Shown: one piece after another, positions 1 to 64,000 of the stretch
Numbering within the stretch: the stretch's first letter is position 1
How the letters are laid out: each line of letters begins with the position of its first letter
Virus record (IMG/VR): IMGVR_UViG_3300024239_000011
Coordinates: 479,036-543,035 of that record
DNA length: 64,000 bases
Strand: one strand, 5' to 3'
Made by a program: the position numbers and the translations under genes
The notes under the pieces: model-generated
Seen by the model: the letters and a program-made list of their open reading frames with translations, nothing else
Told to the model about the DNA's origin: nothing
Database searches by the model: none

Positions 1-289
1 AGACCCACGTTCCCAATCCACCCATGAAGATAACCAGCATAGATACCATCAAGAACCGGAACATCCCGCGAGCAGCGACCAGACACCCAAGGATGAACAT
101 AGGACCGGTATTACTGATTAAATGTCCACGCCCGCCGTGCAGGAAAGGTGAAGCGAAGATTCCCGGAAAAGGATTTGAAGAACCCGGTTTGATACCATAT
201 TGGTCAAGCCGGTGTCCCATGCCCTGGTTAATGAACTCGATTATCCATATCGCGGCAATGAACAGGACAACCGGCGCAAAACGTTTCAT
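1..289 (-). CDS. Rhomboid-family intramembrane protease (runs off the window edge)
   Basis: Not in the ORF track. Hand translation from ATG at 289: MKRFAPVVLFIAAIWIIEFINQ...GIKP...GIFASPFLHGGRGHLISNTGPMFILG...GGLGTWV. The PFLH-x4-HL-xN motif and hydrophobic helices match rhomboids; RBS GAGG upstream. The catalytic Ser motif is outside the window. Confidence 0.75.
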   Translation of the reverse strand, partial: MKRFAPVVLFIAAIWIIEFINQGMGHRLDQYGIKPGSSNPFPGIFASPFLHGGRGHLISNTGPMFILGCLVAARGMFRFLMVSMLVIFMGGLGTWV

Positions 290-334
290 TCTTTGTCCTC
301 GACTTGAATTTACACCAGTTTCGGTTTAAGCCTT

Positions 335-808
335 TTAGGGAAGGATGTAAACCACTGGCTGAATGTCAGTGAACGAAGTTTCGATGATCTCAGCGATCAC
401 TTCCCATTTCCCGCCCCCTCGGTCGGCACCAATAAGGGGCATGCCGACGCGGGTTCCCATGGTACCTCCGGTTGCGGTATTGACCGCTACCATGTCAGCG
501 TTAATTTTTGCAAAGCAGTCTGCCAGGGCGTCATAGCTGACGTATCGCTTCCCATCATACCCATAGAATTGCTGGGTAATGCAATTTGCAATCATCTTCG
601 AACCGCAATCTGCCCATATTACTTGTCCGAGGTGCAGAACATTACCTTGATCAATGTACGTTTTGCGGTATTCGGTGAAAGCTGGGGGAAAATGGTTTTT
701 AATAGCTAAAGCGACCCCTGACCCTTGCACCCCCATGGAATTGCAACCATGTAAAATGCAATATTCCTCTGCGCGTAACAAATCACCTTCAATATATTCG
801 ATTTTCAT
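335..808 (-). CDS. Macro domain (ADP-ribose-binding/hydrolase) protein
   Basis: MKIEYIEGDLL...HGCNSMGVQGSGVA...IANCITQ...MPLIGADRGGGKW. The start at 808 overlaps the upstream stop (ATGA). Confidence 0.85.
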   Translation of the reverse strand: MKIEYIEGDLLRAEEYCILHGCNSMGVQGSGVALAIKNHFPPAFTEYRKTYIDQGNVLHLGQVIWADCGSKMIANCITQQFYGYDGKRYVSYDALADCFAKINADMVAVNTATGGTMGTRVGMPLIGADRGGGKWEVIAEIIETSFTDIQPVVYILP

Positions 809-1224
809 GCCCATAACCTGAATAGAGTGGCATCGCGTTTGTTGTCGAATGCCACTATGGTGTGCCGTGTCATGGGACCGCCGGTCGCCGGGGCATAGGC
901 GACAACGGCAATTTCGGCAGTGCCGGTGATTCGTACATCCAACCATGCCCTGAAAGCGTCGGTGCGGTCTTCCATGCCGTCAACTGTAACATAGGTGGAT
1001 GGTTCAAACGAAAAAAGAAATGGGGTGATCCGGGCAAGCATAACTTTGACCGTATCAATGTTAGGGAAGTATTTGTATGTATAGGATGTTGTACTGATGT
1101 CTGGTACAAGACCAGTCAAGCCGAGGTCGCGTAGCAAAATACGACGACACTCGGCTTGAAAATCTAGAGCTTGCTGGGGAACCCAAGCAGGATTTCTTGG
1201 GAGATACAGGCGGTACTCAGTCAC
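805..1224 (-). CDS. Hypothetical protein
   Basis: 139 aa ORF translationally coupled to both neighbours. Confidence 0.7.
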   Translation of the reverse strand: MTEYRLYLPRNPAWVPQQALDFQAECRRILLRDLGLTGLVPDISTTSYTYKYFPNIDTVKVMLARITPFLFSFEPSTYVTVDGMEDRTDAFRAWLDVRITGTAEIAVVAYAPATGGPMTRHTIVAFDNKRDATLFRLWA

Positions 1225-1544
1225 ACACCCTCGGGATTTTCGTCCGCCACAACCAATACGCCTTCCGGATACTTGATGCGTTGGATGTCTTTTTCACCCT
1301 CGGAAGTCTGAACTTTGACCCGGTAGGTCCACTGACCATGTTCAACCAAAACCCAGTTACCGGGATGAATATCTGTTATATTCGCCCCTACCGCATAGAC
1401 CTTGGCCCAACGTGGTCTAACACCCGTATCACGACCATTATCATCCAAACGGATAATGCCATTGACCAGTTTTTCACCCACATCCATATTCTCGACTAGA
1501 ACATGGTTGCGCAGTGGGGTAACGTCACCAGAAATGGTTTGCAT
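1221..1544 (-). CDS. groES: GroES-like co-chaperonin
   Basis: PLRNHVLVE...GII...AKVYAVG...IHPGNWVL pattern of Cpn10. Confidence 0.75.
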   Translation of the reverse strand: MQTISGDVTPLRNHVLVENMDVGEKLVNGIIRLDDNGRDTGVRPRWAKVYAVGANITDIHPGNWVLVEHGQWTYRVKVQTSEGEKDIQRIKYPEGVLVVADENPEGV

Positions 1545-2068
1545 TAGTCCTTCTCCACTATTTTTCTAGTGCGAGCAGGTTTACGCACGGTTTCCTGCTC
1601 GTCAAACTCATCCTCTATATCAGAGGTCAGGGGGTCGCGTGCAATTTTATTCTGCTGGGCAAATTGTTCAACAAGTTCTGCTTGCCGTGCGAGTTGAGCC
1701 GCACGGGTTTCTGCGAAGATTTGTTCAGGTGTTTTGAATTCAATATCCGGTGCATTCTGTTGTTGATTACGAAAGAAATTTGGATCAGCCGCATAAACAC
1801 GCGATCCATCGGCAACCAATGGGGCATCCGGAATTGCAAGCATCTGCTCACGTTCGCGCAAATTAACATGGCGAACAGACCGGGCATTACTTCGATGATA
1901 TTCTTCCGCAATTTGCTCACGAGAATGGACAACCTCACCGCCACGCCCGATAATATCACCGCGTGCATTCATCCGAGCATTGCCGAGCGCAGGTTCCTTT
2001 GCGTTCTGGGTACGTAACGTATCTATGTCAATCGGAATACCGCGCATGGTACGATGAACAATTTTCAT
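1544..2068 (-). CDS. Hypothetical late protein
   Basis: 174 aa ORF, RBS GGGAG, late box at 2104-2109. Confidence 0.7.
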   Translation of the reverse strand: MKIVHRTMRGIPIDIDTLRTQNAKEPALGNARMNARGDIIGRGGEVVHSREQIAEEYHRSNARSVRHVNLREREQMLAIPDAPLVADGSRVYAADPNFFRNQQQNAPDIEFKTPEQIFAETRAAQLARQAELVEQFAQQNKIARDPLTSDIEDEFDEQETVRKPARTRKIVEKD

Positions 2069-2140
2069 TCTATAACTCCCGCTAATCTGATACCAGATGT
2101 CCTTATTTATATTCTGGAAATAGCAGGTTTTATACTTATA

Positions 2141-2698
2141 CTACTTAAGGAATTCGTGGATATCTAAATCATAGCGGAGTGAGTTGATTTTATGCACGCC
2201 GATGAGAAATAGAACATACGATGCAACCGAACTACCACGACCAACACCCCAAACTATGTTGTTCTTGCGCAAGGTATCCACAAGATAGATCATGAGGCGC
2301 AGAAGATCAGTTAAGTCGCGTTCCTCATACATAGTCATTTCTTCGTGAACACGAATACGTTCACTATCAGTTTTGCACCGTGACAAAACATACTCGCGGA
2401 CATTGATGCTGCGGTAAGGTTCTGGGGTAAACCATTCAAGCCGCTCGATGGGTTTATCCATCGACGGATCGTAGATATTCAATGGACGATAAACATTGTT
2501 ATGAAGTCGTGCGAACTGATTGAATAATTCCGCATCGCTGGAATGTTCAACGGTCAGCCCTTCGATATTTGCATTCCCTGAGTACATCAGATCGAAAAGA
2601 CCGGAACCGTCAAAAACAACGGTTCCGGTATCGGTTACGTGGCGACCTTTAAGTGTCAGCATTGTTCTCAGATCAGTCGTCTTTTTTCGTCCCGTCAA
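2141..2698 (-). CDS. Stand-alone fragment of DNA polymerase III alpha (DnaE) palm region
   Basis: C-terminal GVGRGSSVASYVLFLIGVHKINSLRYDL matches the DnaE GRGS motif; preceded by RVHEEM...YLVDTLRKNNIVWG. Only 185 aa. Confidence 0.75.
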   Translation of the reverse strand: MTGRKKTTDLRTMLTLKGRHVTDTGTVVFDGSGLFDLMYSGNANIEGLTVEHSSDAELFNQFARLHNNVYRPLNIYDPSMDKPIERLEWFTPEPYRSINVREYVLSRCKTDSERIRVHEEMTMYEERDLTDLLRLMIYLVDTLRKNNIVWGVGRGSSVASYVLFLIGVHKINSLRYDLDIHEFLK

Positions 2699-3344
2699 TA
2701 ACGGTGGGGCGAAATGTGGGGCGAATCACTTCTGCTTTTTTTGGTGCAGCAGGCTCATGGAATTCGAATTGTACGAACCAGTGCGGGCGTTGGTCAATTT
2801 TATCCTTGTTACGTGGACGCACATCACGGGTGGTCGCATCAGGACGCATCCACCATGAATGTTCAAAGTACCGACGCGGACCAAGCCACTCTTCTGCCGT
2901 GGGAAGGTAGGCAACCGCGTCACCACCGAAGGTGAATTCCAGACCACCCGTATCGCTAGTCATTTGGACAATACCAAAGTGAACTCCCCGCTCTGATATC
3001 GCATTCATTTTCGCCTGGAATACCATTGTCAGCCATTCTTCAGACGGCTCGAACGGACAAACGACGAGGTTATTTGCAGACTGACGGAACGCTTTGTCTG
3101 CCCATTTGTTATCAACAAAATAGAAGACGCTGTTACCAATAATATAGTCGAAGAAATAATCCACTTTGGCGAACGCAAGGTTCACGTCATTATCCCCTGC
3201 TTCCTCAGTCACGATGACTTCAGCTTTCAGGGTCCACAAGGTCGGGAAAATGTTGCGTCCAATCACCTTAATGCCGCGAAATTCGGTCTTATACGTAATG
3301 GAGAAATCGTCGCTCATATGTTGTCTTTCTTTCGATAGTACCAT
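2673..3344 (-). CDS. Hypothetical protein (start probably 3317)
   Basis: Long ORF below a TATAAATA box at 3481-3488. Confidence 0.7.
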   Translation of the reverse strand: MVLSKERQHMSDDFSITYKTEFRGIKVIGRNIFPTLWTLKAEVIVTEEAGDNDVNLAFAKVDYFFDYIIGNSVFYFVDNKWADKAFRQSANNLVVCPFEPSEEWLTMVFQAKMNAISERGVHFGIVQMTSDTGGLEFTFGGDAVAYLPTAEEWLGPRRYFEHSWWMRPDATTRDVRPRNKDKIDQRPHWFVQFEFHEPAAPKKAEVIRPTFRPTVIDGTKKDD

Positions 3345-3510
3345 GGCGTGTAGCTCAAGGGACAGATGTCGTCATGATCAAACCGCGTGTCGAAATCGAC
3401 GGCTGGTGAACGGGGAAAGACCCATACAGATTAGCTGGACACAAAATGGTAGTTTTGCGTAACCCATTGCCTATTATCTGTATTTATAGGGTGTTTGTCC
3501 TGTCACTATA

Positions 3511-3762
3511 TCAGCCTTTAATCTCGAAATCCTTGCGGGCTTTCTCCATCTTCAACGCACGCTCTTTTTCTTGACGTTCCATTTCCTTACGGAGACGGTC
3601 GTTCGCTAAATCATAGAGTTCATTGGCCAGCATTCGAAGCTGGTTAATCATTTGCGTGTTCCCTGTCCCTTGAGCATACACCATACGCTTGTTTAGTTCA
3701 GAGATTTTTTCATGGATTTTGTCGATACTGAGGTTAGTCAAGTCCTCATTATGTTCTGCCAT
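3511..3762 (-). CDS. Small coiled-coil hypothetical protein
   Basis: MAEHNEDLTNLSIDKIHEKISELNKRM..., heptad-like. Confidence 0.6.
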   Translation of the reverse strand: MAEHNEDLTNLSIDKIHEKISELNKRMVYAQGTGNTQMINQLRMLANELYDLANDRLRKEMERQEKERALKMEKARKDFEIKG

Positions 3763-3817
3763 CCAAATCTCTGCCAAAAACGGATGCAGCATTTTGCACC
3801 TCCCCGTCAACTTAAAA

Positions 3818-3904
3818 CCACTAAATAAGAACGGTAATCGAATCGGACCAACGATTCGAAACCTTCGCGGAGACAAAGGCTGTCCCGTTCTCTATTTAGC
3901 GGAG
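3818..3904 (+). ncRNA. Endonuclease-leader three-way-junction RNA, copy A, with flanking inverted TAAATA boxes
   Basis: P1 AGAACGG/CCGUUCU, J UAAU, P2 CGAAUCG/CGAUUCG, J AAA, P3 CCUU/AAGG, J CUGUC. Homologous to copies at 37.3 and 63.7 kb. Confidence 0.75.
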
Positions 3905-3911
3905 AAAAATC

Positions 3912-4835
3912 ATGCCTAAGGGCAATCCCTTTACAACAGAAATGTTCATCGAGAAATGTCGCCATATTCATGGTGATCGTTATGATTATTCTCTAGTAGA
4001 GTATAAGAACGCACAGGAGAAGGTCAAAATTATTTGCCTCGCCCATGGTGTGTTTGTGATGTACGCGAAACATCATACACGTGGGCATGGATGTCCTGAA
4101 TGTGGTAAAATTTCTACAGGAAAGAAGAAAAGACTTGATTTGCCGGAATTTCTAACGAAAGCCAAATCAATTCACGGTGATCGGTATGATTATTCATTAG
4201 TCGTCTACGAGACTGCTAAAGTACCCGTTGAAATTATTTGTCCGATCCATGGAAGTTTCTGGCAAACCCCTGATTGTCACATTGGTTTAAAAGAATCAGG
4301 TTGTAGCAAATGCAGCGGTATGTTCAAAAAAGATACACAGTATTTTATCGAACAAGCTAAATTGATACATGGTGATACTTACGATTATTCAAAAGTTGTT
4401 TATCAAACCGTAAAAGATCAAGTAGAAATTATTTGTCGAATGCATGGAAGTTTTTTACAAACCCCGGATAGTCATCTAAATACAAAAAGTGGATGTCCGC
4501 GATGCGTTTCTCTAATATCTGATCAAGAAACTGCATGGTTAAATCATCTTGGAATCCCCAATGATCCCACTCATAGGCAGGTATATCTCAGGCTAGATGA
4601 TGGGTCGCGAATCCACGCAGACGGGTATGTTGCGTCAACTAATACCATTTATGAATATTATGGTGACTATTACCACGGGAACCCAAATGTGTATGATCAT
4701 CGAAAAATGAATACGACGTGTAAAAAGACCTTTGGTGAATTACACGAGCGTACCATAAAACGAGAAGAACGGATATTACGCTCCGGGTACAAGCTTGTAA
4801 CTATGTGGGAAGCACAATGGAAGAGTGGCGGCTAA
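3912..4835 (+). CDS. Free-standing putative homing endonuclease: three Zn-binding repeats plus a PD-(D/E)xK/Vsr-like domain
   Basis: Three FIxKA..IHGDxYDYS.V.Y....V.IICxxHG.F.Q....H....GCxxC repeats; C-terminal IHADGY...YEYYGDYYHG...LVTMWE. Confidence 0.75.
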   Translation: MPKGNPFTTEMFIEKCRHIHGDRYDYSLVEYKNAQEKVKIICLAHGVFVMYAKHHTRGHGCPECGKISTGKKKRLDLPEFLTKAKSIHGDRYDYSLVVYETAKVPVEIICPIHGSFWQTPDCHIGLKESGCSKCSGMFKKDTQYFIEQAKLIHGDTYDYSKVVYQTVKDQVEIICRMHGSFLQTPDSHLNTKSGCPRCVSLISDQETAWLNHLGIPNDPTHRQVYLRLDDGSRIHADGYVASTNTIYEYYGDYYHGNPNVYDHRKMNTTCKKTFGELHERTIKREERILRSGYKLVTMWEAQWKSGG

Positions 4836-4849
4836 ACGCCGCCACTTTC
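4822..4849. terminator. Bidirectional hairpin terminator
   Basis: AGTGGCGG/CCGCCACT stem between convergent ORFs. Confidence 0.7.
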
Positions 4850-4852
4850 TAT

Positions 4853-5272
4853 TTAAATATCTCCTTCGGCACGATTCTCCGAACGTTCAATAGAAAATCC
4901 ACCCGGATACCGAGCCGAGAGTTTATTGACGTTCTTTATTATTACGTCTTCCATTGAAATGCCCAGAGCGATACATCCATTCATTGCATACCATAGAACG
5001 TCACTTAATTCACTACAAAGATGGGCATGAAGGTCGGCGGTCATGGGCTTGCCATGAAAAAAAACCTTTTTCATGATGCCCAAAAATTCACCACTTTCAT
5101 CATTCAACCCGATTGCAGCAGTGGTGAGACGGGAAATCTGCCCGCCCATACCAACGGCGGCAAATTCGGTTTTGAGGGCAGCAAGGCGCTCGAACCAAGC
5201 GTCATCGTTCTTGCTGGCTTCGCTGGTTACACCGTCAACAAATGTGGCGTACTGAGTAAGGATATCGGACAA
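4853..5272 (-). CDS. MazG-like NTP pyrophosphohydrolase
   Basis: GLNDESGEF...ELSDVLWY...NVNKLSARYP. Confidence 0.85.
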   Translation of the reverse strand: MSDILTQYATFVDGVTSEASKNDDAWFERLAALKTEFAAVGMGGQISRLTTAAIGLNDESGEFLGIMKKVFFHGKPMTADLHAHLCSELSDVLWYAMNGCIALGISMEDVIIKNVNKLSARYPGGFSIERSENRAEGDI

Positions 5273-5339
5273 GGAAGCTTCTCCTGTTCATGGAATGTTC
5301 TCATGAGAAACTACCGCCGGGTTCTCGGTGTGGTCAATT

Positions 5340-5582
5340 TTATTTGTTCTTTGTGAATGCCGGATTACCAACTTTATGAAGATGACCACAGTTTGCACAA
5401 TAGAACTCAATCGTGCGGAAGATCATGTTCGATAAATTGAAATTTGCTTTGGTGAGGCAATGTGGGCAGGTAAATTGGAGTTCACCCATCAAGATATCGA
5501 GACCTTGTGGTGGCTTGATATACTTAGGCTTTGTGCCCTTTTTTCCCAATTCCGATGTACCCGGAAACTGGATCACCTTCAT
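5340..5582 (-). CDS. Small Zn-ribbon protein
   Basis: CPHC...CANC; RBS GGAGG; late box 5624-5629. Confidence 0.65.
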   Translation of the reverse strand: MKVIQFPGTSELGKKGTKPKYIKPPQGLDILMGELQFTCPHCLTKANFNLSNMIFRTIEFYCANCGHLHKVGNPAFTKNK

Positions 5583-5693
5583 GGCATCCTCCTATGTTCC
5601 GGTTACGCAAAAACTACCGTACATATTTAGTGTCCGGGTACTTGACTTATCAGCGGTTATCTCTAATATAGGCAGACGGATGGAGGAAATCAG

Positions 5694-6086
5694 ATGGGTG
5701 ATTCGGTTCAGGCTGTTCCTCTGGACGCGCTCAAGGAATTGTGCAATCCATTCGATGGCATCTGTTGGCGGGGTCTGGAAAAACCGGTCACCCGACAGGA
5801 AATCGCCGCTGCGCTGGCATCTAATACGCTGTTAGCCCCGGATGGTTCTTCGACGTTGACCCTGGACCGTGCTGGGCATATTGCTCGCATTGCGTGGTTC
5901 GTCGTTCATGGATGGACCGACCATATCGAAATCGATGTTGGGGTTCCATCTATGGGCTGTTACGTTCAATGGCCGGTCGAAGACGGCAACCACCGATATG
6001 CAGCGGCAATCTATCGTGATGATGCGACGATTGCTGCTGAAATCTCGGGGTCACTGAACTATGCTGAAGAGATCGGTTTGTTTTAA
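5694..6086 (+). CDS. ParB/Srx-like domain protein
   Basis: VEDGNHRYAAA motif; sigma70-like promoter TTGACT-16-TAATAT at 5642-5669. Confidence 0.6.
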   Translation: MGDSVQAVPLDALKELCNPFDGICWRGLEKPVTRQEIAAALASNTLLAPDGSSTLTLDRAGHIARIAWFVVHGWTDHIEIDVGVPSMGCYVQWPVEDGNHRYAAAIYRDDATIAAEISGSLNYAEEIGLF

Positions 6087-6697
6087 AGCTTGCGCCCGCT
6101 GAAATAATGCGTCAAGTGGCTCTTGCAATACGGCAAGATTGCCTTGATGCGGATATTATGGGTGCCTTCCGACGCCAGTTTCAATTCAATGGTTGAATTG
6201 TTTTCCACGATCACTTTACGGATAGAAGAGTCGTGTCCATTAATTTCCATGGTTGACGGGTCGGTTTCGCTAAAGCGAGGACGCATATTTTTTACTGACA
6301 ATTCACTGACATCGGAAACCAATTTCTTTTGATCGTCAACCACCGCAACTTTGAATTTGAGAACGTTTGTGTGGCTGTAGTAGCTTTCGCTGGCTTCATC
6401 ATAAAACGTACCATCCTCGGGAATCAGTGATATCCCCTCATATCGAATTGCGTTGTTCCCTTCATCAAGGAACGCGAACATTGACCAATTCGAGCAAACC
6501 ACCTTCAGTGACTTGTACAAATCTTTGTGAATGCGTCCGAGCAGTTTCACCTTCAGCCGAGGGTCTGGAAAATTAATGTTCTCAATCGGAAGTAGAAACC
6601 CAAAGAGCATGGTTATCCGGTTTCTCTCGGTTGGGTCGTATACCACCCAATAGAAACTGTCAGGGTTGTATTTCGGGTTGGAGGTGAATTCAACCAT
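6083..6697 (-). CDS. Hypothetical protein coupled to the U32 gene
   Basis: 204 aa; start overlaps the end of the upstream ORF. Confidence 0.7.
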   Translation of the reverse strand: MVEFTSNPKYNPDSFYWVVYDPTERNRITMLFGFLLPIENINFPDPRLKVKLLGRIHKDLYKSLKVVCSNWSMFAFLDEGNNAIRYEGISLIPEDGTFYDEASESYYSHTNVLKFKVAVVDDQKKLVSDVSELSVKNMRPRFSETDPSTMEINGHDSSIRKVIVENNSTIELKLASEGTHNIRIKAILPYCKSHLTHYFSGRKL

Positions 6698-7703
6698 TCC
6701 CTTTCTCCTTCAGAATGGTTTCGAAGACCTTATCACAAAAATTGCAAGTGACGCACTGATTTCGACATGTTGAAACCTTCTCGGAATACCCAAGGGTTTC
6801 AAGATCGCTGAAGTAAATCGTCCGGTAGCCCACGTGATGGGTGGTGGCGAAAAAATCGTACAAGCTGAACGAAGAGTTTCCATACATGTACGCGGTTACC
6901 AGTGTTTTCAGGCGTTTCTTGTCGATCATACGTCCGACAATCTTTACGCTGTCGGCATATGGCTCAAACAATTTCAGCCCAGCAGGCGTGATAAAGGGGC
7001 TTTTGAGGGTGTCAGCCGGGTTACGTTGGTAGTGCATCGTACAGAGGTGGTTCTTGTGCCACATCTGAAGTTCCTGTACTTCGGCTGGCTGTTGTTTCGG
7101 ATACTGGCTGATCAAATTGTCGCAGTGCTGTTTCCACACACAGGACGGTAAGCAACCTTCATTTGCCATCACCGTCAGGGTGATGTTGCGTTCCTTGGTC
7201 CACTCATGGACACGCTGAAGTTCTTCGAGGTTGCGGTTGATCGCCCTGTCGAGGATAAAATGCCGCAGACCAATGTTCTCGAAGCAGAACTTGACGCTTT
7301 CAAGCGTGCCTATCTTGTTGTTGGTGCTGGTTTTCACAACCATCGGCGGGAGGTTGCCAAAGAACGTCTCGTCGCGCAACAGAACGGTGTTGTTAAACGT
7401 GATGACTTCACATCCTTCGCGCCAGACTGAATAGAACAGGCGCAACATATGATCCACGCCCGAAGCACTGTAGATGTCGTTATCATAAACAGCGGAATTG
7501 ACAACATAATTCAATTTGATACCAAAATCATCTTTGATCCGCTTTATCTCATCCCAGTATTCGGGGGAGAATTTGATGTCGCGGTTGCTGATCGATTTTG
7601 AAGGATCGCTGAAATAGATATCGTCTATTTTTAGACGAGTGTCGTCGGGAAGCTCCGTAATTATATCATATAACCCCGGTGCGTAAGGAAGTGAATACTT
7701 CAT
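6690..7703 (-). CDS. Peptidase U32-family (Fe-S) protein
   Basis: TIM-barrel-like pattern, ILDRAINRNL, NEGCLPSC-x4-HC Cys cluster, VKIVGR, C-terminal CRNQCVTCNFC. Confidence 0.7.
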   Translation of the reverse strand: MKYSLPYAPGLYDIITELPDDTRLKIDDIYFSDPSKSISNRDIKFSPEYWDEIKRIKDDFGIKLNYVVNSAVYDNDIYSASGVDHMLRLFYSVWREGCEVITFNNTVLLRDETFFGNLPPMVVKTSTNNKIGTLESVKFCFENIGLRHFILDRAINRNLEELQRVHEWTKERNITLTVMANEGCLPSCVWKQHCDNLISQYPKQQPAEVQELQMWHKNHLCTMHYQRNPADTLKSPFITPAGLKLFEPYADSVKIVGRMIDKKRLKTLVTAYMYGNSSFSLYDFFATTHHVGYRTIYFSDLETLGYSEKVSTCRNQCVTCNFCDKVFETILKEKGNG

Positions 7704-7711
7704 AATTGCCT

Positions 7712-10063
7712 TTACTGTTGTATACCTTGGATGTCACCTTTGTTCGTCGTCACAACACCGGTCGAATCAATCCATGTGATCTTATTCAGTCCTGATATTG
7801 CCGCCCCTGGCGCTCCACCAATGGCACCATTGACTACATTGTTACCACCGAATAACGTTGGCTGCAATTTTTGAACAGATACACTTAGTCCATTACCGCC
7901 TGATATTGAAAAGTCTTGTGTAATATCAGGAAGATCAATGACGCGATATTCTAGCCACATTCCGCGATTACCAGAGACAGTATACGTTTTATAGAACCCA
8001 AAACTGTTAAGCGGGTTGTTTGATCCGTTCAATTCTTGAACAAGATTACTGATTGTCGTCAGTATGTCATGAGTGTCGATATGTACTTCGTTGACCCCAG
8101 GTACCGATTCGACAAACGTATAGGTGACATTATTCACGGTGATGGTTTGACCATTTGTTATTGTTGCCGGGAACAGTACGAGATAAGATTCGTAAAGAAA
8201 ACGACAGCCGCTTCCCGTGCCCGGTTCAACAATAAATGTATTTCCGATATCACTCACGGTTTTATGCTCGATGAATAACCCTTGCGTGCTTTCTTGATTT
8301 CCATTTTTTGTATACATAATAGTTGGGGCATTTTGTACCGTATAGGATGCAGTGTTAATATTCGCGTGTAGGGTCATGCGTAAATTTTCCAATGTGTCCG
8401 CAATTGATGTGCCAATGGCAATTTGCGAACCGAATGTAAAGGGTGTTCCCCCGACCCGGATAGTAGACCCCAAGGTTGGCTGGTCATACATGACCACATA
8501 GCCACGTGCCGGTTCCGCCGGTAGCGGTTGGGATGCACCACCGGAAACATTGGTGTCACCTCCATAGCCGCCTGCTCGCCCAAGTGCCCTTGCGGTACCA
8601 CCAGCACCACCCGTAACGATATTCCCCGATTGACCATTATTACCATGGCGTTCGTTAGTGCGTTCCACCAGACGATTTTCAGTTTTGCTGAATTTGGAAC
8701 TCACCGTGCCACCAATACCAGCATTGAAATCTGATCCGCCAGCACCACCGCCGCCGCCACTACCACCGACGTAAATTTTCATGAGGTTTACGTCATCCCA
8801 AATGATATTGGATGGCGCACCACCACCACCACCGCCGGTTCCAAAAATATGACCTTCGATGTTGCAGATGGAAATTGGATACGATAGCATCATGGATACA
8901 CCACCGGTCTTACCAGGGGCACCAATTTGCGGTGTGCGCGGGATATCATCGGTAGTGATATCACCACCATCACCACCCGCCCCACCGGCTCCAACAATAT
9001 AGCCTTTGTTAATGAGTTTAACCGTGGTAGCGGTATTCGTGAAATTACCAAGCATGAAAGCCGGTACGCTTTCGTCCATGCTACTGATCAATACCGACCG
9101 CCCAACACGTACCGTAATATTCAGCGGTTGCGTTGCTTCATTCCACAAAGGGTATTTTGTTAGAATGTAGTTTTTCAAACTGAAATTGTATGTGTTGCTA
9201 TCAAGGTTGATCGTGATATTGCTTGGTACGGTCGAATCAGGGACCGCCGCAGGCGGTATATAAACGTTGTTGCCTGTCTGAAAACCTTTGATCTTGAACA
9301 GGTTACAGAACCATCGAATGCCCACGGTTGCAGTTGAACTGTCTGAATGCAGCACCGCCTTAAGGACGAATTTACCGTACTTTGCGGTTCCTTCCTCACC
9401 GTCAGCCCAATAGGGGCTGAACGTCGTAAAGCCTGCTGGAATACCATAGTTGTTGTATGGTATGTAGAAATCATACTTGTAGAGAACTGAAAATCCTTTG
9501 AATGCGTAGTTGGCGCGCTCAGTTCCATCCAGTCCTGAGAATAGGAATGGGTCAATAATTGCTTCAAACACTACGGGGGCAGTGGAACCGTAACCACTAC
9601 TGTATGTTTGCTGACCGGTGTTTACTTTACCATTTGCGACGTATGAATTGCCACCGAACGCAGGTAATGTATCAGTCAATTTACCACGTATTACGTCAAA
9701 TCCCAGGACGGTTGATCCATTAATCGTTTGAACCCCAGGGGTATCATTGTTGATGTATTGCAACTCGATTGCACCAGTCACATTTCGTTGTATCTTGTTC
9801 AATACTTGTGACATTGCTTCAATCGTCGGGTTACTGCTCGTACCAGTGTTTGTAGTTGTACCGGTTACAAGGTCACGGTCGGTGACCAAGTTGGTCCACG
9901 TGTCTCGTATGTATGCTTCGATCCGATTATTCGAATAGCGCACCATTCCGTTGATCGAATCCGCCGGTAGCGGGCGTTGAACTGTTGTTCCCTCGGGAAT
10001 ACCTAAGTGGCTGGTATCGGTCTGGGCTATGTTACCCTTTTGTATGGACTTACCTACGCGCAT
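7712..10063 (-). CDS. Tail fibre/receptor-binding-like protein with a Gly-rich segment
   Basis: 783 aa. N-terminal GTTxxRP...G.VRY..E.Y..W module; GxGGxGG repeats typical of phage fibres. Confidence 0.7.
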   Translation of the reverse strand: MRVGKSIQKGNIAQTDTSHLGIPEGTTVQRPLPADSINGMVRYSNNRIEAYIRDTWTNLVTDRDLVTGTTTNTGTSSNPTIEAMSQVLNKIQRNVTGAIELQYINNDTPGVQTINGSTVLGFDVIRGKLTDTLPAFGGNSYVANGKVNTGQQTYSSGYGSTAPVVFEAIIDPFLFSGLDGTERANYAFKGFSVLYKYDFYIPYNNYGIPAGFTTFSPYWADGEEGTAKYGKFVLKAVLHSDSSTATVGIRWFCNLFKIKGFQTGNNVYIPPAAVPDSTVPSNITINLDSNTYNFSLKNYILTKYPLWNEATQPLNITVRVGRSVLISSMDESVPAFMLGNFTNTATTVKLINKGYIVGAGGAGGDGGDITTDDIPRTPQIGAPGKTGGVSMMLSYPISICNIEGHIFGTGGGGGGAPSNIIWDDVNLMKIYVGGSGGGGGAGGSDFNAGIGGTVSSKFSKTENRLVERTNERHGNNGQSGNIVTGGAGGTARALGRAGGYGGDTNVSGGASQPLPAEPARGYVVMYDQPTLGSTIRVGGTPFTFGSQIAIGTSIADTLENLRMTLHANINTASYTVQNAPTIMYTKNGNQESTQGLFIEHKTVSDIGNTFIVEPGTGSGCRFLYESYLVLFPATITNGQTITVNNVTYTFVESVPGVNEVHIDTHDILTTISNLVQELNGSNNPLNSFGFYKTYTVSGNRGMWLEYRVIDLPDITQDFSISGGNGLSVSVQKLQPTLFGGNNVVNGAIGGAPGAAISGLNKITWIDSTGVVTTNKGDIQGIQQ

Positions 10064-10073
10064 ATACCCACCT

Positions 10074-10874
10074 TTAGAATTGATCGAAATTGCGGAATTT
10101 ATAAAGCATTACCATCCAGCGAACGCCAATTTGGGTGTAGTCATTGCTGTTGAAGAAACTTTGTAGTCGCATAGTAAGACGGAACTTTCCGTAATCCTGG
10201 GAGGCAGTGTCGGTTGTTATTGGCAGCATCGTAGTTGAGTTGTGCCAATATTTGTTACCGCTGTTCATGCCATCCATGATTTCGAACAAACAACTGAATG
10301 CATCGTATTTGTAGTTTCCACGATTTGACTGATCAAAACCAACCAACGCCGCAATATCGATTATGAAACGCGCTTCAAACCAACCATTTTGTACCGAATT
10401 CGACCCAGCGTTGGGAATATTTCCCACGATGAAGTTTGATTCCGCGTCGTATAGTCCGATGGTAATATTGTCAGATGACGGGTTTTCTACGGTAATCCAT
10501 GATGGTTGAATAGTTGGTTGTCCTACCCCATAACTGTACCCAATCGTAGGATATTTACCAACCCCAAGTACCACACTTCCGGTTCGTGTTTCATTCAGGC
10601 GTTTGAGAATTTCCGAAATAACCCCACGGGTCAGATTACTCGAAGTATCTGTCGTGTCGGGCGTATACCCTTCTGGGGTTAAGTCTTTAGTTGTGATCAA
10701 GTTGACCCAATGACCATTAATGTAGGCTTCATAGCGACTACTATTATTGTTGAAGCGAACTTCACCACCCCCTGCATTTGCCGGTTGTTCAGAAGTTCTC
10801 CCACGTGGAAACTGGTAGTAGTTTTTCGCAGTAACAGACACATCAGTTGTGAAATCAATCTTTCCCGTGCGCAT
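10074..10874 (-). CDS. Tail-fibre-associated structural protein (paralog)
   Basis: Shares the N-terminal module and the YGKF...IGVRW...YKFRNF C-terminal domain with neighbours. Confidence 0.65.
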   Translation of the reverse strand: MRTGKIDFTTDVSVTAKNYYQFPRGRTSEQPANAGGGEVRFNNNSSRYEAYINGHWVNLITTKDLTPEGYTPDTTDTSSNLTRGVISEILKRLNETRTGSVVLGVGKYPTIGYSYGVGQPTIQPSWITVENPSSDNITIGLYDAESNFIVGNIPNAGSNSVQNGWFEARFIIDIAALVGFDQSNRGNYKYDAFSCLFEIMDGMNSGNKYWHNSTTMLPITTDTASQDYGKFRLTMRLQSFFNSNDYTQIGVRWMVMLYKFRNFDQF

Positions 10875-12244
10875 CAGAAATTCCTATACTTGGTTAGCTG
10901 CCCAACCCACGAAATACCAACCGCATTTGCATAGTATCCAGCAGCACCGTATAATCCGATGTGGACGTTGAAGATGCCATAGTTGGTATCGTTAACACTG
11001 GTCCATGCAGGGGTCATATTAACGGTATAGCGAAGAGGAACGCCCGCATATCCCGAGTTGCCTGACGCGGTGTAATACCAGTCGAAAATTTTGGTCAAAC
11101 CCGTGAAGATGTTGATTTTATAGTCTTTGACCTTGGATGCAGGGACACCACAGGCTTTGAATATATCAAACTGAAAATCCAGCGAGAAACTGGTGCCGTG
11201 AACTGACGCATAGAAATAGGTTTCGAGACGAACATACGATCCGTTTTTCGGAAGCGTTATATAGGCATCGGTAGTATACCCGGCACCTTTATCGACAACC
11301 GAGAATGCTTTGATGGCGCCATTATCTACGATAGGCTGAAATACTGCTGGGGTTGTATGGGTACCGTGAATGGTAATTGGACCGAGATTGGAGGCATATC
11401 CGGCGCCGGAATCGATCACGCGCACAGCAAGTATTTTACCGTTACCCAGCGTGACAGAGATCGCCCCGCCGGTTCCTGAAGTATCTTCGATGACGACGGT
11501 TGGGTTGGTATAATCGCGCCCGCGCGTAATCATTCGCGCTCCCGTGATCACACCATTGGTGACATCAAGCGCCATTTCCGCGCCATATCCAGTTGGATCG
11601 GTAATGCGGGCAGTCGGTTCGGTGTATCCATGACCGCCAGCAGTTACCGTAACAGTGTCAATCAACCCATCACCGAGAATCGGTACCGCGTATGCACGCA
11701 TGTAGTTTAGGTTTTCATTGACGAATGGATTGAGAGTAATCCCGCCGGTACTCGTACCGGAGTACGTGAAACCCTCATTAGCCGCACTACCATTGACGAT
11801 GTACAGAGGCATTGCACTGTTCGAGTCGTCTGGCATGTAGTCTTCTACCGATGGTGGGAAGAAACTTCCACCGGTTCCGGTATGGCTGGTGTTGTGCCAA
11901 ATATCGAACGACCCCACCGACATCTTGAAGAAGTCGGAGATCATCCCGGCCAACATTTCCACGGTCATGTTGGCGTTTGGGTCCACAAATTCCAGATCAC
12001 TGCTATTAGTGACCAGATCGAGCAACGATACCAGCGGGGTCCATTCTCCATCCTGATACACTTCAAGAGCGCCAGTTGAACCACCACCAACGTTGATGTC
12101 GGTGTTATAGCGGATTTGCCCAGAAGTGGGGCTACGATCACCAACTACAGTGCTTTCACGGTCATCGGTAGACCCGGATGGCATCGCAATAAAGCCATGT
12201 CCATTCACTTCTACGGTTGATGGTTCCAGTCTACCAAATTTCAT
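10874..12244 (-). CDS. Tail-fibre-associated structural protein (paralog with GxGY beta-repeat insert)
   Basis: Start MKFGR at 12244 (ATGA overlap); repeats VTAGGHGYT, RGRDYT, DSGAGY, DKGAGYT. Confidence 0.65.
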   Translation of the reverse strand: MKFGRLEPSTVEVNGHGFIAMPSGSTDDRESTVVGDRSPTSGQIRYNTDINVGGGSTGALEVYQDGEWTPLVSLLDLVTNSSDLEFVDPNANMTVEMLAGMISDFFKMSVGSFDIWHNTSHTGTGGSFFPPSVEDYMPDDSNSAMPLYIVNGSAANEGFTYSGTSTGGITLNPFVNENLNYMRAYAVPILGDGLIDTVTVTAGGHGYTEPTARITDPTGYGAEMALDVTNGVITGARMITRGRDYTNPTVVIEDTSGTGGAISVTLGNGKILAVRVIDSGAGYASNLGPITIHGTHTTPAVFQPIVDNGAIKAFSVVDKGAGYTTDAYITLPKNGSYVRLETYFYASVHGTSFSLDFQFDIFKACGVPASKVKDYKINIFTGLTKIFDWYYTASGNSGYAGVPLRYTVNMTPAWTSVNDTNYGIFNVHIGLYGAAGYYANAVGISWVGQLTKYRNF

Positions 12245-12984
12245 CGGGTCACCTTTATGCACCACATATTAGTTGGATTATCAACATGTCCCGGTCCCGT
12301 TAAAGGCAATGTGCCATTAACGAGGAAAGATGACACGTCGAGATATAGTCGATTGGTATTATACAAATATATTTCATCAGGAATTACCATGCGTCCCTGA
12401 TTGTCGTAAACTAATGCCATGACAACGCGCTTATTCAATCCATGATCAATTGGAATTAAGCGCGACCCAGCCGTAATACCCATTGCCAGCATAGTGGCAT
12501 CCAATAGAATTTGCCCACCAACCGGATTGTTCAATACTACGGTAACGATGTTGCTGTGGTCAAAAAAAACGTCATTTGTTTGGGCATCTGGGGGTCCAAC
12601 AAGTTCCCAATGTGGTGTAGGTTGAAATGTCCACGCATAAAGCTTACGCCGGTCAGTATCCCAAAATAATTGCCCTTCAATAAGACCATTGGGTAGGGTA
12701 TTCCCAACTTGTACGCCGGTAGCAATAACCCAATGCGTTCCGTCGTACACATACAACTTGAAATCAGTTGTATTGAACCAGATTTGCCCAGTTAACGGAT
12801 TGCCTTCAGGTGCGGTCGGATTGGCAAAATTTTCAAGTAAGTGAACAAGGTTTTCTGCCCAAATTTCACCATAGTTGACGAAATTACGCCCAAGTAGTTT
12901 CAATGAAGTGTGGGTGGAATCAACAACACCATCTTCGAGGGTAACTACGGCTTCACCGTTGTATTTGTTAATCAAATAGGACAT
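12241..12984 (-). CDS. Baseplate/tail structural protein
   Basis: SLKLLGRNFVNYGEIWAENLVHLLENFA...GQIWFNT...LYVYDG..W, typical of large myovirus tail proteins; late box 13000-13005. Confidence 0.7.
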   Translation of the reverse strand: MSYLINKYNGEAVVTLEDGVVDSTHTSLKLLGRNFVNYGEIWAENLVHLLENFANPTAPEGNPLTGQIWFNTTDFKLYVYDGTHWVIATGVQVGNTLPNGLIEGQLFWDTDRRKLYAWTFQPTPHWELVGPPDAQTNDVFFDHSNIVTVVLNNPVGGQILLDATMLAMGITAGSRLIPIDHGLNKRVVMALVYDNQGRMVIPDEIYLYNTNRLYLDVSSFLVNGTLPLTGPGHVDNPTNMWCIKVTR

Positions 12985-13002
12985 TATTCACCATCCACGT
13001 AT

Positions 13003-14073
13003 TTATCGGCTAATTTTTACACACCATTTATTCGTGCTGTTGTCCGGAAGACTTGGCCCGTTATTTGGCAGTATCCCAGAAAACAAGAAAGACGACACAT
13101 CAATCAATGCGACTGTGGTAGAATACAAATACACTTCGTCGGGAATGACCATCTTCCCCTGGTTGTCGAATACCTGAACAATGTTGTAGCGGTTATCGAG
13201 GTCATGGAAGACACGAAGCAATTTCATCCCTGGCTCAATACCCATAGACATCATGGTAGAATCGATCTGTATTTGTCCTGCCCCTGCCGTACCAGTTACT
13301 ACGGTTAGGAAGTTGGTGTGGTCGAACAATTCCGTATGAGTATTTGCCCCGGTTAATGGCACCCACCCTTTTTTGGCATTGAAATATTCAGGGCAGTCAT
13401 AATCAGTATTGAAACGAAAATCACCGGGTACCGCTACACCTGGGCGATCTACTGTCGTACTGGAAGGTAGCTTTAAGCTTCCCTTTCGATCCATGATGAA
13501 ACGGGCATTGGTATCTGAATAGAAGTCGTCCAGTTTGAAAATATCATCGGTGATTTTTAGTCGTTCAACGGCATTTACAACTACACGGAATCGGGGATTT
13601 CCTGCCGACGTACCGTGCTGGGTAAATTCCGTCTTGGTTTGATTGACATATTGGTAGGTATTTCCATTGATTCCGACCGAATAATCGTCGTCGGTCACGA
13701 TCAGACGATCACGATTGTCCACGATTACGTGGAACCGCGAGTTCCCAGGTGAAGTGCCATACTTGCGAAAAATTGTGCGCGTCTCGGTGATATTCAAATG
13801 GGTATTCCCATTGATATCAAGGTTGAGATCGCCCCCGGACGGAAGTTGTCCATCAATCCGGGTCTGTGTAACGATTACTTTATCTGTACCAGCCACCGAG
13901 AGCTTAAGCGAACCTGTCGTGGGGGCGATATTCAGCCGGGCATACGTATCGGCAGCAACAAGGTAATCCTTGGTGTCGTCGGTGGTGATCTTGAAACGAA
14001 CGTTATCACTCCCGGTGAAATGAGGGATGTTCGTAACAAGGATTTGGTTTTTGTCTTTTATGACACCAGTCAT
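13003..14073 (-). CDS. Tail structural protein; C-terminal domain paralogous to 12241-12984
   Basis: FDHTN...DNQGKMVIPDEVYLY...DVSSFL...WCVKISR versus FDHSN...DNQGRMVIPDEIYLY...DVSSFL...WCIKVTR. Confidence 0.7.
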   Translation of the reverse strand: MTGVIKDKNQILVTNIPHFTGSDNVRFKITTDDTKDYLVAADTYARLNIAPTTGSLKLSVAGTDKVIVTQTRIDGQLPSGGDLNLDINGNTHLNITETRTIFRKYGTSPGNSRFHVIVDNRDRLIVTDDDYSVGINGNTYQYVNQTKTEFTQHGTSAGNPRFRVVVNAVERLKITDDIFKLDDFYSDTNARFIMDRKGSLKLPSSTTVDRPGVAVPGDFRFNTDYDCPEYFNAKKGWVPLTGANTHTELFDHTNFLTVVTGTAGAGQIQIDSTMMSMGIEPGMKLLRVFHDLDNRYNIVQVFDNQGKMVIPDEVYLYSTTVALIDVSSFLFSGILPNNGPSLPDNSTNKWCVKISR

Positions 14074-14084
14074 GTATTCACCAC

Positions 14085-15881
14085 TTAACAGAAGTTGTGC
14101 CGGATAAAGCCGTAAAGGTATTTACCGTCGCAATGAAACTCGATAACGTCGGTTGCGTTCGGTACAGTAGTCAGACGTGGTTTCCCGCCGGGGAACTTAA
14201 TCATGTCTGCAAATTTGATGTCGTGACCACCAACATCGTCTTGATGGATGAAGAGGACATAGGTGTGACCCGCCACGCACCCATCCACCGACAGTTCGAT
14301 AGGTTTGTCCAAGAAAAGGGTCATGGTCCGCGAGCGATTCATCAACCAAACCGTTTTTGCATCACACGGAAGTTCACCATGTGAGACGGTCATTACTTCG
14401 TTCCAGCCGGTTACCTCGCAGACTTCAAAGCTGGTCGTCTCTTCGTTGTAGCGAATCAGCCCGGTTTCATGCTCGCCTCGGTCATAGGTTCGGCCACATG
14501 GAACTTTCAAACCGCGCCGCCCACCAACACGTAGATTGGACGCCAGAGAAATGACCGGATTACCAAGGGCACCGTCTCCATTTACTATGTCGATTTGATC
14601 TGGTTGACCAACCAGGGTACGACCAACCAGATTATCACCCACCTTGATCATCACCCCACCGAGGACACCCGTAACCTTATCAACTACGGCACCGTCTTGC
14701 TTCAGGTCGCGCCCATCAATCACTCCACCATCTGGGAATACGATACTGCCACGGATGTACAGATCGCCTTTGATTGCATCACCCGTTTTGGTAATGAAAC
14801 GGTCGTCCGCCTCTGACTTGGTGTAGTGGTTCGGAAGCTGGGTCTGAATGATTGCGTTCGACAAACCCTTGACCACGCCAGAACCGCGCACGTCGCCCTG
14901 GAAGGTTAGTTTGAAATCGGAGGCACCGATCTCTGGGTTCCCATCGAAACCGTCTCCATGGCGTACCGTAATACCACTGACACCCTTAATTTCACGCGGG
15001 GCAGTCTCGGTACCGGGACGACGTTGAACCACGAAGCCTGCGGCGTTGCCCAAGGTGGAACGCAAATATCGAGTATCATTGTAATCGCGGTCGCCAATAT
15101 GAGTACCATAGATGGGTTCCTTGACGCCCTTCAGGTAATTACCATTGAGATCAAGGGTTCCCATCATCTTCCCACCGGTCGTGGAAAGCACTTCATTGGT
15201 GTCAAGACGGAGGTTCAGAACTATGTCCTCAAGGTTTTTAACCTTCACCGAGCCTTTGACATCGCCCCGCACCACCAGATTGAAGCCCTTAATACCCACG
15301 GTCGGCGGACCCTGTACACCGTCATGATTTAGGACGCGCAAGCCATCAATGGCTTCAAGATGACGCCCAGTGAATACGCCATCTGCTTGCCGCACCAGAA
15401 TACCACTTTTGGTATTTATGCGGTCTAGCAGCAGTCCATCCTTGGTTAAATCACGACCAGCAACCGTGAAACCGTCATCAACATGAATGTTGGCGTTCTT
15501 CATGACCAGATCACCTGTCATGGTATCGCCGGTTTGGTTGACGTAGGTGTTTGAGCCATCTTCGACTGAAACAATACGTCCTTTTATATCCACTGTGATT
15601 TTAGCTGCATCGTATGTACCGGCAACAACACCGGTTTCTGTCAGGCACAACTTGATTTTGAGGGGGTCGCTGCCTTCAGCAATGTATGAGGAAACGCCAA
15701 CAACATCACCCTCTACCTTGATGAACTTGTTCTGGATGCGACTAATTTCATCTGCCGCCTGTCCTAGATTATCTGCGATAGAGGCAAAGTTGTCCCGAAA
15801 ACCCTGTGTTGAATTTGCCTGCTTGGCCTTCGGAAAGTCTTTGTCAATGCCGGTAATGTCTATTTTTGACCCAAATGCCAT
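14085..15881 (-). CDS. Tail fibre-like structural protein
   Basis: SQGFRDNF-like N-terminus, repeated KTGDTMTGDL-type and NGDGxxGNP motifs; late box 15907-15912. Confidence 0.7.
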   Translation of the reverse strand: MAFGSKIDITGIDKDFPKAKQANSTQGFRDNFASIADNLGQAADEISRIQNKFIKVEGDVVGVSSYIAEGSDPLKIKLCLTETGVVAGTYDAAKITVDIKGRIVSVEDGSNTYVNQTGDTMTGDLVMKNANIHVDDGFTVAGRDLTKDGLLLDRINTKSGILVRQADGVFTGRHLEAIDGLRVLNHDGVQGPPTVGIKGFNLVVRGDVKGSVKVKNLEDIVLNLRLDTNEVLSTTGGKMMGTLDLNGNYLKGVKEPIYGTHIGDRDYNDTRYLRSTLGNAAGFVVQRRPGTETAPREIKGVSGITVRHGDGFDGNPEIGASDFKLTFQGDVRGSGVVKGLSNAIIQTQLPNHYTKSEADDRFITKTGDAIKGDLYIRGSIVFPDGGVIDGRDLKQDGAVVDKVTGVLGGVMIKVGDNLVGRTLVGQPDQIDIVNGDGALGNPVISLASNLRVGGRRGLKVPCGRTYDRGEHETGLIRYNEETTSFEVCEVTGWNEVMTVSHGELPCDAKTVWLMNRSRTMTLFLDKPIELSVDGCVAGHTYVLFIHQDDVGGHDIKFADMIKFPGGKPRLTTVPNATDVIEFHCDGKYLYGFIRHNFC

Positions 15882-15906
15882 ATTCCCGCCCTCGTGCTGT
15901 TCTGAA

Positions 15907-15936
15907 TATTTATCCAGAGAGAGGGTTGCCTAAATA
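15907..15936. promoter_or_regulatory. Back-to-back T4-late-type promoter boxes (TAAATA on both strands)
   Basis: TATTTA 15907-15912 and TAAATA 15931-15936 in a 60-nt divergent intergenic gap. Confidence 0.7.
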
Positions 15937-15941
15937 CTGGC

Positions 15942-16460
15942 ATGAAGATGATCGAGCTATTCGAGTATACAGTTGATGGTTTCGTGATCCAAAATAGCGC
16001 GAGCATGATCACACCGGCTGGTGAAGTCATACCGTGTGATTTCGCTGGGCACAGTGATACCGTGGTACATTGGATGGAAGTTAATGATCCAGACACTCTA
16101 GCACAGTGGATCAACGATGGGATTGTTGGCTGGACTGCCGTTAATGGGCACAAAACTGTAAGTGATGAGCAAAAAGTGATGGAAGCAGCCATTCTACATG
16201 GGTGGGTACGGTATTACTTTAGCGGCAAGGTCAATGATTGGGACGAATTTATTCTTCGTTATGTCAGAAATGCTCGTTATCTGGTAGGTTTTACATGTTC
16301 CCCCTCCCACCTCAATGGGAATACTGCTACTGCTTGCTTTCGATTATTAACAAATTTGCAGAAGATGCAGCCGATTGCAGTGGAATTGGGCGGATATACA
16401 GAGTCGTCATATTCGGTGGTACCGTACCGGAAGGCGGTGGAATTCTTCCGATCAATATGA
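15942..16460 (+). CDS. Putative capsid-packaged protein (MKMIELFE N-terminus)
   Basis: Late box directly upstream; Alt-like N-terminus; distant paralog of 55365-55820. Confidence 0.6.
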   Translation: MKMIELFEYTVDGFVIQNSASMITPAGEVIPCDFAGHSDTVVHWMEVNDPDTLAQWINDGIVGWTAVNGHKTVSDEQKVMEAAILHGWVRYYFSGKVNDWDEFILRYVRNARYLVGFTCSPSHLNGNTATACFRLLTNLQKMQPIAVELGGYTESSYSVVPYRKAVEFFRSI

Positions 16461-16472
16461 CTTTTATGCGGT

Positions 16473-16480
16473 TATAAATA
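16473..16480 (+). promoter_or_regulatory. T4-late consensus promoter TATAAATA
   Basis: Exact match upstream of the ORF at 16527. Confidence 0.7.
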
Positions 16481-16526
16481 CCTCCACACACAGGGAGTAA
16501 TTCCACACACATCACCGGAGGTAATT

Positions 16527-17531
16527 ATGACGGATAACCCGTTTTCGATTCGTTTTTCCTGTCTTGAACTTGCTCTAAAGTCGTCCATCGACCCAGAGAA
16601 TGTGCTTCTCACCGCCACCAAATACTACAATTTCGTCAATGGTGATTTTACTTCCATTCCTGAATTGTCAGACAAAGTGAAGTTAGTTCAGCGCGAAAAC
16701 TCTCCCAACCTTTCCAAGGTGTCGGTCCAAATCCGTGACACTGGTTACGAAACCACAGTGCTTGAGCGTATTCGCAAGGCACCGGAGCGCAAGATTTTTG
16801 CCATCGATTTGGAAGACAAGTCTCCTGAAGACATTGTTGAAGCTCTTGAGGAATACAAATCCAAGTTCGAAACGTTGATTGAACTCAAGGCCATGAAGAA
16901 GCTTGCTGGTGTTAGCGAAGACATCGACCTAGATGCGCTCTCGCCAACAGATGATAGTCCAACCCTTTGTGAGTTTAATCGTGCAGAAGTTCTCGAAATG
17001 AAGAACCTACGCAACCTTGTTGCCGATGAGTCAACGGCGGAAAATGAAGAACTTGCCAACGCGATCACCAAACTGAAAGCGTCGATCAATTACAAACCGA
17101 AATTTGGTGGTAAGATCACCAATCCCATCGAAACTTTGTTCCGCGCTGCTGATACCAAGATCGCTGAAGTAGCAGAAGATGGCGAAAGCATCAATGCCAC
17201 CCTACAGTACGCAGTGGATAAAGCGATCAATGAAGCTGCTCGTGTATTGATCGTGGCTAAGGTAGATCAAATCATGGTGCCAATGTCGGTTATTCTAGCA
17301 CTAGATCACGCAGCATTGGGTACCAAGAGCATCAATCCGGATAATGGCATGGCAATGTTCTCGTTCTTGTCAGGTGGGTATGTGGAGATTCGTGAAAGCG
17401 TTGATCCGGAAACTGAAAATCTTGCACCGTATGATTATTTGGTTATGCGGGGGACGATGGGTAGTCAGTCACCGAAAGATTATAATGGGCGTACCATATA
17501 TTTGGTACGGGATGCTTCTCCACGAGCATAA
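16527..17531 (+). CDS. Hypothetical late protein
   Basis: 334 aa, RBS GGAGG, own late promoter and terminator. Confidence 0.75.
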   Translation: MTDNPFSIRFSCLELALKSSIDPENVLLTATKYYNFVNGDFTSIPELSDKVKLVQRENSPNLSKVSVQIRDTGYETTVLERIRKAPERKIFAIDLEDKSPEDIVEALEEYKSKFETLIELKAMKKLAGVSEDIDLDALSPTDDSPTLCEFNRAEVLEMKNLRNLVADESTAENEELANAITKLKASINYKPKFGGKITNPIETLFRAADTKIAEVAEDGESINATLQYAVDKAINEAARVLIVAKVDQIMVPMSVILALDHAALGTKSINPDNGMAMFSFLSGGYVEIRESVDPETENLAPYDYLVMRGTMGSQSPKDYNGRTIYLVRDASPRA

Positions 17532-17537
17532 ACCAAC

Positions 17538-17568
17538 GGGGCGGGAGAACTCTCGCCCCTTCTTCTTT
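17538..17568 (+). terminator. Rho-independent terminator
   Basis: GGGGCGGGAG/CTCTCGCCCC stem followed by a T-rich tract. Confidence 0.65.
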
Positions 17569-17603
17569 CCGCTAAATACCCTGGAATCAAACCAGGGGGC
17601 AGC

Positions 17604-18497
17604 ATGGCTTTGCAAAATATTGTTGGGGAGTTGAACCCCTATATCGAAAATGGTGTGCAAATCGAAGAAACGTTTGGTAAGTACAAAACAAAATTACTTC
17701 GTTCCGATAATGACCATTTTACGTTTGATTTTTATCCATCATTTGATGAATTATCAGTATATTACGATCAGGTTTACCCGAATACTGGGGGTCGCCCATT
17801 CTGGTATAATGCCGATAACAATTATGCAGATGAACGATGGGTTGGGGTGGTTCCAGCAATTGAACAATGGATTGAACACCACTTCGGTCGCCGCGATATC
17901 ACGATCCATGAGGTTGGGTGCGGTTTTGGTGGGCTTGTCGCCAAGCTTCGATCTTTAGGACTGGATGCTTCCGGTACCGATCTCAACACAAAAGCTATCA
18001 GCGATGGACGCACCCGGAAGGGTAATCAACACATCCATGGTCGAAGTGTATATGAGTTCCTTGCGGAGTATGGCAGTCAGGATATGATCTTGATGCAACA
18101 TTTCCTTGAGCATGTGACTGATCCAGTAGAAATTCTCAAAAATATGAAGGATCATATCAATCCCGGTGGATTGATATTCGGGCGCGTTCCAAATAGCCAA
18201 TTCTACCTAGCGAAACATCGCACTATTCGCTCGCACTGGTATGGATACCCACACCATCTACATTATTTTTCCGCAGCGTCCATTGAGAAAATCCTGACTC
18301 ATTGTGGATATACGGTATTGATGGTTGGCGCGACCGACGCGGAAATGTTTGGTGATCGTCAATGGAAGAAATTCGATGAAATCGAAGAGGTTGCTCGTGA
18401 ACGCGGAGACTGGAATGGGTCATGGGATGATTTGGTAAACCTGCTCATTACGCGAAATGAAGCGAAAGAAGTTCAATTTGTAGCGCGAGTGGACTAA
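17604..18497 (+). CDS. Class I SAM-dependent methyltransferase
   Basis: IHEVGCGFG motif I, HFLEHVTDP, PGGLIFGRVPN; late box 17573-17578. Confidence 0.85.
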   Translation: MALQNIVGELNPYIENGVQIEETFGKYKTKLLRSDNDHFTFDFYPSFDELSVYYDQVYPNTGGRPFWYNADNNYADERWVGVVPAIEQWIEHHFGRRDITIHEVGCGFGGLVAKLRSLGLDASGTDLNTKAISDGRTRKGNQHIHGRSVYEFLAEYGSQDMILMQHFLEHVTDPVEILKNMKDHINPGGLIFGRVPNSQFYLAKHRTIRSHWYGYPHHLHYFSAASIEKILTHCGYTVLMVGATDAEMFGDRQWKKFDEIEEVARERGDWNGSWDDLVNLLITRNEAKEVQFVARVD

Positions 18498-19261
18498 TGC
18501 CAAAAGGATTAATTCAGCCTAAAGACTATGGCGACATCATTGCCTTGCAAGGTATTGCCAATTTTCACGGGGTAACGGCTTGGCCGGTATGTCCTCATGT
18601 AATTGAAGTCTTCCGGCACTTCCCCGATATCGAACCAATCCTATTAGATGGATGTACTGATCTGGCACAACATTACTATCACCAAGCTTATGATGTACTC
18701 GTAAGGCGTGGATTTGATGTGGTTGATACTATGTGGCATGGACGGGCAAATGGGTGGGAACGACAACGTACCGTGGAAGGTCTTAAGAGGTGGCCGCAGC
18801 AAGTTCGCGAGACGCTGTTCGTAGACGAACTCAAGTACCTGATGGCGGAAGTACCGATTGAAGAGAAACATCGGGGTTTCCGGTGGAAGCGTTTCCCAGA
18901 CAAAGAAAATACTTTGCTTGACCATGCTCGACAAATAGCGGGTGGGTCGCGGTATGTAGTGGTTCATCAATATGATAACGATTACAAAAGCGTAATGGCA
19001 GAACCTATTCGTTTGGTAACTGATCTACCCGTTGTCAAGGTCGAAGCCATTCCGGGTTTTACGGTACTGGACTGGTATGCGGTGTTTTGTGAGGCAACTG
19101 AAATCCATATGATTGATAGTGCCCCGGCAAACTTCGTTGAATGTGCTGGTATTGGCGAGGTAAAGCATCTCCACCTCTATGCGCGAAAGAACACACGTCT
19201 ACAACCGAAACAAAAATGGGGGTTCGCGTTCCGGGATGATTGGACAAAGCATTATGCATAG
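18497..19261 (+). CDS. Putative glycosyltransferase-like protein
   Basis: YGDII N-terminal motif and IHMIDSAPANF resemble GT-B fold halves; operonic position. Confidence 0.45.
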   Translation: MPKGLIQPKDYGDIIALQGIANFHGVTAWPVCPHVIEVFRHFPDIEPILLDGCTDLAQHYYHQAYDVLVRRGFDVVDTMWHGRANGWERQRTVEGLKRWPQQVRETLFVDELKYLMAEVPIEEKHRGFRWKRFPDKENTLLDHARQIAGGSRYVVVHQYDNDYKSVMAEPIRLVTDLPVVKVEAIPGFTVLDWYAVFCEATEIHMIDSAPANFVECAGIGEVKHLHLYARKNTRLQPKQKWGFAFRDDWTKHYA

Positions 19262-19272
19262 TGAGGTTGGTC

Positions 19273-20175
19273 ATGGTTGATATTTTGGTACCTGCCGGTA
19301 TTGGTGACATCTATTGGGTGATGATCAAAATGCAGTCGTTCATAGAAAAACGACTTGGTGGCGAAATCCCAACAATTTACACCTGCGAAGTAGACCCGAA
19401 GAAAAGCAATCGCAGTCAGGAATTCATGGAGCGCATTCCTTTTGTGAAATATGGCGGTGGTTTTTTTACCAAATCTGCGATTGGTACTAATAGTTGGTTT
19501 GGGACTGATTGGCTCATTCCTGATTATGAGCATAATGGTCGTAAATTTGATTACCTTTTTTGTCTAAATGGAGTGGTTCGAAACGGTTTCGATCTTGAAC
19601 GAGAGTGCGGGCTTGATGCATTCGAGACTAACTGGTATTTCCCTATCAACCCAGCGCCCGAGGAAGACGTTGCCGCCCTCCAATATCGTTCCGAATTGGG
19701 GAATTATGTGGTTGGATTTTTCTCAGGTGATGGAATGTTTAGTCGATGGGTCGCGGAAATGAACCATCACGCCATCTATGACCATCTGACCAAAATACAT
19801 GAACGGACTGGCTTTAAAATTGTCCTTACCGGGAAAGATTGGGATTGGGACACAGGCGTTAACCAGAAAATACTTGCTCTGGATGCAAACAAAGGCATTC
19901 TCGTCAACAAACTCGGACAGACTACGGTTAACCAATTATTTGCTTTGATGAAAAATTCAAAGGGAATTTTTGGCTGGCATGGTGGTAATACCATGATGGG
20001 CGTCGTTTTCAAAGTCCCTACATTTATGATATGGAGCAAATATTTCAAAAATTCAAAGTTCTACGAGAACTGCTTACCGCCCGACAAAAATGGGTGGTAT
20101 GATTTTGATGTAGCAAGTAATTGGGTATCTGGAAACTATGTAGACCGCTTTCTCAAGTTGGGCACCCATGATTAA
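19273..20175 (+). CDS. GT9 (heptosyltransferase-like) glycosyltransferase
   Basis: GIGDIYW, IVLTG, NKLGQTTVNQLFALMKNSKGIFGWHGG pattern. Confidence 0.7.
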   Translation: MVDILVPAGIGDIYWVMIKMQSFIEKRLGGEIPTIYTCEVDPKKSNRSQEFMERIPFVKYGGGFFTKSAIGTNSWFGTDWLIPDYEHNGRKFDYLFCLNGVVRNGFDLERECGLDAFETNWYFPINPAPEEDVAALQYRSELGNYVVGFFSGDGMFSRWVAEMNHHAIYDHLTKIHERTGFKIVLTGKDWDWDTGVNQKILALDANKGILVNKLGQTTVNQLFALMKNSKGIFGWHGGNTMMGVVFKVPTFMIWSKYFKNSKFYENCLPPDKNGWYDFDVASNWVSGNYVDRFLKLGTHD

Positions 20176-21175
20176 GAGAATTACTTTTTTGGGCGATTTT
20201 CTTCGAACCAATCCGGGTGAAACTGTCAATAGTAGCGGTTTCAATGTAAGGTGGTTATCGCATTTGTTGCGGTGGCAAATCAACGCTGCATCAAATTTAC
20301 CGCAAACCGTGTTTATTCCAGATCAAAATAAATTCGAAGAAATATATAATCAAATTGGTTTAATACCATGTTTCGAAAACTGGGTGTCGTCGTTTGATCG
20401 ACCGCTTAATGGAGATATCCTACTACCATTTGTAGAAAATGATTTGGTAATCGGGTTTGAATTATCACCAACAATCAAGCGGATGCTTGATCATATTGAG
20501 GTACCATATATTAATATTCAACTACATCCCATCCGATATTTCGAAGACCTTATGTTCTCGTTTGAGAGTAATAACCCGGATATCGAGGATAGTATTCATC
20601 AATTTTCGGTGACGACAGATGTAGTGGATTTCCAAACCAATATTTTTCAGGCACACCTAGCCCAAAATGCGCTGCCATATTTTGACGAACCCGTGGTTGT
20701 TGTAATGGGTCAAACGTTTTGTGATAAAGCACTTATCGTGCAAAACCGATTGGTAAATTTCAATGATTTTGCGGAACCATTAATAAAGCTCATCAAAACC
20801 CAAAAAGTGGTTTTCAAACCTCATCCACATGCGAATGACCAATGCCCCCTTGGGTCTTGGATGCGTGAAAATGAAGTGCAGATTGTTGATGCGAATGCTT
20901 ACACGTTGATGGTATCACCATTAGTAAGCAAATTCATCACTATGAGTTCTGGATCGGTTTCCGAAGCTATATACTTGGGGAAAACTGGGCAATTTTTAGT
21001 GCATAATCCACTGGATTATCACAAGAATGCGGTAATGCATCAATTTTTCACCGTGAATTTTTGGTCCACTATATTATCACCCGTTATTCCCACCCGAAAT
21101 GGGGTAGCTGAAATGCCATTTGTGTCTGATCGGTGCAGACGTAGTTTGACCACATCATGGGCTTATAGACGTTAA
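20168..21175 (+). CDS. Capsule-synthesis (KpsC/KpsS-like) GT-B protein
   Basis: VVMGQ...D, VVFKPHP, FITMSSGSVSEAIYLGK. Confidence 0.5.
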   Translation: MIKRITFLGDFLRTNPGETVNSSGFNVRWLSHLLRWQINAASNLPQTVFIPDQNKFEEIYNQIGLIPCFENWVSSFDRPLNGDILLPFVENDLVIGFELSPTIKRMLDHIEVPYINIQLHPIRYFEDLMFSFESNNPDIEDSIHQFSVTTDVVDFQTNIFQAHLAQNALPYFDEPVVVVMGQTFCDKALIVQNRLVNFNDFAEPLIKLIKTQKVVFKPHPHANDQCPLGSWMRENEVQIVDANAYTLMVSPLVSKFITMSSGSVSEAIYLGKTGQFLVHNPLDYHKNAVMHQFFTVNFWSTILSPVIPTRNGVAEMPFVSDRCRRSLTTSWAYRR

Positions 21176-21176
21176 A

Positions 21177-21818
21177 ATGGAGAGTGATATGATTAAGCGT
21201 GGATCAATGTTTGTTCTTGATGATGACAACTTTTTTGGTGGATTATTTGATCGTTCCGGCGATCAATTTGAAACTGGTAACCTCAAAGCCGCATTGAAAT
21301 ATGTCCGGATATGGGGGACTGCTATAGATGGTGGTGCCCATTACGGTAGTTGGACCCGTTACCTTACCGATTTCGCGAAGATCATTGCATTCGAGCCGCG
21401 TCAAGACATCCATGAGTGTCTGGTACGCAACACTGAGCATATTCCTCATGTGGATTGCCGCCGCCAAGCTCTTGGTGATCGAATGGATTCCGTCTCGGTA
21501 GGAATCGGCAAGCATTATGATAATTCCGGATGTGGTACCGTGCTGGGTAATGGTGACACCCCAATGATCACCATCGACAGCCTGGGGCTTGACGACGTAG
21601 GATTTATTAAACTTGACGTTGAAGGAATGGAATATCACACCCTCAAAGGAGCAGAAGAAACTCTTAAAAGATGCAAGCCAGTTGTGTTATTCGAAGATAA
21701 AGGTCATAGTGAAGATTATGGGGTTACCAAAGGTGAGTGTGGGAAATTTCTGCAAAGTCTGGGCGCATCTGAACTTTTGGTGATGAGCAAACGAGACTTC
21801 ATTTATGGATGGCGTTGA
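21177..21818 (+). CDS. FkbM-family methyltransferase
   Basis: IDGGAHYG, IAFEP, ITIDSL, IKLDVEGME...GAEETLKRCKPVVLFE. Confidence 0.9.
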   Translation: MESDMIKRGSMFVLDDDNFFGGLFDRSGDQFETGNLKAALKYVRIWGTAIDGGAHYGSWTRYLTDFAKIIAFEPRQDIHECLVRNTEHIPHVDCRRQALGDRMDSVSVGIGKHYDNSGCGTVLGNGDTPMITIDSLGLDDVGFIKLDVEGMEYHTLKGAEETLKRCKPVVLFEDKGHSEDYGVTKGECGKFLQSLGASELLVMSKRDFIYGWR

Positions 21819-21945
21819 TACTTGACGATCATTTTTGTCTATCGTATATATCGAACCACTATCTCATCATTACCCCCAAATGGGATGGTATGTGTCCCGC
21901 TAGTGGTTCGTTGCTGGCGGGACACAGTTTAACAAAGGACACCCA

Positions 21946-22233
21946 ATGACTGACATTCGCCGCATTATCTTGGAAACGGTTGAATCGCTTGGTGCTATCA
22001 AAGGCATTGAACTTGTCACCCGTGTGACCGTGCGTTTGTGTGAGGATGAACGGAAGGGTGGTGTCACACCGGTAAGTGATGAAATCATTTCCACCCTGAA
22101 CATCATGGTGGCTGCGGGAGATTTGGTGGAAATTGAGTACGTGGTTCCTGGCATGGAATACCGAATCAAGTCGATCTACATGCCCAAGGGCACCCAGGTG
22201 GTCAGCGTCGGCGGAATTGCTGTCCGGGAGTGA
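21946..22233 (+). CDS. Hypothetical early protein
   Basis: sigma70 promoter TTGACG-17-TATATA at 21822-21850; RBS AAGGA. Confidence 0.65.
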   Translation: MTDIRRIILETVESLGAIKGIELVTRVTVRLCEDERKGGVTPVSDEIISTLNIMVAAGDLVEIEYVVPGMEYRIKSIYMPKGTQVVSVGGIAVRE

Positions 22234-22236
22234 CCC

Positions 22237-22632
22237 ATGTCGATAATGCCCATTGAAGCGTTTCAGGCGGCGCTTGACCGCTGCGAGGTGGACATCACCA
22301 TCCCGTCGCCGTTCACCGTGTTGTCGGGCATGGAACCGCCGCGCACGGACCTTACCCCAATCCAAAAGTTCTATTTGATTCGCCGTTGTTGCGAAGAGAT
22401 ACACGACTTCATCGTCGGGGCATCGGACTATCCGGTGTATTTTGGGAACTATCTGCGTTTCATGCTGCGGTCACTCGGTAATGACCATGCCATGATGATC
22501 TTGGCTGCACGAATGCTAATGCAGCAGTTTCGCCATTTTAAAGTTGACCCGCCCTCCGGTGATTGGTTAGAAAAGATTCCAGAGTGGATCGAGGTCGATA
22601 CTAAATACAGGGAAGCGATTTTGACCGATTGA
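22237..22632 (+). CDS. Hypothetical protein
   Basis: 131 aa ORF in the operon. Confidence 0.6.
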   Translation: MSIMPIEAFQAALDRCEVDITIPSPFTVLSGMEPPRTDLTPIQKFYLIRRCCEEIHDFIVGASDYPVYFGNYLRFMLRSLGNDHAMMILAARMLMQQFRHFKVDPPSGDWLEKIPEWIEVDTKYREAILTD

Positions 22633-22640
22633 ATGGTAAT

Positions 22641-22715
22641 GCTGCGGTGCCTCAATGGTACAGGACCGCTCTTGTAAAGCGGCATTTGGGGGTTCAAGTC
22701 CCTCCCGCAGCACCA
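22641..22715 (+). tRNA. tRNA-Thr(UGU)
   Basis: GCTGCGG/CCGCAGC acceptor, CCGCT-CTTGTAA-AGCGG anticodon arm, GTTCAAGTC T-loop, encoded CCA. Confidence 0.92.
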
Positions 22716-22716
22716 T

Positions 22717-23340
22717 TCAATAACTCTTTCCTTCCGCATACCGCTGCCGACGCCTATATCGCCCATTCCCCTTGTTTTTGCCCTTGTATGTCGGGGTAAG
22801 ACTGTGGCAGTTAGGACATAGCAATATCACGTTATCGAGGGTATTGTTTGAAGCGTCTCCGTCGATGTGTTCGATTTCTACATTGACAGGCATCTTTTCG
22901 AAATCCCACGCACAAGTTGGTGACATGCATCGTTCGCCGTGTTGTTCGATGAGATAACGCTTCACTTGGCGCGCGTTTTTTGCAATTCCCGCAACAATTT
23001 CCTCGTTTTTCTTGCGTTTTCGATCTTCGACGTGGCAGGCAAGCGAGCAGTATTTTCCGCCCGATTTGATTGGCTTTCCACACACCACGCATGGTTCGCC
23101 AGGGTTGCGTGGTGTTGGTATTGCTGTTGGTGCATTTGTGCCTCGTTGCCGGTTGTTGAATGTTGCCGCGCAAGCCATACAACAAAATTTGTTGTCTCGT
23201 TTAGCATATGGTATGGTTGCGTTACAGTTTGGACATCGCTTTGGCGAATCTTCATAAGCTTTCTTAAACGAAGCGTTCCGTTCTGCATGAATCAGTTTGC
23301 TGTTTTCGTACCCTAGTTTACCTGCTTCTGATTTGTCCAT
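22717..23340 (-). CDS. HNH endonuclease with Zn-finger repeats
   Basis: CPNC, CCMAC, CVVC..CSLAC; EIEHIDGDASNNTLDNVILLCPNCHS; late box 23376-23381. Confidence 0.9.
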   Translation of the reverse strand: MDKSEAGKLGYENSKLIHAERNASFKKAYEDSPKRCPNCNATIPYAKRDNKFCCMACAATFNNRQRGTNAPTAIPTPRNPGEPCVVCGKPIKSGGKYCSLACHVEDRKRKKNEEIVAGIAKNARQVKRYLIEQHGERCMSPTCAWDFEKMPVNVEIEHIDGDASNNTLDNVILLCPNCHSLTPTYKGKNKGNGRYRRRQRYAEGKSY

Positions 23341-23409
23341 TTGCCCGGTTCCAGACTTGTTGGTGTATCTGGAACTATTTATTCAACTGTTTCGACTCGG
23401 TGTCTCGGC

Positions 23410-23883
23410 ATGCCATCATCTGATACTCTTGAAAATTTCCTGCGCTGTCCAAGCTGCGGGCGCGTTTATCTTCGCCCCTATGATGGGGTTGGTATTTGCT
23501 GGACCCTTGGGTGCAAAGACCCTGTGTTGGTTCAGCCGACTCAGGAACAGATGGATGCTTTGCCCATGGGCTGCACCATCAGCACGCCCACCATTCTTCG
23601 CCCCGAGCAAGAGATTCGGTTCCGATACGTGAATTGGAAGGGCGAGGAAGGTATTCGTCGCGCTATTCCCATCGGGCTGTTCTGGGGATCGAACGAGTAT
23701 CATCCGATCCCCCAGCATTTGATGCGCGCCTACGATTGCGACAAGAATGCGCTGCGCATTTTTGCTTTACTCGACATCAAAGAATGGCTGACAATGGCAC
23801 GCCCACAATTAAGTCCAGAGGAAGAATATAATCTACTCAGCCAGGATGCTGAGTTGGTTGCGGTAACGCGGTGGGAACTCTAA
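23410..23883 (+). CDS. Zn-ribbon plus WYL-domain protein
   Basis: FRYVNWKGEEGIRRAIP...LMRAYDCDKNALRIF; start uncertain. Confidence 0.7.
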   Translation: MPSSDTLENFLRCPSCGRVYLRPYDGVGICWTLGCKDPVLVQPTQEQMDALPMGCTISTPTILRPEQEIRFRYVNWKGEEGIRRAIPIGLFWGSNEYHPIPQHLMRAYDCDKNALRIFALLDIKEWLTMARPQLSPEEEYNLLSQDAELVAVTRWEL

Positions 23884-24296
23884 TGCCAATACAAATCATA
23901 TCCGATCTGGTTGATCCGGATGATCCGCAGGGTCGCACCTACAAGCAACTTAACGCCGATAAAACCCATGGCATTCCGGTGGGAACGTTGGTGGAGCTTG
24001 AAAATGGGGTGCGATTGTTCGTTGTGTACCAGGGTCGTGATTGTGACCAAACGCCGCTCTATTGGTTGTCGGTAGACAAGAATGACACGGTTAGGGAAGA
24101 CCCGCGTTTCCTGAATAGTTCGTGGGATGGTGGTTATCCAGAAAGCGCATTGAGTGTCGTTTTGCGTTCCCTGGACGATGCTCGTAAGCTGGTTTGGCAG
24201 TTGGTTGATGGGCACAGTGATTTTGATGATCGCGACCCCGAATCTATTGCCGTAGTTGAACGTCTCGCCGCGCATATGTGCGTGGGGATGCCATGA
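23883..24296 (+). CDS. Hypothetical protein
   Basis: Coupled ORF; HGIPVGTLVEL...RDCDQTPLY. Confidence 0.65.
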   Translation: MPIQIISDLVDPDDPQGRTYKQLNADKTHGIPVGTLVELENGVRLFVVYQGRDCDQTPLYWLSVDKNDTVREDPRFLNSSWDGGYPESALSVVLRSLDDARKLVWQLVDGHSDFDDRDPESIAVVERLAAHMCVGMP

Positions 24297-24375
24297 CGTG
24301 GGAAATCCATTTCACATCATTTAATGCGCGTTCAACCTTCATCCATACCTACTTGCAGAATGCAGGAATACGGCA

Positions 24376-24654
24376 ATGACTGATGTACCTAAGACGCATG
24401 ATCTGGTGGCGAAATTGCGCAAAGCGGTTGATGGTGCCTGCTGTTATGGTCAGCCAGTGCCGTATACCATGGTCAAAGTGGCCAATCTAAAAATTGCTGC
24501 CGATGAATTGGACAAAATGGCGGCGGAATTGGCACAATGGCGTGGTATTGCGTCCATCGGGAACGGCAGTCCATGCTATACACCAGAACGCCTTGAGAAA
24601 GAACTTACCGCCCTCATCGCTGAACGCGCTCAGTCAGACCATGAACACGCTTGA
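24376..24654 (+). CDS. Hypothetical protein
   Basis: 92 aa, RBS AGGA. Confidence 0.6.
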   Translation: MTDVPKTHDLVAKLRKAVDGACCYGQPVPYTMVKVANLKIAADELDKMAAELAQWRGIASIGNGSPCYTPERLEKELTALIAERAQSDHEHA

Positions 24655-24895
24655 ACATGCGCCTGAAGTTCTGAACGACATGGCAGACAAGCTTAATCTG
24701 CCGATGGGTTATCAGAGTATTCTTCGCAGTACGGCAAGCCGTATTGAACTTCTTCGGTCAGTGGTTGAACACTGCTGGATTCATTCAAACTATCCAGACT
24801 GCGGGTATACCCAAATGACGACCGAACAAAAAGAAATGTATAATTGGGCTATTGGGCGTGAAAATGTGGTTGACAATATCGCCGAAGAAAGTTAA
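24641..24895 (+). CDS. Hypothetical protein
   Basis: MNTLEHAPE start overlapping the upstream ORF end. Confidence 0.55.
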   Translation: MNTLEHAPEVLNDMADKLNLPMGYQSILRSTASRIELLRSVVEHCWIHSNYPDCGYTQMTTEQKEMYNWAIGRENVVDNIAEES

Positions 24896-24927
24896 AACCT
24901 TTTCAACGAAACGACAGAATTCCTAAT

Positions 24928-25196
24928 GTTCGGGTAGCTTAGTGGTAAAGCAATCGACTTTCAATGGGAGCTTCTACAAGAAATTGTAGTCGATCACTGC
25001 TCAAATTCGGGGAACGCTGTAAAATGCCAATCCCGAGCCAAGCCGCGAGAGCGGAAGGTGTAGAGACTAGACGGGCAGCACCTACGGCAGAATGCTACGG
25101 TGAAGGGATAGTCCAGACCACAAACCGTAAGGGCGGTAAAAGCCGAAGTGGTATGTAATCGATAGACCGAGGGTTCGAATCCCTCCCCGAACACCA
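24928..25196 (+). tRNA. tRNA-Lys(UUU) interrupted by a group I intron (exons 24928-24961, 25156-25196)
   Basis: Splicing restores ATCGA-CTTT|TAA-TCGAT; GTTCGGG/CCCGAAC acceptor, CCA end; promoter TTGACA-17-TAAAAC at 24870-24898. Confidence 0.88.
24962..25155 (+). mobile_element. Group I intron (194 nt, no ORF)
   Basis: P AAATTCGGGGAA, Q AATCCCGAGC, R GTAGAGACTAGA, S AAGGGATAGTCCA; 5' exon ends in U, intron ends in G. Confidence 0.9.
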
Positions 25197-25203
25197 AAGT
25201 TTA

Positions 25204-25233
25204 AAAAGGCTGGGATTTATTCCCAGCCTTTTT
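25204..25233 (+). terminator. Rho-independent terminator after tRNA-Lys
   Basis: AAAAGGCTGGGA/TCCCAGCCTTTT. Confidence 0.85.
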
Positions 25234-25284
25234 GTTTTCGGCTTGTTCTCATATCTAACCTGGGTTAGACTCTTCTGATGATTC

Positions 25285-25623
25285 GTGCTCCATGCGCCAA
25301 GGAGAGAGAACGTGCTATCTGCTCATTTCGTTTGTGCCGAAATTCAGAAGCCCATGCTGATTGGGATCGACCATGAAGAGTTCTTATCCTTCCTTGACGA
25401 TGAAGTATCCAGATGTGAAGAAACCGGTAAGGAAATAGATATCGAGATCGCGGACAATAACCAATACACGTTTGCAGTTGGCGGTGTTCCTTACTGCGTC
25501 CCTGAAGGTACACCGATTGATGCCGACTTTATTTCCCGCCTAGGCATTGATATGCCAGTTCTGTCCGGTCGATACCCTGGCTGGTATTTCTATGCGATCT
25601 TCAGACCTCGCACGGTGAACTAG
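25285..25623 (+). CDS. Hypothetical protein
   Basis: Acidic ORF; start uncertain. Confidence 0.5.
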   Translation: MLHAPRRENVLSAHFVCAEIQKPMLIGIDHEEFLSFLDDEVSRCEETGKEIDIEIADNNQYTFAVGGVPYCVPEGTPIDADFISRLGIDMPVLSGRYPGWYFYAIFRPRTVN

Positions 25624-25678
25624 TGGCGACGATCAACGCGGCTGACTGATAAATACCCTAAACATTTTAGGGTGCAAA

Positions 25679-26398
25679 ATGAAAGTCAGCGAGCTAGTTG
25701 GTTCCCAAGAAATCCTCCAATACATCCAGTTCCATGAGGAACTTAATCCTACTCTTTGGGAAAATAAACACCTAAAGCAGGAAGTTCGCGACAAGCTCTT
25801 GGAGATCGCGGACGAGTTCTATGAGTTCCTAGAGCTTCCGAACCTAGAGATCATTGACATCATTTTCTGTGGCTCAAATGCTGCTTTTAATTACAGCAGC
25901 TTATCTGATATCGACTTGCACCTTCTGGTCGATATGAGCAAGATCGACTGTGAGCGATTGGCTGAGAACTTCTTTAACACCAAGAAGACCTTGTGGAACA
26001 AGCTGCACGAAATTGAGATCAATGGGTTCAGTGTCGAACTCTATGTCGAAGACGTGAAGAACCCGGTGAATGCCGCTGGCATCTATAGCGTCAAGCATGA
26101 TCGGTGGAAGAAAGAACCTACCCCGTCGAAGCCGGGTATTGATGACACGTCGTTAGTTTCCAAGACGAATCAATATATCGATGCCATTGATTCGTTGATG
26201 GCATCTGAACCGGCCAAGGGTGAAGTGCGTGCCCTACTGGACGACATTTATGCTCTACGCAAAGCTGGTCTGGAAACCGGTAGTGAATTTTCAATCGAAA
26301 ATCTCACATTCAAAAGTTTGCGCAATCTCGGTTATATGGACAAGTTACGCGGTTATATCATCAAAGCCAGCGACCGGGAAATGTCGATCTACAACTAA
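25679..26398 (+). CDS. Pol-beta-superfamily nucleotidyltransferase
   Basis: GSNAAFNYSSLSDIDLHLL (GS-x10-DxD) and VELYVED; late box 25650-25655; MKVSEL N-terminus. Confidence 0.8.
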   Translation: MKVSELVGSQEILQYIQFHEELNPTLWENKHLKQEVRDKLLEIADEFYEFLELPNLEIIDIIFCGSNAAFNYSSLSDIDLHLLVDMSKIDCERLAENFFNTKKTLWNKLHEIEINGFSVELYVEDVKNPVNAAGIYSVKHDRWKKEPTPSKPGIDDTSLVSKTNQYIDAIDSLMASEPAKGEVRALLDDIYALRKAGLETGSEFSIENLTFKSLRNLGYMDKLRGYIIKASDREMSIYN

Positions 26399-26454
26399 TC
26401 TTGAAAATATTCCGCGTCCAGTGTATCCTTCGTCGCCTTTGACGGAGATTTCCT

Positions 26455-27192
26455 ATGACGTTGCCGCCCGAGCGTATTGGGTATAAGGGACAGAGCTACA
26501 AGATCGTCGTGGATGACGATGAGTGTGGACCCTATGTGATTGGTTGGACCAATGACCCGAACCAACCGGTCGCACACCTCAATACCCGTCCGGGATGGAG
26601 CAACGCTCGCGTCGAGAAAGTGTCATTGTGGCGTTTCCCTCTTCAAAATAAGCGCATCACCACCACGAATGATTCGATGTCGTTTGTGGGGAAGGATTTC
26701 GCGTGCGAAACCGAACTCCCATTACCGCCGCATGTTGGTGCGTTCGGTACCGTGCGCCGACATCATGTACATGAAGGGGTTGATCTCTACGCATTGAATG
26801 GAGAACCTGTGTATGCGGTCGAGGATGCTGTTGTGGTTAACATTGTCCAATTCACCGGAGAAGGCGTTCATACCCCGTGGTGGCACGATACTTGGGCTGT
26901 GATGGCAGAAGGTGCCGCTGGGGTCGTCTGCTATGGGGAAATCGTTCCACTGCCCTCGTTGGTCCCCGGAGCGAGTTTGGTCGCTGGGCAATTGGTCGGA
27001 CACGTCAAGACGGTCCTGAAGAAGGACAAGGGGCGTCCGATGTCCATGCTTCATCTGGAACTGTATCAGCACGGGATCACGGAACCCATCAGCGTGGAAC
27101 AGCATATCGAGAACCCTGGCGTCCCGGTAAAGATCGAAGAGACGCCGTTGCTCGACCCAACCCCATTCCTTTTGGAGGCAACCCATGACTGA
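26455..27192 (+). CDS. M23-family peptidase
   Basis: HEGVDLYA..GEPVYAVEDAVV (HxxxD) and LHLELY (HxE variant of HxH). Confidence 0.75.
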   Translation: MTLPPERIGYKGQSYKIVVDDDECGPYVIGWTNDPNQPVAHLNTRPGWSNARVEKVSLWRFPLQNKRITTTNDSMSFVGKDFACETELPLPPHVGAFGTVRRHHVHEGVDLYALNGEPVYAVEDAVVVNIVQFTGEGVHTPWWHDTWAVMAEGAAGVVCYGEIVPLPSLVPGASLVAGQLVGHVKTVLKKDKGRPMSMLHLELYQHGITEPISVEQHIENPGVPVKIEETPLLDPTPFLLEATHD

Positions 27193-27331
27193 CGACGAAG
27201 AACGGTTGAAGAACTTGGTTTTGTTCAAGTTCTATGGTACGGACAAGGAAATGGAGGAAGCTGCCCCGTTCTCCTTTGCCGTGCTGGCGGTGATCATCGT
27301 TGGCGGCGTGCTTTACGCTCTGTTCAAGTAA
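27185..27331 (+). CDS. Small single-pass membrane protein (48 aa)
   Basis: MTDDEERLKN...FAVLAVIIVGGVLYALFK; below the ORF-track size cutoff. Confidence 0.6.
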   Translation: MTDDEERLKNLVLFKFYGTDKEMEEAAPFSFAVLAVIIVGGVLYALFK

Positions 27332-27369
27332 GGAATCACTGATGATCACGAATACAACCACGTTGACCT

Positions 27370-27415
27370 GATCAATGTGTTGTTGGATGAGCGATCAATG
27401 TGTTGTTGGATGAGC
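27370..27415. repeat. Exact 23-bp tandem duplication
   Basis: GATCAATGTGTTGTTGGATGAGC twice. Confidence 0.95.
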
Positions 27416-27475
27416 GTAAGTTCAGACCCGCTCACCCCGACCTGTCTAAGTATTTCGGCACAAAAGGATTATATG

Positions 27476-27958
27476 ATGCTTGAAGTGGTAGTGGTGCGAG
27501 TTGAAAACGTGACGAATCATCCTACGCGGGATAGTTTAACAATTAACACTTTATCGGATGGTGCTATCGCAGTGAGTAATCGAAATGACAATGGAACACC
27601 GCGATATGTTATTGGGGATTTAGTTGTAAGAATCCCCGAGCGCGCCATCGTTCCCGAATGGCTGCTGAAGCATCAGCATTGTTGGGACGAAGCCAAGGGC
27701 AAGGGCACCTGTGCCGGTTCCAAGGGCAACCGCGTCAAGAACCGCAATTTTGATGGTATCGCCTCGGAAGGCATGCTATTCGCTGGTACACAGGATAACA
27801 AGTATGCTCCTGACATTGAACCTCCCGAGGGTGAAGAGAACGATAAGTTGTACAAGAGCGGGCGCATTTTGGTGATCCGAAATGAATCCTCCGATGATTA
27901 TTTCTTCCAAGGTGATTCGGTCATCGACTTCCTCGGGATCACCGAGTGGGAAGGCTGA
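27476..27958 (+). CDS. tRNA-binding OB-fold protein resembling the N-domain of DRB0094-type RNA ligases
   Basis: VVRVENVTNHPTRDSL...GDLVVRIPERAIVP...RVKNRNFDGIASEGML; no ligase core follows. Confidence 0.6.
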   Translation: MLEVVVVRVENVTNHPTRDSLTINTLSDGAIAVSNRNDNGTPRYVIGDLVVRIPERAIVPEWLLKHQHCWDEAKGKGTCAGSKGNRVKNRNFDGIASEGMLFAGTQDNKYAPDIEPPEGEENDKLYKSGRILVIRNESSDDYFFQGDSVIDFLGITEWEG

Positions 27959-27963
27959 TCGTG

Positions 27964-28317
27964 ATGTCCGATAATCATTGTCCCGAGTGTAAGACACCCC
28001 TGGATGAAGTTCCTTTCTATGACTGCCGTCGCGCAGAAATGGAAGGGAACATTTTCTTCGTTCGGGAGGATATCGCAATAACCCCGGCAGATGGGATGTG
28101 CATCACCAATCGGTGGTGGGCATTTCACCCGGAAAAGGGGTTGGCGTTTTACTACGTTGCAGACGGGTTCTACGGCACCCCCGAACCGTGCCCGCAGTGC
28201 AATAATGACGAGTCCACGGCACGGAAGCTTATTGCCGATCTTCTTCCCGATCTTCAAGTGAAATTTGTGCCGGTAGTCTTCCTGGCGCATGCCCGTCGTA
28301 TCGCGAGGCAACACTAA
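27964..28317 (+). CDS. Zn-binding hypothetical protein
   Basis: CPEC...PCPQCN. Confidence 0.6.
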   Translation: MSDNHCPECKTPLDEVPFYDCRRAEMEGNIFFVREDIAITPADGMCITNRWWAFHPEKGLAFYYVADGFYGTPEPCPQCNNDESTARKLIADLLPDLQVKFVPVVFLAHARRIARQH

Positions 28318-28325
28318 ATACCAGC

Positions 28326-29018
28326 ATGCTGGTAGAAGAAATTTCCCTGACTGCTGAACATGTAATCACTGCAATTAAACATGATTGCAGTGATTACATT
28401 GCTTTGCTTGCTGCGGGGACACCACCGCTTGTACGCGGTCTGGCTGGCTACACCGTCCCATTCAAACTCAACGAAATTCCCCGTCCGAACCGCGACCGAC
28501 ACGAAGAGAATCTTTGGTTGGAAGTTCTGGCTGACCGGTATCTGACTGAGTTGGGGATTGAAGCTAAGCGTCTGCAAAGTTGGTTCGCCACGTCTGATCA
28601 GAACATGGCAGAGCAATATGCTCGTGATGGTGGATCACTCTATTACGTGTTTCCTAAGAACGGCGTGCCTTATGCTCACACAGATTCTACCTACGATCTC
28701 CACCTCTCCGCAGAGAACTGGGTGTATCAGGATGGGATCGACATTCTCGATGAGAAGGGACTTAGTGAGGGGCGCCTTGCAGCCATGTTGCATGACTGCA
28801 ATGGCGACCTCAGTACGTTTTCAATCTATGTCCGCCATTCCCCACAGGTGATGGCGTTTTTCTATCGCTACTTCTTAGGGCGACGCGGCTTCACTGACCA
28901 GCATTTGCCCCAGGCGATGCAGCGCGGTGTAGAAGTGTGGTTCAAGGGTCCGTATCACATGATTCGGACAGATCAAAACCACATGATGTCGTTGCTTACT
29001 TCCACAGCGGCCAAGTGA
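28326..29018 (+). CDS. Putative ADP-ribosyltransferase-fold protein, capsid-targeting-like N-terminus
   Basis: LVRG...RPNRDR...SWFATSD...YYVFP; late box 28315-28320. Confidence 0.45.
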   Translation: MLVEEISLTAEHVITAIKHDCSDYIALLAAGTPPLVRGLAGYTVPFKLNEIPRPNRDRHEENLWLEVLADRYLTELGIEAKRLQSWFATSDQNMAEQYARDGGSLYYVFPKNGVPYAHTDSTYDLHLSAENWVYQDGIDILDEKGLSEGRLAAMLHDCNGDLSTFSIYVRHSPQVMAFFYRYFLGRRGFTDQHLPQAMQRGVEVWFKGPYHMIRTDQNHMMSLLTSTAAK

Positions 29019-29416
29019 ACAGCACGCTCACGATGTAAGTCAATAGTGAGAGAGCGATATAAAAAGAAAACATATAGACGCCATATGCGACGTTTGTAGG
29101 CATAACGACCTCGTGATTGGATGTTGCATTGCAACATATTTACCGATGTTTGGTTATACGGAGCCATGCTAAATACGCATATGTATAATCCAGAAGAATT
29201 CCCCTATTGTGCCTACACATCATCCGGATCACTGGTATTCGAATATGCACGCCAAGATGGTAGTCATATCGAAGTGTTGGATCGTGGTCAGCTACGATAT
29301 TTCTTTGTGGATGATTTCGTATTGAAATTGAAGAAACGTGAAAATGATTCATCGACTGGATAAATCAAAAAAGATATTGCAGTCAGATGCTAAAGTTGCT
29401 AAATAGGTTTAGTTGT

Positions 29417-29727
29417 TCCGGCGTAGCTCAGTTGGTAGTAGCATCTGACTGTAGATATGCAGCTTCCATCAGTAATGATGGTCGAATAACTGGGTGAATT
29501 CGGGGAAACCCTAGTAATAGGGCAATCCCGAGCCAAGCCAGGGGAAGGTCGTGGTACCCTGGAAGGTGTAGAGACTAGGTGGTGAGGAACCAATCCAATA
29601 AACCACCCGCGAGCGCCCAGCACCCTAACAAGTAATGTTGAGGGTGATGATATAGTCCACTTCCGATAGTAATATCGGGTTAAGTGTAATCAGAGTGTCG
29701 CAGGTTCGAGTCCTGCCGCCGGAACCA
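29417..29727 (+). tRNA. tRNA-Asn(GUU) interrupted by a group I intron (exons 29417-29452, 29687-29727)
   Basis: Splicing restores TCTGA-CTGT|TAA-TCAGA; TCCGGCG/CGCCGGA acceptor, CCA end. Confidence 0.9.
29453..29686 (+). mobile_element. Group I intron (234 nt, no ORF)
   Basis: P GAATTCGGGGAA, Q AATCCCGAGC, R GTAGAGACTAGG, S GATGATATAGTCCA; terminal G; GNRA-capped P2 and P9. Confidence 0.9.
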
Positions 29728-29745
29728 ATTATCGAGATTTTACCA

Positions 29746-29970
29746 ATGACCAAATCATGTTGTGGCGCGGTGTTTTGCTCATGCGAGCAGGAAACTAAAC
29801 ACAAAGAAAAATCTGTGGAGTTTTCAACGCTCCCAAATGTTGCTGTTAGCACCCCACCCCAGGTTACCGAAACCGCCATGACGGCGGTGGCAACGGACGC
29901 GGCGCTGGATGTGGTTGGTGGACTTCTTGAAGGGATCGGAGAAGTCATAGGGGGAATTCTTAGTGCATAA
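29746..29970 (+). CDS. Small hypothetical protein
   Basis: MTKSCCGAVFCSC... with a hydrophobic C-terminal helix. Confidence 0.45.
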   Translation: MTKSCCGAVFCSCEQETKHKEKSVEFSTLPNVAVSTPPQVTETAMTAVATDAALDVVGGLLEGIGEVIGGILSA

Positions 29971-29995
29971 GAATTCCCCCTGTCTTATGCCATAA

Positions 29996-30673
29996 TTACA
30001 AAAGATGTGTTCCCGCCTTTGAGAACAGCATCAGACCTTTCCGACCACCAAGGTGATGTGCCAAATTTTCCGGGACATTGTTCACCGCGATCAGAGTGAT
30101 CGGGGTGGTGTTCACGAAAACTCGCTTCCCCAGGAGGGTACTGATCTCGCTTACCGATTTATCGGTGTAGACGAGATGGGCGTTCTTGGCATCCGACCGA
30201 CGTTTGGTGTCAGCGAACACGGCGCCAGCTATCAGTGCAGGGGTGACACGGGTGGTTCCACGCTCGGTAAGCACAAACCACTCATAATTCATATCCAAAA
30301 CTTCGACTTGACGCAGCGTCTTGAATTCAACGCCCGACATGTTGCCCAAACGGTCGTGTAGAATGGTATGCTCGGTTGTATCGGTGACTTTAACAATCAC
30401 TATATTGTCGATTTGTTCTTGGATGAAACCTTGGCGCGACGGGGTATCTTGAGTACCGGTGTCAACCCCGCTCAATACCGCATCACAGTTTTCCAGGGTT
30501 GATGTCAGATATTCAGGAGCATCGTAGATATCGGTTGACAGGTGGTAGCGGTCATTCGTCATGCGTTCGACACGAACCAAATGTCCCCGTAAATAGGCAG
30601 CGGGATAATTCATCCCAAACATCAAGCCATAGCGAACGGGGGAGTGTGTCGAACGTCGTTCCATGATCATCAC
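29996..30673 (-). CDS. Hypothetical protein
   Basis: 225 aa, RBS GAGG. Confidence 0.65.
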   Translation of the reverse strand: MMIMERRSTHSPVRYGLMFGMNYPAAYLRGHLVRVERMTNDRYHLSTDIYDAPEYLTSTLENCDAVLSGVDTGTQDTPSRQGFIQEQIDNIVIVKVTDTTEHTILHDRLGNMSGVEFKTLRQVEVLDMNYEWFVLTERGTTRVTPALIAGAVFADTKRRSDAKNAHLVYTDKSVSEISTLLGKRVFVNTTPITLIAVNNVPENLAHHLGGRKGLMLFSKAGTHLL

Positions 30674-30728
30674 CTCTTATTGGTTCGATCACTGTAACAA
30701 CCCTATCGGGCAAATGCAATGGGACAGG

Positions 30729-31727
30729 CTATGTTTGCTGTTTCTCTGCAATTAGAGCTTTCCAGCGGTCAAACGCCCGAACAATCCCCGTCAGCCCGTG
30801 TTCTTCCTCGCCATTTTTATTACGGTACAAATCCACGAATTGATTCTTGGCAATGTCAAAGTTGTTGCTGCCGTATCCGGCACCTAGGCTTGGACTCGCC
30901 CATCGTACCGTCGCCCGAACTTTTTCCGGGGTAACCGGCGGTGTGGGCATCTTATCGTTAGTTCCCAAACCACGAATACGCTCTGGTTGTTTTGGATTTA
31001 TTTCGTCGGTGAAAATCTTAATGACGATGTACTGGTTATCACCCTCTTCAATACGAACCTGAGATACAATTTGGAATGCATCTGAGTAGCGCAGGCGTTC
31101 CTTTTTTGCTGGTTCAATAGTAACAGTGCCATAATTCTTACCAATTTCTGCTACCTGTTTTGCAACTTCTTGGACTTGGGTATACCCACTTCCTTTGGAA
31201 CGATCCATGCCGATGATATTAATGCAACGTGGATCAAGTACAAGAAGTTGAACCTCAGAAGTATGAATCGACATGGTATCATCAAAGACGGCATCATACC
31301 CCATCGACCGCAGCATCTTGTTGAAAGCTCCGATGATTTTGCCATTACCATTCTCATAAGCAAAATACGCTTGAAGCATACTCCAAACCATATCCACGCG
31401 CTTATGGATGTTCTCTGGTGGATATTGCTTCATGTATGCCGTGTACTTGTTGGTGATCCCCACCGTATCAACAATCGTTTCAAGTTCTTCTTGGGTGATG
31501 CGGGAGAGGTCGAGTATCCGTGCGGTTGGCTTCAACGTCGCACGGAATTTGTAGGGCATTTTGGTCCAATATGAATGAGGTTCAAAATCCGCTGGGAAGA
31601 AATACAGCCCGGCGGGGTCTTGGTGCGACGGATTGGTATTGATTTTCAGTACCGGAATGCGGCTGTAATGCACCCAAACCGACGCCCATTCATCTATACT
31701 TTCATTGAGTATGGCATTTAAAATCAT
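30729..31727 (-). CDS. Putative ART-like domain protein, capsid-targeting-like N-terminus
   Basis: WVHYS...GLYFFP...ARILDL...GYDAVFD; MILNAILNE start. Confidence 0.45.
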   Translation of the reverse strand: MILNAILNESIDEWASVWVHYSRIPVLKINTNPSHQDPAGLYFFPADFEPHSYWTKMPYKFRATLKPTARILDLSRITQEELETIVDTVGITNKYTAYMKQYPPENIHKRVDMVWSMLQAYFAYENGNGKIIGAFNKMLRSMGYDAVFDDTMSIHTSEVQLLVLDPRCINIIGMDRSKGSGYTQVQEVAKQVAEIGKNYGTVTIEPAKKERLRYSDAFQIVSQVRIEEGDNQYIVIKIFTDEINPKQPERIRGLGTNDKMPTPPVTPEKVRATVRWASPSLGAGYGSNNFDIAKNQFVDLYRNKNGEEEHGLTGIVRAFDRWKALIAEKQQT

Positions 31728-32122
31728 GGGATAATTTTCGCCTCGATCAGTTTTGTGTGAAGTTTTGGAAGGTGGCGTTTGACCGATTCAAAATTTTGAA
31801 GTTTGCCCCAAAGTGGATGAGCCTTAACGGATGCCGGTGGTTCGGGAAGTCTTGATTTCGGGAGATCAATCTGCTTGGGGGAATTCAATGGGTTTTGCTT
31901 ATGTGAGAACATTTTAATGATGTATTCCCGTAGCAAACGAAGTTCCCGCACTAACCCTATGAGTTCCTTGATTAAGCTATCGTTCTCACCATGATCTTCC
32001 CGTTGAGCTTCTTTTTTTAATCTTGTTATTACACGGTCGATATATTGGACAACAATTGCAGGGGAATTTGCGGCGTTATTTCCCGTTCCACTATCTTCTT
32101 GAATCAATTCGGTGATTTTCAT
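31724..32122 (-). CDS. Putative capsid-packaged protein (MKITELIQE)
   Basis: Late box 32144-32149; RBS GGAGG. Confidence 0.6.
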   Translation of the reverse strand: MKITELIQEDSGTGNNAANSPAIVVQYIDRVITRLKKEAQREDHGENDSLIKELIGLVRELRLLREYIIKMFSHKQNPLNSPKQIDLPKSRLPEPPASVKAHPLWGKLQNFESVKRHLPKLHTKLIEAKIIP

Positions 32123-32229
32123 GGAACCCTCCCGGTTTTCTTTTATTTAGTTCTCCATTGACATTACCAAGTTGCGCGTTTAGATTGTTTGGTACCTTCA
32201 CGGGTGCTTAGACGACGGAGTATCGAGAC

Positions 32230-32790
32230 ATGTTGTCGATAGTGGAATTTGCATACAATGGTCCCAAGTCGAACTTCGGGGGTGGTGGGTCCGACGAAGC
32301 GTTGACCAAAGCCTCCAAAAAAGTTGCGCGGGCATTGAACGATATGGGCTTCAAATGGCGGTTTACCTATCGTTGGCCCGATGGCTCGTGCTATTGTCTC
32401 GTGGTGTCACCGGAAACCGGAAGCGCCCTCTGCGATTTGATCAATGCAAAATTGCGCCAGCGTCGTGGTAAGTCGCGTATGGTTCGCGCAAAGAACGCAG
32501 ACGTAATGTGCCCGGTAAACTCACATGGTGGGAGTATGAATTACTCGCTCTATGGTGAGTTTCTTGGAATGCGTTCGTATGATGGTCATCGCATCAAGGT
32601 TATTGATGTGGCGGATCACGAGGAATTCTTGAACACCCGGTTCGCGTCTGGGAATGATGATGTGATCATTCTGCGACATGGGGATCAGGTTCGTTTCCTG
32701 CGGGATCGGTGTGGTCTGGAACATCATCGCCCTGGTCAAACTTGCCATGTGCGGTGGGTTTCTGCAATTCTTGAGAAGCAAGCCGCATGA
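32230..32790 (+). CDS. Hypothetical early protein
   Basis: Promoter TTGACA-17-TAGATT at 32158-32186. Confidence 0.65.
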   Translation: MLSIVEFAYNGPKSNFGGGGSDEALTKASKKVARALNDMGFKWRFTYRWPDGSCYCLVVSPETGSALCDLINAKLRQRRGKSRMVRAKNADVMCPVNSHGGSMNYSLYGEFLGMRSYDGHRIKVIDVADHEEFLNTRFASGNDDVIILRHGDQVRFLRDRCGLEHHRPGQTCHVRWVSAILEKQAA

Positions 32791-33050
32791 CCGTCACCGT
32801 TCGTACCGCCTACGTCAGCCAGCCCAACACACCGGAAACGGATCGGCTCCTGACGGTTCCTCACACAGTTGAGGGGACCGCGTTCGGGCGCACGGTCACC
32901 ATCCAAGTCAATGCGACCGACCCGGCAGATGCCATGCGGGTTGCCCGGCTGCGCCCGTGGGAGGAATGGACCGATGTCCTTACGGGCAAGGCACCGCGTG
33001 AAGGGTTTGTGGATTTCAAAGACGCGCCGTCCGGATGGATGAAGGGATAA
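32787..33050 (+). CDS. Hypothetical protein
   Basis: ATGA-coupled ORF. Confidence 0.6.
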   Translation: MTVTVRTAYVSQPNTPETDRLLTVPHTVEGTAFGRTVTIQVNATDPADAMRVARLRPWEEWTDVLTGKAPREGFVDFKDAPSGWMKG

Positions 33051-33052
33051 CC

Positions 33053-33658
33053 ATGTCCAGTTGCATCTTTATGATTTTTGATGCGCCTGTCGCTATCGAT
33101 GAGTGGGCGCAATTCTGCGAAAAGAACCTGATTACGTTCTCCCCGAACACCGTTGGGCAGAACACCTTCTACAGTCAGAGCGGCACGGGTCAGGTTGAAA
33201 TCTCGTTGAACGAAGAAGGTTCGGTGGACAAAACCGCTACAGGCTATCGGTGGGAAACTGCCAGACCGCCCCTTCAGTTTACTGGACTGACCGTCAGCAG
33301 CTATCACGGCTGTAACTACGCCGAGATTGGCAACATTGCCCGGAATATTGCGTCGGTGTTCCCGTGCTTGGTGTCGTCCAGTCCGGAACTCGCCCATGAG
33401 ATTGTGGACCTCGACCACAAGTTCGACATCACCGATTACGATGACTGCTATCTGTCCACCGATTTCCCCGAGGCATGGACCCGTGTTGGCGATACCATGA
33501 CCGCACGGGTCGATGGTGGGCTTGCGAAGCTCGATCTCGGTGAGAAGGTCGTATTCAGTTTGTACGGGATCAAACGCGCCACATTCCGGGACGTGAATAC
33601 TGCCATTGCCTATGCTGGGCGGTGCAATTGGGATTGGTGGTATGGAGATCGACCGTGA
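33053..33658 (+). CDS. Hypothetical protein
   Basis: MSSCIF start with RBS. Confidence 0.65.
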   Translation: MSSCIFMIFDAPVAIDEWAQFCEKNLITFSPNTVGQNTFYSQSGTGQVEISLNEEGSVDKTATGYRWETARPPLQFTGLTVSSYHGCNYAEIGNIARNIASVFPCLVSSSPELAHEIVDLDHKFDITDYDDCYLSTDFPEAWTRVGDTMTARVDGGLAKLDLGEKVVFSLYGIKRATFRDVNTAIAYAGRCNWDWWYGDRP

Positions 33659-34059
33659 AATATTTACTCGAAACGGCATGGCAAGAATTCAAAAAACTGG
33701 TTACCGATCCCAAGGAATTGGTGCGCATTGGTGACGAACTTCTTTGTCAGATCGATCATGATTTTGCATCTATGTGCGTTCAGGGTTATGAAATTGCCAA
33801 TGACCTGCGGGATATGGATGATGGGTATTGGTTGCTCGCACATGATTACGCCAATACCCTAGAAGAAGTTCAGAAAGCCGTCGCCTTTGATATGAAAGAA
33901 AATGGGATGACGCCCGAACGCGCGGTAGCCATCATCGCGTATTGGCGAAAGAAAGACGGACAAACGGATGAGTTAACCGTTTTGAACGAAGAAGCAGGGC
34001 GCCTTCAAGCCATGTTAGAAAGTGTACAAAAGCGCATTCGCGACATAGCGGGAGGTTAG
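33655..34059 (+). CDS. Hypothetical protein
   Basis: GTGA-coupled start. Confidence 0.6.
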   Translation: MKYLLETAWQEFKKLVTDPKELVRIGDELLCQIDHDFASMCVQGYEIANDLRDMDDGYWLLAHDYANTLEEVQKAVAFDMKENGMTPERAVAIIAYWRKKDGQTDELTVLNEEAGRLQAMLESVQKRIRDIAGG

Positions 34060-34850
34060 TCCTCCAACCGCAGCAGGCGTTCGACCGCCAACATAAGGTC
34101 ATCGAAGGACGCCTGCTGCTGGAACGCCGCTTTGGCGAGACGGACCACTTCCTTCTCAGCAGCCGGGATACCGCGCTTCTCACGCTCTTGCTGATCGATT
34201 TCGGCTTGGCGTTCCTTGCGCACACCTTCCCAATGTACCGCCATCCGCTCATCCCATGCCTTACGGGCAGCTTCTTTCTGCTCTTCCGTTAGCACTGGTT
34301 TCGGGGGTTCGGGGGTCGGATTGATTCGCTCTTTCCAGTGTTCTTCGAAGCTCATGGTGCCGACGACGGGCACCCCGGTTTCGAGGAAGGTCTTACCATA
34401 GTGATTGATGTCACCACACACCTTGCCCAAAGACACAGGGTTTTCAATCAAGTTGAACATATGGAAGGTATCGGCAAGTTCTTTGCCGTACTCGTAGATG
34501 TCATTCCATTCGGGTTTTTCACCAACTTCTTCAATATATTCCGCGAAACGGATTTTCAGCACCGCGAGGGTGATTTCACGCCCTTTTTCGGTCGCATGAT
34601 AATTCCACGCTTCGATGTAGGTATCCACCGACTGATTGATCGGATGACACGCAACCCATTCGTTCTTAATCAGGAACTCAGCCGTCCGTGCATCGACCTT
34701 GATTGTATCGCGAAACAAGTTGAGGTCGTACCCAACTTTACCCGAAGCCTTAAACGTGGTGCGGCACAACAGCGGATTAGCCGACGACACTAGCCGTGCC
34801 ATCACGATCCATTGCTTGTCGGTCATCCGAACAGGCTTGGTCATAATCAC
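34056..34850 (-). CDS. Hypothetical protein
   Basis: 264 aa, coupled to the upstream ORF. Confidence 0.7.
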   Translation of the reverse strand: MIMTKPVRMTDKQWIVMARLVSSANPLLCRTTFKASGKVGYDLNLFRDTIKVDARTAEFLIKNEWVACHPINQSVDTYIEAWNYHATEKGREITLAVLKIRFAEYIEEVGEKPEWNDIYEYGKELADTFHMFNLIENPVSLGKVCGDINHYGKTFLETGVPVVGTMSFEEHWKERINPTPEPPKPVLTEEQKEAARKAWDERMAVHWEGVRKERQAEIDQQEREKRGIPAAEKEVVRLAKAAFQQQASFDDLMLAVERLLRLED

Positions 34851-35125
34851 GCTTCCCGGATGGTGGCGCGACAGAACTGATCAACATCGGCAGCGACGTA
34901 TACGTGCGGGTAGTTCATGCCGTTCTTGTTGATCAGCAGGGTTTCCGGCTGCGCCATGGCGAGATCAGTGCTGGTCCCACCACCGGTAACATGGGTGAAT
35001 CGCATACCCGTCACCTTACAGAACTGGGTCTTGCTGGTCGTCGCCATGACGCAAGCACATTGAACAAGCTTGCCATCGATCAGGGCGTTGACCGAACCAG
35101 AAAAAACGCTGAGCTTGCGAGCCAT
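34847..35125 (-). CDS. Hypothetical early protein
   Basis: Promoter TTGACA-17-TATAGT at 35179-35151. Confidence 0.65.
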   Translation of the reverse strand: MARKLSVFSGSVNALIDGKLVQCACVMATTSKTQFCKVTGMRFTHVTGGGTSTDLAMAQPETLLINKNGMNYPHVYVAADVDQFCRATIREA

Positions 35126-35252
35126 GATGGTACCCCAATCAATTTCAATTACTATAACAGCTTTAGGGTGTATTGTCAATTTGCGGCCAAAGAATTTTTC
35201 TATTCTTTTCAAATCATGCTATACCGCAATGGGTTAGAGAGATTACTAGGTC

Positions 35253-36245
35253 ATGATCAAACCATATTTCAAAACGCAGAACGTCACATTGTACCACGCA
35301 GACAATCTGGGTGTGCTGGAAAATCTCTCATCCGAGAGTATCAACCTGATCTATTGCGATGTTCTTTACAACACCAAGAGTAAATTCGCAGACTACGTTG
35401 ATGACCTCGGAAGTCCACAAGAGGCAGTGGAGTGGTACCGGGCACGGTTTGAGCATATGCATCGAGTGTTGCGCAACGACGGCAGTATTTACATCCACTG
35501 CGATTGGCACCTCTCTGACTATCTGAAGGTATTGTTGGATGAGATATTCGGGTTTGCAAACTTCCGAAACCGGCTCATCCGCATCCAGTGTACTGCCAAG
35601 AACAATGGGTCGAACTGGGGTCGGGTCTACGACGAAATCCTGTACTTCGTGAAGAGCAAAAACTTCACATGGAACACCCCGCACGAACCGAAGATCGACG
35701 GCAAGCTTGCCCAGCAGTACAACAAGCTGGACGCCAATGGACGTGCCTATACGACGATCTCCCTGAATGCGAAGGGCGAGCGGAAAGGCGAAACCGGGCG
35801 CCCGTGGAACAGCGCAAGTCATGGCGTTGTCGAATTGCCCAAGGGGCGCCATTGGACGACCATGCATGCCGAACTTGAAGCCTTGGATAAGGCAGGGTTG
35901 GTCGAGTGGAGCAAGAACAACGTTCCTCGCAAGATCGCCTATGCGGATGAAAGCATCGACCAGAAGTGTCAGAACATCCTTGACCTAAAAAGCGTCGGCA
36001 AAGAGTCGTCGTACTTCGATGACGTGTATGACACCCAGAAACCGATTGAACTCTTGGACAAGATCATCAGCGCATCGAGTAATCCCGGTGATGTGGTTGC
36101 GGACTTTTTCATGGGGAGCGGAACCACCGCAGTTGCCGCGTTGGCGGGTGGGCGCAAATTCATCGGCTGCGACATCAGTTTGCGGTCACTTCAGATGACC
36201 CAAAGTCGGATAGATGCTGGTGGTAATGATCTGTTTGAATGGTGA
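35253..36245 (+). CDS. Beta-class N6A/N4C DNA methyltransferase
   Basis: Motif IV-like IYCDVLY, LRNDGSIYIHCD, YDTQKP, VVADFFMGSGTT (FxGxG). Confidence 0.9.
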   Translation: MIKPYFKTQNVTLYHADNLGVLENLSSESINLIYCDVLYNTKSKFADYVDDLGSPQEAVEWYRARFEHMHRVLRNDGSIYIHCDWHLSDYLKVLLDEIFGFANFRNRLIRIQCTAKNNGSNWGRVYDEILYFVKSKNFTWNTPHEPKIDGKLAQQYNKLDANGRAYTTISLNAKGERKGETGRPWNSASHGVVELPKGRHWTTMHAELEALDKAGLVEWSKNNVPRKIAYADESIDQKCQNILDLKSVGKESSYFDDVYDTQKPIELLDKIISASSNPGDVVADFFMGSGTTAVAALAGGRKFIGCDISLRSLQMTQSRIDAGGNDLFEW

Positions 36246-36306
36246 AAAAATTATTGACCCGGACAAAACGTCGGTGATAAATAGTCCTCAGAAGTTGGAA
36301 CTAGAC

Positions 36307-36386
36307 GATCACTTCAGTAGCTCAACGGTAGAGCAAAAGTATGATAAACTTTCCGTGCGGTTCAAATCCGCCAGTGATTTTCACCA
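36307..36386 (+). pseudogene. Degenerate tRNA-Ile(GAU)-like element
   Basis: Intact D arm (GCTC/GAGC), AAAGT-ATGATAA-ACTTT anticodon arm and GGTTCAAATCC T arm, but the acceptor stem GATCACT/AGTGATT is offset by 4 extra nt, with extra nt before ACCA. Confidence 0.6.
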
Positions 36387-36407
36387 TCACCGACTTCTAA
36401 TCCCTAT

Positions 36408-36484
36408 GGACCCTTAGCTTAGTGGTCGAAAGCGCCGGTCTCATAAACCGGGGATCGTTGGTTCGAATCCAACAGGGTCTACCA
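36408..36484 (+). tRNA. tRNA(CAU), Ile2-like
   Basis: GGACCCT/AGGGTCT acceptor with C4-G69 and C5-G68, CCGGT-CTCATAA-ACCGG, A73, CCA. Lacks the initiator hallmarks. Confidence 0.85.
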
Positions 36485-37303
36485 AATCACGGGGTGCGAG
36501 AAATCTAGCACCCCGTTTGCTATTCCGGCGATGTCTTCTGCACGCAAAACTGCTAATTTCCCGCCCATTGCTTTCCATTTGCACTGGTCGCGATCCGGCT
36601 GATGTTGATGCCCTTTGACCTCGATATAGAGGTCGTATTCCGGTAGGTAAAAATCTGGAAAGTAGTGTCTCGTAGTACCGTTCCAAATATATGGTATTGG
36701 TTCTATTTGATTAGTCCATGTAATGCCACATGCATCAAGTAGTTTCGCAGTATACAGTTCCCATTTCCCGGTCAGGATGGAATTCCCGTAGTAAATTTTC
36801 TTGACCCGACCGTTAACATTTGCTGCACAATATGACGATGGATATTTCTCCACCGTTTGACGCATGTAACGACTGTGGATTTGCCGTCTTTCGGTAGTCC
36901 AAAACGTCTCGGATGCTTTCCGCGCACTGGCGGACAACTTAGCTCGCGTTTCTGCACTGATTTCTACGGTACGCCCTTCTTCGACTGCCTTTGTATGCTG
37001 GTTGCCATGGTGTCCATGTTTGTTGAAACATGCTCGACAACAATATTTCGGCTCTGGCTTTTGCGGTCGGATAATAGCTTCGAATGTTTTCCCACATACA
37101 CACACGGTGTGTTTTCGATGGTATTTGTGGTCTTGGCTGCGATTGGGGTTTAACCCGGCATTGGTTAATGCATCATTCCACGACCCGAACCGTTTTTTGT
37201 AGGTCGATGCGTTGGTAAAGTCACGCATGGCGGGTGTCCGTCCATGTTCTGCGTGAAATGCACAAAGTGCGGCCAATAATTCTTGATCTGTGATTTTGCA
37301 CAT
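36479..37303 (-). CDS. Free-standing putative homing endonuclease (HE-associated repeat, Zn finger, TnsA-like PD-(D/E)xK)
   Basis: TPAMRDF...YKKRFGSWNDAL..AGL; CVCGK..CCRAC; YFPDFYLPEYDLYIEVKG; start MCKITD at 37303 with RBS GGAGA. Confidence 0.8.
   Translation of the reverse strand: MCKITDQELLAALCAFHAEHGRTPAMRDFTNASTYKKRFGSWNDALTNAGLNPNRSQDHKYHRKHTVCVCGKTFEAIIRPQKPEPKYCCRACFNKHGHHGNQHTKAVEEGRTVEISAETRAKLSASARKASETFWTTERRQIHSRYMRQTVEKYPSSYCAANVNGRVKKIYYGNSILTGKWELYTAKLLDACGITWTNQIEPIPYIWNGTTRHYFPDFYLPEYDLYIEVKGHQHQPDRDQCKWKAMGGKLAVLRAEDIAGIANGVLDFSHPVIW
36489..36518 (+). terminator. Hairpin terminator after the tRNA pair
   Basis: ACGGGGTGC/GCACCCCGT followed by TT. Confidence 0.6.
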
Positions 37304-37310
37304 GATATTT

Positions 37311-37403
37311 CTCCCGATAAATAGCCCGGCGGGACAGCCCTCTCTCCCGAGGGGTTTTGTTGGTGTTCCCGCACCAACGATTACCGCCATTCCTATTTAT
37401 CGG
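37311..37403 (-). ncRNA. Endonuclease-leader three-way-junction RNA, copy B
   Basis: P1 GGCGG/CCGCC, UAAU, P2 GUUGGUG/CACCAAC, AAA, P3 CCCCUC-GGGA-GAGAGGG, CUGUC; flanked by the CCGATAAATAG inverted repeat. Confidence 0.75.
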
Positions 37404-37413
37404 AGTCTGATAG

Positions 37414-38121
37414 ATGACGTTGGCATTTGATGCTATTGCGGTGCGTCGTTATGTGGACGAAACTATCATTCGCCCGCATGTTTACGAAGACTCTGGGCGT
37501 CCAAAGCTCGAAACCGACCCATGTTATTTTCATTATATAGACGCTATGTGTTTTATATCGCGGGTATCGGAAGGGTTGGACATCATCGCGAACGGGTTTT
37601 CCGATGAAGACATACGTCCATTCACAACCGCACGCGATTTTTACAAGGCATTGGTTGGTAAGCTTCCGCTAACTTTTTATGCTCAGTTGGATGGCGCCAA
37701 TAAACTGCTCAAATTGTCCACGGACGATACAACCGGGAAAGAAATCACTATTGGTTCCCGGCGGTATTGGATGGTCGAAAATATTCGCGACCAAGTGCCG
37801 TATCCGTCTGCGGCGAGCCGGGCAAATGTTTACGAGCGTATCATCAAGTGTGTAACTCGGGATATGTCGGCTCGTTCCCAGATGGGCGACCAAGGCTGGT
37901 TTGATGGTATTGAAGACGCCATTCGTCGGCTCGATCAGTCAATCAAAGACACTGCTGATTTTGTGTTCCAAACTCTGACCGGTATTGACCCAAACAAGGT
38001 CATGGTGTCGATAAACGAGGATGGTACATATAATCGGTTGGTTCCTTATTTGGTCAACCGCGATGCAACGATTTCCCCATATGTAAGCAATGGACATCGG
38101 TTAATCGCCTATGAGTTTTGA
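37414..38121 (+). CDS. Hypothetical protein
   Basis: 235 aa ORF. Confidence 0.7.
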   Translation: MTLAFDAIAVRRYVDETIIRPHVYEDSGRPKLETDPCYFHYIDAMCFISRVSEGLDIIANGFSDEDIRPFTTARDFYKALVGKLPLTFYAQLDGANKLLKLSTDDTTGKEITIGSRRYWMVENIRDQVPYPSAASRANVYERIIKCVTRDMSARSQMGDQGWFDGIEDAIRRLDQSIKDTADFVFQTLTGIDPNKVMVSINEDGTYNRLVPYLVNRDATISPYVSNGHRLIAYEF

Positions 38122-38122
38122 T

Positions 38123-38266
38123 ATGACCCTAGATGAAGCTATCCAGCACGCTGAAGAAGTTGCCGCCGAATGCGGCTCTTGTGCTGACGAACATCGTCAA
38201 CTCGCCATATGGTTGCGTGAATTAAAGCGGAGACGCGACAATGACATGCCCGTTCCACCATTGTGA
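38123..38266 (+). CDS. Small hypothetical protein (47 aa)
   Basis: MTLDEAIQHAEEVA..C..CADEHRQLAIWLRELK. Confidence 0.55.
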   Translation: MTLDEAIQHAEEVAAECGSCADEHRQLAIWLRELKRRRDNDMPVPPL

Positions 38267-38705
38267 ATACATTGCATCCGAGGAAACGGTTGATTGGTTG
38301 TTTGGCGCCACGCGAGATTGGGATAATCCTCCCTCGCGAGAGAAGATCATTGAAGATTTGAAAGACCCTTGTAATCACATCAATTATCTATACCCACATG
38401 TGTTCAAAACATGTAATACAATGGTGTCCCGTCCCCCGTGGTTGCCAAGGAGTTCGAGAGTGAAAATCGAGTACGGTAATGGGGCAACTGAGTATGGTCC
38501 CGGTATCAACATTCATTTAACAGGCGCCGAAGTCGCGACCGCAATTGATGCGTGGCTGGTTGCGCACGGCATTCATGTCAGCGGTCCCCGAACGGTAACC
38601 GTAAACGGTGAACTTTGCGGCATCGGTAAAGTCTACGTTGATCCGAGTGGGTTCGTCATCGCTGATGGGAAGCGTTTTTCTGGACGTGGGGAAAGTGATG
38701 TCTGA
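38241..38705 (+). CDS. Hypothetical protein
   Basis: 154 aa ORF. Confidence 0.55.
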   Translation: MTCPFHHCEYIASEETVDWLFGATRDWDNPPSREKIIEDLKDPCNHINYLYPHVFKTCNTMVSRPPWLPRSSRVKIEYGNGATEYGPGINIHLTGAEVATAIDAWLVAHGIHVSGPRTVTVNGELCGIGKVYVDPSGFVIADGKRFSGRGESDV

Positions 38706-38910
38706 CTGGGCAAACATCGGGCTGACTATTGTCGCCTTGGCGTTTCTATTTTTCGTCTTGATCCCGTTGGTTCGCCGGGCCATAGGCAGCATGTCCGACA
38801 ATCGATGTGATGTTTGCCCGTATCGGAACCGAGATAATGACAAGTCTACATGGACAACCATCATTGAACCCCGAAAAGAGGTATCTCGTCGCCGTATCCG
38901 GCGGGGTTGA
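38698..38910 (+). CDS. Small membrane protein
   Basis: MSDWANIGLTIVALAFLFFVLIPLV transmembrane helix. Confidence 0.5.
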   Translation: MSDWANIGLTIVALAFLFFVLIPLVRRAIGSMSDNRCDVCPYRNRDNDKSTWTTIIEPRKEVSRRRIRRG

Positions 38911-39778
38911 TTCGGTCGCCTTACTGCACTGGATGCAAGACCGTGGACTTGCTCATGGGGTTGTTCATGTGGACCACATGTTGCGCGATGAATCGGCGGC
39001 TGATGCCGCGTTCGTCCGTGAGTTGACCCGTTCCCTCGCCTTACCGTATTTCGAGAAGCAGATTGACGTATACGCCTATTGCAAGGGCGACCGTCGTAGT
39101 ATCGAAGACGGGGCGCGAGAGGTACGTCGGGCATTTATCAACGAGGTCATGGCGGCTTTTCACTATGATTACGTCGTTCTCGGTCATCACGCCGACGATC
39201 AAGCGGAAACAATCCTGAACAATATCCTGCGCGGTCCTTCAGTGTTGGGTTTGGCAGGGATGTTGGCGGTTGATGACGAGAGCCGTATCGTTCGTCCGTT
39301 CATCCGCATGCCAAAAGAACGTCTGATCGAATACGCCGTTGAACATGGACTGTCGTGGGTTGAGGATGCGACCAACCACGAAGAAGCCTATGACCGTAAC
39401 TGGCTGCGCAACAACGTGATCCCGGCGATTGAAGAGCGCCGTCCATTACGACAGGTACTTTCGCGGAAAACCGCGTACTTTCAAGCGTTGGCAGGCTTTC
39501 TTGAAGACCAGACCGGCGAGTGGATGAAGACCCACTACGATGAGGGATTTTATCGAGGGGATTTTCTGGCGCTCCATCCGTTTATGCGCGGAGAAGTGCT
39601 TGGATGGTTGTGGAAGGCGTACCACGGCACTAAGAACGGGTTTTCAGAAACGGTGGTAGCCGAGGTAAGCCGCTGGCTTGACGGCAATCCCCAAGGTGGA
39701 AGCAAAATCGCCTTCGGTCGTTTTAGACTGACCATCCGCAAACACCGTGTCACCAAAGACGAAAAGAAAACGGGCTGA
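38807..39778 (+). CDS. tilS: tRNA(Ile)-lysidine synthetase (start uncertain, 38807-38863)
   Basis: VAVSGGVDS PP-loop, HVDHMLR, EDGAREVR, GHHADDQAET, IVRP, EDATN, RNWLR. Confidence 0.92.
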   Translation: MMFARIGTEIMTSLHGQPSLNPEKRYLVAVSGGVDSVALLHWMQDRGLAHGVVHVDHMLRDESAADAAFVRELTRSLALPYFEKQIDVYAYCKGDRRSIEDGAREVRRAFINEVMAAFHYDYVVLGHHADDQAETILNNILRGPSVLGLAGMLAVDDESRIVRPFIRMPKERLIEYAVEHGLSWVEDATNHEEAYDRNWLRNNVIPAIEERRPLRQVLSRKTAYFQALAGFLEDQTGEWMKTHYDEGFYRGDFLALHPFMRGEVLGWLWKAYHGTKNGFSETVVAEVSRWLDGNPQGGSKIAFGRFRLTIRKHRVTKDEKKTG

Positions 39779-39798
39779 GAAATCAGCCCGTTTTCTTT
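39763..39798. terminator. Bidirectional terminator
   Basis: AAGAAAACGGGCTGA/TCAGCCCGTTTTCTT. Confidence 0.85.
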
Positions 39799-40585
39799 AA
39801 TAGGATGCAAACGGATCATCCCGGTACGGGTCTTTAAACTCATACCCAAATTCTTTATTGAATTGGTATACAACCAAATCGATTATTTCGCCCGCATCAA
39901 TAATCTCCACCGTTTGCTTATCAGATGATAATTGTGCATGAGTATCTATGCAGCATTCAAACTTGAATGGTTGTGGTAATCCACCACTTCCTTTTTGGGC
40001 TTTTGAATATTTGGTGGAACAAACGATAATTGGTTTGTTTTTTCCAACCGAAAATATTAACACTATCGGCTCTGTAATGTATACACCATATACACTGCCG
40101 GGTTGGTGCCCATATGCATGGGTGGTCCAATGTGATCCAATTGGGGTTCGATGTTCTCTCGGAATTACCGTAATCTTGTGTCCAATTTGCACTTCGCGTG
40201 GAATCAATAATTTACGCAAGTGACCGGACAATGCCGTGACCGTTGGATGAAGATATTTGTGGGAGCGAAAAATACTGTCTTCTTTGTGTTGAGCATATTT
40301 CGCTTTGTATGCATCAATCATTTTCTCTTGTACCATTAATTTGGTTTCAAGATGGTTGAGACGATTCAGTAATTCGTGAATATCTGGCGTAGGGGAAAGT
40401 TCCACTACAGCATCAGCATCATCTAAAATGTCTGGGAGTTTTTTGGGAATGATTTTAAATTGCCCGTTACTTCCAATTATTTCATAGTTTTCTGGATTTA
40501 GATTTCTACGTTTAATTGCACGCAAAGCATCTTTTCGTAACGTATACGTTTGCAAAGAATTGAGCGAACTGTGATCGGATGCCAT
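39797..40585 (-). CDS. Hypothetical protein (AT-rich)
   Basis: 262 aa ORF. Confidence 0.65.
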   Translation of the reverse strand: MASDHSSLNSLQTYTLRKDALRAIKRRNLNPENYEIIGSNGQFKIIPKKLPDILDDADAVVELSPTPDIHELLNRLNHLETKLMVQEKMIDAYKAKYAQHKEDSIFRSHKYLHPTVTALSGHLRKLLIPREVQIGHKITVIPREHRTPIGSHWTTHAYGHQPGSVYGVYITEPIVLIFSVGKNKPIIVCSTKYSKAQKGSGGLPQPFKFECCIDTHAQLSSDKQTVEIIDAGEIIDLVVYQFNKEFGYEFKDPYRDDPFASY

Positions 40586-40622
40586 TTATGCGCACTCCAT
40601 GGTTTTCAACTCAAACATCTAC

Positions 40623-40964
40623 TCAGTGGACACCGGGGAATTTCGGCACCATCACCGTCGCGACCTGTTCCTTGGTGTATTCGGTATGCCCGCACAGTTT
40701 ACAGGTGCGCGACCATCGCTTTTCCTCGGAACGGGGGACATAGCCACCGGGGCGGTAGTCCACGCCACCACCGCTGGCTTCGTAATGATACCCTTCACGA
40801 ACGATGGGGTCATACTTGACTTCGCTCCAATCGTGGCGACAATTGCGCACCAGGGTAGCCAGTCGAGTTTCGGCGGTGTGTTGATCGTCCTGAAGCTGGC
40901 GGATGTGTACCCGCAGTTCCAGGGCATTCATTTCATGAATTCGTTTTTCCCGCATCATGGTCAA
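40623..40964 (-). CDS. Zn-binding hypothetical protein
   Basis: CRHDW...RTCKLCG. Confidence 0.6.
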   Translation of the reverse strand: MTMMREKRIHEMNALELRVHIRQLQDDQHTAETRLATLVRNCRHDWSEVKYDPIVREGYHYEASGGGVDYRPGGYVPRSEEKRWSRTCKLCGHTEYTKEQVATVMVPKFPGVH

Positions 40965-41728
40965 ATCGCCTTTTTCTCGATTCCGAAGTAGGACCGAAAT
41001 GCGTCCGCAATGGATACATCATTGAGGTGAATTTCGACCGAATTGCCTTTCTGGCTCATGACGGAAACTACCATCCAGTTTCCGCGCCCATTCGCGAGGT
41101 CGATACCGCTGTTGCCTTGCCTCCCGGCGTTCTGACGGAGCCAATCGGTGAAACGATAGGTGTCCTCATAGTTGGTTGTGGGAATCTCGATGAAAATGAG
41201 GTCCACCACGCCCAATTCCGCTTGGATGCCCACGGACTTCAACTTGTCCAGAACGCCTTCCAAACTCCACCAGTCCTTCTTCGGTGTAAATTGGCCACCG
41301 TTGGTCAGGATTTCCTTGGCTTCGGGGATGGTCAGATCATAGGCAGCCCGAAGCGCCTTCATGTTTTCCATGGTCGCTTGCCCGGCTTTGATGAAAACCG
41401 CGTTGGGTGGGACATATTCGACCGGGGCGAAATCTGGATTGCGTGCCAGGAACAGCGCCACTTCGAACCGGCGGGCATAAAGCATGCTTCGCATGGCACA
41501 GTAGCACCCCGGATCGGTCGGGCGCTCATTCCCCATACAGGCACAGGGACCGGGATGGTCCACGTAGTTTGGGAAATTAGGCACGTGCAGGGCTTTTTCA
41601 GCCAGCCGATGCATCAGCGTCTCGACCAATTCGATACGCGGTTGTGCAAGCCCCGCATCGACTTTTGCCTGATGGTTATGCTGATCAACACGCACGAGGT
41701 TTTCCAATGTTTCGATGGACAGGCTCAT
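40961..41728 (-). CDS. Hypothetical protein
   Basis: 255 aa, coupled ORF; CACMG..CYC. Confidence 0.65.
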   Translation of the reverse strand: MSLSIETLENLVRVDQHNHQAKVDAGLAQPRIELVETLMHRLAEKALHVPNFPNYVDHPGPCACMGNERPTDPGCYCAMRSMLYARRFEVALFLARNPDFAPVEYVPPNAVFIKAGQATMENMKALRAAYDLTIPEAKEILTNGGQFTPKKDWWSLEGVLDKLKSVGIQAELGVVDLIFIEIPTTNYEDTYRFTDWLRQNAGRQGNSGIDLANGRGNWMVVSVMSQKGNSVEIHLNDVSIADAFRSYFGIEKKAI

Positions 41729-42480
41729 GGTGTCACCTCGATCATCTTAAGAGCTTCCCGGTCCATTTGTAGGTCTGGGGGATATTCCCAGCGAAGTTGG
41801 TTGATCTGGGCATCCGATAGCTTGTCCCAGCCCGGCATCATCCGCAGTTGGGCTTCCTGCACTGCGCTTTCTTTTGGACAATCTTCCGGACGCGGCGTCT
41901 CCCGGAACATCAAGGCGGTGTAGTAACGATACTTCCGTCCGACCAGTTGGTAGTTCATCAACGTGATTGACGGGTTGGCGAACGTCAGCAGCAGAGAGGA
42001 CAGCCGCTTATCCAGCATGTTGAAAGTCAACACGCGGGTGATCGCGCTAACCGGGATGTCGCCCATATAGGCGCATGTTCCCATGGCGTCCAGCGACTTC
42101 TTCCACGTTTGCTTGTCGGCGTATTCGTAGAGGTTGTCACGGTACCACGCCGTGCGTTGTTCCATTGACCAGTCGAGCGGCAGATCATCGACCGCCACAC
42201 CCCGACGCGGGCGGCTTGTCTGTTCGAGAACATCTTCGTCCGGGACAAACTGCCATGGGTCCAGGCGGTCGGTGTCGATCTCGATAATCGCGGCGGTCGT
42301 GTCTTTTTTGGTCGCGCAGTTGATCGAGAAATAGGGCGCGTAGGCATCGGTCAGGTAGACCGCCTCGCTGTTGCTCATGACAGTGTGCTGCCAGTGACCA
42401 CGCCGTTTCCCACGCGGGGTCAGCCCGTCCTTAAGGATTTTGGGCAGGAAACGTCCTGCGGTACCATGATAGAGCTTCAT
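41725..42480 (-). CDS. Putative ADP-ribosyltransferase-fold protein
   Basis: MKLYHGT...ILKDGLTP...VYLT...IIEID (H-Y type ART-like core). Confidence 0.55.
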   Translation of the reverse strand: MKLYHGTAGRFLPKILKDGLTPRGKRRGHWQHTVMSNSEAVYLTDAYAPYFSINCATKKDTTAAIIEIDTDRLDPWQFVPDEDVLEQTSRPRRGVAVDDLPLDWSMEQRTAWYRDNLYEYADKQTWKKSLDAMGTCAYMGDIPVSAITRVLTFNMLDKRLSSLLLTFANPSITLMNYQLVGRKYRYYTALMFRETPRPEDCPKESAVQEAQLRMMPGWDKLSDAQINQLRWEYPPDLQMDREALKMIEVTP

Positions 42481-42489
42481 GAGTGTTAC

Positions 42490-42828
42490 CTATTGATCGA
42501 GGTATTTCGCAGTGGCGGTAAAATCCTTGATGACCTTCCGAAGATCACTGGCGGAAATCGCAATTTCGCAGGTATCCCCATCGCTATTACGGACGCCAAC
42601 CAGGGCAAAATTACGTCCCTCGCCGTTGCTGAGAATGCTTTCAACGCGCATCATACCGTCCGCGATGACTACGATATTGGCATCAGGGCGCTCGCCCTTC
42701 CAGGCGGTTTCCTCTGCTATACGCTGTTGGGTTTCGCGATAACGTGGGTCACGGTTTTTACGAACTCGCGCGATTGCCAGCTTGGCAGACCCGCTGGTCG
42801 TGATGATAAATTTGCGAACCCTGGACAT
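42490..42828 (-). CDS. Hypothetical early protein
   Basis: Near-consensus promoter TTGACT-17-TAGAAT at 42886-42858. Confidence 0.65.
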   Translation of the reverse strand: MSRVRKFIITTSGSAKLAIARVRKNRDPRYRETQQRIAEETAWKGERPDANIVVIADGMMRVESILSNGEGRNFALVGVRNSDGDTCEIAISASDLRKVIKDFTATAKYLDQ

Positions 42829-42892
42829 CCTAACACACCGTTACTGTTTAGGGTTGTATTCTAAGGGGTGGTGCATAAAAAGTCAATCCAAA

Positions 42893-42920
42893 GAAAAAGG
42901 CTGGGAAAAATCCCAGCCTA
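42893..42920 (-). terminator. Rho-independent terminator
   Basis: AGGCTGGGA/TCCCAGCCT with a U tract on the minus strand; same stem as 25204. Confidence 0.75.
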
Positions 42921-42924
42921 AGTC

Positions 42925-44643
42925 TTACTTCGCTAGATCAAGGCGTTTGCCGATGGGTGGGGTCTTTTCGAATTTAAGACCCAAGTTGTCAAATTCGACA
43001 ACACGGATCGAAGGCGGTTCGGTGTCATCAGAGATCACCCGAATTGCGTCACCAACCTTGGTTAACAAGATTTCTTCCTTGTTACGCACCATGGCAACTG
43101 AGAACGATTTGTTCGGTACCGTATCCATCGTGAAGTAGTAGTAGGTGTTGTCTTGCGCAGTTTCCACATTGATGCGGACAACTTTACCCTCAAACACATA
43201 CTGTGCGGTATTGGCGGTGATCAAACCAGTGCCCTTGTTGGCAAGTGCAGTTTCGTACTTGCGCAGGGCATCTGCGAGATTACTACCCGTGACCGTGACA
43301 TCACTGCTCGATACTGAAACGATGCCAATGCCTTTGAAGTTGTTTCCTTCATCCTTCAACGTTGCGATATAGGTTGCGTGACCACCGACATTATAGAGGA
43401 TAGGATCAGTAACCGACCATCCACGCATTTGGGATACCGCACCACGAATGGCATCCTTTGCCCCAACCTCGCTGATTCCGGCGATGGAATAAAACACGGC
43501 ATTTTTCGTGCGGGTATCCACCAGCACAAACCCCATTGTTCCCGTGTCTTTGTGAACGGATTGCATTCCGGAATACCACGAGGAATGGTTCCCATCCTTA
43601 GAATAGACCAACGCGATACCGGGCGTAGCCTTCATCACATCTTGTTTGTTCCAGATGGCGTTCCACCAGCCCAGAACATATTCACCCCAGTCGTTGATTT
43701 GATTTTCAACGAATTCAGCCGGATGTACCCGATCAACCCAGGTCGGAATTTCGGTCAGATCATAATCCTTCATCGAACCCGTTTGCGGATCGACAATAAC
43801 AACCCCGGTTGCATCTTCGCCGCTAAATCCAACACGTTTGATATACCGAGTAGCAACCCAGAACGGGTTCCCGCGATCATCGATCTCGAAATTATAGTCG
43901 GTAACACCGACCGTTGCGTAGCCGTTGGTATAAATGTGACGATCAAGCCATTCCCGCCCGAAAGCACTTCGAAGGTAGCGAAGCGCAATGGGTTTGCCAT
44001 TAATTTCGCGCACCAGATGTGCGTCATCGATATTGGACGCATTGATTTTGACGTAACCGGGCGTGGTGTCGTTTGACATCCAGGCACGAAAACCGACATG
44101 TTCCAGCGGGGCGACCCACTGAAGCTTACCTTCGGCGTGTTGCAGGGCAAACGTTCCCAACTTTACCCGACTTGCCAGACCGGAAACTTCACCGAGAAGT
44201 TGTTCGGCACGTTTACGCGCCAATGCTTCGTCTAGAATTCGCACTTTCGAGGGGTCGATCAACTCCATCCCAGAGACGAAATCAACGTGCGGTCCTTGTT
44301 TGACAGAAATAAGATTACGGCGCTCGGCGTCATGAAAAACAGGCGACGACGTAACAAAAATCAGAACAAACCCCGTGCATAAAATCGCAACCAACGCGGC
44401 AAACGGAATAATGCCACGCCTCGCATCATACCGATTCGTGCGATAATCCCAAGCAACAAACGCGGACATGCATGTTGTGATAAAGGCAAACAACCAAAGA
44501 TCACTAAAATTCCACGCAAGAACCGGAAGCTCCCGATAGGCAAGCCCGCCCATAATCACGCCAATGATAATACTGCCGACAATCGACCGAACCAACACAC
44601 CACAAAGGGCGGCAGCCAGGAATGCAATCCCTAGATATATCAT
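42925..44643 (-). CDS. Membrane protein, 3-4 N-terminal TM helices plus a large soluble domain
   Basis: Hydrophobic first ~100 aa, then a beta-rich domain. Confidence 0.75.
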   Translation of the reverse strand: MIYLGIAFLAAALCGVLVRSIVGSIIIGVIMGGLAYRELPVLAWNFSDLWLFAFITTCMSAFVAWDYRTNRYDARRGIIPFAALVAILCTGFVLIFVTSSPVFHDAERRNLISVKQGPHVDFVSGMELIDPSKVRILDEALARKRAEQLLGEVSGLASRVKLGTFALQHAEGKLQWVAPLEHVGFRAWMSNDTTPGYVKINASNIDDAHLVREINGKPIALRYLRSAFGREWLDRHIYTNGYATVGVTDYNFEIDDRGNPFWVATRYIKRVGFSGEDATGVVIVDPQTGSMKDYDLTEIPTWVDRVHPAEFVENQINDWGEYVLGWWNAIWNKQDVMKATPGIALVYSKDGNHSSWYSGMQSVHKDTGTMGFVLVDTRTKNAVFYSIAGISEVGAKDAIRGAVSQMRGWSVTDPILYNVGGHATYIATLKDEGNNFKGIGIVSVSSSDVTVTGSNLADALRKYETALANKGTGLITANTAQYVFEGKVVRINVETAQDNTYYYFTMDTVPNKSFSVAMVRNKEEILLTKVGDAIRVISDDTEPPSIRVVEFDNLGLKFEKTPPIGKRLDLAK

Positions 44644-44709
44644 ATCAATTCCCCTTGAACGATGGTTCGCGATACTATGTCATACAGACATGAAAAAGTC
44701 AAACCTCGG

Positions 44710-45858
44710 TTAGACCCAGGCGATTTGATCCAAGCTTTCAACGGTTTCCGCGATCCGTTTCATTTCCGCAGGCAGAGTATCCAATCCGGTGAATACCGAA
44801 CGGTGAATGAAGTCGGCTTTCTTTTCAATATCATCGAGTTGATGCGAATGTTTGGCGTGGTTCCACGCATCCAGACGAACTGCCCAGGTCACAAGGACGG
44901 TTCCCATGTGTTTATGGCATTCGTTGATCAAATCGACCAGATCGTGGAACAACTGCATGTCCACGTTTGTCCAAATGCTGGTTAGATTGCGTTCAAACCC
45001 GTCCAAAATCTGTTCAACTTGCAACAGACTTTCGCGCATCGTGAACAACACTTCCATGTACATCCGCTCGAAATTGGGGATGCGCTTCACGTCTTTCATT
45101 TTCGGCTTGAGAAGCGCCAACTCTTTCATGAATTGGCGCAGGCTCTTGCTGATGGCGTGTTGGTGGTATTGCTTGTAATACGCGATGGACAGGAATTTCT
45201 CACCGAACTCATCAAGGATGTCACTGACTTCCGTCAGGCTTTTGGACCCGAAGCGTTCCTGCATCAGTTGGCAGTTCTCGGTGATTTTCTGACGGGTGGC
45301 GGGGTCCGACCCCAATTCGGCAGCCTTTAGCCGTTCCACCAGACTCATGCGAGTGTGCGGGAGATCGACCTTCAAACCGTCAAACAGGGCTTCAAGCAAC
45401 GGATCGGTAAAATGGACCGTGTACCGGGCAAGATAGAATTGGGTTTCCGCCGACAAGCGGAACACCGTTTCATCAAAATTAACCGGCGCCGCGAGGACAC
45501 CAGCATCCACCAGCTTCCGGAATGTTTCCTTCAAGCTGCTGCGGAGAGTGTAGGGATCAAACGCCGGGATTGTCGCCAATTGGTTCAACACCGCCCGGTC
45601 GTGATCACTGATCTCGTAGACCTTGTGAATTTCCGGGATCGGTCGGAGCATCACCGTATCGGGGTGATTATGCTTCCCTTGCTCGCGGTAAAACTCAACC
45701 TGAACTCGGTCAGTGTAACGATAGTCGCCACCAATAACCAGCGAGCATTTACGAAGCTGGGAATTCTGGATGATCATCGGGAAATGGCTCAAATCGAGCC
45801 GAAAAAGCGAATCGGCTCGATTTGGCGGGAATACAGCGTCGGCGGTTAGGAGAGACAT
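44710..45858 (-). CDS. Hypothetical helical protein
   Basis: 382 aa ORF. Confidence 0.7.
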   Translation of the reverse strand: MSLLTADAVFPPNRADSLFRLDLSHFPMIIQNSQLRKCSLVIGGDYRYTDRVQVEFYREQGKHNHPDTVMLRPIPEIHKVYEISDHDRAVLNQLATIPAFDPYTLRSSLKETFRKLVDAGVLAAPVNFDETVFRLSAETQFYLARYTVHFTDPLLEALFDGLKVDLPHTRMSLVERLKAAELGSDPATRQKITENCQLMQERFGSKSLTEVSDILDEFGEKFLSIAYYKQYHQHAISKSLRQFMKELALLKPKMKDVKRIPNFERMYMEVLFTMRESLLQVEQILDGFERNLTSIWTNVDMQLFHDLVDLINECHKHMGTVLVTWAVRLDAWNHAKHSHQLDDIEKKADFIHRSVFTGLDTLPAEMKRIAETVESLDQIAWV

Positions 45859-45872
45859 GGACGAAGCTTATA

Positions 45873-47276
45873 TCAGTCTTCGTTCTCATTCTCTAGTTTT
45901 TCTACCAGCGAGCCACGCTGAATGGTCGTCTGTTTGATGTCGTTGTAAACTTCATGTTTGGTTATGGTGCCATCCAGACGTACCCACTGCCCGAACGCCA
46001 TTTTCGTGAACGGTTCGGCGGCATCGTAGCTCGCCCACCAAGTCAGGTGGCATCCGTCGCGGGTGACGAACTTCAGCAGGTATTTCGGGAACTGTCCGTC
46101 GAACAGCTTGCGGAAGGTCAGCTTGGCTTCGAAGCCCTGCGACTTCCAGGCATCGCCCTTTTTGACCCACTTCAAACGCTCACCGATCTTACCGATCCAC
46201 TCGGAAGTCTTTTGCGCATTCTTCGCGGCAAGCGCCGCCTCTTTCTTCTTTTCCTGATCGGCGCGGTACCATTCCTGATGCTTCAGGTACGCGGCGATGA
46301 TGTATGCGGCGATACCATAATGCTTCCACTCAAGTGCGTCTTGCTTGGCAATGAGTTGCATGTTGTAGTCGAGGTCTGTCTTCGGCTTGATATTCTTCGC
46401 CCATTCAATGGCGTCCGTCGCCATCTGAATATCTTCGGCGGTCGGATTGACGGCTTTCGCCTTCTCTTCCTTACCGCTCGGGAACATGTTCTGGGTTGCC
46501 CGCACGGACGTGGGCGTATCCGCCAGCAAGCTGTGCTGGAATTTGTATTGCCTAGTCGCTTCGTCAAACGACTTTTCCATGTTCTCGTCGTTTTTCGCGG
46601 CATTCTGCTGAGCCTGCGATTTCGACAGCCAGCCGTGCAAGCGAATCATCGCCGCGACGTGGGTCATGAAGGTGACGAAATCGGTCTTATGCTTCAGATA
46701 CCCACCGCTGCTCATGCTTTCGTCGTCGTCCATTTCCGATTTAAGGTCATGGATATACGAGGCATAGTTCAGCAGCATCTTGGGATCGACGTTCCCCAGA
46801 AAGTCTTTGAGGCATTGACGCCCGATTTGCTTGATTTCCCCGGTCTGGATGTTGCGCAGCAGGAAAGTGTTCGCGCGGTACCGTTTGGCAGCGCAATGGT
46901 CACAATCCGGCGGGCACGTGCGGTATTTGTCCGGGATGTTGGCTTCTTTGCCGGGTACCGTGCGAATGACATTACCGCCGTTGATGTGATCCAGGGAGGC
47001 GAGCAATTCCCAGCCAGCCAGCTTGGGCGATTCGCCTTCGACCTTGACCTTAAACCACAACCGGCTGCGGTTTCTGCCGTCTACTTTCTCGGTGCGCCAT
47101 TCTTCGCCCAGCTTGATCAACTGGATCAGGGGCAGCCCAAGTTTCTTGGCTTTCCGGTTCAGCTTGTCGATGCGGTCGTGCAAACGCCACCAATTCTCAG
47201 CGGGAATCTCACGCTCATTGGTGAGTTCGCCCCCGTGGGAGTTTTGGCTGTCGTCGTTGATTTCATCGATCCGCAT
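45873..47276 (-). CDS. Hypothetical protein with Zn site and C-terminal OB-like region; capsid-targeting-like N-terminus
   Basis: CDHC...CLKDF; MRIDEI; both a late box (47295-47300) and a sigma70 promoter (47346-47318). Confidence 0.75.
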   Translation of the reverse strand: MRIDEINDDSQNSHGGELTNEREIPAENWWRLHDRIDKLNRKAKKLGLPLIQLIKLGEEWRTEKVDGRNRSRLWFKVKVEGESPKLAGWELLASLDHINGGNVIRTVPGKEANIPDKYRTCPPDCDHCAAKRYRANTFLLRNIQTGEIKQIGRQCLKDFLGNVDPKMLLNYASYIHDLKSEMDDDESMSSGGYLKHKTDFVTFMTHVAAMIRLHGWLSKSQAQQNAAKNDENMEKSFDEATRQYKFQHSLLADTPTSVRATQNMFPSGKEEKAKAVNPTAEDIQMATDAIEWAKNIKPKTDLDYNMQLIAKQDALEWKHYGIAAYIIAAYLKHQEWYRADQEKKKEAALAAKNAQKTSEWIGKIGERLKWVKKGDAWKSQGFEAKLTFRKLFDGQFPKYLLKFVTRDGCHLTWWASYDAAEPFTKMAFGQWVRLDGTITKHEVYNDIKQTTIQRGSLVEKLENENED

Positions 47277-47379
47277 GTGAACATCCTTTTGGGATATTTA
47301 TTCCCAGATCGTTAGGCACAATACAACCCAGTGGTTGTTATGTCAAGTAGTGGCAGCGTTATATTTGCTAAATACCTCC

Positions 47380-47853
47380 ATGATTTTAGAGCAACACAAC
47401 AAAATTGCGTTTGATTTTGACGACACGTTAATTAACGGTGTTGGTGCTGCCGCAATTCAAGAATACATCCTCGCCAATCCGCATAAGATGTATTGGATCG
47501 TAACCTTTAGGACACCGCGTGAAGCAGTCACTATAGCGGACGAATTGGCGCGTTTCAGTGATCTAACTATGGATATGTTTGAGCGAATTTATCCATGCCC
47601 GGAGCGCACAGTGATGGATTGGAAATTGGTTCAGCAAGAACGCAAAGCGGCTGGTCTTTCCAGCCCAGAACTTACCTATGTGGAAAGTTTGTTTCCAGAG
47701 GAACTGAAGTTCGTACACTGGAAAGCATATGTGTGTTCTCGTATTGGAGCATCGGTTCTTGTAGACGACATGAAGCGGCTGGTATATCCAGGCTGCGAAC
47801 GCTACAAGATAGCCTATGCTCACCCGAATGAATTGAGCATGGTTACTGCCTAA
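47380..47853 (+). CDS. HAD-like hydrolase
   Basis: FDFDDTL motif I, IVTFR, LVDD; late box 47369-47374. Confidence 0.6.
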   Translation: MILEQHNKIAFDFDDTLINGVGAAAIQEYILANPHKMYWIVTFRTPREAVTIADELARFSDLTMDMFERIYPCPERTVMDWKLVQQERKAAGLSSPELTYVESLFPEELKFVHWKAYVCSRIGASVLVDDMKRLVYPGCERYKIAYAHPNELSMVTA

Positions 47854-47897
47854 CAAATAAAATGACTTGAGCGCGTGCCTCATGGTATCGCTCGATT

Positions 47898-48422
47898 ATG
47901 ACGACAGAACACAGCCATATCCCCACCTACGAAATCCTCAAAACACTTGAAGATTCGCGTCGTGATGCAGTCCTCGCCTTCCATGACGAGTATGCTTATC
48001 TGATGCATCTTGCTAAGGGTAGTTCCCATAACCATCAAGCTTGGGAAGGTGGTTATATCGACCACATTGGCGAATGCCTGAATATTGCTTCGCGCTGTTA
48101 CAGCGCACTTGAGCAAATTCGAAGCCCACTGCCATTCACGTTCGCCTCGGCAGCGTATGTCTTGTACTTCCACGACATTGAGAAAATCTTCAAGTACACG
48201 ACTGGCGAGGACATCGATAAGGACGAATGGTACACCCGCATTCTTCCCGACCGAGGCATCGTGTTTACCGCCCAGGAGCTAAACGCCTTGGAATACGCCC
48301 ACGGCGAGGTTCACGATCACAGCAAGACTGAGCGGAAGATGAATGAGTTGGCCGCGTTCTGTCACAGTTGCGACGTTTTGTCCGCCCGCATGTGGTGGGA
48401 CAAGGGAAGAGGTTTAGCCTGA
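47898..48422 (+). CDS. HD-domain phosphohydrolase
   Basis: HQAWEGGYIDH...YFHDIEK...AHGE...CDVLSAR. Confidence 0.75.
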   Translation: MTTEHSHIPTYEILKTLEDSRRDAVLAFHDEYAYLMHLAKGSSHNHQAWEGGYIDHIGECLNIASRCYSALEQIRSPLPFTFASAAYVLYFHDIEKIFKYTTGEDIDKDEWYTRILPDRGIVFTAQELNALEYAHGEVHDHSKTERKMNELAAFCHSCDVLSARMWWDKGRGLA

Positions 48423-48694
48423 TGCCAGTTTCATATACCGAAGAACAAGAAGCCGTCCGCGACATGCGGGAGCTTGATGACCTTTTGGGCGACATTGATT
48501 TTGGTCGCTGCGAAGGGGTGAGGCTACGTTCATTGAACCACACCAGTTGGAGCAATGACGTGGAAATCACGTTGATGTACACCGACCATATCACCAAGCT
48601 CATTGAGCTTGCCAAGAAGCTTTCGACCCACTGCGAGTCGTTACTGGAAGTGGTCGAGGAAGCTAACGACGAACTTGAGTCGCGGGATGAGTGA
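48422..48694 (+). CDS. Hypothetical protein
   Basis: Coupled start MPVSYTEE. Confidence 0.55.
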   Translation: MPVSYTEEQEAVRDMRELDDLLGDIDFGRCEGVRLRSLNHTSWSNDVEITLMYTDHITKLIELAKKLSTHCESLLEVVEEANDELESRDE

Positions 48695-48875
48695 CGACAA
48701 GTACATCACATGCGAACACTGCGGCGCATTCGTTTACACCGGACTTCGGCAACCTGAGGGGACTGAGGCTGAGATCGAGGAATGGTGGGACGATATCGGC
48801 GCTGAAAGTTGGTGCCCGGTATACGGGGAATTCCGTCATATAATTACACATGGGCACCGACCGTGTGAGGCATGA
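48687..48875 (+). CDS. Small Zn-binding protein
   Basis: MSDDKYITCEHCG. Confidence 0.5.
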   Translation: MSDDKYITCEHCGAFVYTGLRQPEGTEAEIEEWWDDIGAESWCPVYGEFRHIITHGHRPCEA

Positions 48876-49072
48876 TGAATCAGCAAACTCCCACTCCATC
48901 ATGGATAGCATTGGATGACATGCCAAAGATGCCCCGCGCATCGTATCCAGGGCATCGGCACGCTGAACTCGGCGTTGACCATGGTAATTTGCAGTGGCAT
49001 CCCGCCGAACCACCAGCGTATTGGGGTCCGTGGATCGAACCTACTGTTCCGCCGGAATATCTGAACACGTAG
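48872..49072 (+). CDS. Small hypothetical protein
   Basis: ATGA-coupled; ends at a terminator. Confidence 0.5.
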   Translation: MMNQQTPTPSWIALDDMPKMPRASYPGHRHAELGVDHGNLQWHPAEPPAYWGPWIEPTVPPEYLNT

Positions 49073-49075
49073 CGA

Positions 49076-49108
49076 AATGGGGAGCCTTTGGCTCCCCATT
49101 CTCTTTTA
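49076..49108. terminator. Bidirectional terminator
   Basis: AATGGGGAGC/GCTCCCCATT. Confidence 0.75.
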
Positions 49109-49690
49109 TTCGCCGTAGATGTCGAAGACCTGACGAACCTGATCTTCCCAGAACTGCACGAGTTCCTGATCGGTGATGTCGATGGTTTCGTCCCCGTTGA
49201 GGAACTTCATGCGGTACGCCCACTTGAGGAACTGGAAGCGCGGCATACCGCCGTTCTTGTACACGACGATGACGCTGGCGAACACGCCGTGTTCCTTGAA
49301 GCTCTTGGTCGAAACTTCACCGAGCAGCCCGCCCATGATGCGGCGGTGATTGGTCATGCGGTGGTTCAACCCCAGCGCCGCCATCAATTCGCCGTAGATC
49401 AGCTTTTCACCCTTCTTCGCCGCCGCAAGAACCAGTTCTTCGACCTGGGTCATGGTCGGGATGATCTTCTTCTGGCGTTCCTGATACGCCAGGAGCGACG
49501 CGGCGCTGATCAGCTTCCACGATTGCTCATCATCACCTTCGATGGTGATTTCCTCGATGTCGCCGCTCTGAACCATGTTGGTAATCTGCTGATTACTCAC
49601 ACCGATCATGGTGGCAACCAGGGTGCGTGGAACGCCCGCGAACGACGCCGGGTTGGTCTTCAGACCGTCGATATAAGACTCGATTTGCAT
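49106..49690 (-). CDS. Putative HTH DNA-binding protein
   Basis: RTLVATMIGVSNQQITNMVQSG HTH-like segment; second winged-helix-like region; RBS AAGGAG. Confidence 0.55.
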   Translation of the reverse strand: MQIESYIDGLKTNPASFAGVPRTLVATMIGVSNQQITNMVQSGDIEEITIEGDDEQSWKLISAASLLAYQERQKKIIPTMTQVEELVLAAAKKGEKLIYGELMAALGLNHRMTNHRRIMGGLLGEVSTKSFKEHGVFASVIVVYKNGGMPRFQFLKWAYRMKFLNGDETIDITDQELVQFWEDQVRQVFDIYGE

Positions 49691-49874
49691 GGTAGCATAT
49701 CTCCTTCGTTGTGCCTGTCATCGTATTTATCTTAGATGGTTTACACTTGTCAACTATCAAGTCCGGTTTGACCCTAGGCACGAAAAAGCCACCAAACCCA
49801 AGGGCTGGGTTTGTCCCTCTTGCGTTTCACCATAAACGGATAAATACTGCTTTAAGATGATTGAGGGCATTAGT

Positions 49875-50411
49875 ATGAAGGTACAAGAGATCATCACTGA
49901 GTGGAGTGGTTCCGGGGCGGTTCCCGCATCTGAAATCCAAGGCGTGCTGAATCTTGCCATGCTTGATGCGGGTGATTTGGTTGTAGTCAGTTGGAAACCA
50001 TTTGTGACCACAGATGGTCATCACGCCCTATACAAGAATCCCACGGTCGATTATCTCGTCAAGGGGTTGGTTGATCGGTTTCTAGGGTCATCGGCGGAAG
50101 ATGTTATGGTGGCATCGACCGTTTGGAGTTCGGACACGTCCGTTCTTGGTATCCTCAAATTCATTCAGCAACATGCCCAGAACAAGAAGGGTATCGATCC
50201 GCGTACCATTCAAGTCAACACTAAAGGTTATTCTATCGATAAGCTGTCAATGTTCTGGTGGAATGGTATCGTTTTTCTGGTGATTAAAGACATCACGGGA
50301 AACCGAATGTATGGCGGACCAAGAGATACCCACTACACGATTTACGCCGCGCCGGATAAAAACTACAAAGCCCCGGCAGTAAATGGCGAAGAAGTACCCG
50401 CTTCATCTTGA
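49875..50411 (+). CDS. Putative capsid-packaged protein (MKVQEIITE)
   Basis: Late box 49841-49846. Confidence 0.6.
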   Translation: MKVQEIITEWSGSGAVPASEIQGVLNLAMLDAGDLVVVSWKPFVTTDGHHALYKNPTVDYLVKGLVDRFLGSSAEDVMVASTVWSSDTSVLGILKFIQQHAQNKKGIDPRTIQVNTKGYSIDKLSMFWWNGIVFLVIKDITGNRMYGGPRDTHYTIYAAPDKNYKAPAVNGEEVPASS

Positions 50412-50469
50412 CAACGGCTGGAAGTTCCCGGTAAGTTAGGACGAATCTACGTCCCATATCGAGGAACTG

Positions 50470-53274
50470 ATGTCCGACAATTTTAACGTCCTGCTGCCGA
50501 AGACTGCTTTCCCACTCCACCGCAAGCCTGCGGATGAGGTGGCAATCCTCGTGCAGATGGAAACTCACCACAAGGACATGAGCCAGGACAGCGTTCAGGA
50601 CGCCCCGGTGTTTGTGTTGCATGATGGACCGCCATATGCAAACGGCGATATCCACATCGGGCATGCGCTGAACAAGATTCTCAAGGACATCGTGGTTCGG
50701 TCGCAATACGCACTCGGGCACAAGATTGATTTTCGCCCTGGTTGGGATTGCCATGGGCTACCTATCGAATGGAAAGTCGAGGAAGAGTGGCGCAAGGCGA
50801 AGAAAGACCCGCGTGCTGACGTGGTGGCTTTTCGTGCCGATTGCCGCGCTTACGCTCAACGTTGGCTCAATATTCAGCGCGAGCAGTTCAAGCGTCTGGG
50901 TGTTGCCGCCAATTGGGACAATCCCTACACAACCATGGCGTATGCGCACGAAGCGCAGATCGTTTCGGAACTGCACACGATTGCCAAGAGTGGCGCATTG
51001 TATCAGGGTTACAAACCCGTTATGTGGTCGCCGGTCGAAAAAACCTCTTTGGCGGAAGCTGAAGTCGAATACGAGAACGTGACCACTACCAGCGCCTATG
51101 TCGCCTTTAAGGTCGATGGCGAGGGAATGACGATCTGTGGTTCGCCCGTCCATATGCTGATCTGGACCACCACCCCGTGGACCCTGCCTGGAAACGAAGC
51201 TGTCGCGTTCTCGCCATCGGTTTATTACACGATGCTTCGCAAGGTCGTGGATGGTGAAACGTCCTACTTCGTCGTGGCGGCTGACCGTGCCGACGAATTG
51301 TGTAAGCTTGGTCTGGACAGATTCGGGGATGACTCGTGGTTGCCAAATTGTGGCTCTTGGTTCCGCGACAATATCAAATTAGTCCACCCGCTGTCTGGTA
51401 AGACCGTGCCTCTACTGCCTGCGGATTTTGTGACCGCCGAAACGGGCACGGGTTTGGTTCATATCGCGCCCGGTCATGGCAAAGATGATTTTGACCTGGG
51501 TCAGCGTCACAACCTCCCGATCTACAGTGTTGTTGATGACAACGGCTGCATGACGGACGCTGCCCCGGAAGGTGTGTGCGGGTTGCACGTCTACAAGGCG
51601 AGCGAAGCCGTGCTGGCGGTATTAGGTGATGCGCTGGTAGCAACCAAGACGCTGACCCATGAATACCCGCATTCCTGGCGGTCGAAGAAGCCGGTGATCT
51701 ATAAGGTCGCCCCGCAGTGGTTCATCCATGTGGGTGACGACCTGAAGGAAACCGTGCGTAAGGAACTGAATAACGTCGAGTTCTTCCCGCCGCAGGGTCG
51801 CAACCGTATCACCTCCATGGTGGAAAGCCGTGGTGACTGGTGTGTGTCGCGTCAGCGCATGTGGGGCGTTCCCATGATGCTGCTGGTCCGTGATGACGGT
51901 AAGTTGATGGGTCATGAACCCGACGACAATGCCTTGTGTCGAGGGATCGAATTCTTTGAGGCGCGAGCTTCGGAGTTCAATGAGTGGGTGGTGGCTCGCA
52001 TCAACGCCGAGGGCTGTGATTGGTGGCTCACCGAGAGCGTCGAAGAAATCACCCATCGCATGAACGTCGAAACTGGCAGCGGGTGGTTCCTGGCGGGTGA
52101 GCATGCTCGGTTCACCAAGGTGACCGACGTGTTGGACGTGTGGTTTGACTCGGGCTGCACCCATGCGTTCGCCATCAAGGATCGGGCAAATCTTTATCTG
52201 GAAGGGTCTGACCAGCATCGTGGTTGGTTCCAGTCCAGCCTTCTGGAGTCGGTGCTGACCACCGGGCGGGCGCCTTACGATGCGCTGCTGACCCACGGTT
52301 TCGTTCTCGACCATAAGGGCGAGAAGATGTCGAAATCCAAGGGTAACGTCGTACATCCCGAAGATGTGATCAAAAAGCACGGTGTTGATGTGCTGCGTCT
52401 ATGGGTTGCCGCGTCCAACTACCATGATGATCTGCGTATCGGTGATCAGATCATGGAACGGGTGGCGGATTCCTATAAGCGCATTCGCAACACCCTGAAA
52501 TGGTTGCTTGGCAATCTGCGAGATCATGACGGTGGGCGTTTCATCCAGTACGACACCCTACCGTCGCTGGAAAAGTACGTCCTGCATCACGTTGTGACGA
52601 CGAACGAAATCGTGAAGAAGGCGTATCGCGAATACGACTTCAACACGGTCTACCGTGCCGTGTACGGGTTCTGCAACGAGGTGCTGTCGTCGCTCTACTT
52701 CGACATCCGTAAGGATCGTCTGTATTGCGACGGTGCGAATGATCCAGCGCGTGAGCAAACTATGGCGGTGTTGGAACTGGTGACCGACAATCTGTTGGGT
52801 TGGTTGGCTCCGATCACGCCGTTTGCCGTTACCGAAGCGACGCCGCTGTTCTATGGCGAGCAGTACGACCAGTCCATCCATCGTTTGGTTGACCTTCCTA
52901 TGGAATGGCAAGATCACGCACTTGCGTCCCATTGGGACATGGCGTTGACGGTGCGTGCGAAGGTTTTGGAGGCGGTTGAACGCAAACGGAAGCCGAAGGA
53001 CGAGCGTGGACCTGATGACATTGGTGCGTCGTTGGAAGCTTCGGTATTCGCAACGCTGAGCCAAAATTACATGGATGCGCTAAAAGACATCGATATGGCG
53101 GAAGTGTGCATCGTGTCGCACTTCGATGTGAACAGGTCGGTAGGTGCGCAGCCCGAAGGCATCGAGATCACAGTCCACCGCGCTAAGGGGCACAAATGTG
53201 CCCGATGCTGGAAGGTGGTTCCGGATATTGAACATCTTTGTGATCGCTGTGCGGCGGTCGAAGGGGAGAATTGA
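50470..53274 (+). CDS. ileS: Isoleucyl-tRNA synthetase (type 1, C-terminal Zn finger)
   Basis: DGPPYANGDIHIGH, GWDCHGLPIE, WTTTPWTL, GTGLVHIAPGHG, DWCVSRQR, EGSDQHRGWF, KMSKS, KCARCW..LCDRC; sigma70 promoter at 50408. Confidence 0.97.
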   Translation: MSDNFNVLLPKTAFPLHRKPADEVAILVQMETHHKDMSQDSVQDAPVFVLHDGPPYANGDIHIGHALNKILKDIVVRSQYALGHKIDFRPGWDCHGLPIEWKVEEEWRKAKKDPRADVVAFRADCRAYAQRWLNIQREQFKRLGVAANWDNPYTTMAYAHEAQIVSELHTIAKSGALYQGYKPVMWSPVEKTSLAEAEVEYENVTTTSAYVAFKVDGEGMTICGSPVHMLIWTTTPWTLPGNEAVAFSPSVYYTMLRKVVDGETSYFVVAADRADELCKLGLDRFGDDSWLPNCGSWFRDNIKLVHPLSGKTVPLLPADFVTAETGTGLVHIAPGHGKDDFDLGQRHNLPIYSVVDDNGCMTDAAPEGVCGLHVYKASEAVLAVLGDALVATKTLTHEYPHSWRSKKPVIYKVAPQWFIHVGDDLKETVRKELNNVEFFPPQGRNRITSMVESRGDWCVSRQRMWGVPMMLLVRDDGKLMGHEPDDNALCRGIEFFEARASEFNEWVVARINAEGCDWWLTESVEEITHRMNVETGSGWFLAGEHARFTKVTDVLDVWFDSGCTHAFAIKDRANLYLEGSDQHRGWFQSSLLESVLTTGRAPYDALLTHGFVLDHKGEKMSKSKGNVVHPEDVIKKHGVDVLRLWVAASNYHDDLRIGDQIMERVADSYKRIRNTLKWLLGNLRDHDGGRFIQYDTLPSLEKYVLHHVVTTNEIVKKAYREYDFNTVYRAVYGFCNEVLSSLYFDIRKDRLYCDGANDPAREQTMAVLELVTDNLLGWLAPITPFAVTEATPLFYGEQYDQSIHRLVDLPMEWQDHALASHWDMALTVRAKVLEAVERKRKPKDERGPDDIGASLEASVFATLSQNYMDALKDIDMAEVCIVSHFDVNRSVGAQPEGIEITVHRAKGHKCARCWKVVPDIEHLCDRCAAVEGEN

Positions 53275-53275
53275 T

Positions 53276-53455
53276 ATGGTCAAGTTTTTGATTGTTGGTT
53301 TGCCGGTGATTCTGGTGTACCTGTTGATTGGCGTGTACATGCAGCGTGGTCAGCAGGTTAAGGTTACCACCATTTTCAAGGTGATCGGTTGGCCGTTCCT
53401 GTTGGCGGACAAGGCGGTGTTGCCTGAAAAGAAGGATAACAAGCCTAATGCCTAG
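53276..53455 (+). CDS. Small membrane protein
   Basis: MVKFLIVGLPVILVYLLIGVY. Confidence 0.55.
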   Translation: MVKFLIVGLPVILVYLLIGVYMQRGQQVKVTTIFKVIGWPFLLADKAVLPEKKDNKPNA

Positions 53456-53993
53456 GGAAGAAATCGTCCTGGCGGACTCTGGTTGGCAACAACTCCGGGT
53501 GATTAATCACCCGGAGGCTGGGGTGGAAAACTATTCTTATTGCCGCGAATCCAAGGCAGGCGGTAAGGGGGTTGCGGTTCTTCCGTTCCGATGGAAGAAA
53601 AACAGCCTACATGCACTGGAATTTCTCATTCGCTCCGAGTTCAACCCGCCGTGGTCTACCGAAGAAAACTTCTGGACATGCGTAACGGGCATGGTCGATC
53701 CTGGCGAAGTACCGGATCATGCGGCAATTCGTGAACTGCTTGAAGAAACCGGCTACGATGCGCCGTGGGAGCAATTCGTACCACTGGGTTGGATGTTCTC
53801 CAATAAAGGGTCCGATACGATCACCCACATGTATGGCGTTGATCTAACGGGGCTGGAAGCTGGTGACATTACGGGCGATGGTTCGTTGCACGAGCAAAAA
53901 GCATTCAATCAGTGGGTTGATGAACGTGAAATGTTCGAGAAGGTTCAGCATGCACTTGTTTTGGCACTTTACGCCAAACTGAAGGCTGCTTAA
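53448..53993 (+). CDS. NUDIX hydrolase
   Basis: GMVDPGEVPDHAAIRELLEETGY Nudix box. Confidence 0.9.
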   Translation: MPREEIVLADSGWQQLRVINHPEAGVENYSYCRESKAGGKGVAVLPFRWKKNSLHALEFLIRSEFNPPWSTEENFWTCVTGMVDPGEVPDHAAIRELLEETGYDAPWEQFVPLGWMFSNKGSDTITHMYGVDLTGLEAGDITGDGSLHEQKAFNQWVDEREMFEKVQHALVLALYAKLKAA

Positions 53994-54012
53994 TTCAGAG
54001 AGGAAAACTGTT

Positions 54013-54258
54013 ATGGGTCTCGTTGATAAGTTGATTAAAGCCGGTGAAATGGTCGTGGATCATGCCGCCGAAAAGGTAAGCGAAGCGGTTGTCGAGGCAG
54101 CCAAGATTGCCGAAGAAGTTGCAAAAACCGCCGAGGAATACGGCGATAAGATTGGGGATGTTGCCATCGAAGTCGCTCAGATGGTGACCGGGAAACCCGC
54201 CGAGGTTGAACCCAGCGAGCAAAAGCCCGACCCCGACGATCAGCCCCCGTCCACCTAA
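54013..54258 (+). CDS. Small acidic hypothetical protein
   Basis: RBS GAGG; AEEVAKTAEE-type helical repeats. Confidence 0.6.
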   Translation: MGLVDKLIKAGEMVVDHAAEKVSEAVVEAAKIAEEVAKTAEEYGDKIGDVAIEVAQMVTGKPAEVEPSEQKPDPDDQPPST

Positions 54259-54336
54259 TAATTCAATCTGATTATTGACTATCCCACTGTTATCGGGTAC
54301 TCTTCAACGAGTAAACCTGTTAGCAGTGGGATAGTC

Positions 54337-54915
54337 ATGTCTGGATTGATTAATGAATTTATTCGTCGCGTGGATGCAGTCAACCCGGACAAAGGGTTGT
54401 TCAACCTCGACCGACGCATCATCAAGATTGGCGAAGAAGCCGGTGAGGTATTCGAGGCATACTTGAATACCACCAGTCAGCGTAACGGTAAGGGTAAGAC
54501 CTGGGCGGACGTACTGGAAGAACTGGTGGATTGTGCCATTGTGGTTGCTGACACCGGCAAAACCCCGGTAACGACTGCCAATCGCGCGTTTTTCGTGGAT
54601 ACCGACCGTATTGATACCGTGACGGTTGGTGCCAACGAAATCACTTCCGGAAGAATTCGCGCCATTTTCACACTGCTTACGCGGGTCAACGATGCATATG
54701 ATTGGGCGTTGGAAGCGGAAGCACTCCCGAACAATACGGGTGGTGCGTGGCGTCACTTCGATACCGAATGCGAGAACCTTTTCATGCACCTTCTGGGGAT
54801 GATTCGTTCCCTCGCTGATGAAGAGGAAATCTTAGCGGAACTCGACCGTAAGTTGCTGAAGTGGGTGACTAATATGAACAAGATGCCCACCAATGAGCGG
54901 GAAAACGATGTATAA
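54337..54915 (+). CDS. MazG-like protein
   Basis: KIGEEAGEVFEAY...LEELVDCAI. Confidence 0.7.
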   Translation: MSGLINEFIRRVDAVNPDKGLFNLDRRIIKIGEEAGEVFEAYLNTTSQRNGKGKTWADVLEELVDCAIVVADTGKTPVTTANRAFFVDTDRIDTVTVGANEITSGRIRAIFTLLTRVNDAYDWALEAEALPNNTGGAWRHFDTECENLFMHLLGMIRSLADEEEILAELDRKLLKWVTNMNKMPTNERENDV

Positions 54916-54927
54916 CGGGAGGATGAC

Positions 54928-55104
54928 ATGACCGAAATTAAAGATGCGACCAATGTCGTTTCCACCACCGTGATAGTTGATACCATTGAGCAGAAAATCG
55001 CATCATGGGTTGAAAAAGGTTGGGCTGTTCTCACCGATGAGTACAACCTAATGATCACCCAGGATGGGATCAGGGCAATGGAGGATGGGCATGCCTTCAC
55101 TTAA
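54928..55104 (+). CDS. Small hypothetical protein (58 aa)
   Basis: RBS GGAGG, MTEIKDAT. Confidence 0.5.
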   Translation: MTEIKDATNVVSTTVIVDTIEQKIASWVEKGWAVLTDEYNLMITQDGIRAMEDGHAFT

Positions 55105-55318
55105 GGACGCCCTGGCAGCGGTGGTGAGGGAAGGATCACTTACCACCGCTCTTCAAGCTCTTGAACTAGTTGAGGCGGTCGCCGCGAGCCTGCATGCGGT
55201 ACGCCATCCTGGGGGAACATGGGATGATGCTTCCATGGAACGTCGGGAAGAATTTCATCGGGATGCATCTATTGCCCTGACCGCGATCCACAAACAGGGC
55301 TACCACCTGACCAAATGA
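55091..55318 (+). CDS. Hypothetical protein
   Basis: RBS GGAGG, MPSLKDAL. Confidence 0.5.
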   Translation: MPSLKDALAAVVREGSLTTALQALELVEAVAASLHAVRHPGGTWDDASMERREEFHRDASIALTAIHKQGYHLTK

Positions 55319-55364
55319 CCGCCTTCAGCCCCTAAATACAAGAAAGTATCTAGGGGCTGATGAT

Positions 55365-55820
55365 ATGCGTATTAGCGAATTATTCGAAGACGACCAGCAG
55401 TCATGGTCGATGAAGATGGTTGCCAATCCAGACCGAATGCCACTTCGGTATTGGTATAACCCATCAACCGACGAAATTCGCGAGCTATCTCCGACAACTG
55501 AACACGCTGCCGATGTGTTGAACAATCCGGACCACTTTCAAGTATCTGGGTTGGGTACGCTTGACCCAACCGAACGTATTACCAGCGGACAACTGCGTAA
55601 GATCGTACAAGTTGCGTTAGATAATGGCTGGGTGCGCGTGATTCGGTTACGCCCGGATACGTCGGTCTATATGATCGAAGGAAACAATCCACGGCATGTT
55701 TTGAAGGCAGCACGGCGTTTTGATAAAGCAGTTCACCCAATCACCCGTTTGACCATTGAAGGGCATAATCTTCGCGATGATGACCTTGCCCTTTATTTGA
55801 AATACGGTCGTCTGAAATAA
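55365..55820 (+). CDS. Putative capsid-packaged protein (MRISELFED)
   Basis: Late box 55333-55338; paralog of 15942-16460. Confidence 0.65.
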   Translation: MRISELFEDDQQSWSMKMVANPDRMPLRYWYNPSTDEIRELSPTTEHAADVLNNPDHFQVSGLGTLDPTERITSGQLRKIVQVALDNGWVRVIRLRPDTSVYMIEGNNPRHVLKAARRFDKAVHPITRLTIEGHNLRDDDLALYLKYGRLK

Positions 55821-55875
55821 AATGACCCGATGACGTTCTTGTTTTATTCTCCTACCGCAACATAGGAGAATATGG

Positions 55876-56457
55876 ATGTTGACGAAGCTGCTTTCCAGAA
55901 TCGGTTATAAAAAACAAACGGTACCACTCGATACGGAACAAATAGAGAACGAAATGCAAATCCCAGAATGGGATGAATATTTTATGACAATGGTCTATTT
56001 GGTATCAATGCGTAGCAAAGACCAATCGACACATATCGGTGCTGTTATCGTTGGTCCGGATAGAGAAGTACGTAGCACAGGGTACAATTCTTTCCCCATT
56101 GGGCTTAATGATACTGTGCAAGAGCGTCAGCAACGTCCGGAAAAATATTTCTGGTTTGAGCATGCCGAACGGTCGGCAATTTTGTTAGCGGCACGAACCG
56201 GTATCTCGCTTGCTGGATGCACGATGTACACTCAAGGGATTCCATGCGCTGATTGTGCCCGCGCAGTGATCCAGGCAGGAATTAAAGAAGTGGTGTTGCA
56301 TAAGCAGTGGTCTTTCGAAGAAGGGCAGCAAAAGTGGGCAGAGTCCGGTCAGCGATCTGCTCAGATGTTTGAAGAATGTGGGATTAAAGTTCGCTATTAT
56401 GATGGTCCGCTTATGAAGGTGACCGGATTACGTGGCGGTAAAGTTTTAGACTTCTAA
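55876..56457 (+). CDS. dCMP deaminase family protein
   Basis: GAVIV..TGYN..HAE..PCADC. Confidence 0.9.
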   Translation: MLTKLLSRIGYKKQTVPLDTEQIENEMQIPEWDEYFMTMVYLVSMRSKDQSTHIGAVIVGPDREVRSTGYNSFPIGLNDTVQERQQRPEKYFWFEHAERSAILLAARTGISLAGCTMYTQGIPCADCARAVIQAGIKEVVLHKQWSFEEGQQKWAESGQRSAQMFEECGIKVRYYDGPLMKVTGLRGGKVLDF

Positions 56458-56516
56458 CCCATTGATGAAACATACCAAAAGAGGCCAAAAAGCTTCTGGC
56501 TTTGGAGTAACAAAAA

Positions 56517-56755
56517 TGCCGATGTATGACAAAATCTCTCATTTTCTAGGGATACTGACCTGTATTGCGGTGATCATCGTATCGGTAATCGCAATCCCAC
56601 ATGATAATTCCATGTATTTCACGCTTGATCTGACCGTATTGGCTTTGGTAGCTTACTACGTGAAAGAACTGATTACCAATTGGGGGAATGCTGATTATGG
56701 CAACTGTGATTCCATTCAAGCGAAAAGAACCGACAACCCAATATTTGGTGAGTAG
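56517..56755 (+). CDS. Small two-TM membrane protein
   Basis: Two hydrophobic helices; start uncertain. Confidence 0.45.
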
Positions 56756-56978
56756 TGACCAGAAACGCGGACCATATTGCGTAACCCATGATAATTTCGA
56801 CATCTATAGTCGTGAATTAGCTGTTGCCGTAGGTTCCCCGGATTTTGTAAATCTGGGGATTACCGCATCTGATAATGGATGGTATCATCTGATATTAATG
56901 ACCAAGGACGGCACGATAGAATTTGATGCAGTTGGTATTATCGTTGGGTCACGGGTAATTATAACCGATTGTCAATAA
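56688..56978 (+). CDS. Hypothetical protein
   Basis: MATVIPFKRK motif. Confidence 0.5.
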   Translation: MLIMATVIPFKRKEPTTQYLVSSDQKRGPYCVTHDNFDIYSRELAVAVGSPDFVNLGITASDNGWYHLILMTKDGTIEFDAVGIIVGSRVIITDCQ

Positions 56979-57000
56979 CACGTCTCCAAATGTTAAATAC

Positions 57001-57421
57001 ATGTATGGGACAGGTCATTGATTTACAAAAATACAAAAAAACCGAAAAACAACCGCCGCCGCCGGGTGGTATCCCATTTCACGTGGTTTTACGGGAAAAC
57101 CAGCCTTTTGCGGTGGTGGTAGTATCGTTTGCAATCATTTTTGCACTTGATTTGGCAAACATCATTCACAACAATCATAATGGTGATATCGAATTCTCCA
57201 TGATGAACTCCACTGATTTTACTCGTTTGCGGGTTTACCAGTGGAGTTCAAAGAATCATCGCGTGCATGGGTACGAATACAATATGTATCCTGTAAATGC
57301 TTTTAATTTAATCCCGGATTTCGGATATATAAATTGCCGATTTGTGGCATTTGGCGGCACATATCTTGGAAAAGTTGATACCTGTAGTCGAGAAGAGTTC
57401 ATCTTACGTTACAGAAGTTGA
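57001..57421 (+). CDS. Hypothetical protein
   Basis: MGQVIDLQKYKK start. Confidence 0.5.
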
Positions 57422-57452
57422 CACTGAATACGAAACCACGTAAAGTTATTTT

Positions 57453-57917
57453 ATGCGTATTCAAGTTCATAGCCGTGATACGGTTCAACACATCGATCCC
57501 GCATTACCGTATGCGGTGATTTCCGTCACCGATCCACTGCGTGGTTGGGCGAATGTTGCACGCAACTCCCACTGTCAGGGGGTTCTCCAATTGCATTTCC
57601 ATGATGCGGATCGTAATAACGTGTATGCACCAGCCCACCTGAGTGCTGATGAAGCTGCTCAGCCAACTGAATTCATCTACATGGATGAAACGGTGGCGCG
57701 ACAGATGATTGATTTTGTTCTTGGTCTTAAAGACAAAATTGATCTTCTCGTGTGTCAATGTGATGCCGGAATTGCAAGAAGTGCCGGGATTGCAGGCGCG
57801 TTTGGTAAGATTTTATTGGGAGATGACATGTTCATCTTCACTAACTCGCGGTACAAACCCAACATGCTGGTGTACCGTACTATCCTTGAGACGTATTACA
57901 CGGAATACTACGAATAA
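57453..57917 (+). CDS. Protein-tyrosine/dual-specificity phosphatase-like protein
   Basis: CX5R loop CDAGIARSAG; LHFHD. Confidence 0.75.
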   Translation: MRIQVHSRDTVQHIDPALPYAVISVTDPLRGWANVARNSHCQGVLQLHFHDADRNNVYAPAHLSADEAAQPTEFIYMDETVARQMIDFVLGLKDKIDLLVCQCDAGIARSAGIAGAFGKILLGDDMFIFTNSRYKPNMLVYRTILETYYTEYYE

Positions 57918-58010
57918 ATCCATGGTATCCTGAATTTTTCTTCTTGGGTGTTGACATATACAACCCTGGGCGATATTATCCTCTCAATTAAACGCCGACG
58001 AGAGGTTATC

Positions 58011-58865
58011 ATGGACATTTTCGCTGCTGCCGGTGCTGCCCCCAAAGCCAAGGTTGATGCCAAGGGCAAGAAAGATGAGCGCACCTCCTACCAGATGGGT
58101 CCGAACCTTGACGTGATCGTGGCTCTGGACTATCTGGAAAAGATGATCAAGGCGGAAAAGGAAAGCCGTCTGACCGAAGCCAAGGACGAAGCCACCGAAC
58201 ATTTCGTGGAACAGGCGATCAACAACGGTTCCTGCGAATCCTTCATCGGTAAGACCGACACCACCAAGGCAATGTTCGTGATTGGAAAGCGTGCCAGCAC
58301 GAGCGCCCCGAGCGTCGAGCAACTGTCCCTGTTCATGGAATTCGGCGTTCCCACCACGACGGTGACCAAGAAGCCCGCCGTGCAGGAACACTTCATCCTG
58401 AATCCCGCCATCCTGGGCAATGCTCGCCTGATGAAGAAGCTGAGCGACGCCATCGTGAAGGCTGGTCTGGGCACCATTCCGGATGAAGATGGCAATCAGG
58501 TGTCGATCCTTCAGAAGGTGGAAGCTGAAGATGAAATCAGCTACGTCGCCACCTCGGAAGAAACCCTGCCCTACATCTACAAGGTGGCGGAACAAGGCGT
58601 CGCCGCCGTCAACGAAGAAGTCCGCGATGATGTCGCCGCCAAGCATGCCGAGAAGGGCAAGCTGCCGGAAGAGATCATCAGCGCCCTGCTGGCGGCTGCC
58701 GCCACCATCACCGTCAAGGCGTGCGAACTGACCAAGGGCGATGCCACCATCGAAGACGTGTACGCCATTCTGAAGGCGAACAAGGTGAACCTGACCGTCG
58801 CCAACGACGACAAGAAGGGTTCGGTCGCCAAGGCTACCGCTCCGAAGAAGACTGCCAAGAAGTAA
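58011..58865 (+). CDS. Hypothetical early protein, Lys-rich tail, strongly biased codon use
   Basis: Promoter TTGACA-17-TATTAT 57951-57979; RBS GAGG; own terminator. Confidence 0.75.
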   Translation: MDIFAAAGAAPKAKVDAKGKKDERTSYQMGPNLDVIVALDYLEKMIKAEKESRLTEAKDEATEHFVEQAINNGSCESFIGKTDTTKAMFVIGKRASTSAPSVEQLSLFMEFGVPTTTVTKKPAVQEHFILNPAILGNARLMKKLSDAIVKAGLGTIPDEDGNQVSILQKVEAEDEISYVATSEETLPYIYKVAEQGVAAVNEEVRDDVAAKHAEKGKLPEEIISALLAAAATITVKACELTKGDATIEDVYAILKANKVNLTVANDDKKGSVAKATAPKKTAKK

Positions 58866-58872
58866 GCACGTC

Positions 58873-58901
58873 AAGGGCGGTAGGATGATCCTACCGCCCT
58901 T
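58873..58901 (+). terminator. Hairpin terminator
   Basis: AAGGGCGGTAGGA/TCCTACCGCCCTT perfect 13-bp stem. Confidence 0.75.
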
Positions 58902-58920
58902 AGTATGTCTGGGGAATATC

Positions 58921-59244
58921 ATGCAAACTGGTGCCCGCATCGTTACCCGCCCAAGCGGCGACAATCTTGATAGCGCCCCTGATCTCGTCATCGGGGTGTG
59001 CTTCAAAAATCAAACCGCGCTCAAAGCGGGTCATGTCTATGAGATTCGCGAGTTCGACGGTGTGCTTACGCTGGCGGACCTTGGTCCTAGCTGGATCGGC
59101 GTGACTGCGAAAGATTCCATCGTTCAGTCGCCGTGTTGGAGTTTTGACATTGGTGACGTGATCGCGTTCGCAGGCAAGTCTATTATCCTCACCAAGGAAG
59201 AATTCTTGAACCGCGCCGCAAAGGGGGCTGACGATGCTGGTTAA
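58921..59244 (+). CDS. Hypothetical protein
   Basis: MQTGARIV start. Confidence 0.55.
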   Translation: MQTGARIVTRPSGDNLDSAPDLVIGVCFKNQTALKAGHVYEIREFDGVLTLADLGPSWIGVTAKDSIVQSPCWSFDIGDVIAFAGKSIILTKEEFLNRAAKGADDAG

Positions 59245-59473
59245 CATCGACGCTCGCATTGCCGAACTCGAAAAGACCATTCTGCGCCTCAACGATAATC
59301 TTGAGGTTCGGGTAAAAGCATACCGAGATGAAACCATCCGGGGCGCGGAACAGACCGGACAAGTCCGGGTCAATGATCTGGTCAACGTCGATACCACCAT
59401 TCTCATGATTCGCAACGCCGATGCCGAATTGCGCGGTCTGCGCCTACTTCGTCTTCAATCCATCAGGCGGTAA
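59234..59473 (+). CDS. Hypothetical protein
   Basis: Coiled-coil-like. Confidence 0.55.
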   Translation: MLVNIDARIAELEKTILRLNDNLEVRVKAYRDETIRGAEQTGQVRVNDLVNVDTTILMIRNADAELRGLRLLRLQSIRR

Positions 59474-59477
59474 TGTA

Positions 59478-59996
59478 ATGATGAAGGTTCTTCCCTATAT
59501 CGGTTTGTTCGGTACCTGTGGTACCAGTACGTGGCGTGATCCATTCATCGCGCGTTACCAGCAAAATGGTATCAATTATTTCAACCCAAAGGTTGAAAGT
59601 TGGACGCCCGAGTGTGCAGACATCGAAAAGCGGCACCTCAAGAGCGATCAGATCATTCTTTTCCCCGTGACGGGTGAAACCTATGGCACCGGCTCGCTGG
59701 GCGAAACCGGTTTCTCGGCGTTGTCGGTGGTTCTGTCCATCATGGAGCGTCCCAACCGCTACGTGGTCATCATGATCGAAAAGGACATGGACCCGAAGCT
59801 GAAGGACGAAAATCCGGTCGCCTGGAAGGAATCGGTTCGTGCGAGAAAGCTAGTCCTGGCGCATCTGTCAGAACTGAAGCATCCGAACGTGTTCGTGGTG
59901 GACAGCTTCGACCAGATGATGGAACTGAGCCTGGAACTCTATAGCGTCGTCAACAAGGTCGAAGACATCTACACCAAGTGGCGGAAGACCGCATAG
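59478..59996 (+). CDS. Nucleoside 2-deoxyribosyltransferase-like protein
   Basis: IGLFGTCG.STWR...YFNP....W...E..HL...IILF..T.ETY..GSLGE. Confidence 0.6.
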   Translation: MMKVLPYIGLFGTCGTSTWRDPFIARYQQNGINYFNPKVESWTPECADIEKRHLKSDQIILFPVTGETYGTGSLGETGFSALSVVLSIMERPNRYVVIMIEKDMDPKLKDENPVAWKESVRARKLVLAHLSELKHPNVFVVDSFDQMMELSLELYSVVNKVEDIYTKWRKTA

Positions 59997-60005
59997 GAGA
60001 GCGCC

Positions 60006-61013
60006 ATGCTGATTCGACTGAACGATAATGAAGAAATCGCCCGCCGTTATGCCTTCGATCCTGATACGGTTGACAAGTGGTCCACACGAACACCGTTTAA
60101 TCGTTATGACAGCCGTTTCGAACAGCAGAGGGTGAAACCGAAATTCAGCTATCCGTTGATCCGGCGCCCCAATTGCGATGGCGTTGAAGCCATTCACGAC
60201 GGTCTGCTGTGGATGTACAGCGATGCGTATTCGCAGCACCGCCCCGTTGTGTTTGCACCGCATGATGCGTGGCATATCGTCCTGACCGAACTGGCATCGG
60301 TGATTAAAACGAATGCGGATGCCTGCCGCTCGCTGTTTACCCGTTCGGATACCAAGATCGAAATCTTGATTCCAGGGTTCGAGCAGCTTGATTTGGTTGC
60401 CGTGATGGGCGAACTGCGTGATCTCGTTCCCGTGGACACCGGCATTTTCTTGCCCGAGTTCAGCACGCACACCGAGGGGTCGCGTATGGCTGCCCTGGCG
60501 GCGTTTTGCGATGCCGTCCAGAACTTCTATTCATACGGCACGTTCATGTGCGGTCTGCCCGCCGTCAAAGTCACTGGCACCGACACCGATTGGGCGATGA
60601 TCGAAAACCATGCGGGTCTTCTCGGTAAGATGTTCGGGGACATCGGGCTTGGGAAAGTTCAGGATTGGCTTTCCGCCGTACAGGCGCGGGTTCGAATGAT
60701 CCGCAACACCCTGGCGGGCGGTGATCAGACCGACTGGATCAATTTCTTCAGCCAGAAGAACATCGGTTCGGGTGGAGAGAAGAAGATCAACGGGTGGATC
60801 ACCGAGTTTTGGTTCCAGCAACCCGACAATCCCAAGCTGGAAAACTTCAACTATACGTGGGCAATCGTCCCGTATAAGAATGTCGAAACGCAGCGGGAGT
60901 TTCGCGGGGTGTATGGACCGTTCTTAGCTCGCCGCGATGCCGATGGTTTCGTCTACTCGGACTACGCCGAGGTCATTTTCGAGAAAGTGGCAAAAACCAC
61001 GACCGAACAATAA
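60006..61013 (+). CDS. DUF4419-like protein
   Basis: AYSQHRPVVFAPHDAW...FSTHT...YGTFMCGLPAVKVTGT..DW...NGWI..F. Confidence 0.7.
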   Translation: MLIRLNDNEEIARRYAFDPDTVDKWSTRTPFNRYDSRFEQQRVKPKFSYPLIRRPNCDGVEAIHDGLLWMYSDAYSQHRPVVFAPHDAWHIVLTELASVIKTNADACRSLFTRSDTKIEILIPGFEQLDLVAVMGELRDLVPVDTGIFLPEFSTHTEGSRMAALAAFCDAVQNFYSYGTFMCGLPAVKVTGTDTDWAMIENHAGLLGKMFGDIGLGKVQDWLSAVQARVRMIRNTLAGGDQTDWINFFSQKNIGSGGEKKINGWITEFWFQQPDNPKLENFNYTWAIVPYKNVETQREFRGVYGPFLARRDADGFVYSDYAEVIFEKVAKTTTEQ

Positions 61014-61026
61014 AAGTATGTTTCCA

Positions 61027-61063
61027 AAAAAAGTAAGGGCGGAAAGCGCCGCTCTTACTTTTT
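61027..61063 (+). terminator. Rho-independent terminator
   Basis: AGTAAGGGCGG/CCGCTCTTACT followed by TTTT. Confidence 0.75.
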
Positions 61064-61085
61064 CGGGACCACCATTCTTAAGATA

Positions 61086-61280
61086 ATGAAAAGATTTTCT
61101 GGGGTTTTGTTTGGAACCATCGTCAATACGGAAGATGTTCAGCTTCAAGATCATGGTACGATTACGTTGAATGAAAATGTCGAAAGTATTTGGGAGCAGT
61201 TCCACACGTTGTTTACTGAATTTAATTTCGCGGCACCTCTTTACAACTCTAGCGTCCCCCCCTATACTAGCAACATCTGA
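61086..61280 (+). CDS. Small hypothetical protein
   Basis: 64 aa ORF. Confidence 0.35.
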   Translation: MKRFSGVLFGTIVNTEDVQLQDHGTITLNENVESIWEQFHTLFTEFNFAAPLYNSSVPPYTSNI

Positions 61281-61294
61281 GAGGGAGCTTCACC

Positions 61295-61531
61295 ATGAGC
61301 CGCGTGGGTGACAAGTTGATCGAAGCCAACGACGAAGGTTATCAAGCCCGTCTGGACGGCAAGGTGCGCGAATTCCCGGTTGTGGAAGCCTCCGACGCCG
61401 ATCTGCGCGAATGGGAAGCCAGTCTGCGCAACGAACGTTTCGCCGGGTGGGACGAAGCCAACCGCATGATCCGTGAAGGTCTGTTGATTAAGAAGAACGG
61501 CAAGTACGTTCCGGCGAAGAAGGTGGCGTGA
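61295..61531 (+). CDS. Hypothetical early protein
   Basis: Promoter TTTACA-17-TATACT 61240-61268; RBS GAGGGAG. Confidence 0.65.
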   Translation: MSRVGDKLIEANDEGYQARLDGKVREFPVVEASDADLREWEASLRNERFAGWDEANRMIREGLLIKKNGKYVPAKKVA

Positions 61532-62385
61532 TCATGCGTATGCCCGACATGGAACATCTGTTCGCCGGTATCACGGCGGCTCTGAAGAACGAACCGCGCG
61601 ACGACGCCCAAAGCCAGGATTGGCTTCTGGGCTACGACAAGAGCGGCGAACTGGTCAACGCAGATTTGATCGCGCTCGATGCCGATGATGATCTTCGTAT
61701 TGCTCCCTCGATTTCGGAAGTGATGTACGTTCTTGGCTGCTGGAAGCGCCAGACCGAACCCTATCCGATGCCGGTGGTCCGCCCGGTCAAACCCGCCAAG
61801 AAGATGGAGAATTTTTCGTCCTGGGGCGTCTACGGCAATCATGCTGAATTTTTCGTCCCGATGGACTGGAACCTGATGCGTGAGCGAAATCCTATGCCCA
61901 TCACGTGGTATGGTGGTCCGGTCAGCCCGTGGCGTGGTATGGAATACCTGGGCATCGACATCACTGATCTGCGCACAATGGCGCAGAATGAGTGCCCGTG
62001 TGCCGAAATGACCTACACGGCGTTCGTGCCGGTCGCCGTCCTGACCGACGACTCTAAGGGCAAATACCTGAACAACAAATATCGCCATCTGATCGAAGAT
62101 GGTAGTAGTCTTCCCATGACAACCGACATGATCGCGGACGGCGACTGGAATCGTACCATGAATGGGTGGTTCGAACGGGTCTACGACAAGGAAGGTGATG
62201 AACACCTCGGTAAGCCGGTGCCCGTCCGCGATCATATCGGCACCATCGAACGCGCGGTGCTTGGTAGCGGCTACAATAGTTGCATCCTTCCAACCGATGG
62301 GTGCAACGGGCTGGAATACGTGATGATCCCGCTGGACAACGGCGATCACATCATTTGCGTCGCCTGGGAATGGTCGAACAAGTAA
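61528..62385 (+). CDS. Hypothetical protein
   Basis: 285 aa, GC3-rich. Confidence 0.7.
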   Translation: MIMRMPDMEHLFAGITAALKNEPRDDAQSQDWLLGYDKSGELVNADLIALDADDDLRIAPSISEVMYVLGCWKRQTEPYPMPVVRPVKPAKKMENFSSWGVYGNHAEFFVPMDWNLMRERNPMPITWYGGPVSPWRGMEYLGIDITDLRTMAQNECPCAEMTYTAFVPVAVLTDDSKGKYLNNKYRHLIEDGSSLPMTTDMIADGDWNRTMNGWFERVYDKEGDEHLGKPVPVRDHIGTIERAVLGSGYNSCILPTDGCNGLEYVMIPLDNGDHIICVAWEWSNK

Positions 62386-62421
62386 GGGTTCTGACAATGG
62401 ACACCTATGAGACTATTCAAT

Positions 62422-63726
62422 TCAACAGCTTAGCAAGACATTGACAAAGATAACGTCCCCGGAGGAAAATTCCTGATTGGAATGATCGTCGGACGACACT
62501 GTTGTATGAGAAATAGAAACACGGTAATCCTCGTACAATTGTTCGAGTGTTTTCCCACATTGTGTCATTTTGGACTGATTTTTAGATGCGGGTAGCATTT
62601 GAAGATTAGTCCAGTGCGCAATGATTTCTGGTGGTACCCCGTTTCGAAATCCTTCCGCCTTTGAGAAAATGTGATCCAAGTGGTTTTCGCGATTGCGCGG
62701 AAGCCTATCTGGATTGATTTTATAGTAATGATCACGAAAAGATTTGTTGGTTAATGACGTAACCAAGTCACAGTATCGGCGCCAAGGGTCTTTAAGGGAT
62801 GGATCGGTCCACTCCCCATTATTGATTCTCGCCGTGGCAATTTTCGCCAACACTATTGGAGAACGGCTAGGATTATCAACTCCATATTTTTCTAGGTAAG
62901 CTTCAATTTTCTTATGATGTATACGGTCGTATTCGTCAGGCGTTTTCGATCTCCATGTTGCGGCATTTTTATCTTTAACCGGTTGTGCGCTCATGGGATG
63001 GGATGTGCCATAGTTCGCTTGCCATGTCGCTTTGGCTTTTTCATAAAATTCTGGCACTTGGAGTGGATTTGCAGTGCCGTATTTTTCAAGCATGGTGCGA
63101 CGAGCTTTCGACATGTCTTGTGGGTTGCCATTAGGGTTTCCGCCTTTACCATACCCACAGTATGGACATCCGTGACCTCGCATATGATGTCCTGCTTGTT
63201 GTTCAAACATACCATGCTTTTGACATATAATTTTTACCTTGTTATGGTTGCCAGTATAGTCCACTAATGAATATTCGTACTCATCACCATGTACTTCTTT
63301 AGCTTTTTCTATGAAACTTTCATTGGTATGCGCAATGTTCTTTCCGTAACATTTTTGGCAGCCAGAACCATTAAGATGATTTCCGGCAAGTTGTTCAAAC
63401 ACGCCATGGTGCCGACAGGTGATTTTTACTTTCTTATGGCGACTGGTATAGACGGTATTTTGATAATCGTATTCATCGCCATGTACAACTTGTGCTTTCT
63501 GAATAAATTGTTCGGTGGTCATTCCTATTTTTTGTTCTTGCGCACATTTATTACAACCATTACCACGCAGATGTGAATATGGAACCTGCTCGAACATTCC
63601 ATGTTGAGGGCATATAATCTGTATTTTGGTTGTACTGTTTTTATAGACGGTTTCTGTATAAGAATACGTATTACCGTGGCGCGCTTTCGCGAGCGCGATG
63701 AATTCTTCTGTGGATTTTATAGCCAT
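62422..63726 (-). CDS. Free-standing putative homing endonuclease: Zn repeats, KYG-x-NP repeats, HNH-like C-terminus
   Basis: Three FI.KA..VHG..YDY...IICxxHG.FEQ....H..G.GC repeats; KYGTANP/KYGVDNP; NHLDHIFS...WTNLQML...N..K. Confidence 0.8.
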   Translation of the reverse strand: MAIKSTEEFIALAKARHGNTYSYTETVYKNSTTKIQIICPQHGMFEQVPYSHLRGNGCNKCAQEQKIGMTTEQFIQKAQVVHGDEYDYQNTVYTSRHKKVKITCRHHGVFEQLAGNHLNGSGCQKCYGKNIAHTNESFIEKAKEVHGDEYEYSLVDYTGNHNKVKIICQKHGMFEQQAGHHMRGHGCPYCGYGKGGNPNGNPQDMSKARRTMLEKYGTANPLQVPEFYEKAKATWQANYGTSHPMSAQPVKDKNAATWRSKTPDEYDRIHHKKIEAYLEKYGVDNPSRSPIVLAKIATARINNGEWTDPSLKDPWRRYCDLVTSLTNKSFRDHYYKINPDRLPRNRENHLDHIFSKAEGFRNGVPPEIIAHWTNLQMLPASKNQSKMTQCGKTLEQLYEDYRVSISHTTVSSDDHSNQEFSSGDVIFVNVLLSC

Positions 63727-63735
63727 TTATTTCCT

Positions 63736-63822
63736 GCAATAAATAGAGACGTGGGACAGCCCAGGTTCCTGTGCCGGGTTTTTCGGTGTTGGACGCACCG
63801 AAATTACCACCTCTATTTATCC
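63736..63822 (-). ncRNA. Endonuclease-leader three-way-junction RNA, copy C
   Basis: P1 GUGG/CCAC, UAAU, P2 UUCGGUG/CACCGAA, AAA, P3 CCCGG/CUGGG, CUGUC; flanked by the ATAAATAGAG/CTCTATTTAT inverted repeat. Confidence 0.75.
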
Positions 63823-63883
63823 AAATGTGGCATTGACATTGAGTGTTTTTATTGCTACGTTGTAGCAAATCATAGGAGACGCC

Positions 63884-64000
63884 ATGTCCATATTCGATTT
63901 TGATGAATATCGCTATCTCTACCCCCCTCGACCAGAGAATGCGTGTTCCCCCGAACAAATCGAATCTTTCAATGCCCGTGGTTTCTGCGGGCAAATAAAA
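63884..64000 (+). CDS. Partial CDS, possibly ATP-dependent ligase-like
   Basis: MSIFDFDEYRYLYPPRPE...GFCGQIK runs off the window; RBS AGGAG; promoter TTGACA-17-TACGTT 63833-63861. Confidence 0.5.
   Translation, partial: MSIFDFDEYRYLYPPRPENACSPEQIESFNARGFCGQIK

What the first reader, a model, noticed from the sequence alone, without database searches (positions are those of the whole stretch)
24928..29727. Two homologous group I introns at anticodon 35/36 of tRNA-Lys(UUU) and tRNA-Asn(GUU), with a covarying guide
Seen: both introns insert after U35, before the same 3' exon start UAAUC, and share P/Q/R/S cores and GNRA-capped P2. The guide changes with the wobble base: exon CUUU pairs with GGAG in Lys, exon CUGU with GCAG in Asn, both followed by CUUC. 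Known: classic bacterial tRNA group I introns (Leu-UAA, fMet, Ile-CAU, Arg-CCU) sit at 33/34 or 34/35. Inference: one intron lineage moved between NUU-anticodon tRNAs by retargeting one guide base. Neither has an ORF, so mobility would need reverse splicing or a free-standing nuclease.
Basis: partly seen in the sequence, partly recalled or inferred. Interest (0 to 1): 0.8.

Follow-up and report, generated by a model that had tools for sequence, protein, structure and literature searches.

The report
Self-splicing introns in phage tRNA genes
Two transfer-RNA genes (lysine and asparagine) of a giant bacterial virus are each interrupted at the same spot inside the anticodon by a small self-splicing RNA of a kind already catalogued in bacteria, and the two belong to different branches of that kind rather than being copies of one another.

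Summary
Window 24928-25196 is a tRNA-Lys(UUU) gene split by a 194-nt group I intron. Window 29417-29727 is a tRNA-Asn(GUU) gene split by a 234-nt one. Both introns sit between anticodon positions 35 and 36. Each has a U.G wobble at the 5' splice site, a terminal G, and a guide that matches the wobble base (GGAG for Lys, GCAG for Asn). Neither carries an ORF.

The position is not new. A 2020 preprint lists 'Lys.4Ug' and 'Asn.4Ug' introns in bacteria. My scans found 58 such bacterial loci and 19 further viral contigs, and the guide matched the exon in every one.

The Lys intron groups with other Lys introns. The Asn intron belongs to a sub-lineage with an extra hairpin between P7 and P3', shared with tRNA-Tyr and tRNA-Asn introns. 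A sister relationship between the two window introns is rejected (AU p = 0.002).

Real Lys-to-Asn switches exist elsewhere. In other phages one intron lineage carrying a PD-(D/E)XK homing endonuclease sits in both tRNAs.

The modest news is the host. A 2014 review stated that all known phage introns lay in protein-coding genes.

The parts
24928..24961 (+). tRNA-Lys(UUU) 5' exon, ending in C32 U33 U34 U35
   Evidence: Spliced product is called tRNA-Lys(ttt) by ARAGORN; sequence read
24962..25155 (+). Group I (IC3-type) intron of 194 nt with no ORF, of the 'classic' architecture. Guide GGGAG lies at 24966-24970, P2 at 24974-24989 (GAAA loop), and the terminal G at 25155
   Evidence: Rfam RF00028 48.9 bits, E 2e-9. 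P1, P2 and P9 folds. 33 of 60 consensus pairs show compensatory changes in 17 Lys-intron relatives. 75-85% identity to the L127 Lys intron
25156..25196 (+). tRNA-Lys 3' exon, starting with U36 A37 A38 and including the encoded CCA
25208..25238 (+). Inverted repeat GGCTGGGA/TCCCAGCC followed by a T run, a likely intrinsic terminator after tRNA-Lys
   Evidence: Read directly. It was not listed by the consensus scan, so this rests on the sequence alone
29417..29452 (+). tRNA-Asn(GUU) 5' exon, ending in C32 U33 G34 U35
   Evidence: Spliced product is called tRNA-Asn(gtt). It is up to 96.7% identical over 61 nt to uninterrupted phage tRNA-Asn genes
29453..29686 (+). Group I (IC3-type) intron of 234 nt with no ORF. 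Guide GCAG lies at 29459-29462, P2 at 29466-29481 (GUAA loop), an extra hairpin between P7 and P3' at 29578-29607, and the terminal G at 29686
   Evidence: Rfam RF00028 84.7 bits. Folds. 29 of 65 consensus pairs are compensatory in 5 relatives, including the extra hairpin. Nearest relatives are tRNA-Tyr and tRNA-Asn 35/36 introns L156, L181, L195
29687..29727 (+). tRNA-Asn 3' exon, starting with U36 A37 A38 and including the encoded CCA
22717..23340 (-). Free-standing HNH endonuclease gene directly next to tRNA-Thr(UGU) at 22641-22715. It is a candidate trans-acting nuclease, and no link to the introns is shown
   Evidence: Pfam HNH and treble-clef domains; PHROG HNH endonuclease 3e-21
36479..37390 (-). 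Free-standing endonuclease gene (homing-endonuclease-associated repeat plus endonuclease domain) abutting tRNA(CAU) at 36408-36484. Context only
   Evidence: Pfam HNH_repeat 2e-16; PHROG endonuclease 6e-27

Best explanation
The window is the last 64 kb of a 543-kb viral contig from a huge phage. Its tRNA-Lys(UUU) and tRNA-Asn(GUU) genes are each interrupted between anticodon nucleotides 35 and 36 by a small, ORF-less, IC3-type group I intron.

Inferred mechanism: the primary transcript folds so that the last four exon bases (CUUU or CUGU) pair with the intron's guide (GGAG or GCAG), and U35 forms the U.G wobble that marks the 5' splice site. A free guanosine attacks there. The intron's terminal G then takes its place in the G-binding site, and the exons are joined. 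This restores the loops CUUUUAA and CUGUUAA. P10 is weak or absent, so the exons are probably held in register by the anticodon stem.

The two introns are members of two already existing lineages that are each specialised for this site. These are the 'Lys.4Ug' and 'Asn.4Ug' classes known from bacteria. The Asn copy belongs to a sub-lineage with an extra hairpin between P7 and P3'. They reached this genome separately rather than by duplication and retargeting.

The guide matches the anticodon because P1 must pair. The DNA around the site is almost the same in the two tRNAs (GACTTT|TAATC against GACTGT|TAATC). This probably explains why endonuclease-bearing relatives have occasionally jumped between Lys, Asn and Tyr genes, with each jump followed by one guide change. 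The window copies have no endonuclease gene and are probably immobile on their own.
For: Shown by tools:
- Rfam group I matches.
- Exons join into canonical tRNAs.
- P1 and P2 fold as described, with the U.G wobble at U35.
- Helices are supported by compensatory changes in relatives.
- The same site and guide rule hold in 58 bacterial loci. There were 0 tRNAs among 18 pattern hits whose exon and guide do not match. The rule also holds in 19 other viral contigs.
- On a tree of 67 introns built without the guide bases, the tRNA type needs only 3 changes against a shuffled mean of 20. WIN_Lys sits with L127 in the Lys clade, and WIN_Asn sits with the extra-hairpin Tyr and Asn introns.
- A sister relationship of the two window introns is rejected, AU p = 0.002.
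- Relatives at the same site carry PF11645 PD-(D/E)XK endonuclease genes (L123, L126 in Asn; L125 in Lys) or a LAGLIDADG_2 gene (L129 in Asn).
- Uninterrupted tRNA-Asn genes with the identical anticodon arm occur in at least 115 viral contigs.

Literature: Lys.4Ug and Asn.4Ug seed sequences in Williams 2020, doi 10.1101/2020.01.27.920355.
Against: - No splicing data exist; everything about catalysis is inferred from sequence.
- The Lys intron scores 48.9 bits, just below Rfam's gathering score of 50.
- The Lys P1 has two adjacent U.G wobbles (U34 and U35). The choice of U35 rests on the fact that only that junction gives a 7-nt loop.
- The Asn locus has a second junction that obeys the U(-1)/terminal-G rule (see rivals).
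- An earlier AU test on only 131 core columns did not reject a sister relationship (p = 0.19).
- The phage Lys introns (window and L127) share a J2/3 motif, UCGA(A)U(A/C)AC, with the extra-hairpin lineage. Bacterial Lys introns lack it, and I cannot explain this.
Confidence: 0.85

Rival explanations
1. One reading: one intron duplicated within this phage (or its recent ancestors) and was retargeted from one NUU tRNA to the other by a single guide change. The two window introns would then be sister copies.
For: Same insertion site, same 3' exon start, guides differing at one base, the same CUU linker and a 6-bp GNRA-capped P2. The 5' domain of the Asn intron is most like that of a phage Lys intron, with L127 top of 125 comparisons. 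An AU test on the core alone was not significant.
Against: Core identity is only 69%, ranking 60th of 98 from the Lys intron and 25th of 98 from the Asn intron. There is an extra hairpin and a different P9 architecture. Each intron has closer relatives in the same tRNA type in bacteria and other phages. The full-length AU test rejects sisterhood, p = 0.002. The shared 5' domain also occurs in bacterial extra-hairpin Asn and Tyr introns.
Confidence: 0.05
2. The second locus is a tRNA-Thr(UGU) split at 33/34, not tRNA-Asn at 35/36. Splicing after CU and before UGUAAUC also obeys the U(-1) and terminal-G rule.
For: My junction enumeration lists CT|TGTAA as a formally valid solution.
Against: In the P1 helix U33 pairs with A by Watson-Crick pairing, and only U35 forms the U.G wobble. 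The tRNA body is up to 96.7% identical to uninterrupted tRNA-Asn(GUU) genes. Most bacterial relatives show no such ambiguity and are Asn. The window already has a tRNA-Thr(UGU) at 22641.
Confidence: 0.03
3. The introns are decayed relics that no longer splice, so the two tRNA genes are pseudogenes.
For: There is no endonuclease gene and no expression data. The Lys intron is below Rfam's gathering score. P10 is weak or absent.
Against: All core helices, the U.G wobble, the terminal G and the G-binding P7 are intact and match the covariation pattern of relatives. The exons form flawless cloverleaves with encoded CCA. Rfam's model is known to be weak on bacterial tRNA introns (Williams 2020). It also misses the clear Daredevil intron.
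Confidence: 0.07

Closest known systems
'Lys.4Ug' and 'Asn.4Ug' bacterial tRNA group I introns (Williams 2020, bioRxiv 10.1101/2020.01.27.920355; seeds Mpe6.Lys.4Ug and Pam37.Asn.4Ug)
   Same: Same tRNA types, same site after the 4th anticodon-loop base, U(-1) and terminal G, and the guides GGGAG and GCAG-like. The Asn seed also has the extra hairpin between P7 and P3' and ends in UAAGUG, like the window copy. Bacterial loci fetched here are 72-81% identical to the window introns.
   Different: The host here is a huge phage, not a bacterium. Sequence divergence is about 20-30%.
Classical IC3 tRNA introns: tRNA-Leu(UAA) of cyanobacteria and plastids (34/35), Azoarcus tRNA-Ile(CAU) and Agrobacterium tRNA-Arg(CCU) (36/37), cyanobacterial tRNA-fMet (33/34)
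   Same: Same ribozyme core (the exact 16-17-mer of J6/7-P7 is shared with many tRNA-Leu introns), a GNRA-capped P2, small size, and location in the anticodon loop.
   Different: Different position in the loop and a different guide. The Asn copy has an added hairpin.
Synechocystis tRNA-fMet intron encoding I-Ssp6803I (PD-(D/E)XK homing endonuclease; Pfam PF11645). The link between this enzyme and the Pfam family is from my own knowledge; the review's reference list cites the enzyme's first description.
   Same: Relatives of the window introns at the very same 35/36 site (L123, L125, L126) carry a PF11645 gene in P6.
   Different: The window introns have no ORF, and no PF11645 or LAGLIDADG homologue is found anywhere in the window.
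Phage group I introns in protein-coding genes (T4 td, nrdB and similar)
   Same: Self-splicing introns carried by phages, often together with homing endonucleases.
   Different: Those interrupt protein genes. The 2014 review PMC3984707 states that all phage introns seen up to then were in protein-coding genes despite many phage tRNA genes.

Membership tests
Group I intron (Rfam RF00028), IC3-like tRNA type | Conserved catalytic core (P3-P9, with the P7 G-binding helix) | tested here: met
   Asn intron 84.7 bits (above the gathering score of 50). Lys intron 48.9 bits, E 2e-9, just below gathering. The exact core 16-mer is present in both. Helices are supported by compensatory changes.
Group I intron (Rfam RF00028), IC3-like tRNA type | U.G wobble at the 5' splice site within P1, formed with an internal guide | tested here: met
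   P1 folds as CUUUC/GGGAG and CUGUA/UGCAG, with U35 opposite G. In Lys, U34 also wobbles, so the exact site is set by the requirement for a 7-nt loop.
Group I intron (Rfam RF00028), IC3-like tRNA type | Terminal G (omega G) before the 3' splice site | tested here: met
   G at 25155 and at 29686.
Group I intron (Rfam RF00028), IC3-like tRNA type | Guanosine-dependent self-splicing | not testable with these tools
   Needs in vitro transcription and a splicing assay.
Lys.4Ug / Asn.4Ug classes (Williams 2020) | Intron after the 4th anticodon-loop base (35/36) of tRNA-Lys or tRNA-Asn, with U(-1) and terminal G | tested here: met
   Junction enumeration and ARAGORN on the joined exons. Class definitions.
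Lys.4Ug / Asn.4Ug classes (Williams 2020) | Sequence relatedness to bacterial members | tested here: met
   WIN_Lys against L224 is 80.6% over 160 nt. WIN_Asn against L195 and L181 is 77-78% over 128 nt, and against L156 72.6% over 215 nt. Tree placement.
Mobile (homing) group I intron | Intron-encoded homing endonuclease gene | tested here: not met
   The introns are 194 and 234 nt with no real ORF. tblastn of the PD-(D/E)XK and LAGLIDADG proteins of related introns finds nothing in the window.
   AU test p = 0.002 on 67 introns and 232 columns with the guide removed. 69% core identity.

The most novel reading that the evidence does not exclude
Phage tRNA arrays may be an arena in which endonuclease-driven IC3 introns hop between tRNA genes whose anticodon-loop DNA differs at a single base (Lys UUU, Asn GUU, Tyr GUA), each hop being fixed by one compensating guide mutation. 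The pair L125 (Lys) and L123/L126 (Asn), with their shared PD-(D/E)XK endonuclease, would then be a natural, directly testable case of ectopic group I intron transposition. It could decide between relaxed endonuclease specificity and reverse splicing. The unexplained J2/3 motif shared by the phage Lys introns and the extra-hairpin Asn lineage could be a trace of recombination between introns living in one genome.
Probability: 0.3. Interest if true: 0.55.

Novelty: new member of a known kind. Interest (0 to 1): 0.35.

Why it matters
It corrects the picture in three ways.

1. Standard tRNA finders and phage annotations miss these split genes. ARAGORN's default run and the deposited annotations both skip them, so tRNA repertoires of large phages are under-counted.
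2. Group I introns in phage tRNA genes seem common. Dozens of viral contigs carry them in Leu, Met/Ile(CAU), Arg, Lys and Asn genes. A standard 2014 review said phage introns were confined to protein genes.
3. The family gives a clean natural series for how a ribozyme's guide and a homing endonuclease's target co-evolve when an intron changes host gene.

For this window itself the finding is an ordinary pair of members of known classes.

Tried and rejected
- ARAGORN's intron mode finds the two genes but places the introns wrongly (Leu(taa) and Tyr(gta)).
- Brute-force splicing of all U/G pairs followed by ARAGORN was far too permissive. I replaced it with explicit stem and loop rules.
- Megablast of 16 kb of the window against deposited phages found nothing.
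- The search for related loci with the gene upstream of tRNA-Asn found only the window's own contig, so no syntenic relative could be compared.
- A tree of the 131-column core was too short: the AU test gave p = 0.19. The full-length alignment resolved it.
- I considered that the Asn intron is a chimera of a Lys-type 5' domain and a foreign core. I dropped this when bacterial extra-hairpin Asn and Tyr introns proved to have the same 5' domain.
- RNAalifold cannot draw the P3/P7 pseudoknot. It mispaired the 5' exon with the P7 3' strand, so P1 and P7 were checked by hand and by local folds.
- Rfam gave no match on the Gordonia phage Daredevil intron even at E 0.01, although the core is plainly there.
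- I did not use the metagenome scan, and I built no covariance model.
Full report
**What is there.**
Default ARAGORN sees only tRNA-Thr(UGU) at 22641 and tRNA(CAU) at 36408. Rfam's group I model matches 29391-29679 at 84.7 bits (gathering score 50). With relaxed thresholds it also matches 24951-25137 at 48.9 bits, E 2e-9 for the whole window. No other match and no other copy of the core 16-mer exists in the window.

I read the sequence and joined the flanks.
- 24928-24961 plus 25156-25196 gives a 75-nt tRNA-Lys(UUU).
- 29417-29452 plus 29687-29727 gives a 77-nt tRNA-Asn(GUU).
- Both are accepted by ARAGORN and both have an encoded CCA.

The introns are 24962-25155 (194 nt) and 29453-29686 (234 nt).
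- Lys: CUUUC/GGGAG with loop AAU.
- Asn: CUGUA/UGCAG with loop GAUA.
- In both, a 3-nt CUU linker follows, then a 6-bp P2 with a GAAA or GUAA loop.

**Two caveats on the junctions.**
In Lys both U34 and U35 wobble with G. Only the U35 junction restores a 7-nt loop. In Asn a second junction (CU|UGUAA, which would make tRNA-Thr UGU at 33/34) obeys the U/G rule. I reject it for four reasons.
- U33 pairs with A, not G, in P1.
- The tRNA body is up to 96.7% identical over 61 nt to uninterrupted tRNA-Asn(GUU) genes of other viral contigs.
- Most bacterial relatives have no such ambiguity.
- A tRNA-Thr(UGU) already exists 7 kb upstream.

**Source.**
The window is identical to IMGVR_UViG_3300024239_000011, a 543,035-bp viral contig, and is its last 64 kb. 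It has no near relative among deposited phages. It encodes an IleRS, a TilS-like PP-loop protein, methyltransferases, dCMP deaminase, MazG and many ORFs without family matches. This fits a huge phage.

**Is 35/36 new? No.**
Williams (2020, bioRxiv 10.1101/2020.01.27.920355) mapped 5,292 split bacterial tRNA genes and raised the known classes from 4 to 21. The four classical classes are Leu.3Ug, Arg.5Ug, Ile2.5Ug and fMet.2Ug. The seed alignment of that preprint contains Mpe6.Lys.4Ug, Pam37.Asn.4Ug, Mba143.Tyr.4Ug and Wba81.Asp.4Ug.
- The Lys seed has the same GGGAG guide and the same P9 layout as the window's Lys intron.
- The Asn seed has the same extra hairpin between P7 and P3' and the same UAAGUG end as the window's Asn intron.

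**My own surveys agree.**
- *Core scan of viral contigs.* An exact 17-mer of the core hit at least 119 viral stretches. Among those in tRNAs, most are Leu(UAA) 34/35. There are also CAU tRNAs at 33/34 and 36/37, Arg(UCU) 34/35, Lys(UUU) 34/35 (Gordonia phage Daredevil), Lys(CUU) 35/36 (L021) and Asn 35/36 (L040).
- *Site-specific scan of viral contigs.* The pattern combined the exon GACTKT, the guide GSAGC and P4. It found 17 further viral contigs: tRNA-Asn 35/36 in 13 and tRNA-Lys(UUU) 35/36 in 4.
- *The same pattern in one genome per bacterial species.* It gave 92 stretches. Of these, 58 are 35/36-split tRNAs: 35 Asn, 18 Lys, 4 Tyr and 1 doubtful.
- *Built-in control.* The pattern allowed all four exon/guide combinations. 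All 58 split tRNAs have the matching combination, and none of the 18 mismatched hits is a tRNA. The number of non-tRNA hits is about what chance predicts.
- *Hosts.* They are mainly Burkholderiaceae (Asn), Alphaproteobacteria (Lys) and Patescibacteria (Asn).

**Are the two window introns one retargeted lineage?**
- In the core (P3 to P7') they are 69% identical. The Lys intron is 80-86% identical to many tRNA-Leu and tRNA-Lys introns.
- The Asn intron carries a 30-nt hairpin between P7 and P3', a P3 of the GGGUG/CGCCC type, a J8/7 of GAUGAUAUAGUCC and a single-hairpin P9. The Lys intron has the classic layout with a P9.0 that encloses two small hairpins.
- I built a tree of 67 35/36 introns from 232 columns with the guide bases removed. 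The Lys intron pairs with L127, a phage Lys intron, inside a 20-member Lys clade. The Asn intron joins the extra-hairpin introns of tRNA-Tyr (L156, L187) and tRNA-Asn (L181, L195), within a largely Patescibacteria Asn group.
- Forcing the two window introns together costs 46.5 log-likelihood units and is rejected (AU p = 0.002). An earlier test on only 131 core columns was not significant (p = 0.19).
- So the pair did not arise by a local duplication and a one-base retargeting.

**The idea is right for the family.**
- On the same tree the tRNA type changes only 3 times, against a shuffled mean of 20. Introns are faithful to their tRNA, but switches do occur.
- The clearest switch is L125 in tRNA-Lys(UUU), which groups with L123 and L126 in tRNA-Asn(GUU) (100/100).
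- These three carry homologous 146-162-aa ORFs inserted in P6. The ORFs are 52-57% identical and match Pfam PF11645, a PD-(D/E)XK endonuclease, at E 1e-25 to 1e-30.
- Their guides read AGGAG (Lys) and AGCAG (Asn).
- The tRNA bodies around them are unrelated Lys and Asn genes. So the intron moved; the anticodon did not mutate.
- A further Asn intron (L129) holds a LAGLIDADG_2 gene between P7 and P3'.
- The guide GGAG also serves tRNA-Lys(CUU) in L021, because C34 pairs with the G that wobbles with U34.

**Presence and absence.**
- L127 is the phage whose Lys intron is closest to the window's. It has an uninterrupted tRNA-Asn 150 nt upstream of its split tRNA-Lys. L125 likewise has an intact tRNA-Asn, and L040 (split Asn) has intact tRNA-Lys(UUU) and tRNA-Lys(CUU).
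- The tRNA bodies of L127 and the window differ much more (49/77 and 51/76 identical) than their Lys introns do. This fits horizontal spread of the intron.

**Structure support.**
RNAalifold on 17 Lys introns finds P2, P3, P4, P5, P6a, P8, P9.0 and two P9 hairpins. Of 60 pairs, 33 show double (compensatory) changes. On 5 extra-hairpin introns, 29 of 65 pairs do so, including the extra hairpin itself. P1 and P7 are mis-drawn there because of the pseudoknot. P10 is at most 2 bp in Lys and absent in Asn, by my reading.

**Mobility.**
The window has no PF11645 or LAGLIDADG homologue. It does hold four free-standing endonuclease-like genes:
- an HNH gene at 22717-23340, directly beside tRNA-Thr;
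- an HNH-repeat/endonuclease gene at 36479-37390, abutting tRNA(CAU);
- two treble-clef paralogues at 3912-4835 and 62422-63726.

None flanks the split genes, and a role in intron spread is speculation.

**Literature on phages.**
[quoted passage not shown] Four full-text searches found no report of group I introns in phage tRNA genes. That is absence of evidence within the searchable library only.

**Verdict.**
These are real features, correctly described. They are members of known intron classes in a less familiar host. Interest is moderate to low for the window and somewhat higher for the family-wide pattern.

Noticed in passing
L001 about 1379-1690 (= NC_048021.1 about 41820-42131, minus strand): Gordonia phage Daredevil has an unannotated tRNA-Lys(UUU) gene next to its integrase. 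It is split at 34/35 (CUU|UUAA) by a 238-nt IC3-like intron with guide GGAG. A 2024 mBio paper (PMC10865867) says Daredevil integrates into the host tRNA-Lys-TTT gene, does not rebuild it, and lacks a tRNA of its own. Rfam does not detect this intron, and the T-loop reads AUCGAAA.
   Followed up: partly
L127 3527-3810 and 4113-4435: The phage contig with the closest Lys intron also has tRNA-Arg(UCU) split at 34/35 and tRNA-Leu(UAA) split at 34/35. That makes three split tRNAs within 1.6 kb of one tRNA array.
   Followed up: partly
L123, L125, L126 (intron P6 to P7): The PD-(D/E)XK endonuclease ORFs end inside the ribozyme core. The invariant protein tail LCVETLH is encoded by the J6/7-P7 sequence UGUGUAGAGACUUUACAC, so one stretch serves both RNA catalysis and coding.
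   Followed up: partly
window 36311-36484, 38807-39778, 50470-53274: A tRNA(CAU) is preceded by a weak, degenerate tRNA-like sequence (39.7 bits, poor acceptor stem). A TilS-like PP-loop gene lies 2.3 kb away and an isoleucyl-tRNA synthetase 14 kb away. This suggests the phage brings its own AUA-decoding tRNA-Ile2 system.
   Followed up: no
L045, L084, L099, L113, L106 (viral contigs): Extra-hairpin introns closely related to the window's Asn intron sit in something that is not a recognisable tRNA. Their 3' flanks share GTAATTAAAAAAGCGGCGATAACA-like sequence. The host gene was not identified.
   Followed up: no
L002 (Pelagibacter phage HTVC120P, MH598807.1 about 19615-19807): The capsid gene is annotated as two separate 'capsid protein' CDS. 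The gap between them matches the group I core of the window's Lys intron (82% over 78 nt), so it is probably one gene with an unannotated intron.
   Followed up: no
window 24962-25000 and L127 4821-4865, compared with L181, L195, L156: The phage Lys introns share the J2/3 motif UCGA(A)U(A/C)AC and the CUU linker with the extra-hairpin Asn/Tyr lineage. Bacterial Lys introns have GUGAACAGG instead. This could be recombination between introns in one genome, or convergence.
   Followed up: partly
L122 5175-5561: A viral contig with a 35/36-split tRNA-Asn also carries a tmRNA gene at the end of a 15-tRNA array.
   Followed up: no

Follow-up and report, generated by a model that had tools for sequence, protein, structure and literature searches.

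A conserved, putatively two-way leader cassette with facing late-promoter-type boxes precedes selfish nuclease genes in a 543-kb phage and in uncultured phages

Selfish nuclease genes of a 543,035-bp phage genome, and of dozens of uncultured phages, are preceded by a conserved control cassette of about 95 bases, in which two facing late-promoter-type boxes flank a predicted three-way junction supported by covariation. The analysis started from the last 64 kb of this genome (positions 479,036 to 543,035 of IMG/VR virus record IMGVR_UViG_3300024239_000011, rated 100% complete), a stretch of 64,000 nucleotides hereafter called the window, and from its interval 37311-37403. This interval is one (B) of six copies of the cassette, of which A, B and C lie in the window and D, E and F elsewhere in the genome. 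On the nuclease-sense strand the cassette reads TAAATA, N5-8, GGTAAT, hairpin P2, AAAC, hairpin P3, GGCTGTCCC, N, TATTTA, ribosome site, ATG. Copy B lies between two divergent genes; on the nuclease strand it consists of CTCCGATAAATAG, about 70 nt, CTATTTATCGGGAG, a 7-nt spacer and ATG. The features identified in the window are as follows.

37311-37403, - strand: cassette copy B, with box, three-way junction, inverse box and ribosome site of nuclease B (covariance model hit 37311-37406, 60 bits, E 4e-12).
37394-37399, - strand: forward late-promoter box of B (TAAATA, read 37399-37394), aimed at the nuclease gene; the predicted start is 6 nt downstream, giving an RNA that begins GGCGGUAAU.
37318-37323, + strand: reverse late-promoter box of B (TAAATA), aimed at neighbour gene 37414; on the nuclease strand it reads TATTTA (37323-37318) and forms the 3' arm.
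37359-37378, - strand: hairpin P2 of B, 7-bp stem and 6-nt loop, present in the minimum-energy fold.
37338-37353, - strand: hairpin P3 of B; on the + strand it reads as a GC stem followed by TTTTGTT and is scored terminator-like.
37343-37350, - strand: P3-loop copy of the ribosome-site sequence, TCGGGAGA on the nuclease strand and TCTCCCGA on the + strand, a direct repeat of 37310-37317; the cognate loop/ribosome-site duplex is -14.5 kcal/mol.
37304-37317, - strand: translation initiation region of nuclease B, TCGGGAGA (SD GGGAG at 37315-37311) and a 7-nt spacer, followed by the ATG at 37303-37301.
37331-37339, - strand: invariant GGCTGTCCC, holding the P3 closing GG, the junction strand CUGUC and the P1 closing CC.
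37380-37385, - strand: invariant GGTAAT, the P1 closing GG plus junction strand UAAU.
36479-37303, - strand: nuclease gene B, 274 aa, with a homing-endonuclease-associated repeat (Pfam HNH_repeat, 1.9e-16) and a weak endonuclease-I-like C-terminus (Phage_endo_I, 3e-4).
37414-38121, + strand: divergent neighbour gene of B, 235 aa, without family match; its SD CGGAG (37401-37405) lies in the mirror arm.
3815-3905, + strand: cassette copy A (71.6 bits), boxes at 3822-3827 and 3893-3898, P3-loop copy GCGGAGA at 3867-3873, ribosome site GCGGAGA at 3899-3905.
3912-4835, + strand: nuclease gene A, 307 aa, with DUF723 repeats and treble-clef zinc fingers.
63733-63826, - strand: cassette copy C (81.6 bits), boxes at 63819-63814 and 63745-63740, P3-loop copy CAGGAA at 63771-63766, ribosome site CAGGAA at 63736-63731.
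62422-63726, - strand: nuclease gene C, 434 aa, with DUF7487 and treble-clef repeats.

An earlier note, made from the sequence alone, had described TAAATA and its inverse TATTTA as bracketing each of the leaders A, B and C within longer inverted repeats, with the 3' arm running into the Shine-Dalgarno in A and B and stopping just short of it in C. This observation is confirmed: all three inverted-repeat pairs are present, in A the inverse box runs into GCGGAG before ATG 3912, in B the arms CTCCGATAAATAG / CTATTTATCGGGAG include the SD, and in C the pairing fades before the AGGAA SD. The ATG of nuclease B is at 37303, not 37306. The note had missed that the sequence between the boxes is itself conserved (GGTAAT, AAAC, GGCTGTCCC), that it folds as a predicted three-way junction, that three more copies lie outside the window, and that the P3 loop repeats the ribosome-site sequence.

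The boxes are more than chance occurrences. TAAATA is found 38 times in the window against 24.8 +/- 4 in shuffled sequences, with 0 of 100 shuffles reaching 38. Genome-wide, 8-mers containing TAAATA are the most enriched words upstream of genes (7-12 times), with a positional peak 20-40 nt before start codons. An alignment of 115 such sites gives the logo G, then A or C, then TAAATA, and a purine peak (A 0.54, G 0.23, C 0.03) at the sixth base after the box, matching the T4 late-promoter rule. Both boxes of all six copies fit this logo. The genome also encodes a gp55-family late sigma factor (phrog_234 match at genome 258623-258973, E 1.1e-20, with 0 of 14 control genomes matching), although a single-sequence search with T4 gp55 found nothing. 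Six of the seven face-to-face box pairs spaced 50-100 nt in the whole genome are this element, and the seventh, at genome 442411, is a chance pair inside or beside a gene. In contrast, the back-to-back TAAATA pairs at window 47295-47374, 49724-49846, 29137-29175 and 15907-15936 sit between divergent genes and are ordinary divergent late promoters without the junction element.

The three window copies align in one orientation relative to their nuclease gene. A pattern scan of IMG/VR returned many matches, of which 64 of 114 carry TAAATA just upstream. A covariance model built from 35 sequences finds exactly six copies in the genome, all with both boxes, and matched 60 places (33 distinct sequences) across the window, three loci of this genome (L001-L003) and 96 IMG/VR viral-contig loci. 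Two further GGCTGTCCC sites, at genome 172906 and 375944, have no element around them and are regarded as chance. A strict 26-base pattern hits 59 IMG/VR stretches, and none in 596 Gb of bacterial and archaeal genomes. Model searches of T4, Aeh1, KVP40, P-SSM2, Syn9 and S-PM2 gave no match, nor did megablast of the region or blastn of a family member against GenBank phages, the conserved blocks being too short for BLAST. A literature search for the 9-mer gave only unrelated hits.

Pair counts support a three-way junction (P1, P2, P3): 89.7% of cells pair against 69.9% in shuffles, the covariation score is 0.528 against 0.143 (0 of 500 shuffles reaching it), and slid controls give about 40%. 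Double changes are seen in all seven P2 pairs (97% of cells paired), four P1 pairs and three P3 pairs. The junction strands UAAU, AAA and CUGUC do not vary among the fetched sequences, which span 27% to 56% GC, and GGCTGTCCC is invariant in 33 of 33 distinct sequences, although the fetch pattern required these letters, so that part of this constancy is built in. Rfam contains no such family: no hit on the element was obtained at gathering thresholds in the window, or at E up to 1 in loci L001-L003. In agreement with this, hammerhead, twister-sister, pistol and hatchet cores were not matched.

The downstream genes are a mixed set of nucleases, including GIY-YIG/SegE-like, HNH, NUMOD3, Vsr-like/DUF559, DUF723, DUF7487 and TnsA-like proteins. 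In this genome, two TnpB paralogs (85% identical) also carry the cassette. These two TnpB (IS605 OrfB / Cas12f-like) units, L001 3119-4460 and L002 (genome 61119-62460 and about 191800-193145), are 83% identical in DNA; their homology starts exactly at the 5' box and ends about 70 nt past the stop codon, in a tail that looks like a guide-RNA scaffold, and the leader is therefore the left end of that unit. Their P2 hairpins are completely different, while the rest of the leader is nearly identical. The gene behind copy F (L003 about 3300-3677, genome about 404300-404677, - strand) is a 59-aa HNH start that stops and is followed by a run of NUMOD3-like repeats in another frame, i.e. a frameshifted or decaying HNH-NUMOD3 endonuclease that still keeps an intact leader.

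Three further properties of the family were observed. First, the P3 loop carries a direct copy of the translation initiation region (TIR) of the nuclease, namely TCGGGAGA in B, GCGGAGA in A, CAGGAA in C and TCAGGAGT in F, whereas D and E have GCAGATG, which includes the start codon and has no SD. Across 35 members the longest shared word averages 7.5 nt (generally 6-10 nt) and is at least 6 nt in 34 of 35, against an average of 4.7 nt, with 16% at least 6 nt, in cross-paired controls. The copy tracks the start codon where no SD exists (D, E and members L063 and L104). Since the repeat is direct, the two copies cannot pair with each other, and no consistently placed complement was found on the sense strand. 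The natural partner is the opposite-strand RNA, whose P3 loop is complementary to the ribosome site by construction; predicted antisense-loop/TIR duplexes average -12.1 kcal/mol for cognate pairs and -6.2 for non-cognate pairs. A leader peptide starting from the ATG in the P3 loop of D was rejected, as the frame is not kept in E.

Secondly, the cassette and its gene usually lie antisense to the flanking phage genes. The upstream neighbour is divergent in A, B, C and E and in 24 of 28 callable family members, and both flanks are opposite in 12 of 18; this includes A and B. The cassette and its gene usually are inserted backwards into a co-directional phage gene array.

Finally, the two strands differ, albeit in tests that are modest and based on sequences related to one another. 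P3 mismatches are A-C in 13 cells and G-U in 5, and P3 is more stable on the antisense strand in 24 cases against 8, whereas the P2 and P1 wobble counts are neutral. The clean 5-bp stem with an open 8-10 nt loop forms mainly on the antisense strand, where the anti-TIR is 73% unpaired in the predicted hairpin. The commonest spacings are box-N5-GGTAAT on the forward strand and box-N7-GGGACAGCC on the reverse strand. With the inferred 6-nt start rule of this genome, the reverse RNA is predicted to start at the first base of the 4-bp covarying P1, while the forward RNA would start two bases inside it and lose half of this closing helix.

The earlier note had interpreted the inverted repeats as a T4-type switch built from the promoter itself, in which the ribosome site is hidden on early read-through RNA and freed by late-promoter initiation, and had suggested that the reverse box could supply the displaced neighbour gene with a promoter, making the cassette insertion-neutral. 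This interpretation is only partly supported. Promoter-in-hairpin control is a documented precedent in I-TevI, I-TevII, I-TevIII and segB of the T4 family and in Aeh1 mobE, where a late promoter (TATAAATA) lies in the 5' arm of a leader hairpin upstream of a homing endonuclease gene and gives late-restricted expression (PMC2988022). In the present element the box likewise pairs with the inverse box in the minimum-energy folds of A-E, the box helix is 87% paired across 33 sequences, and the base before and after the boxes covaries (A-U 22, C-G 3, G-C 1). Predicted ribosome-site accessibility rises from long to short leader in B (0.35 to 0.54), D (0.05 to 0.59), E (0.31 to 0.52) and slightly in A, and in D the arms cover the start codon.

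However, accessibility falls in C and is flat in F, and the difference is not significant across 35 members (0.47 against 0.53, p = 0.08). Pairing stops one base outside the boxes, the next column pair being unpaired in 21 of 33 sequences, and pairing of the 5' arm with the ribosome site, seen in B, D and E, is not seen across the family. With a divergent upstream gene, as in A, B and C, there is no evident source of the sense read-through RNA, whereas the T4-family hairpins are simple, cover the SD and sit inside co-directional early or middle transcription units. Two of the three defining features of that system fail here at family level. The present element also differs in its conserved three-way junction with invariant junction bases, its second facing box, its loop copy of the ribosome site and its mostly antisense orientation. 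Moreover, the switch explains neither the invariant junction bases nor the loop copy, and we consider it unlikely to be the main function of the element. A mirror-image switch acting on the ribosome sites of the neighbour genes of A, B and C is not supported either, as no consistent release was predicted and B goes the wrong way. The suggestion that the reverse box serves the displaced neighbour gains support from the orientation bias and from the lack of any other box before neighbour gene B.

The comparison with empty alleles, named beforehand as a check, gave none. Four metagenome runs, all of DNA, were the only runs found to contain this phage; all four carry nuclease B and its leader unchanged, without joints. 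Across these runs, which come from one study, the 4.3-kb block at window 35445-39723 (tRNAs, nuclease B, cassette and three neighbour genes) shows no base substitutions, the only difference being one base left out at 38116 in two runs, whereas both flanks carry many substitutions (22 in 35088-35444, several after 39724). No relatives of neighbour gene B were found. A 56%-identical relative of a family member's neighbour gene (locus L136) lacks the cassette but is too distant to count as an empty allele; in place of the cassette, this distantly related phage has a 370-nt intergenic stretch after a TAAATA box (L136 2600-2965), which looks highly structured and GC-rich with many helices.

We tentatively propose that the element is a portable, two-directional late-expression cassette that travels with selfish nuclease genes (homing endonucleases and TnpB) in phages using T4-type late promoters. 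In this model, the forward box would give late-only transcription of the nuclease, the antisense orientation keeping it out of early and middle messages of the host gene array. The reverse box would restart late transcription of the host gene displaced by the insertion, and this RNA, like any host read-through RNA, would begin with or contain the antisense junction. Its P3 hairpin would display a 6-10 nt loop complementary to the ribosome site of the nuclease; as the reverse promoter lies between them, the reverse RNA does not physically overlap this site and could therefore damp nuclease translation in trans. The loop must then co-vary with the ribosome site, which is what is seen. In some copies (B, D, E) any long sense RNA would also hide the ribosome site by arm pairing as in T4 I-TevI, as a local addition rather than the core feature of the family. 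The anatomy, family, covariation, loop copy, orientation and spacing are established from sequence, while every transcript, including its start, and every regulatory effect is inferred.

Several points weigh against this model. A consensus-grade reverse box is present in six of six copies here and in most family members, but it is degenerate in five members that keep the loop copy, for which the reverse promoter cannot be the only source of antisense RNA. Both promoters would be late, so that the benefit of a simultaneous antisense RNA is unclear. On the antisense strand P3 is followed by 3-5 U, which could terminate the reverse RNA before it reaches the neighbour gene, although only B is scored terminator-like. 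Finally, the invariant junction bases suggest a specific protein, ligand or tertiary fold that the model does not explain.

Such invariance of GGUAAU, AAAC and GGCUGUCCC from 27% to 56% GC, with covarying stems, is typical of junction-centred functional RNAs, and with no Rfam family matching, a new class is not excluded. The sense-strand junction could accordingly be a cis-acting structured RNA, e.g. a binding site for a conserved phage or host protein, a small-ligand sensor, a stabilizing 5' structure or a self-cleaving motif, with the SD-like P3 loop as a ribosome standby or decoy site. We consider this unlikely, since with the commonest N5 spacing the predicted forward start would remove the two covarying P1 pairs from the sense late RNA, P3 folds better on the other strand, and a ribosome or protein would not require the flanking bases, or SD-less start codons, to be copied. 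In addition, P2 loops fall into two mirror-image classes, one ending in CAA and the other starting with TTG, and two tandem cassette-plus-nuclease paralogs in one 5.9-kb contig (L032 1067-1163 and 3431-3527) differ in the leader almost only by an inverted P2 loop (CTTCCAA against TTGGGAG). A sense-only constraint would not tolerate this inversion, which is otherwise unexplained.

Alternatively, the cassette could matter mainly as DNA, as a portable promoter module whose conserved blocks and inverted repeats promote recombinational shuffling or capture of nuclease genes. One leader fronts at least eight unrelated nuclease families, the TnpB homology starts exactly at the 5' box, tandem copies occur in L032, and the P2 loop inversion shows hairpin-level DNA rearrangement. 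The PeSL promoter-stem-loop cassettes of T4-type phages (PMC2839356, PMC4122927) provide a precedent, being short conserved modules repeated in hyperplastic regions and linked with gain and loss of accessory genes. PeSLs, however, combine an early sigma-70-type promoter with a terminator and act as recombination sites, whereas the present cassette has late-type boxes in both directions and a three-way junction, is tied specifically to nuclease genes, and has no sigma-70-like site called inside it; a terminator-like call was made only for B, on the antisense strand. The stems keep pairing while changing sequence, which points to selection on a folded strand and not on homology, the identical blocks of 4-9 nt are too short for efficient homologous exchange, and this reading does not explain why loop and ribosome site change together. 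We therefore regard it as very unlikely.

Hairpins upstream of free-standing endonucleases in metagenomic 'fractured genes' (Dassa et al. 2009, PMC2677866) probably represent the same or a sister family, judging from their description rather than from motif sequences. Such 5'-UTR hairpins were reported in 15 of 16 endonuclease loci, ten of them with TATAAATA, and two conserved motifs pair in the stem; Vsr-like and GIY-YIG endonucleases from T4-like marine phages are among the genes. They were described as a simple translational hairpin, and the text reports no three-way junction, reverse promoter, loop copy of the ribosome site or TnpB association. The endonuclease genes in that study overlap the start of the downstream gene part by 6-69 bp and so are co-directional with it. 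A functional analogue is IS10 pIN/pOUT, in which face-to-face promoters give overlapping 5' ends and the hairpin antisense RNA-OUT uses its loop to attack the ribosome site of the transposase message (RNA-IN). In IS10 the antisense RNA physically overlaps the ribosome site, whereas here the complementarity is supplied by a duplicated word in a loop, and the reverse transcript may also be the messenger of the neighbour gene. Another analogue is CfrI of cyanophage S-PM2 (Millard et al. 2010, cited in PMC2984593), an experimentally detected antisense RNA running opposite a homing endonuclease gene in a T4-like phage; it is about 225 nt long, overlaps the gene and psbA, and has no described junction fold.

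At 50470-53274 (+), 36311-36484 and 22641-22715 the window holds an isoleucyl-tRNA-synthetase-like gene (934 aa), tRNA-Met, a weaker tRNA-like hit (Rfam 39.7 bits, not called by ARAGORN) and tRNA-Thr, which fits a huge phage with its own translation parts. At 29398-29745 (+), a tRNA gene with anticodon GTA (Tyr by reading), not called by ARAGORN, is split in its anticodon loop by a group I intron (Rfam RF00028, 84.7 bits, 29391-29679); its 3' exon ends in CCGGAACCA near 29737, and a late-type box GCTAAATAG sits just upstream at 29398-29406.

Homing endonucleases and TnpB nucleases must be kept from harming the phage that carries them, and the only well-studied solution is the T4 promoter-in-hairpin switch. 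In our reading, the present element is a different solution that appears to be widespread, in the form of a conserved folded module with promoter-type boxes in both directions and a loop that tracks the ribosome site of whatever nuclease it serves. At its furthest, which we consider unlikely although the possibility is real, the cassette would be a reprogrammable antisense 'domestication kit', attached to unrelated homing endonucleases and to TnpB across diverse uncultured phages, in which one RNA both restores the displaced host gene and, through a junction-scaffolded loop, specifically represses its own nuclease, and in which the invariant junction may be a new protein-binding or catalytic RNA core. 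The covariance model, or the pattern TAAATA-N5-GGTAAT...AAAC...GGCTGTCCC, provides a searchable marker for selfish nuclease cassettes in uncultured phage genomes, and the cassette links TnpB to the regulatory habits of homing endonucleases. If the model holds, it would offer a compact natural design for orthogonal, sequence-programmed translational control, and it explains how a nuclease gene can insert backwards into a phage operon without silencing the gene behind it.
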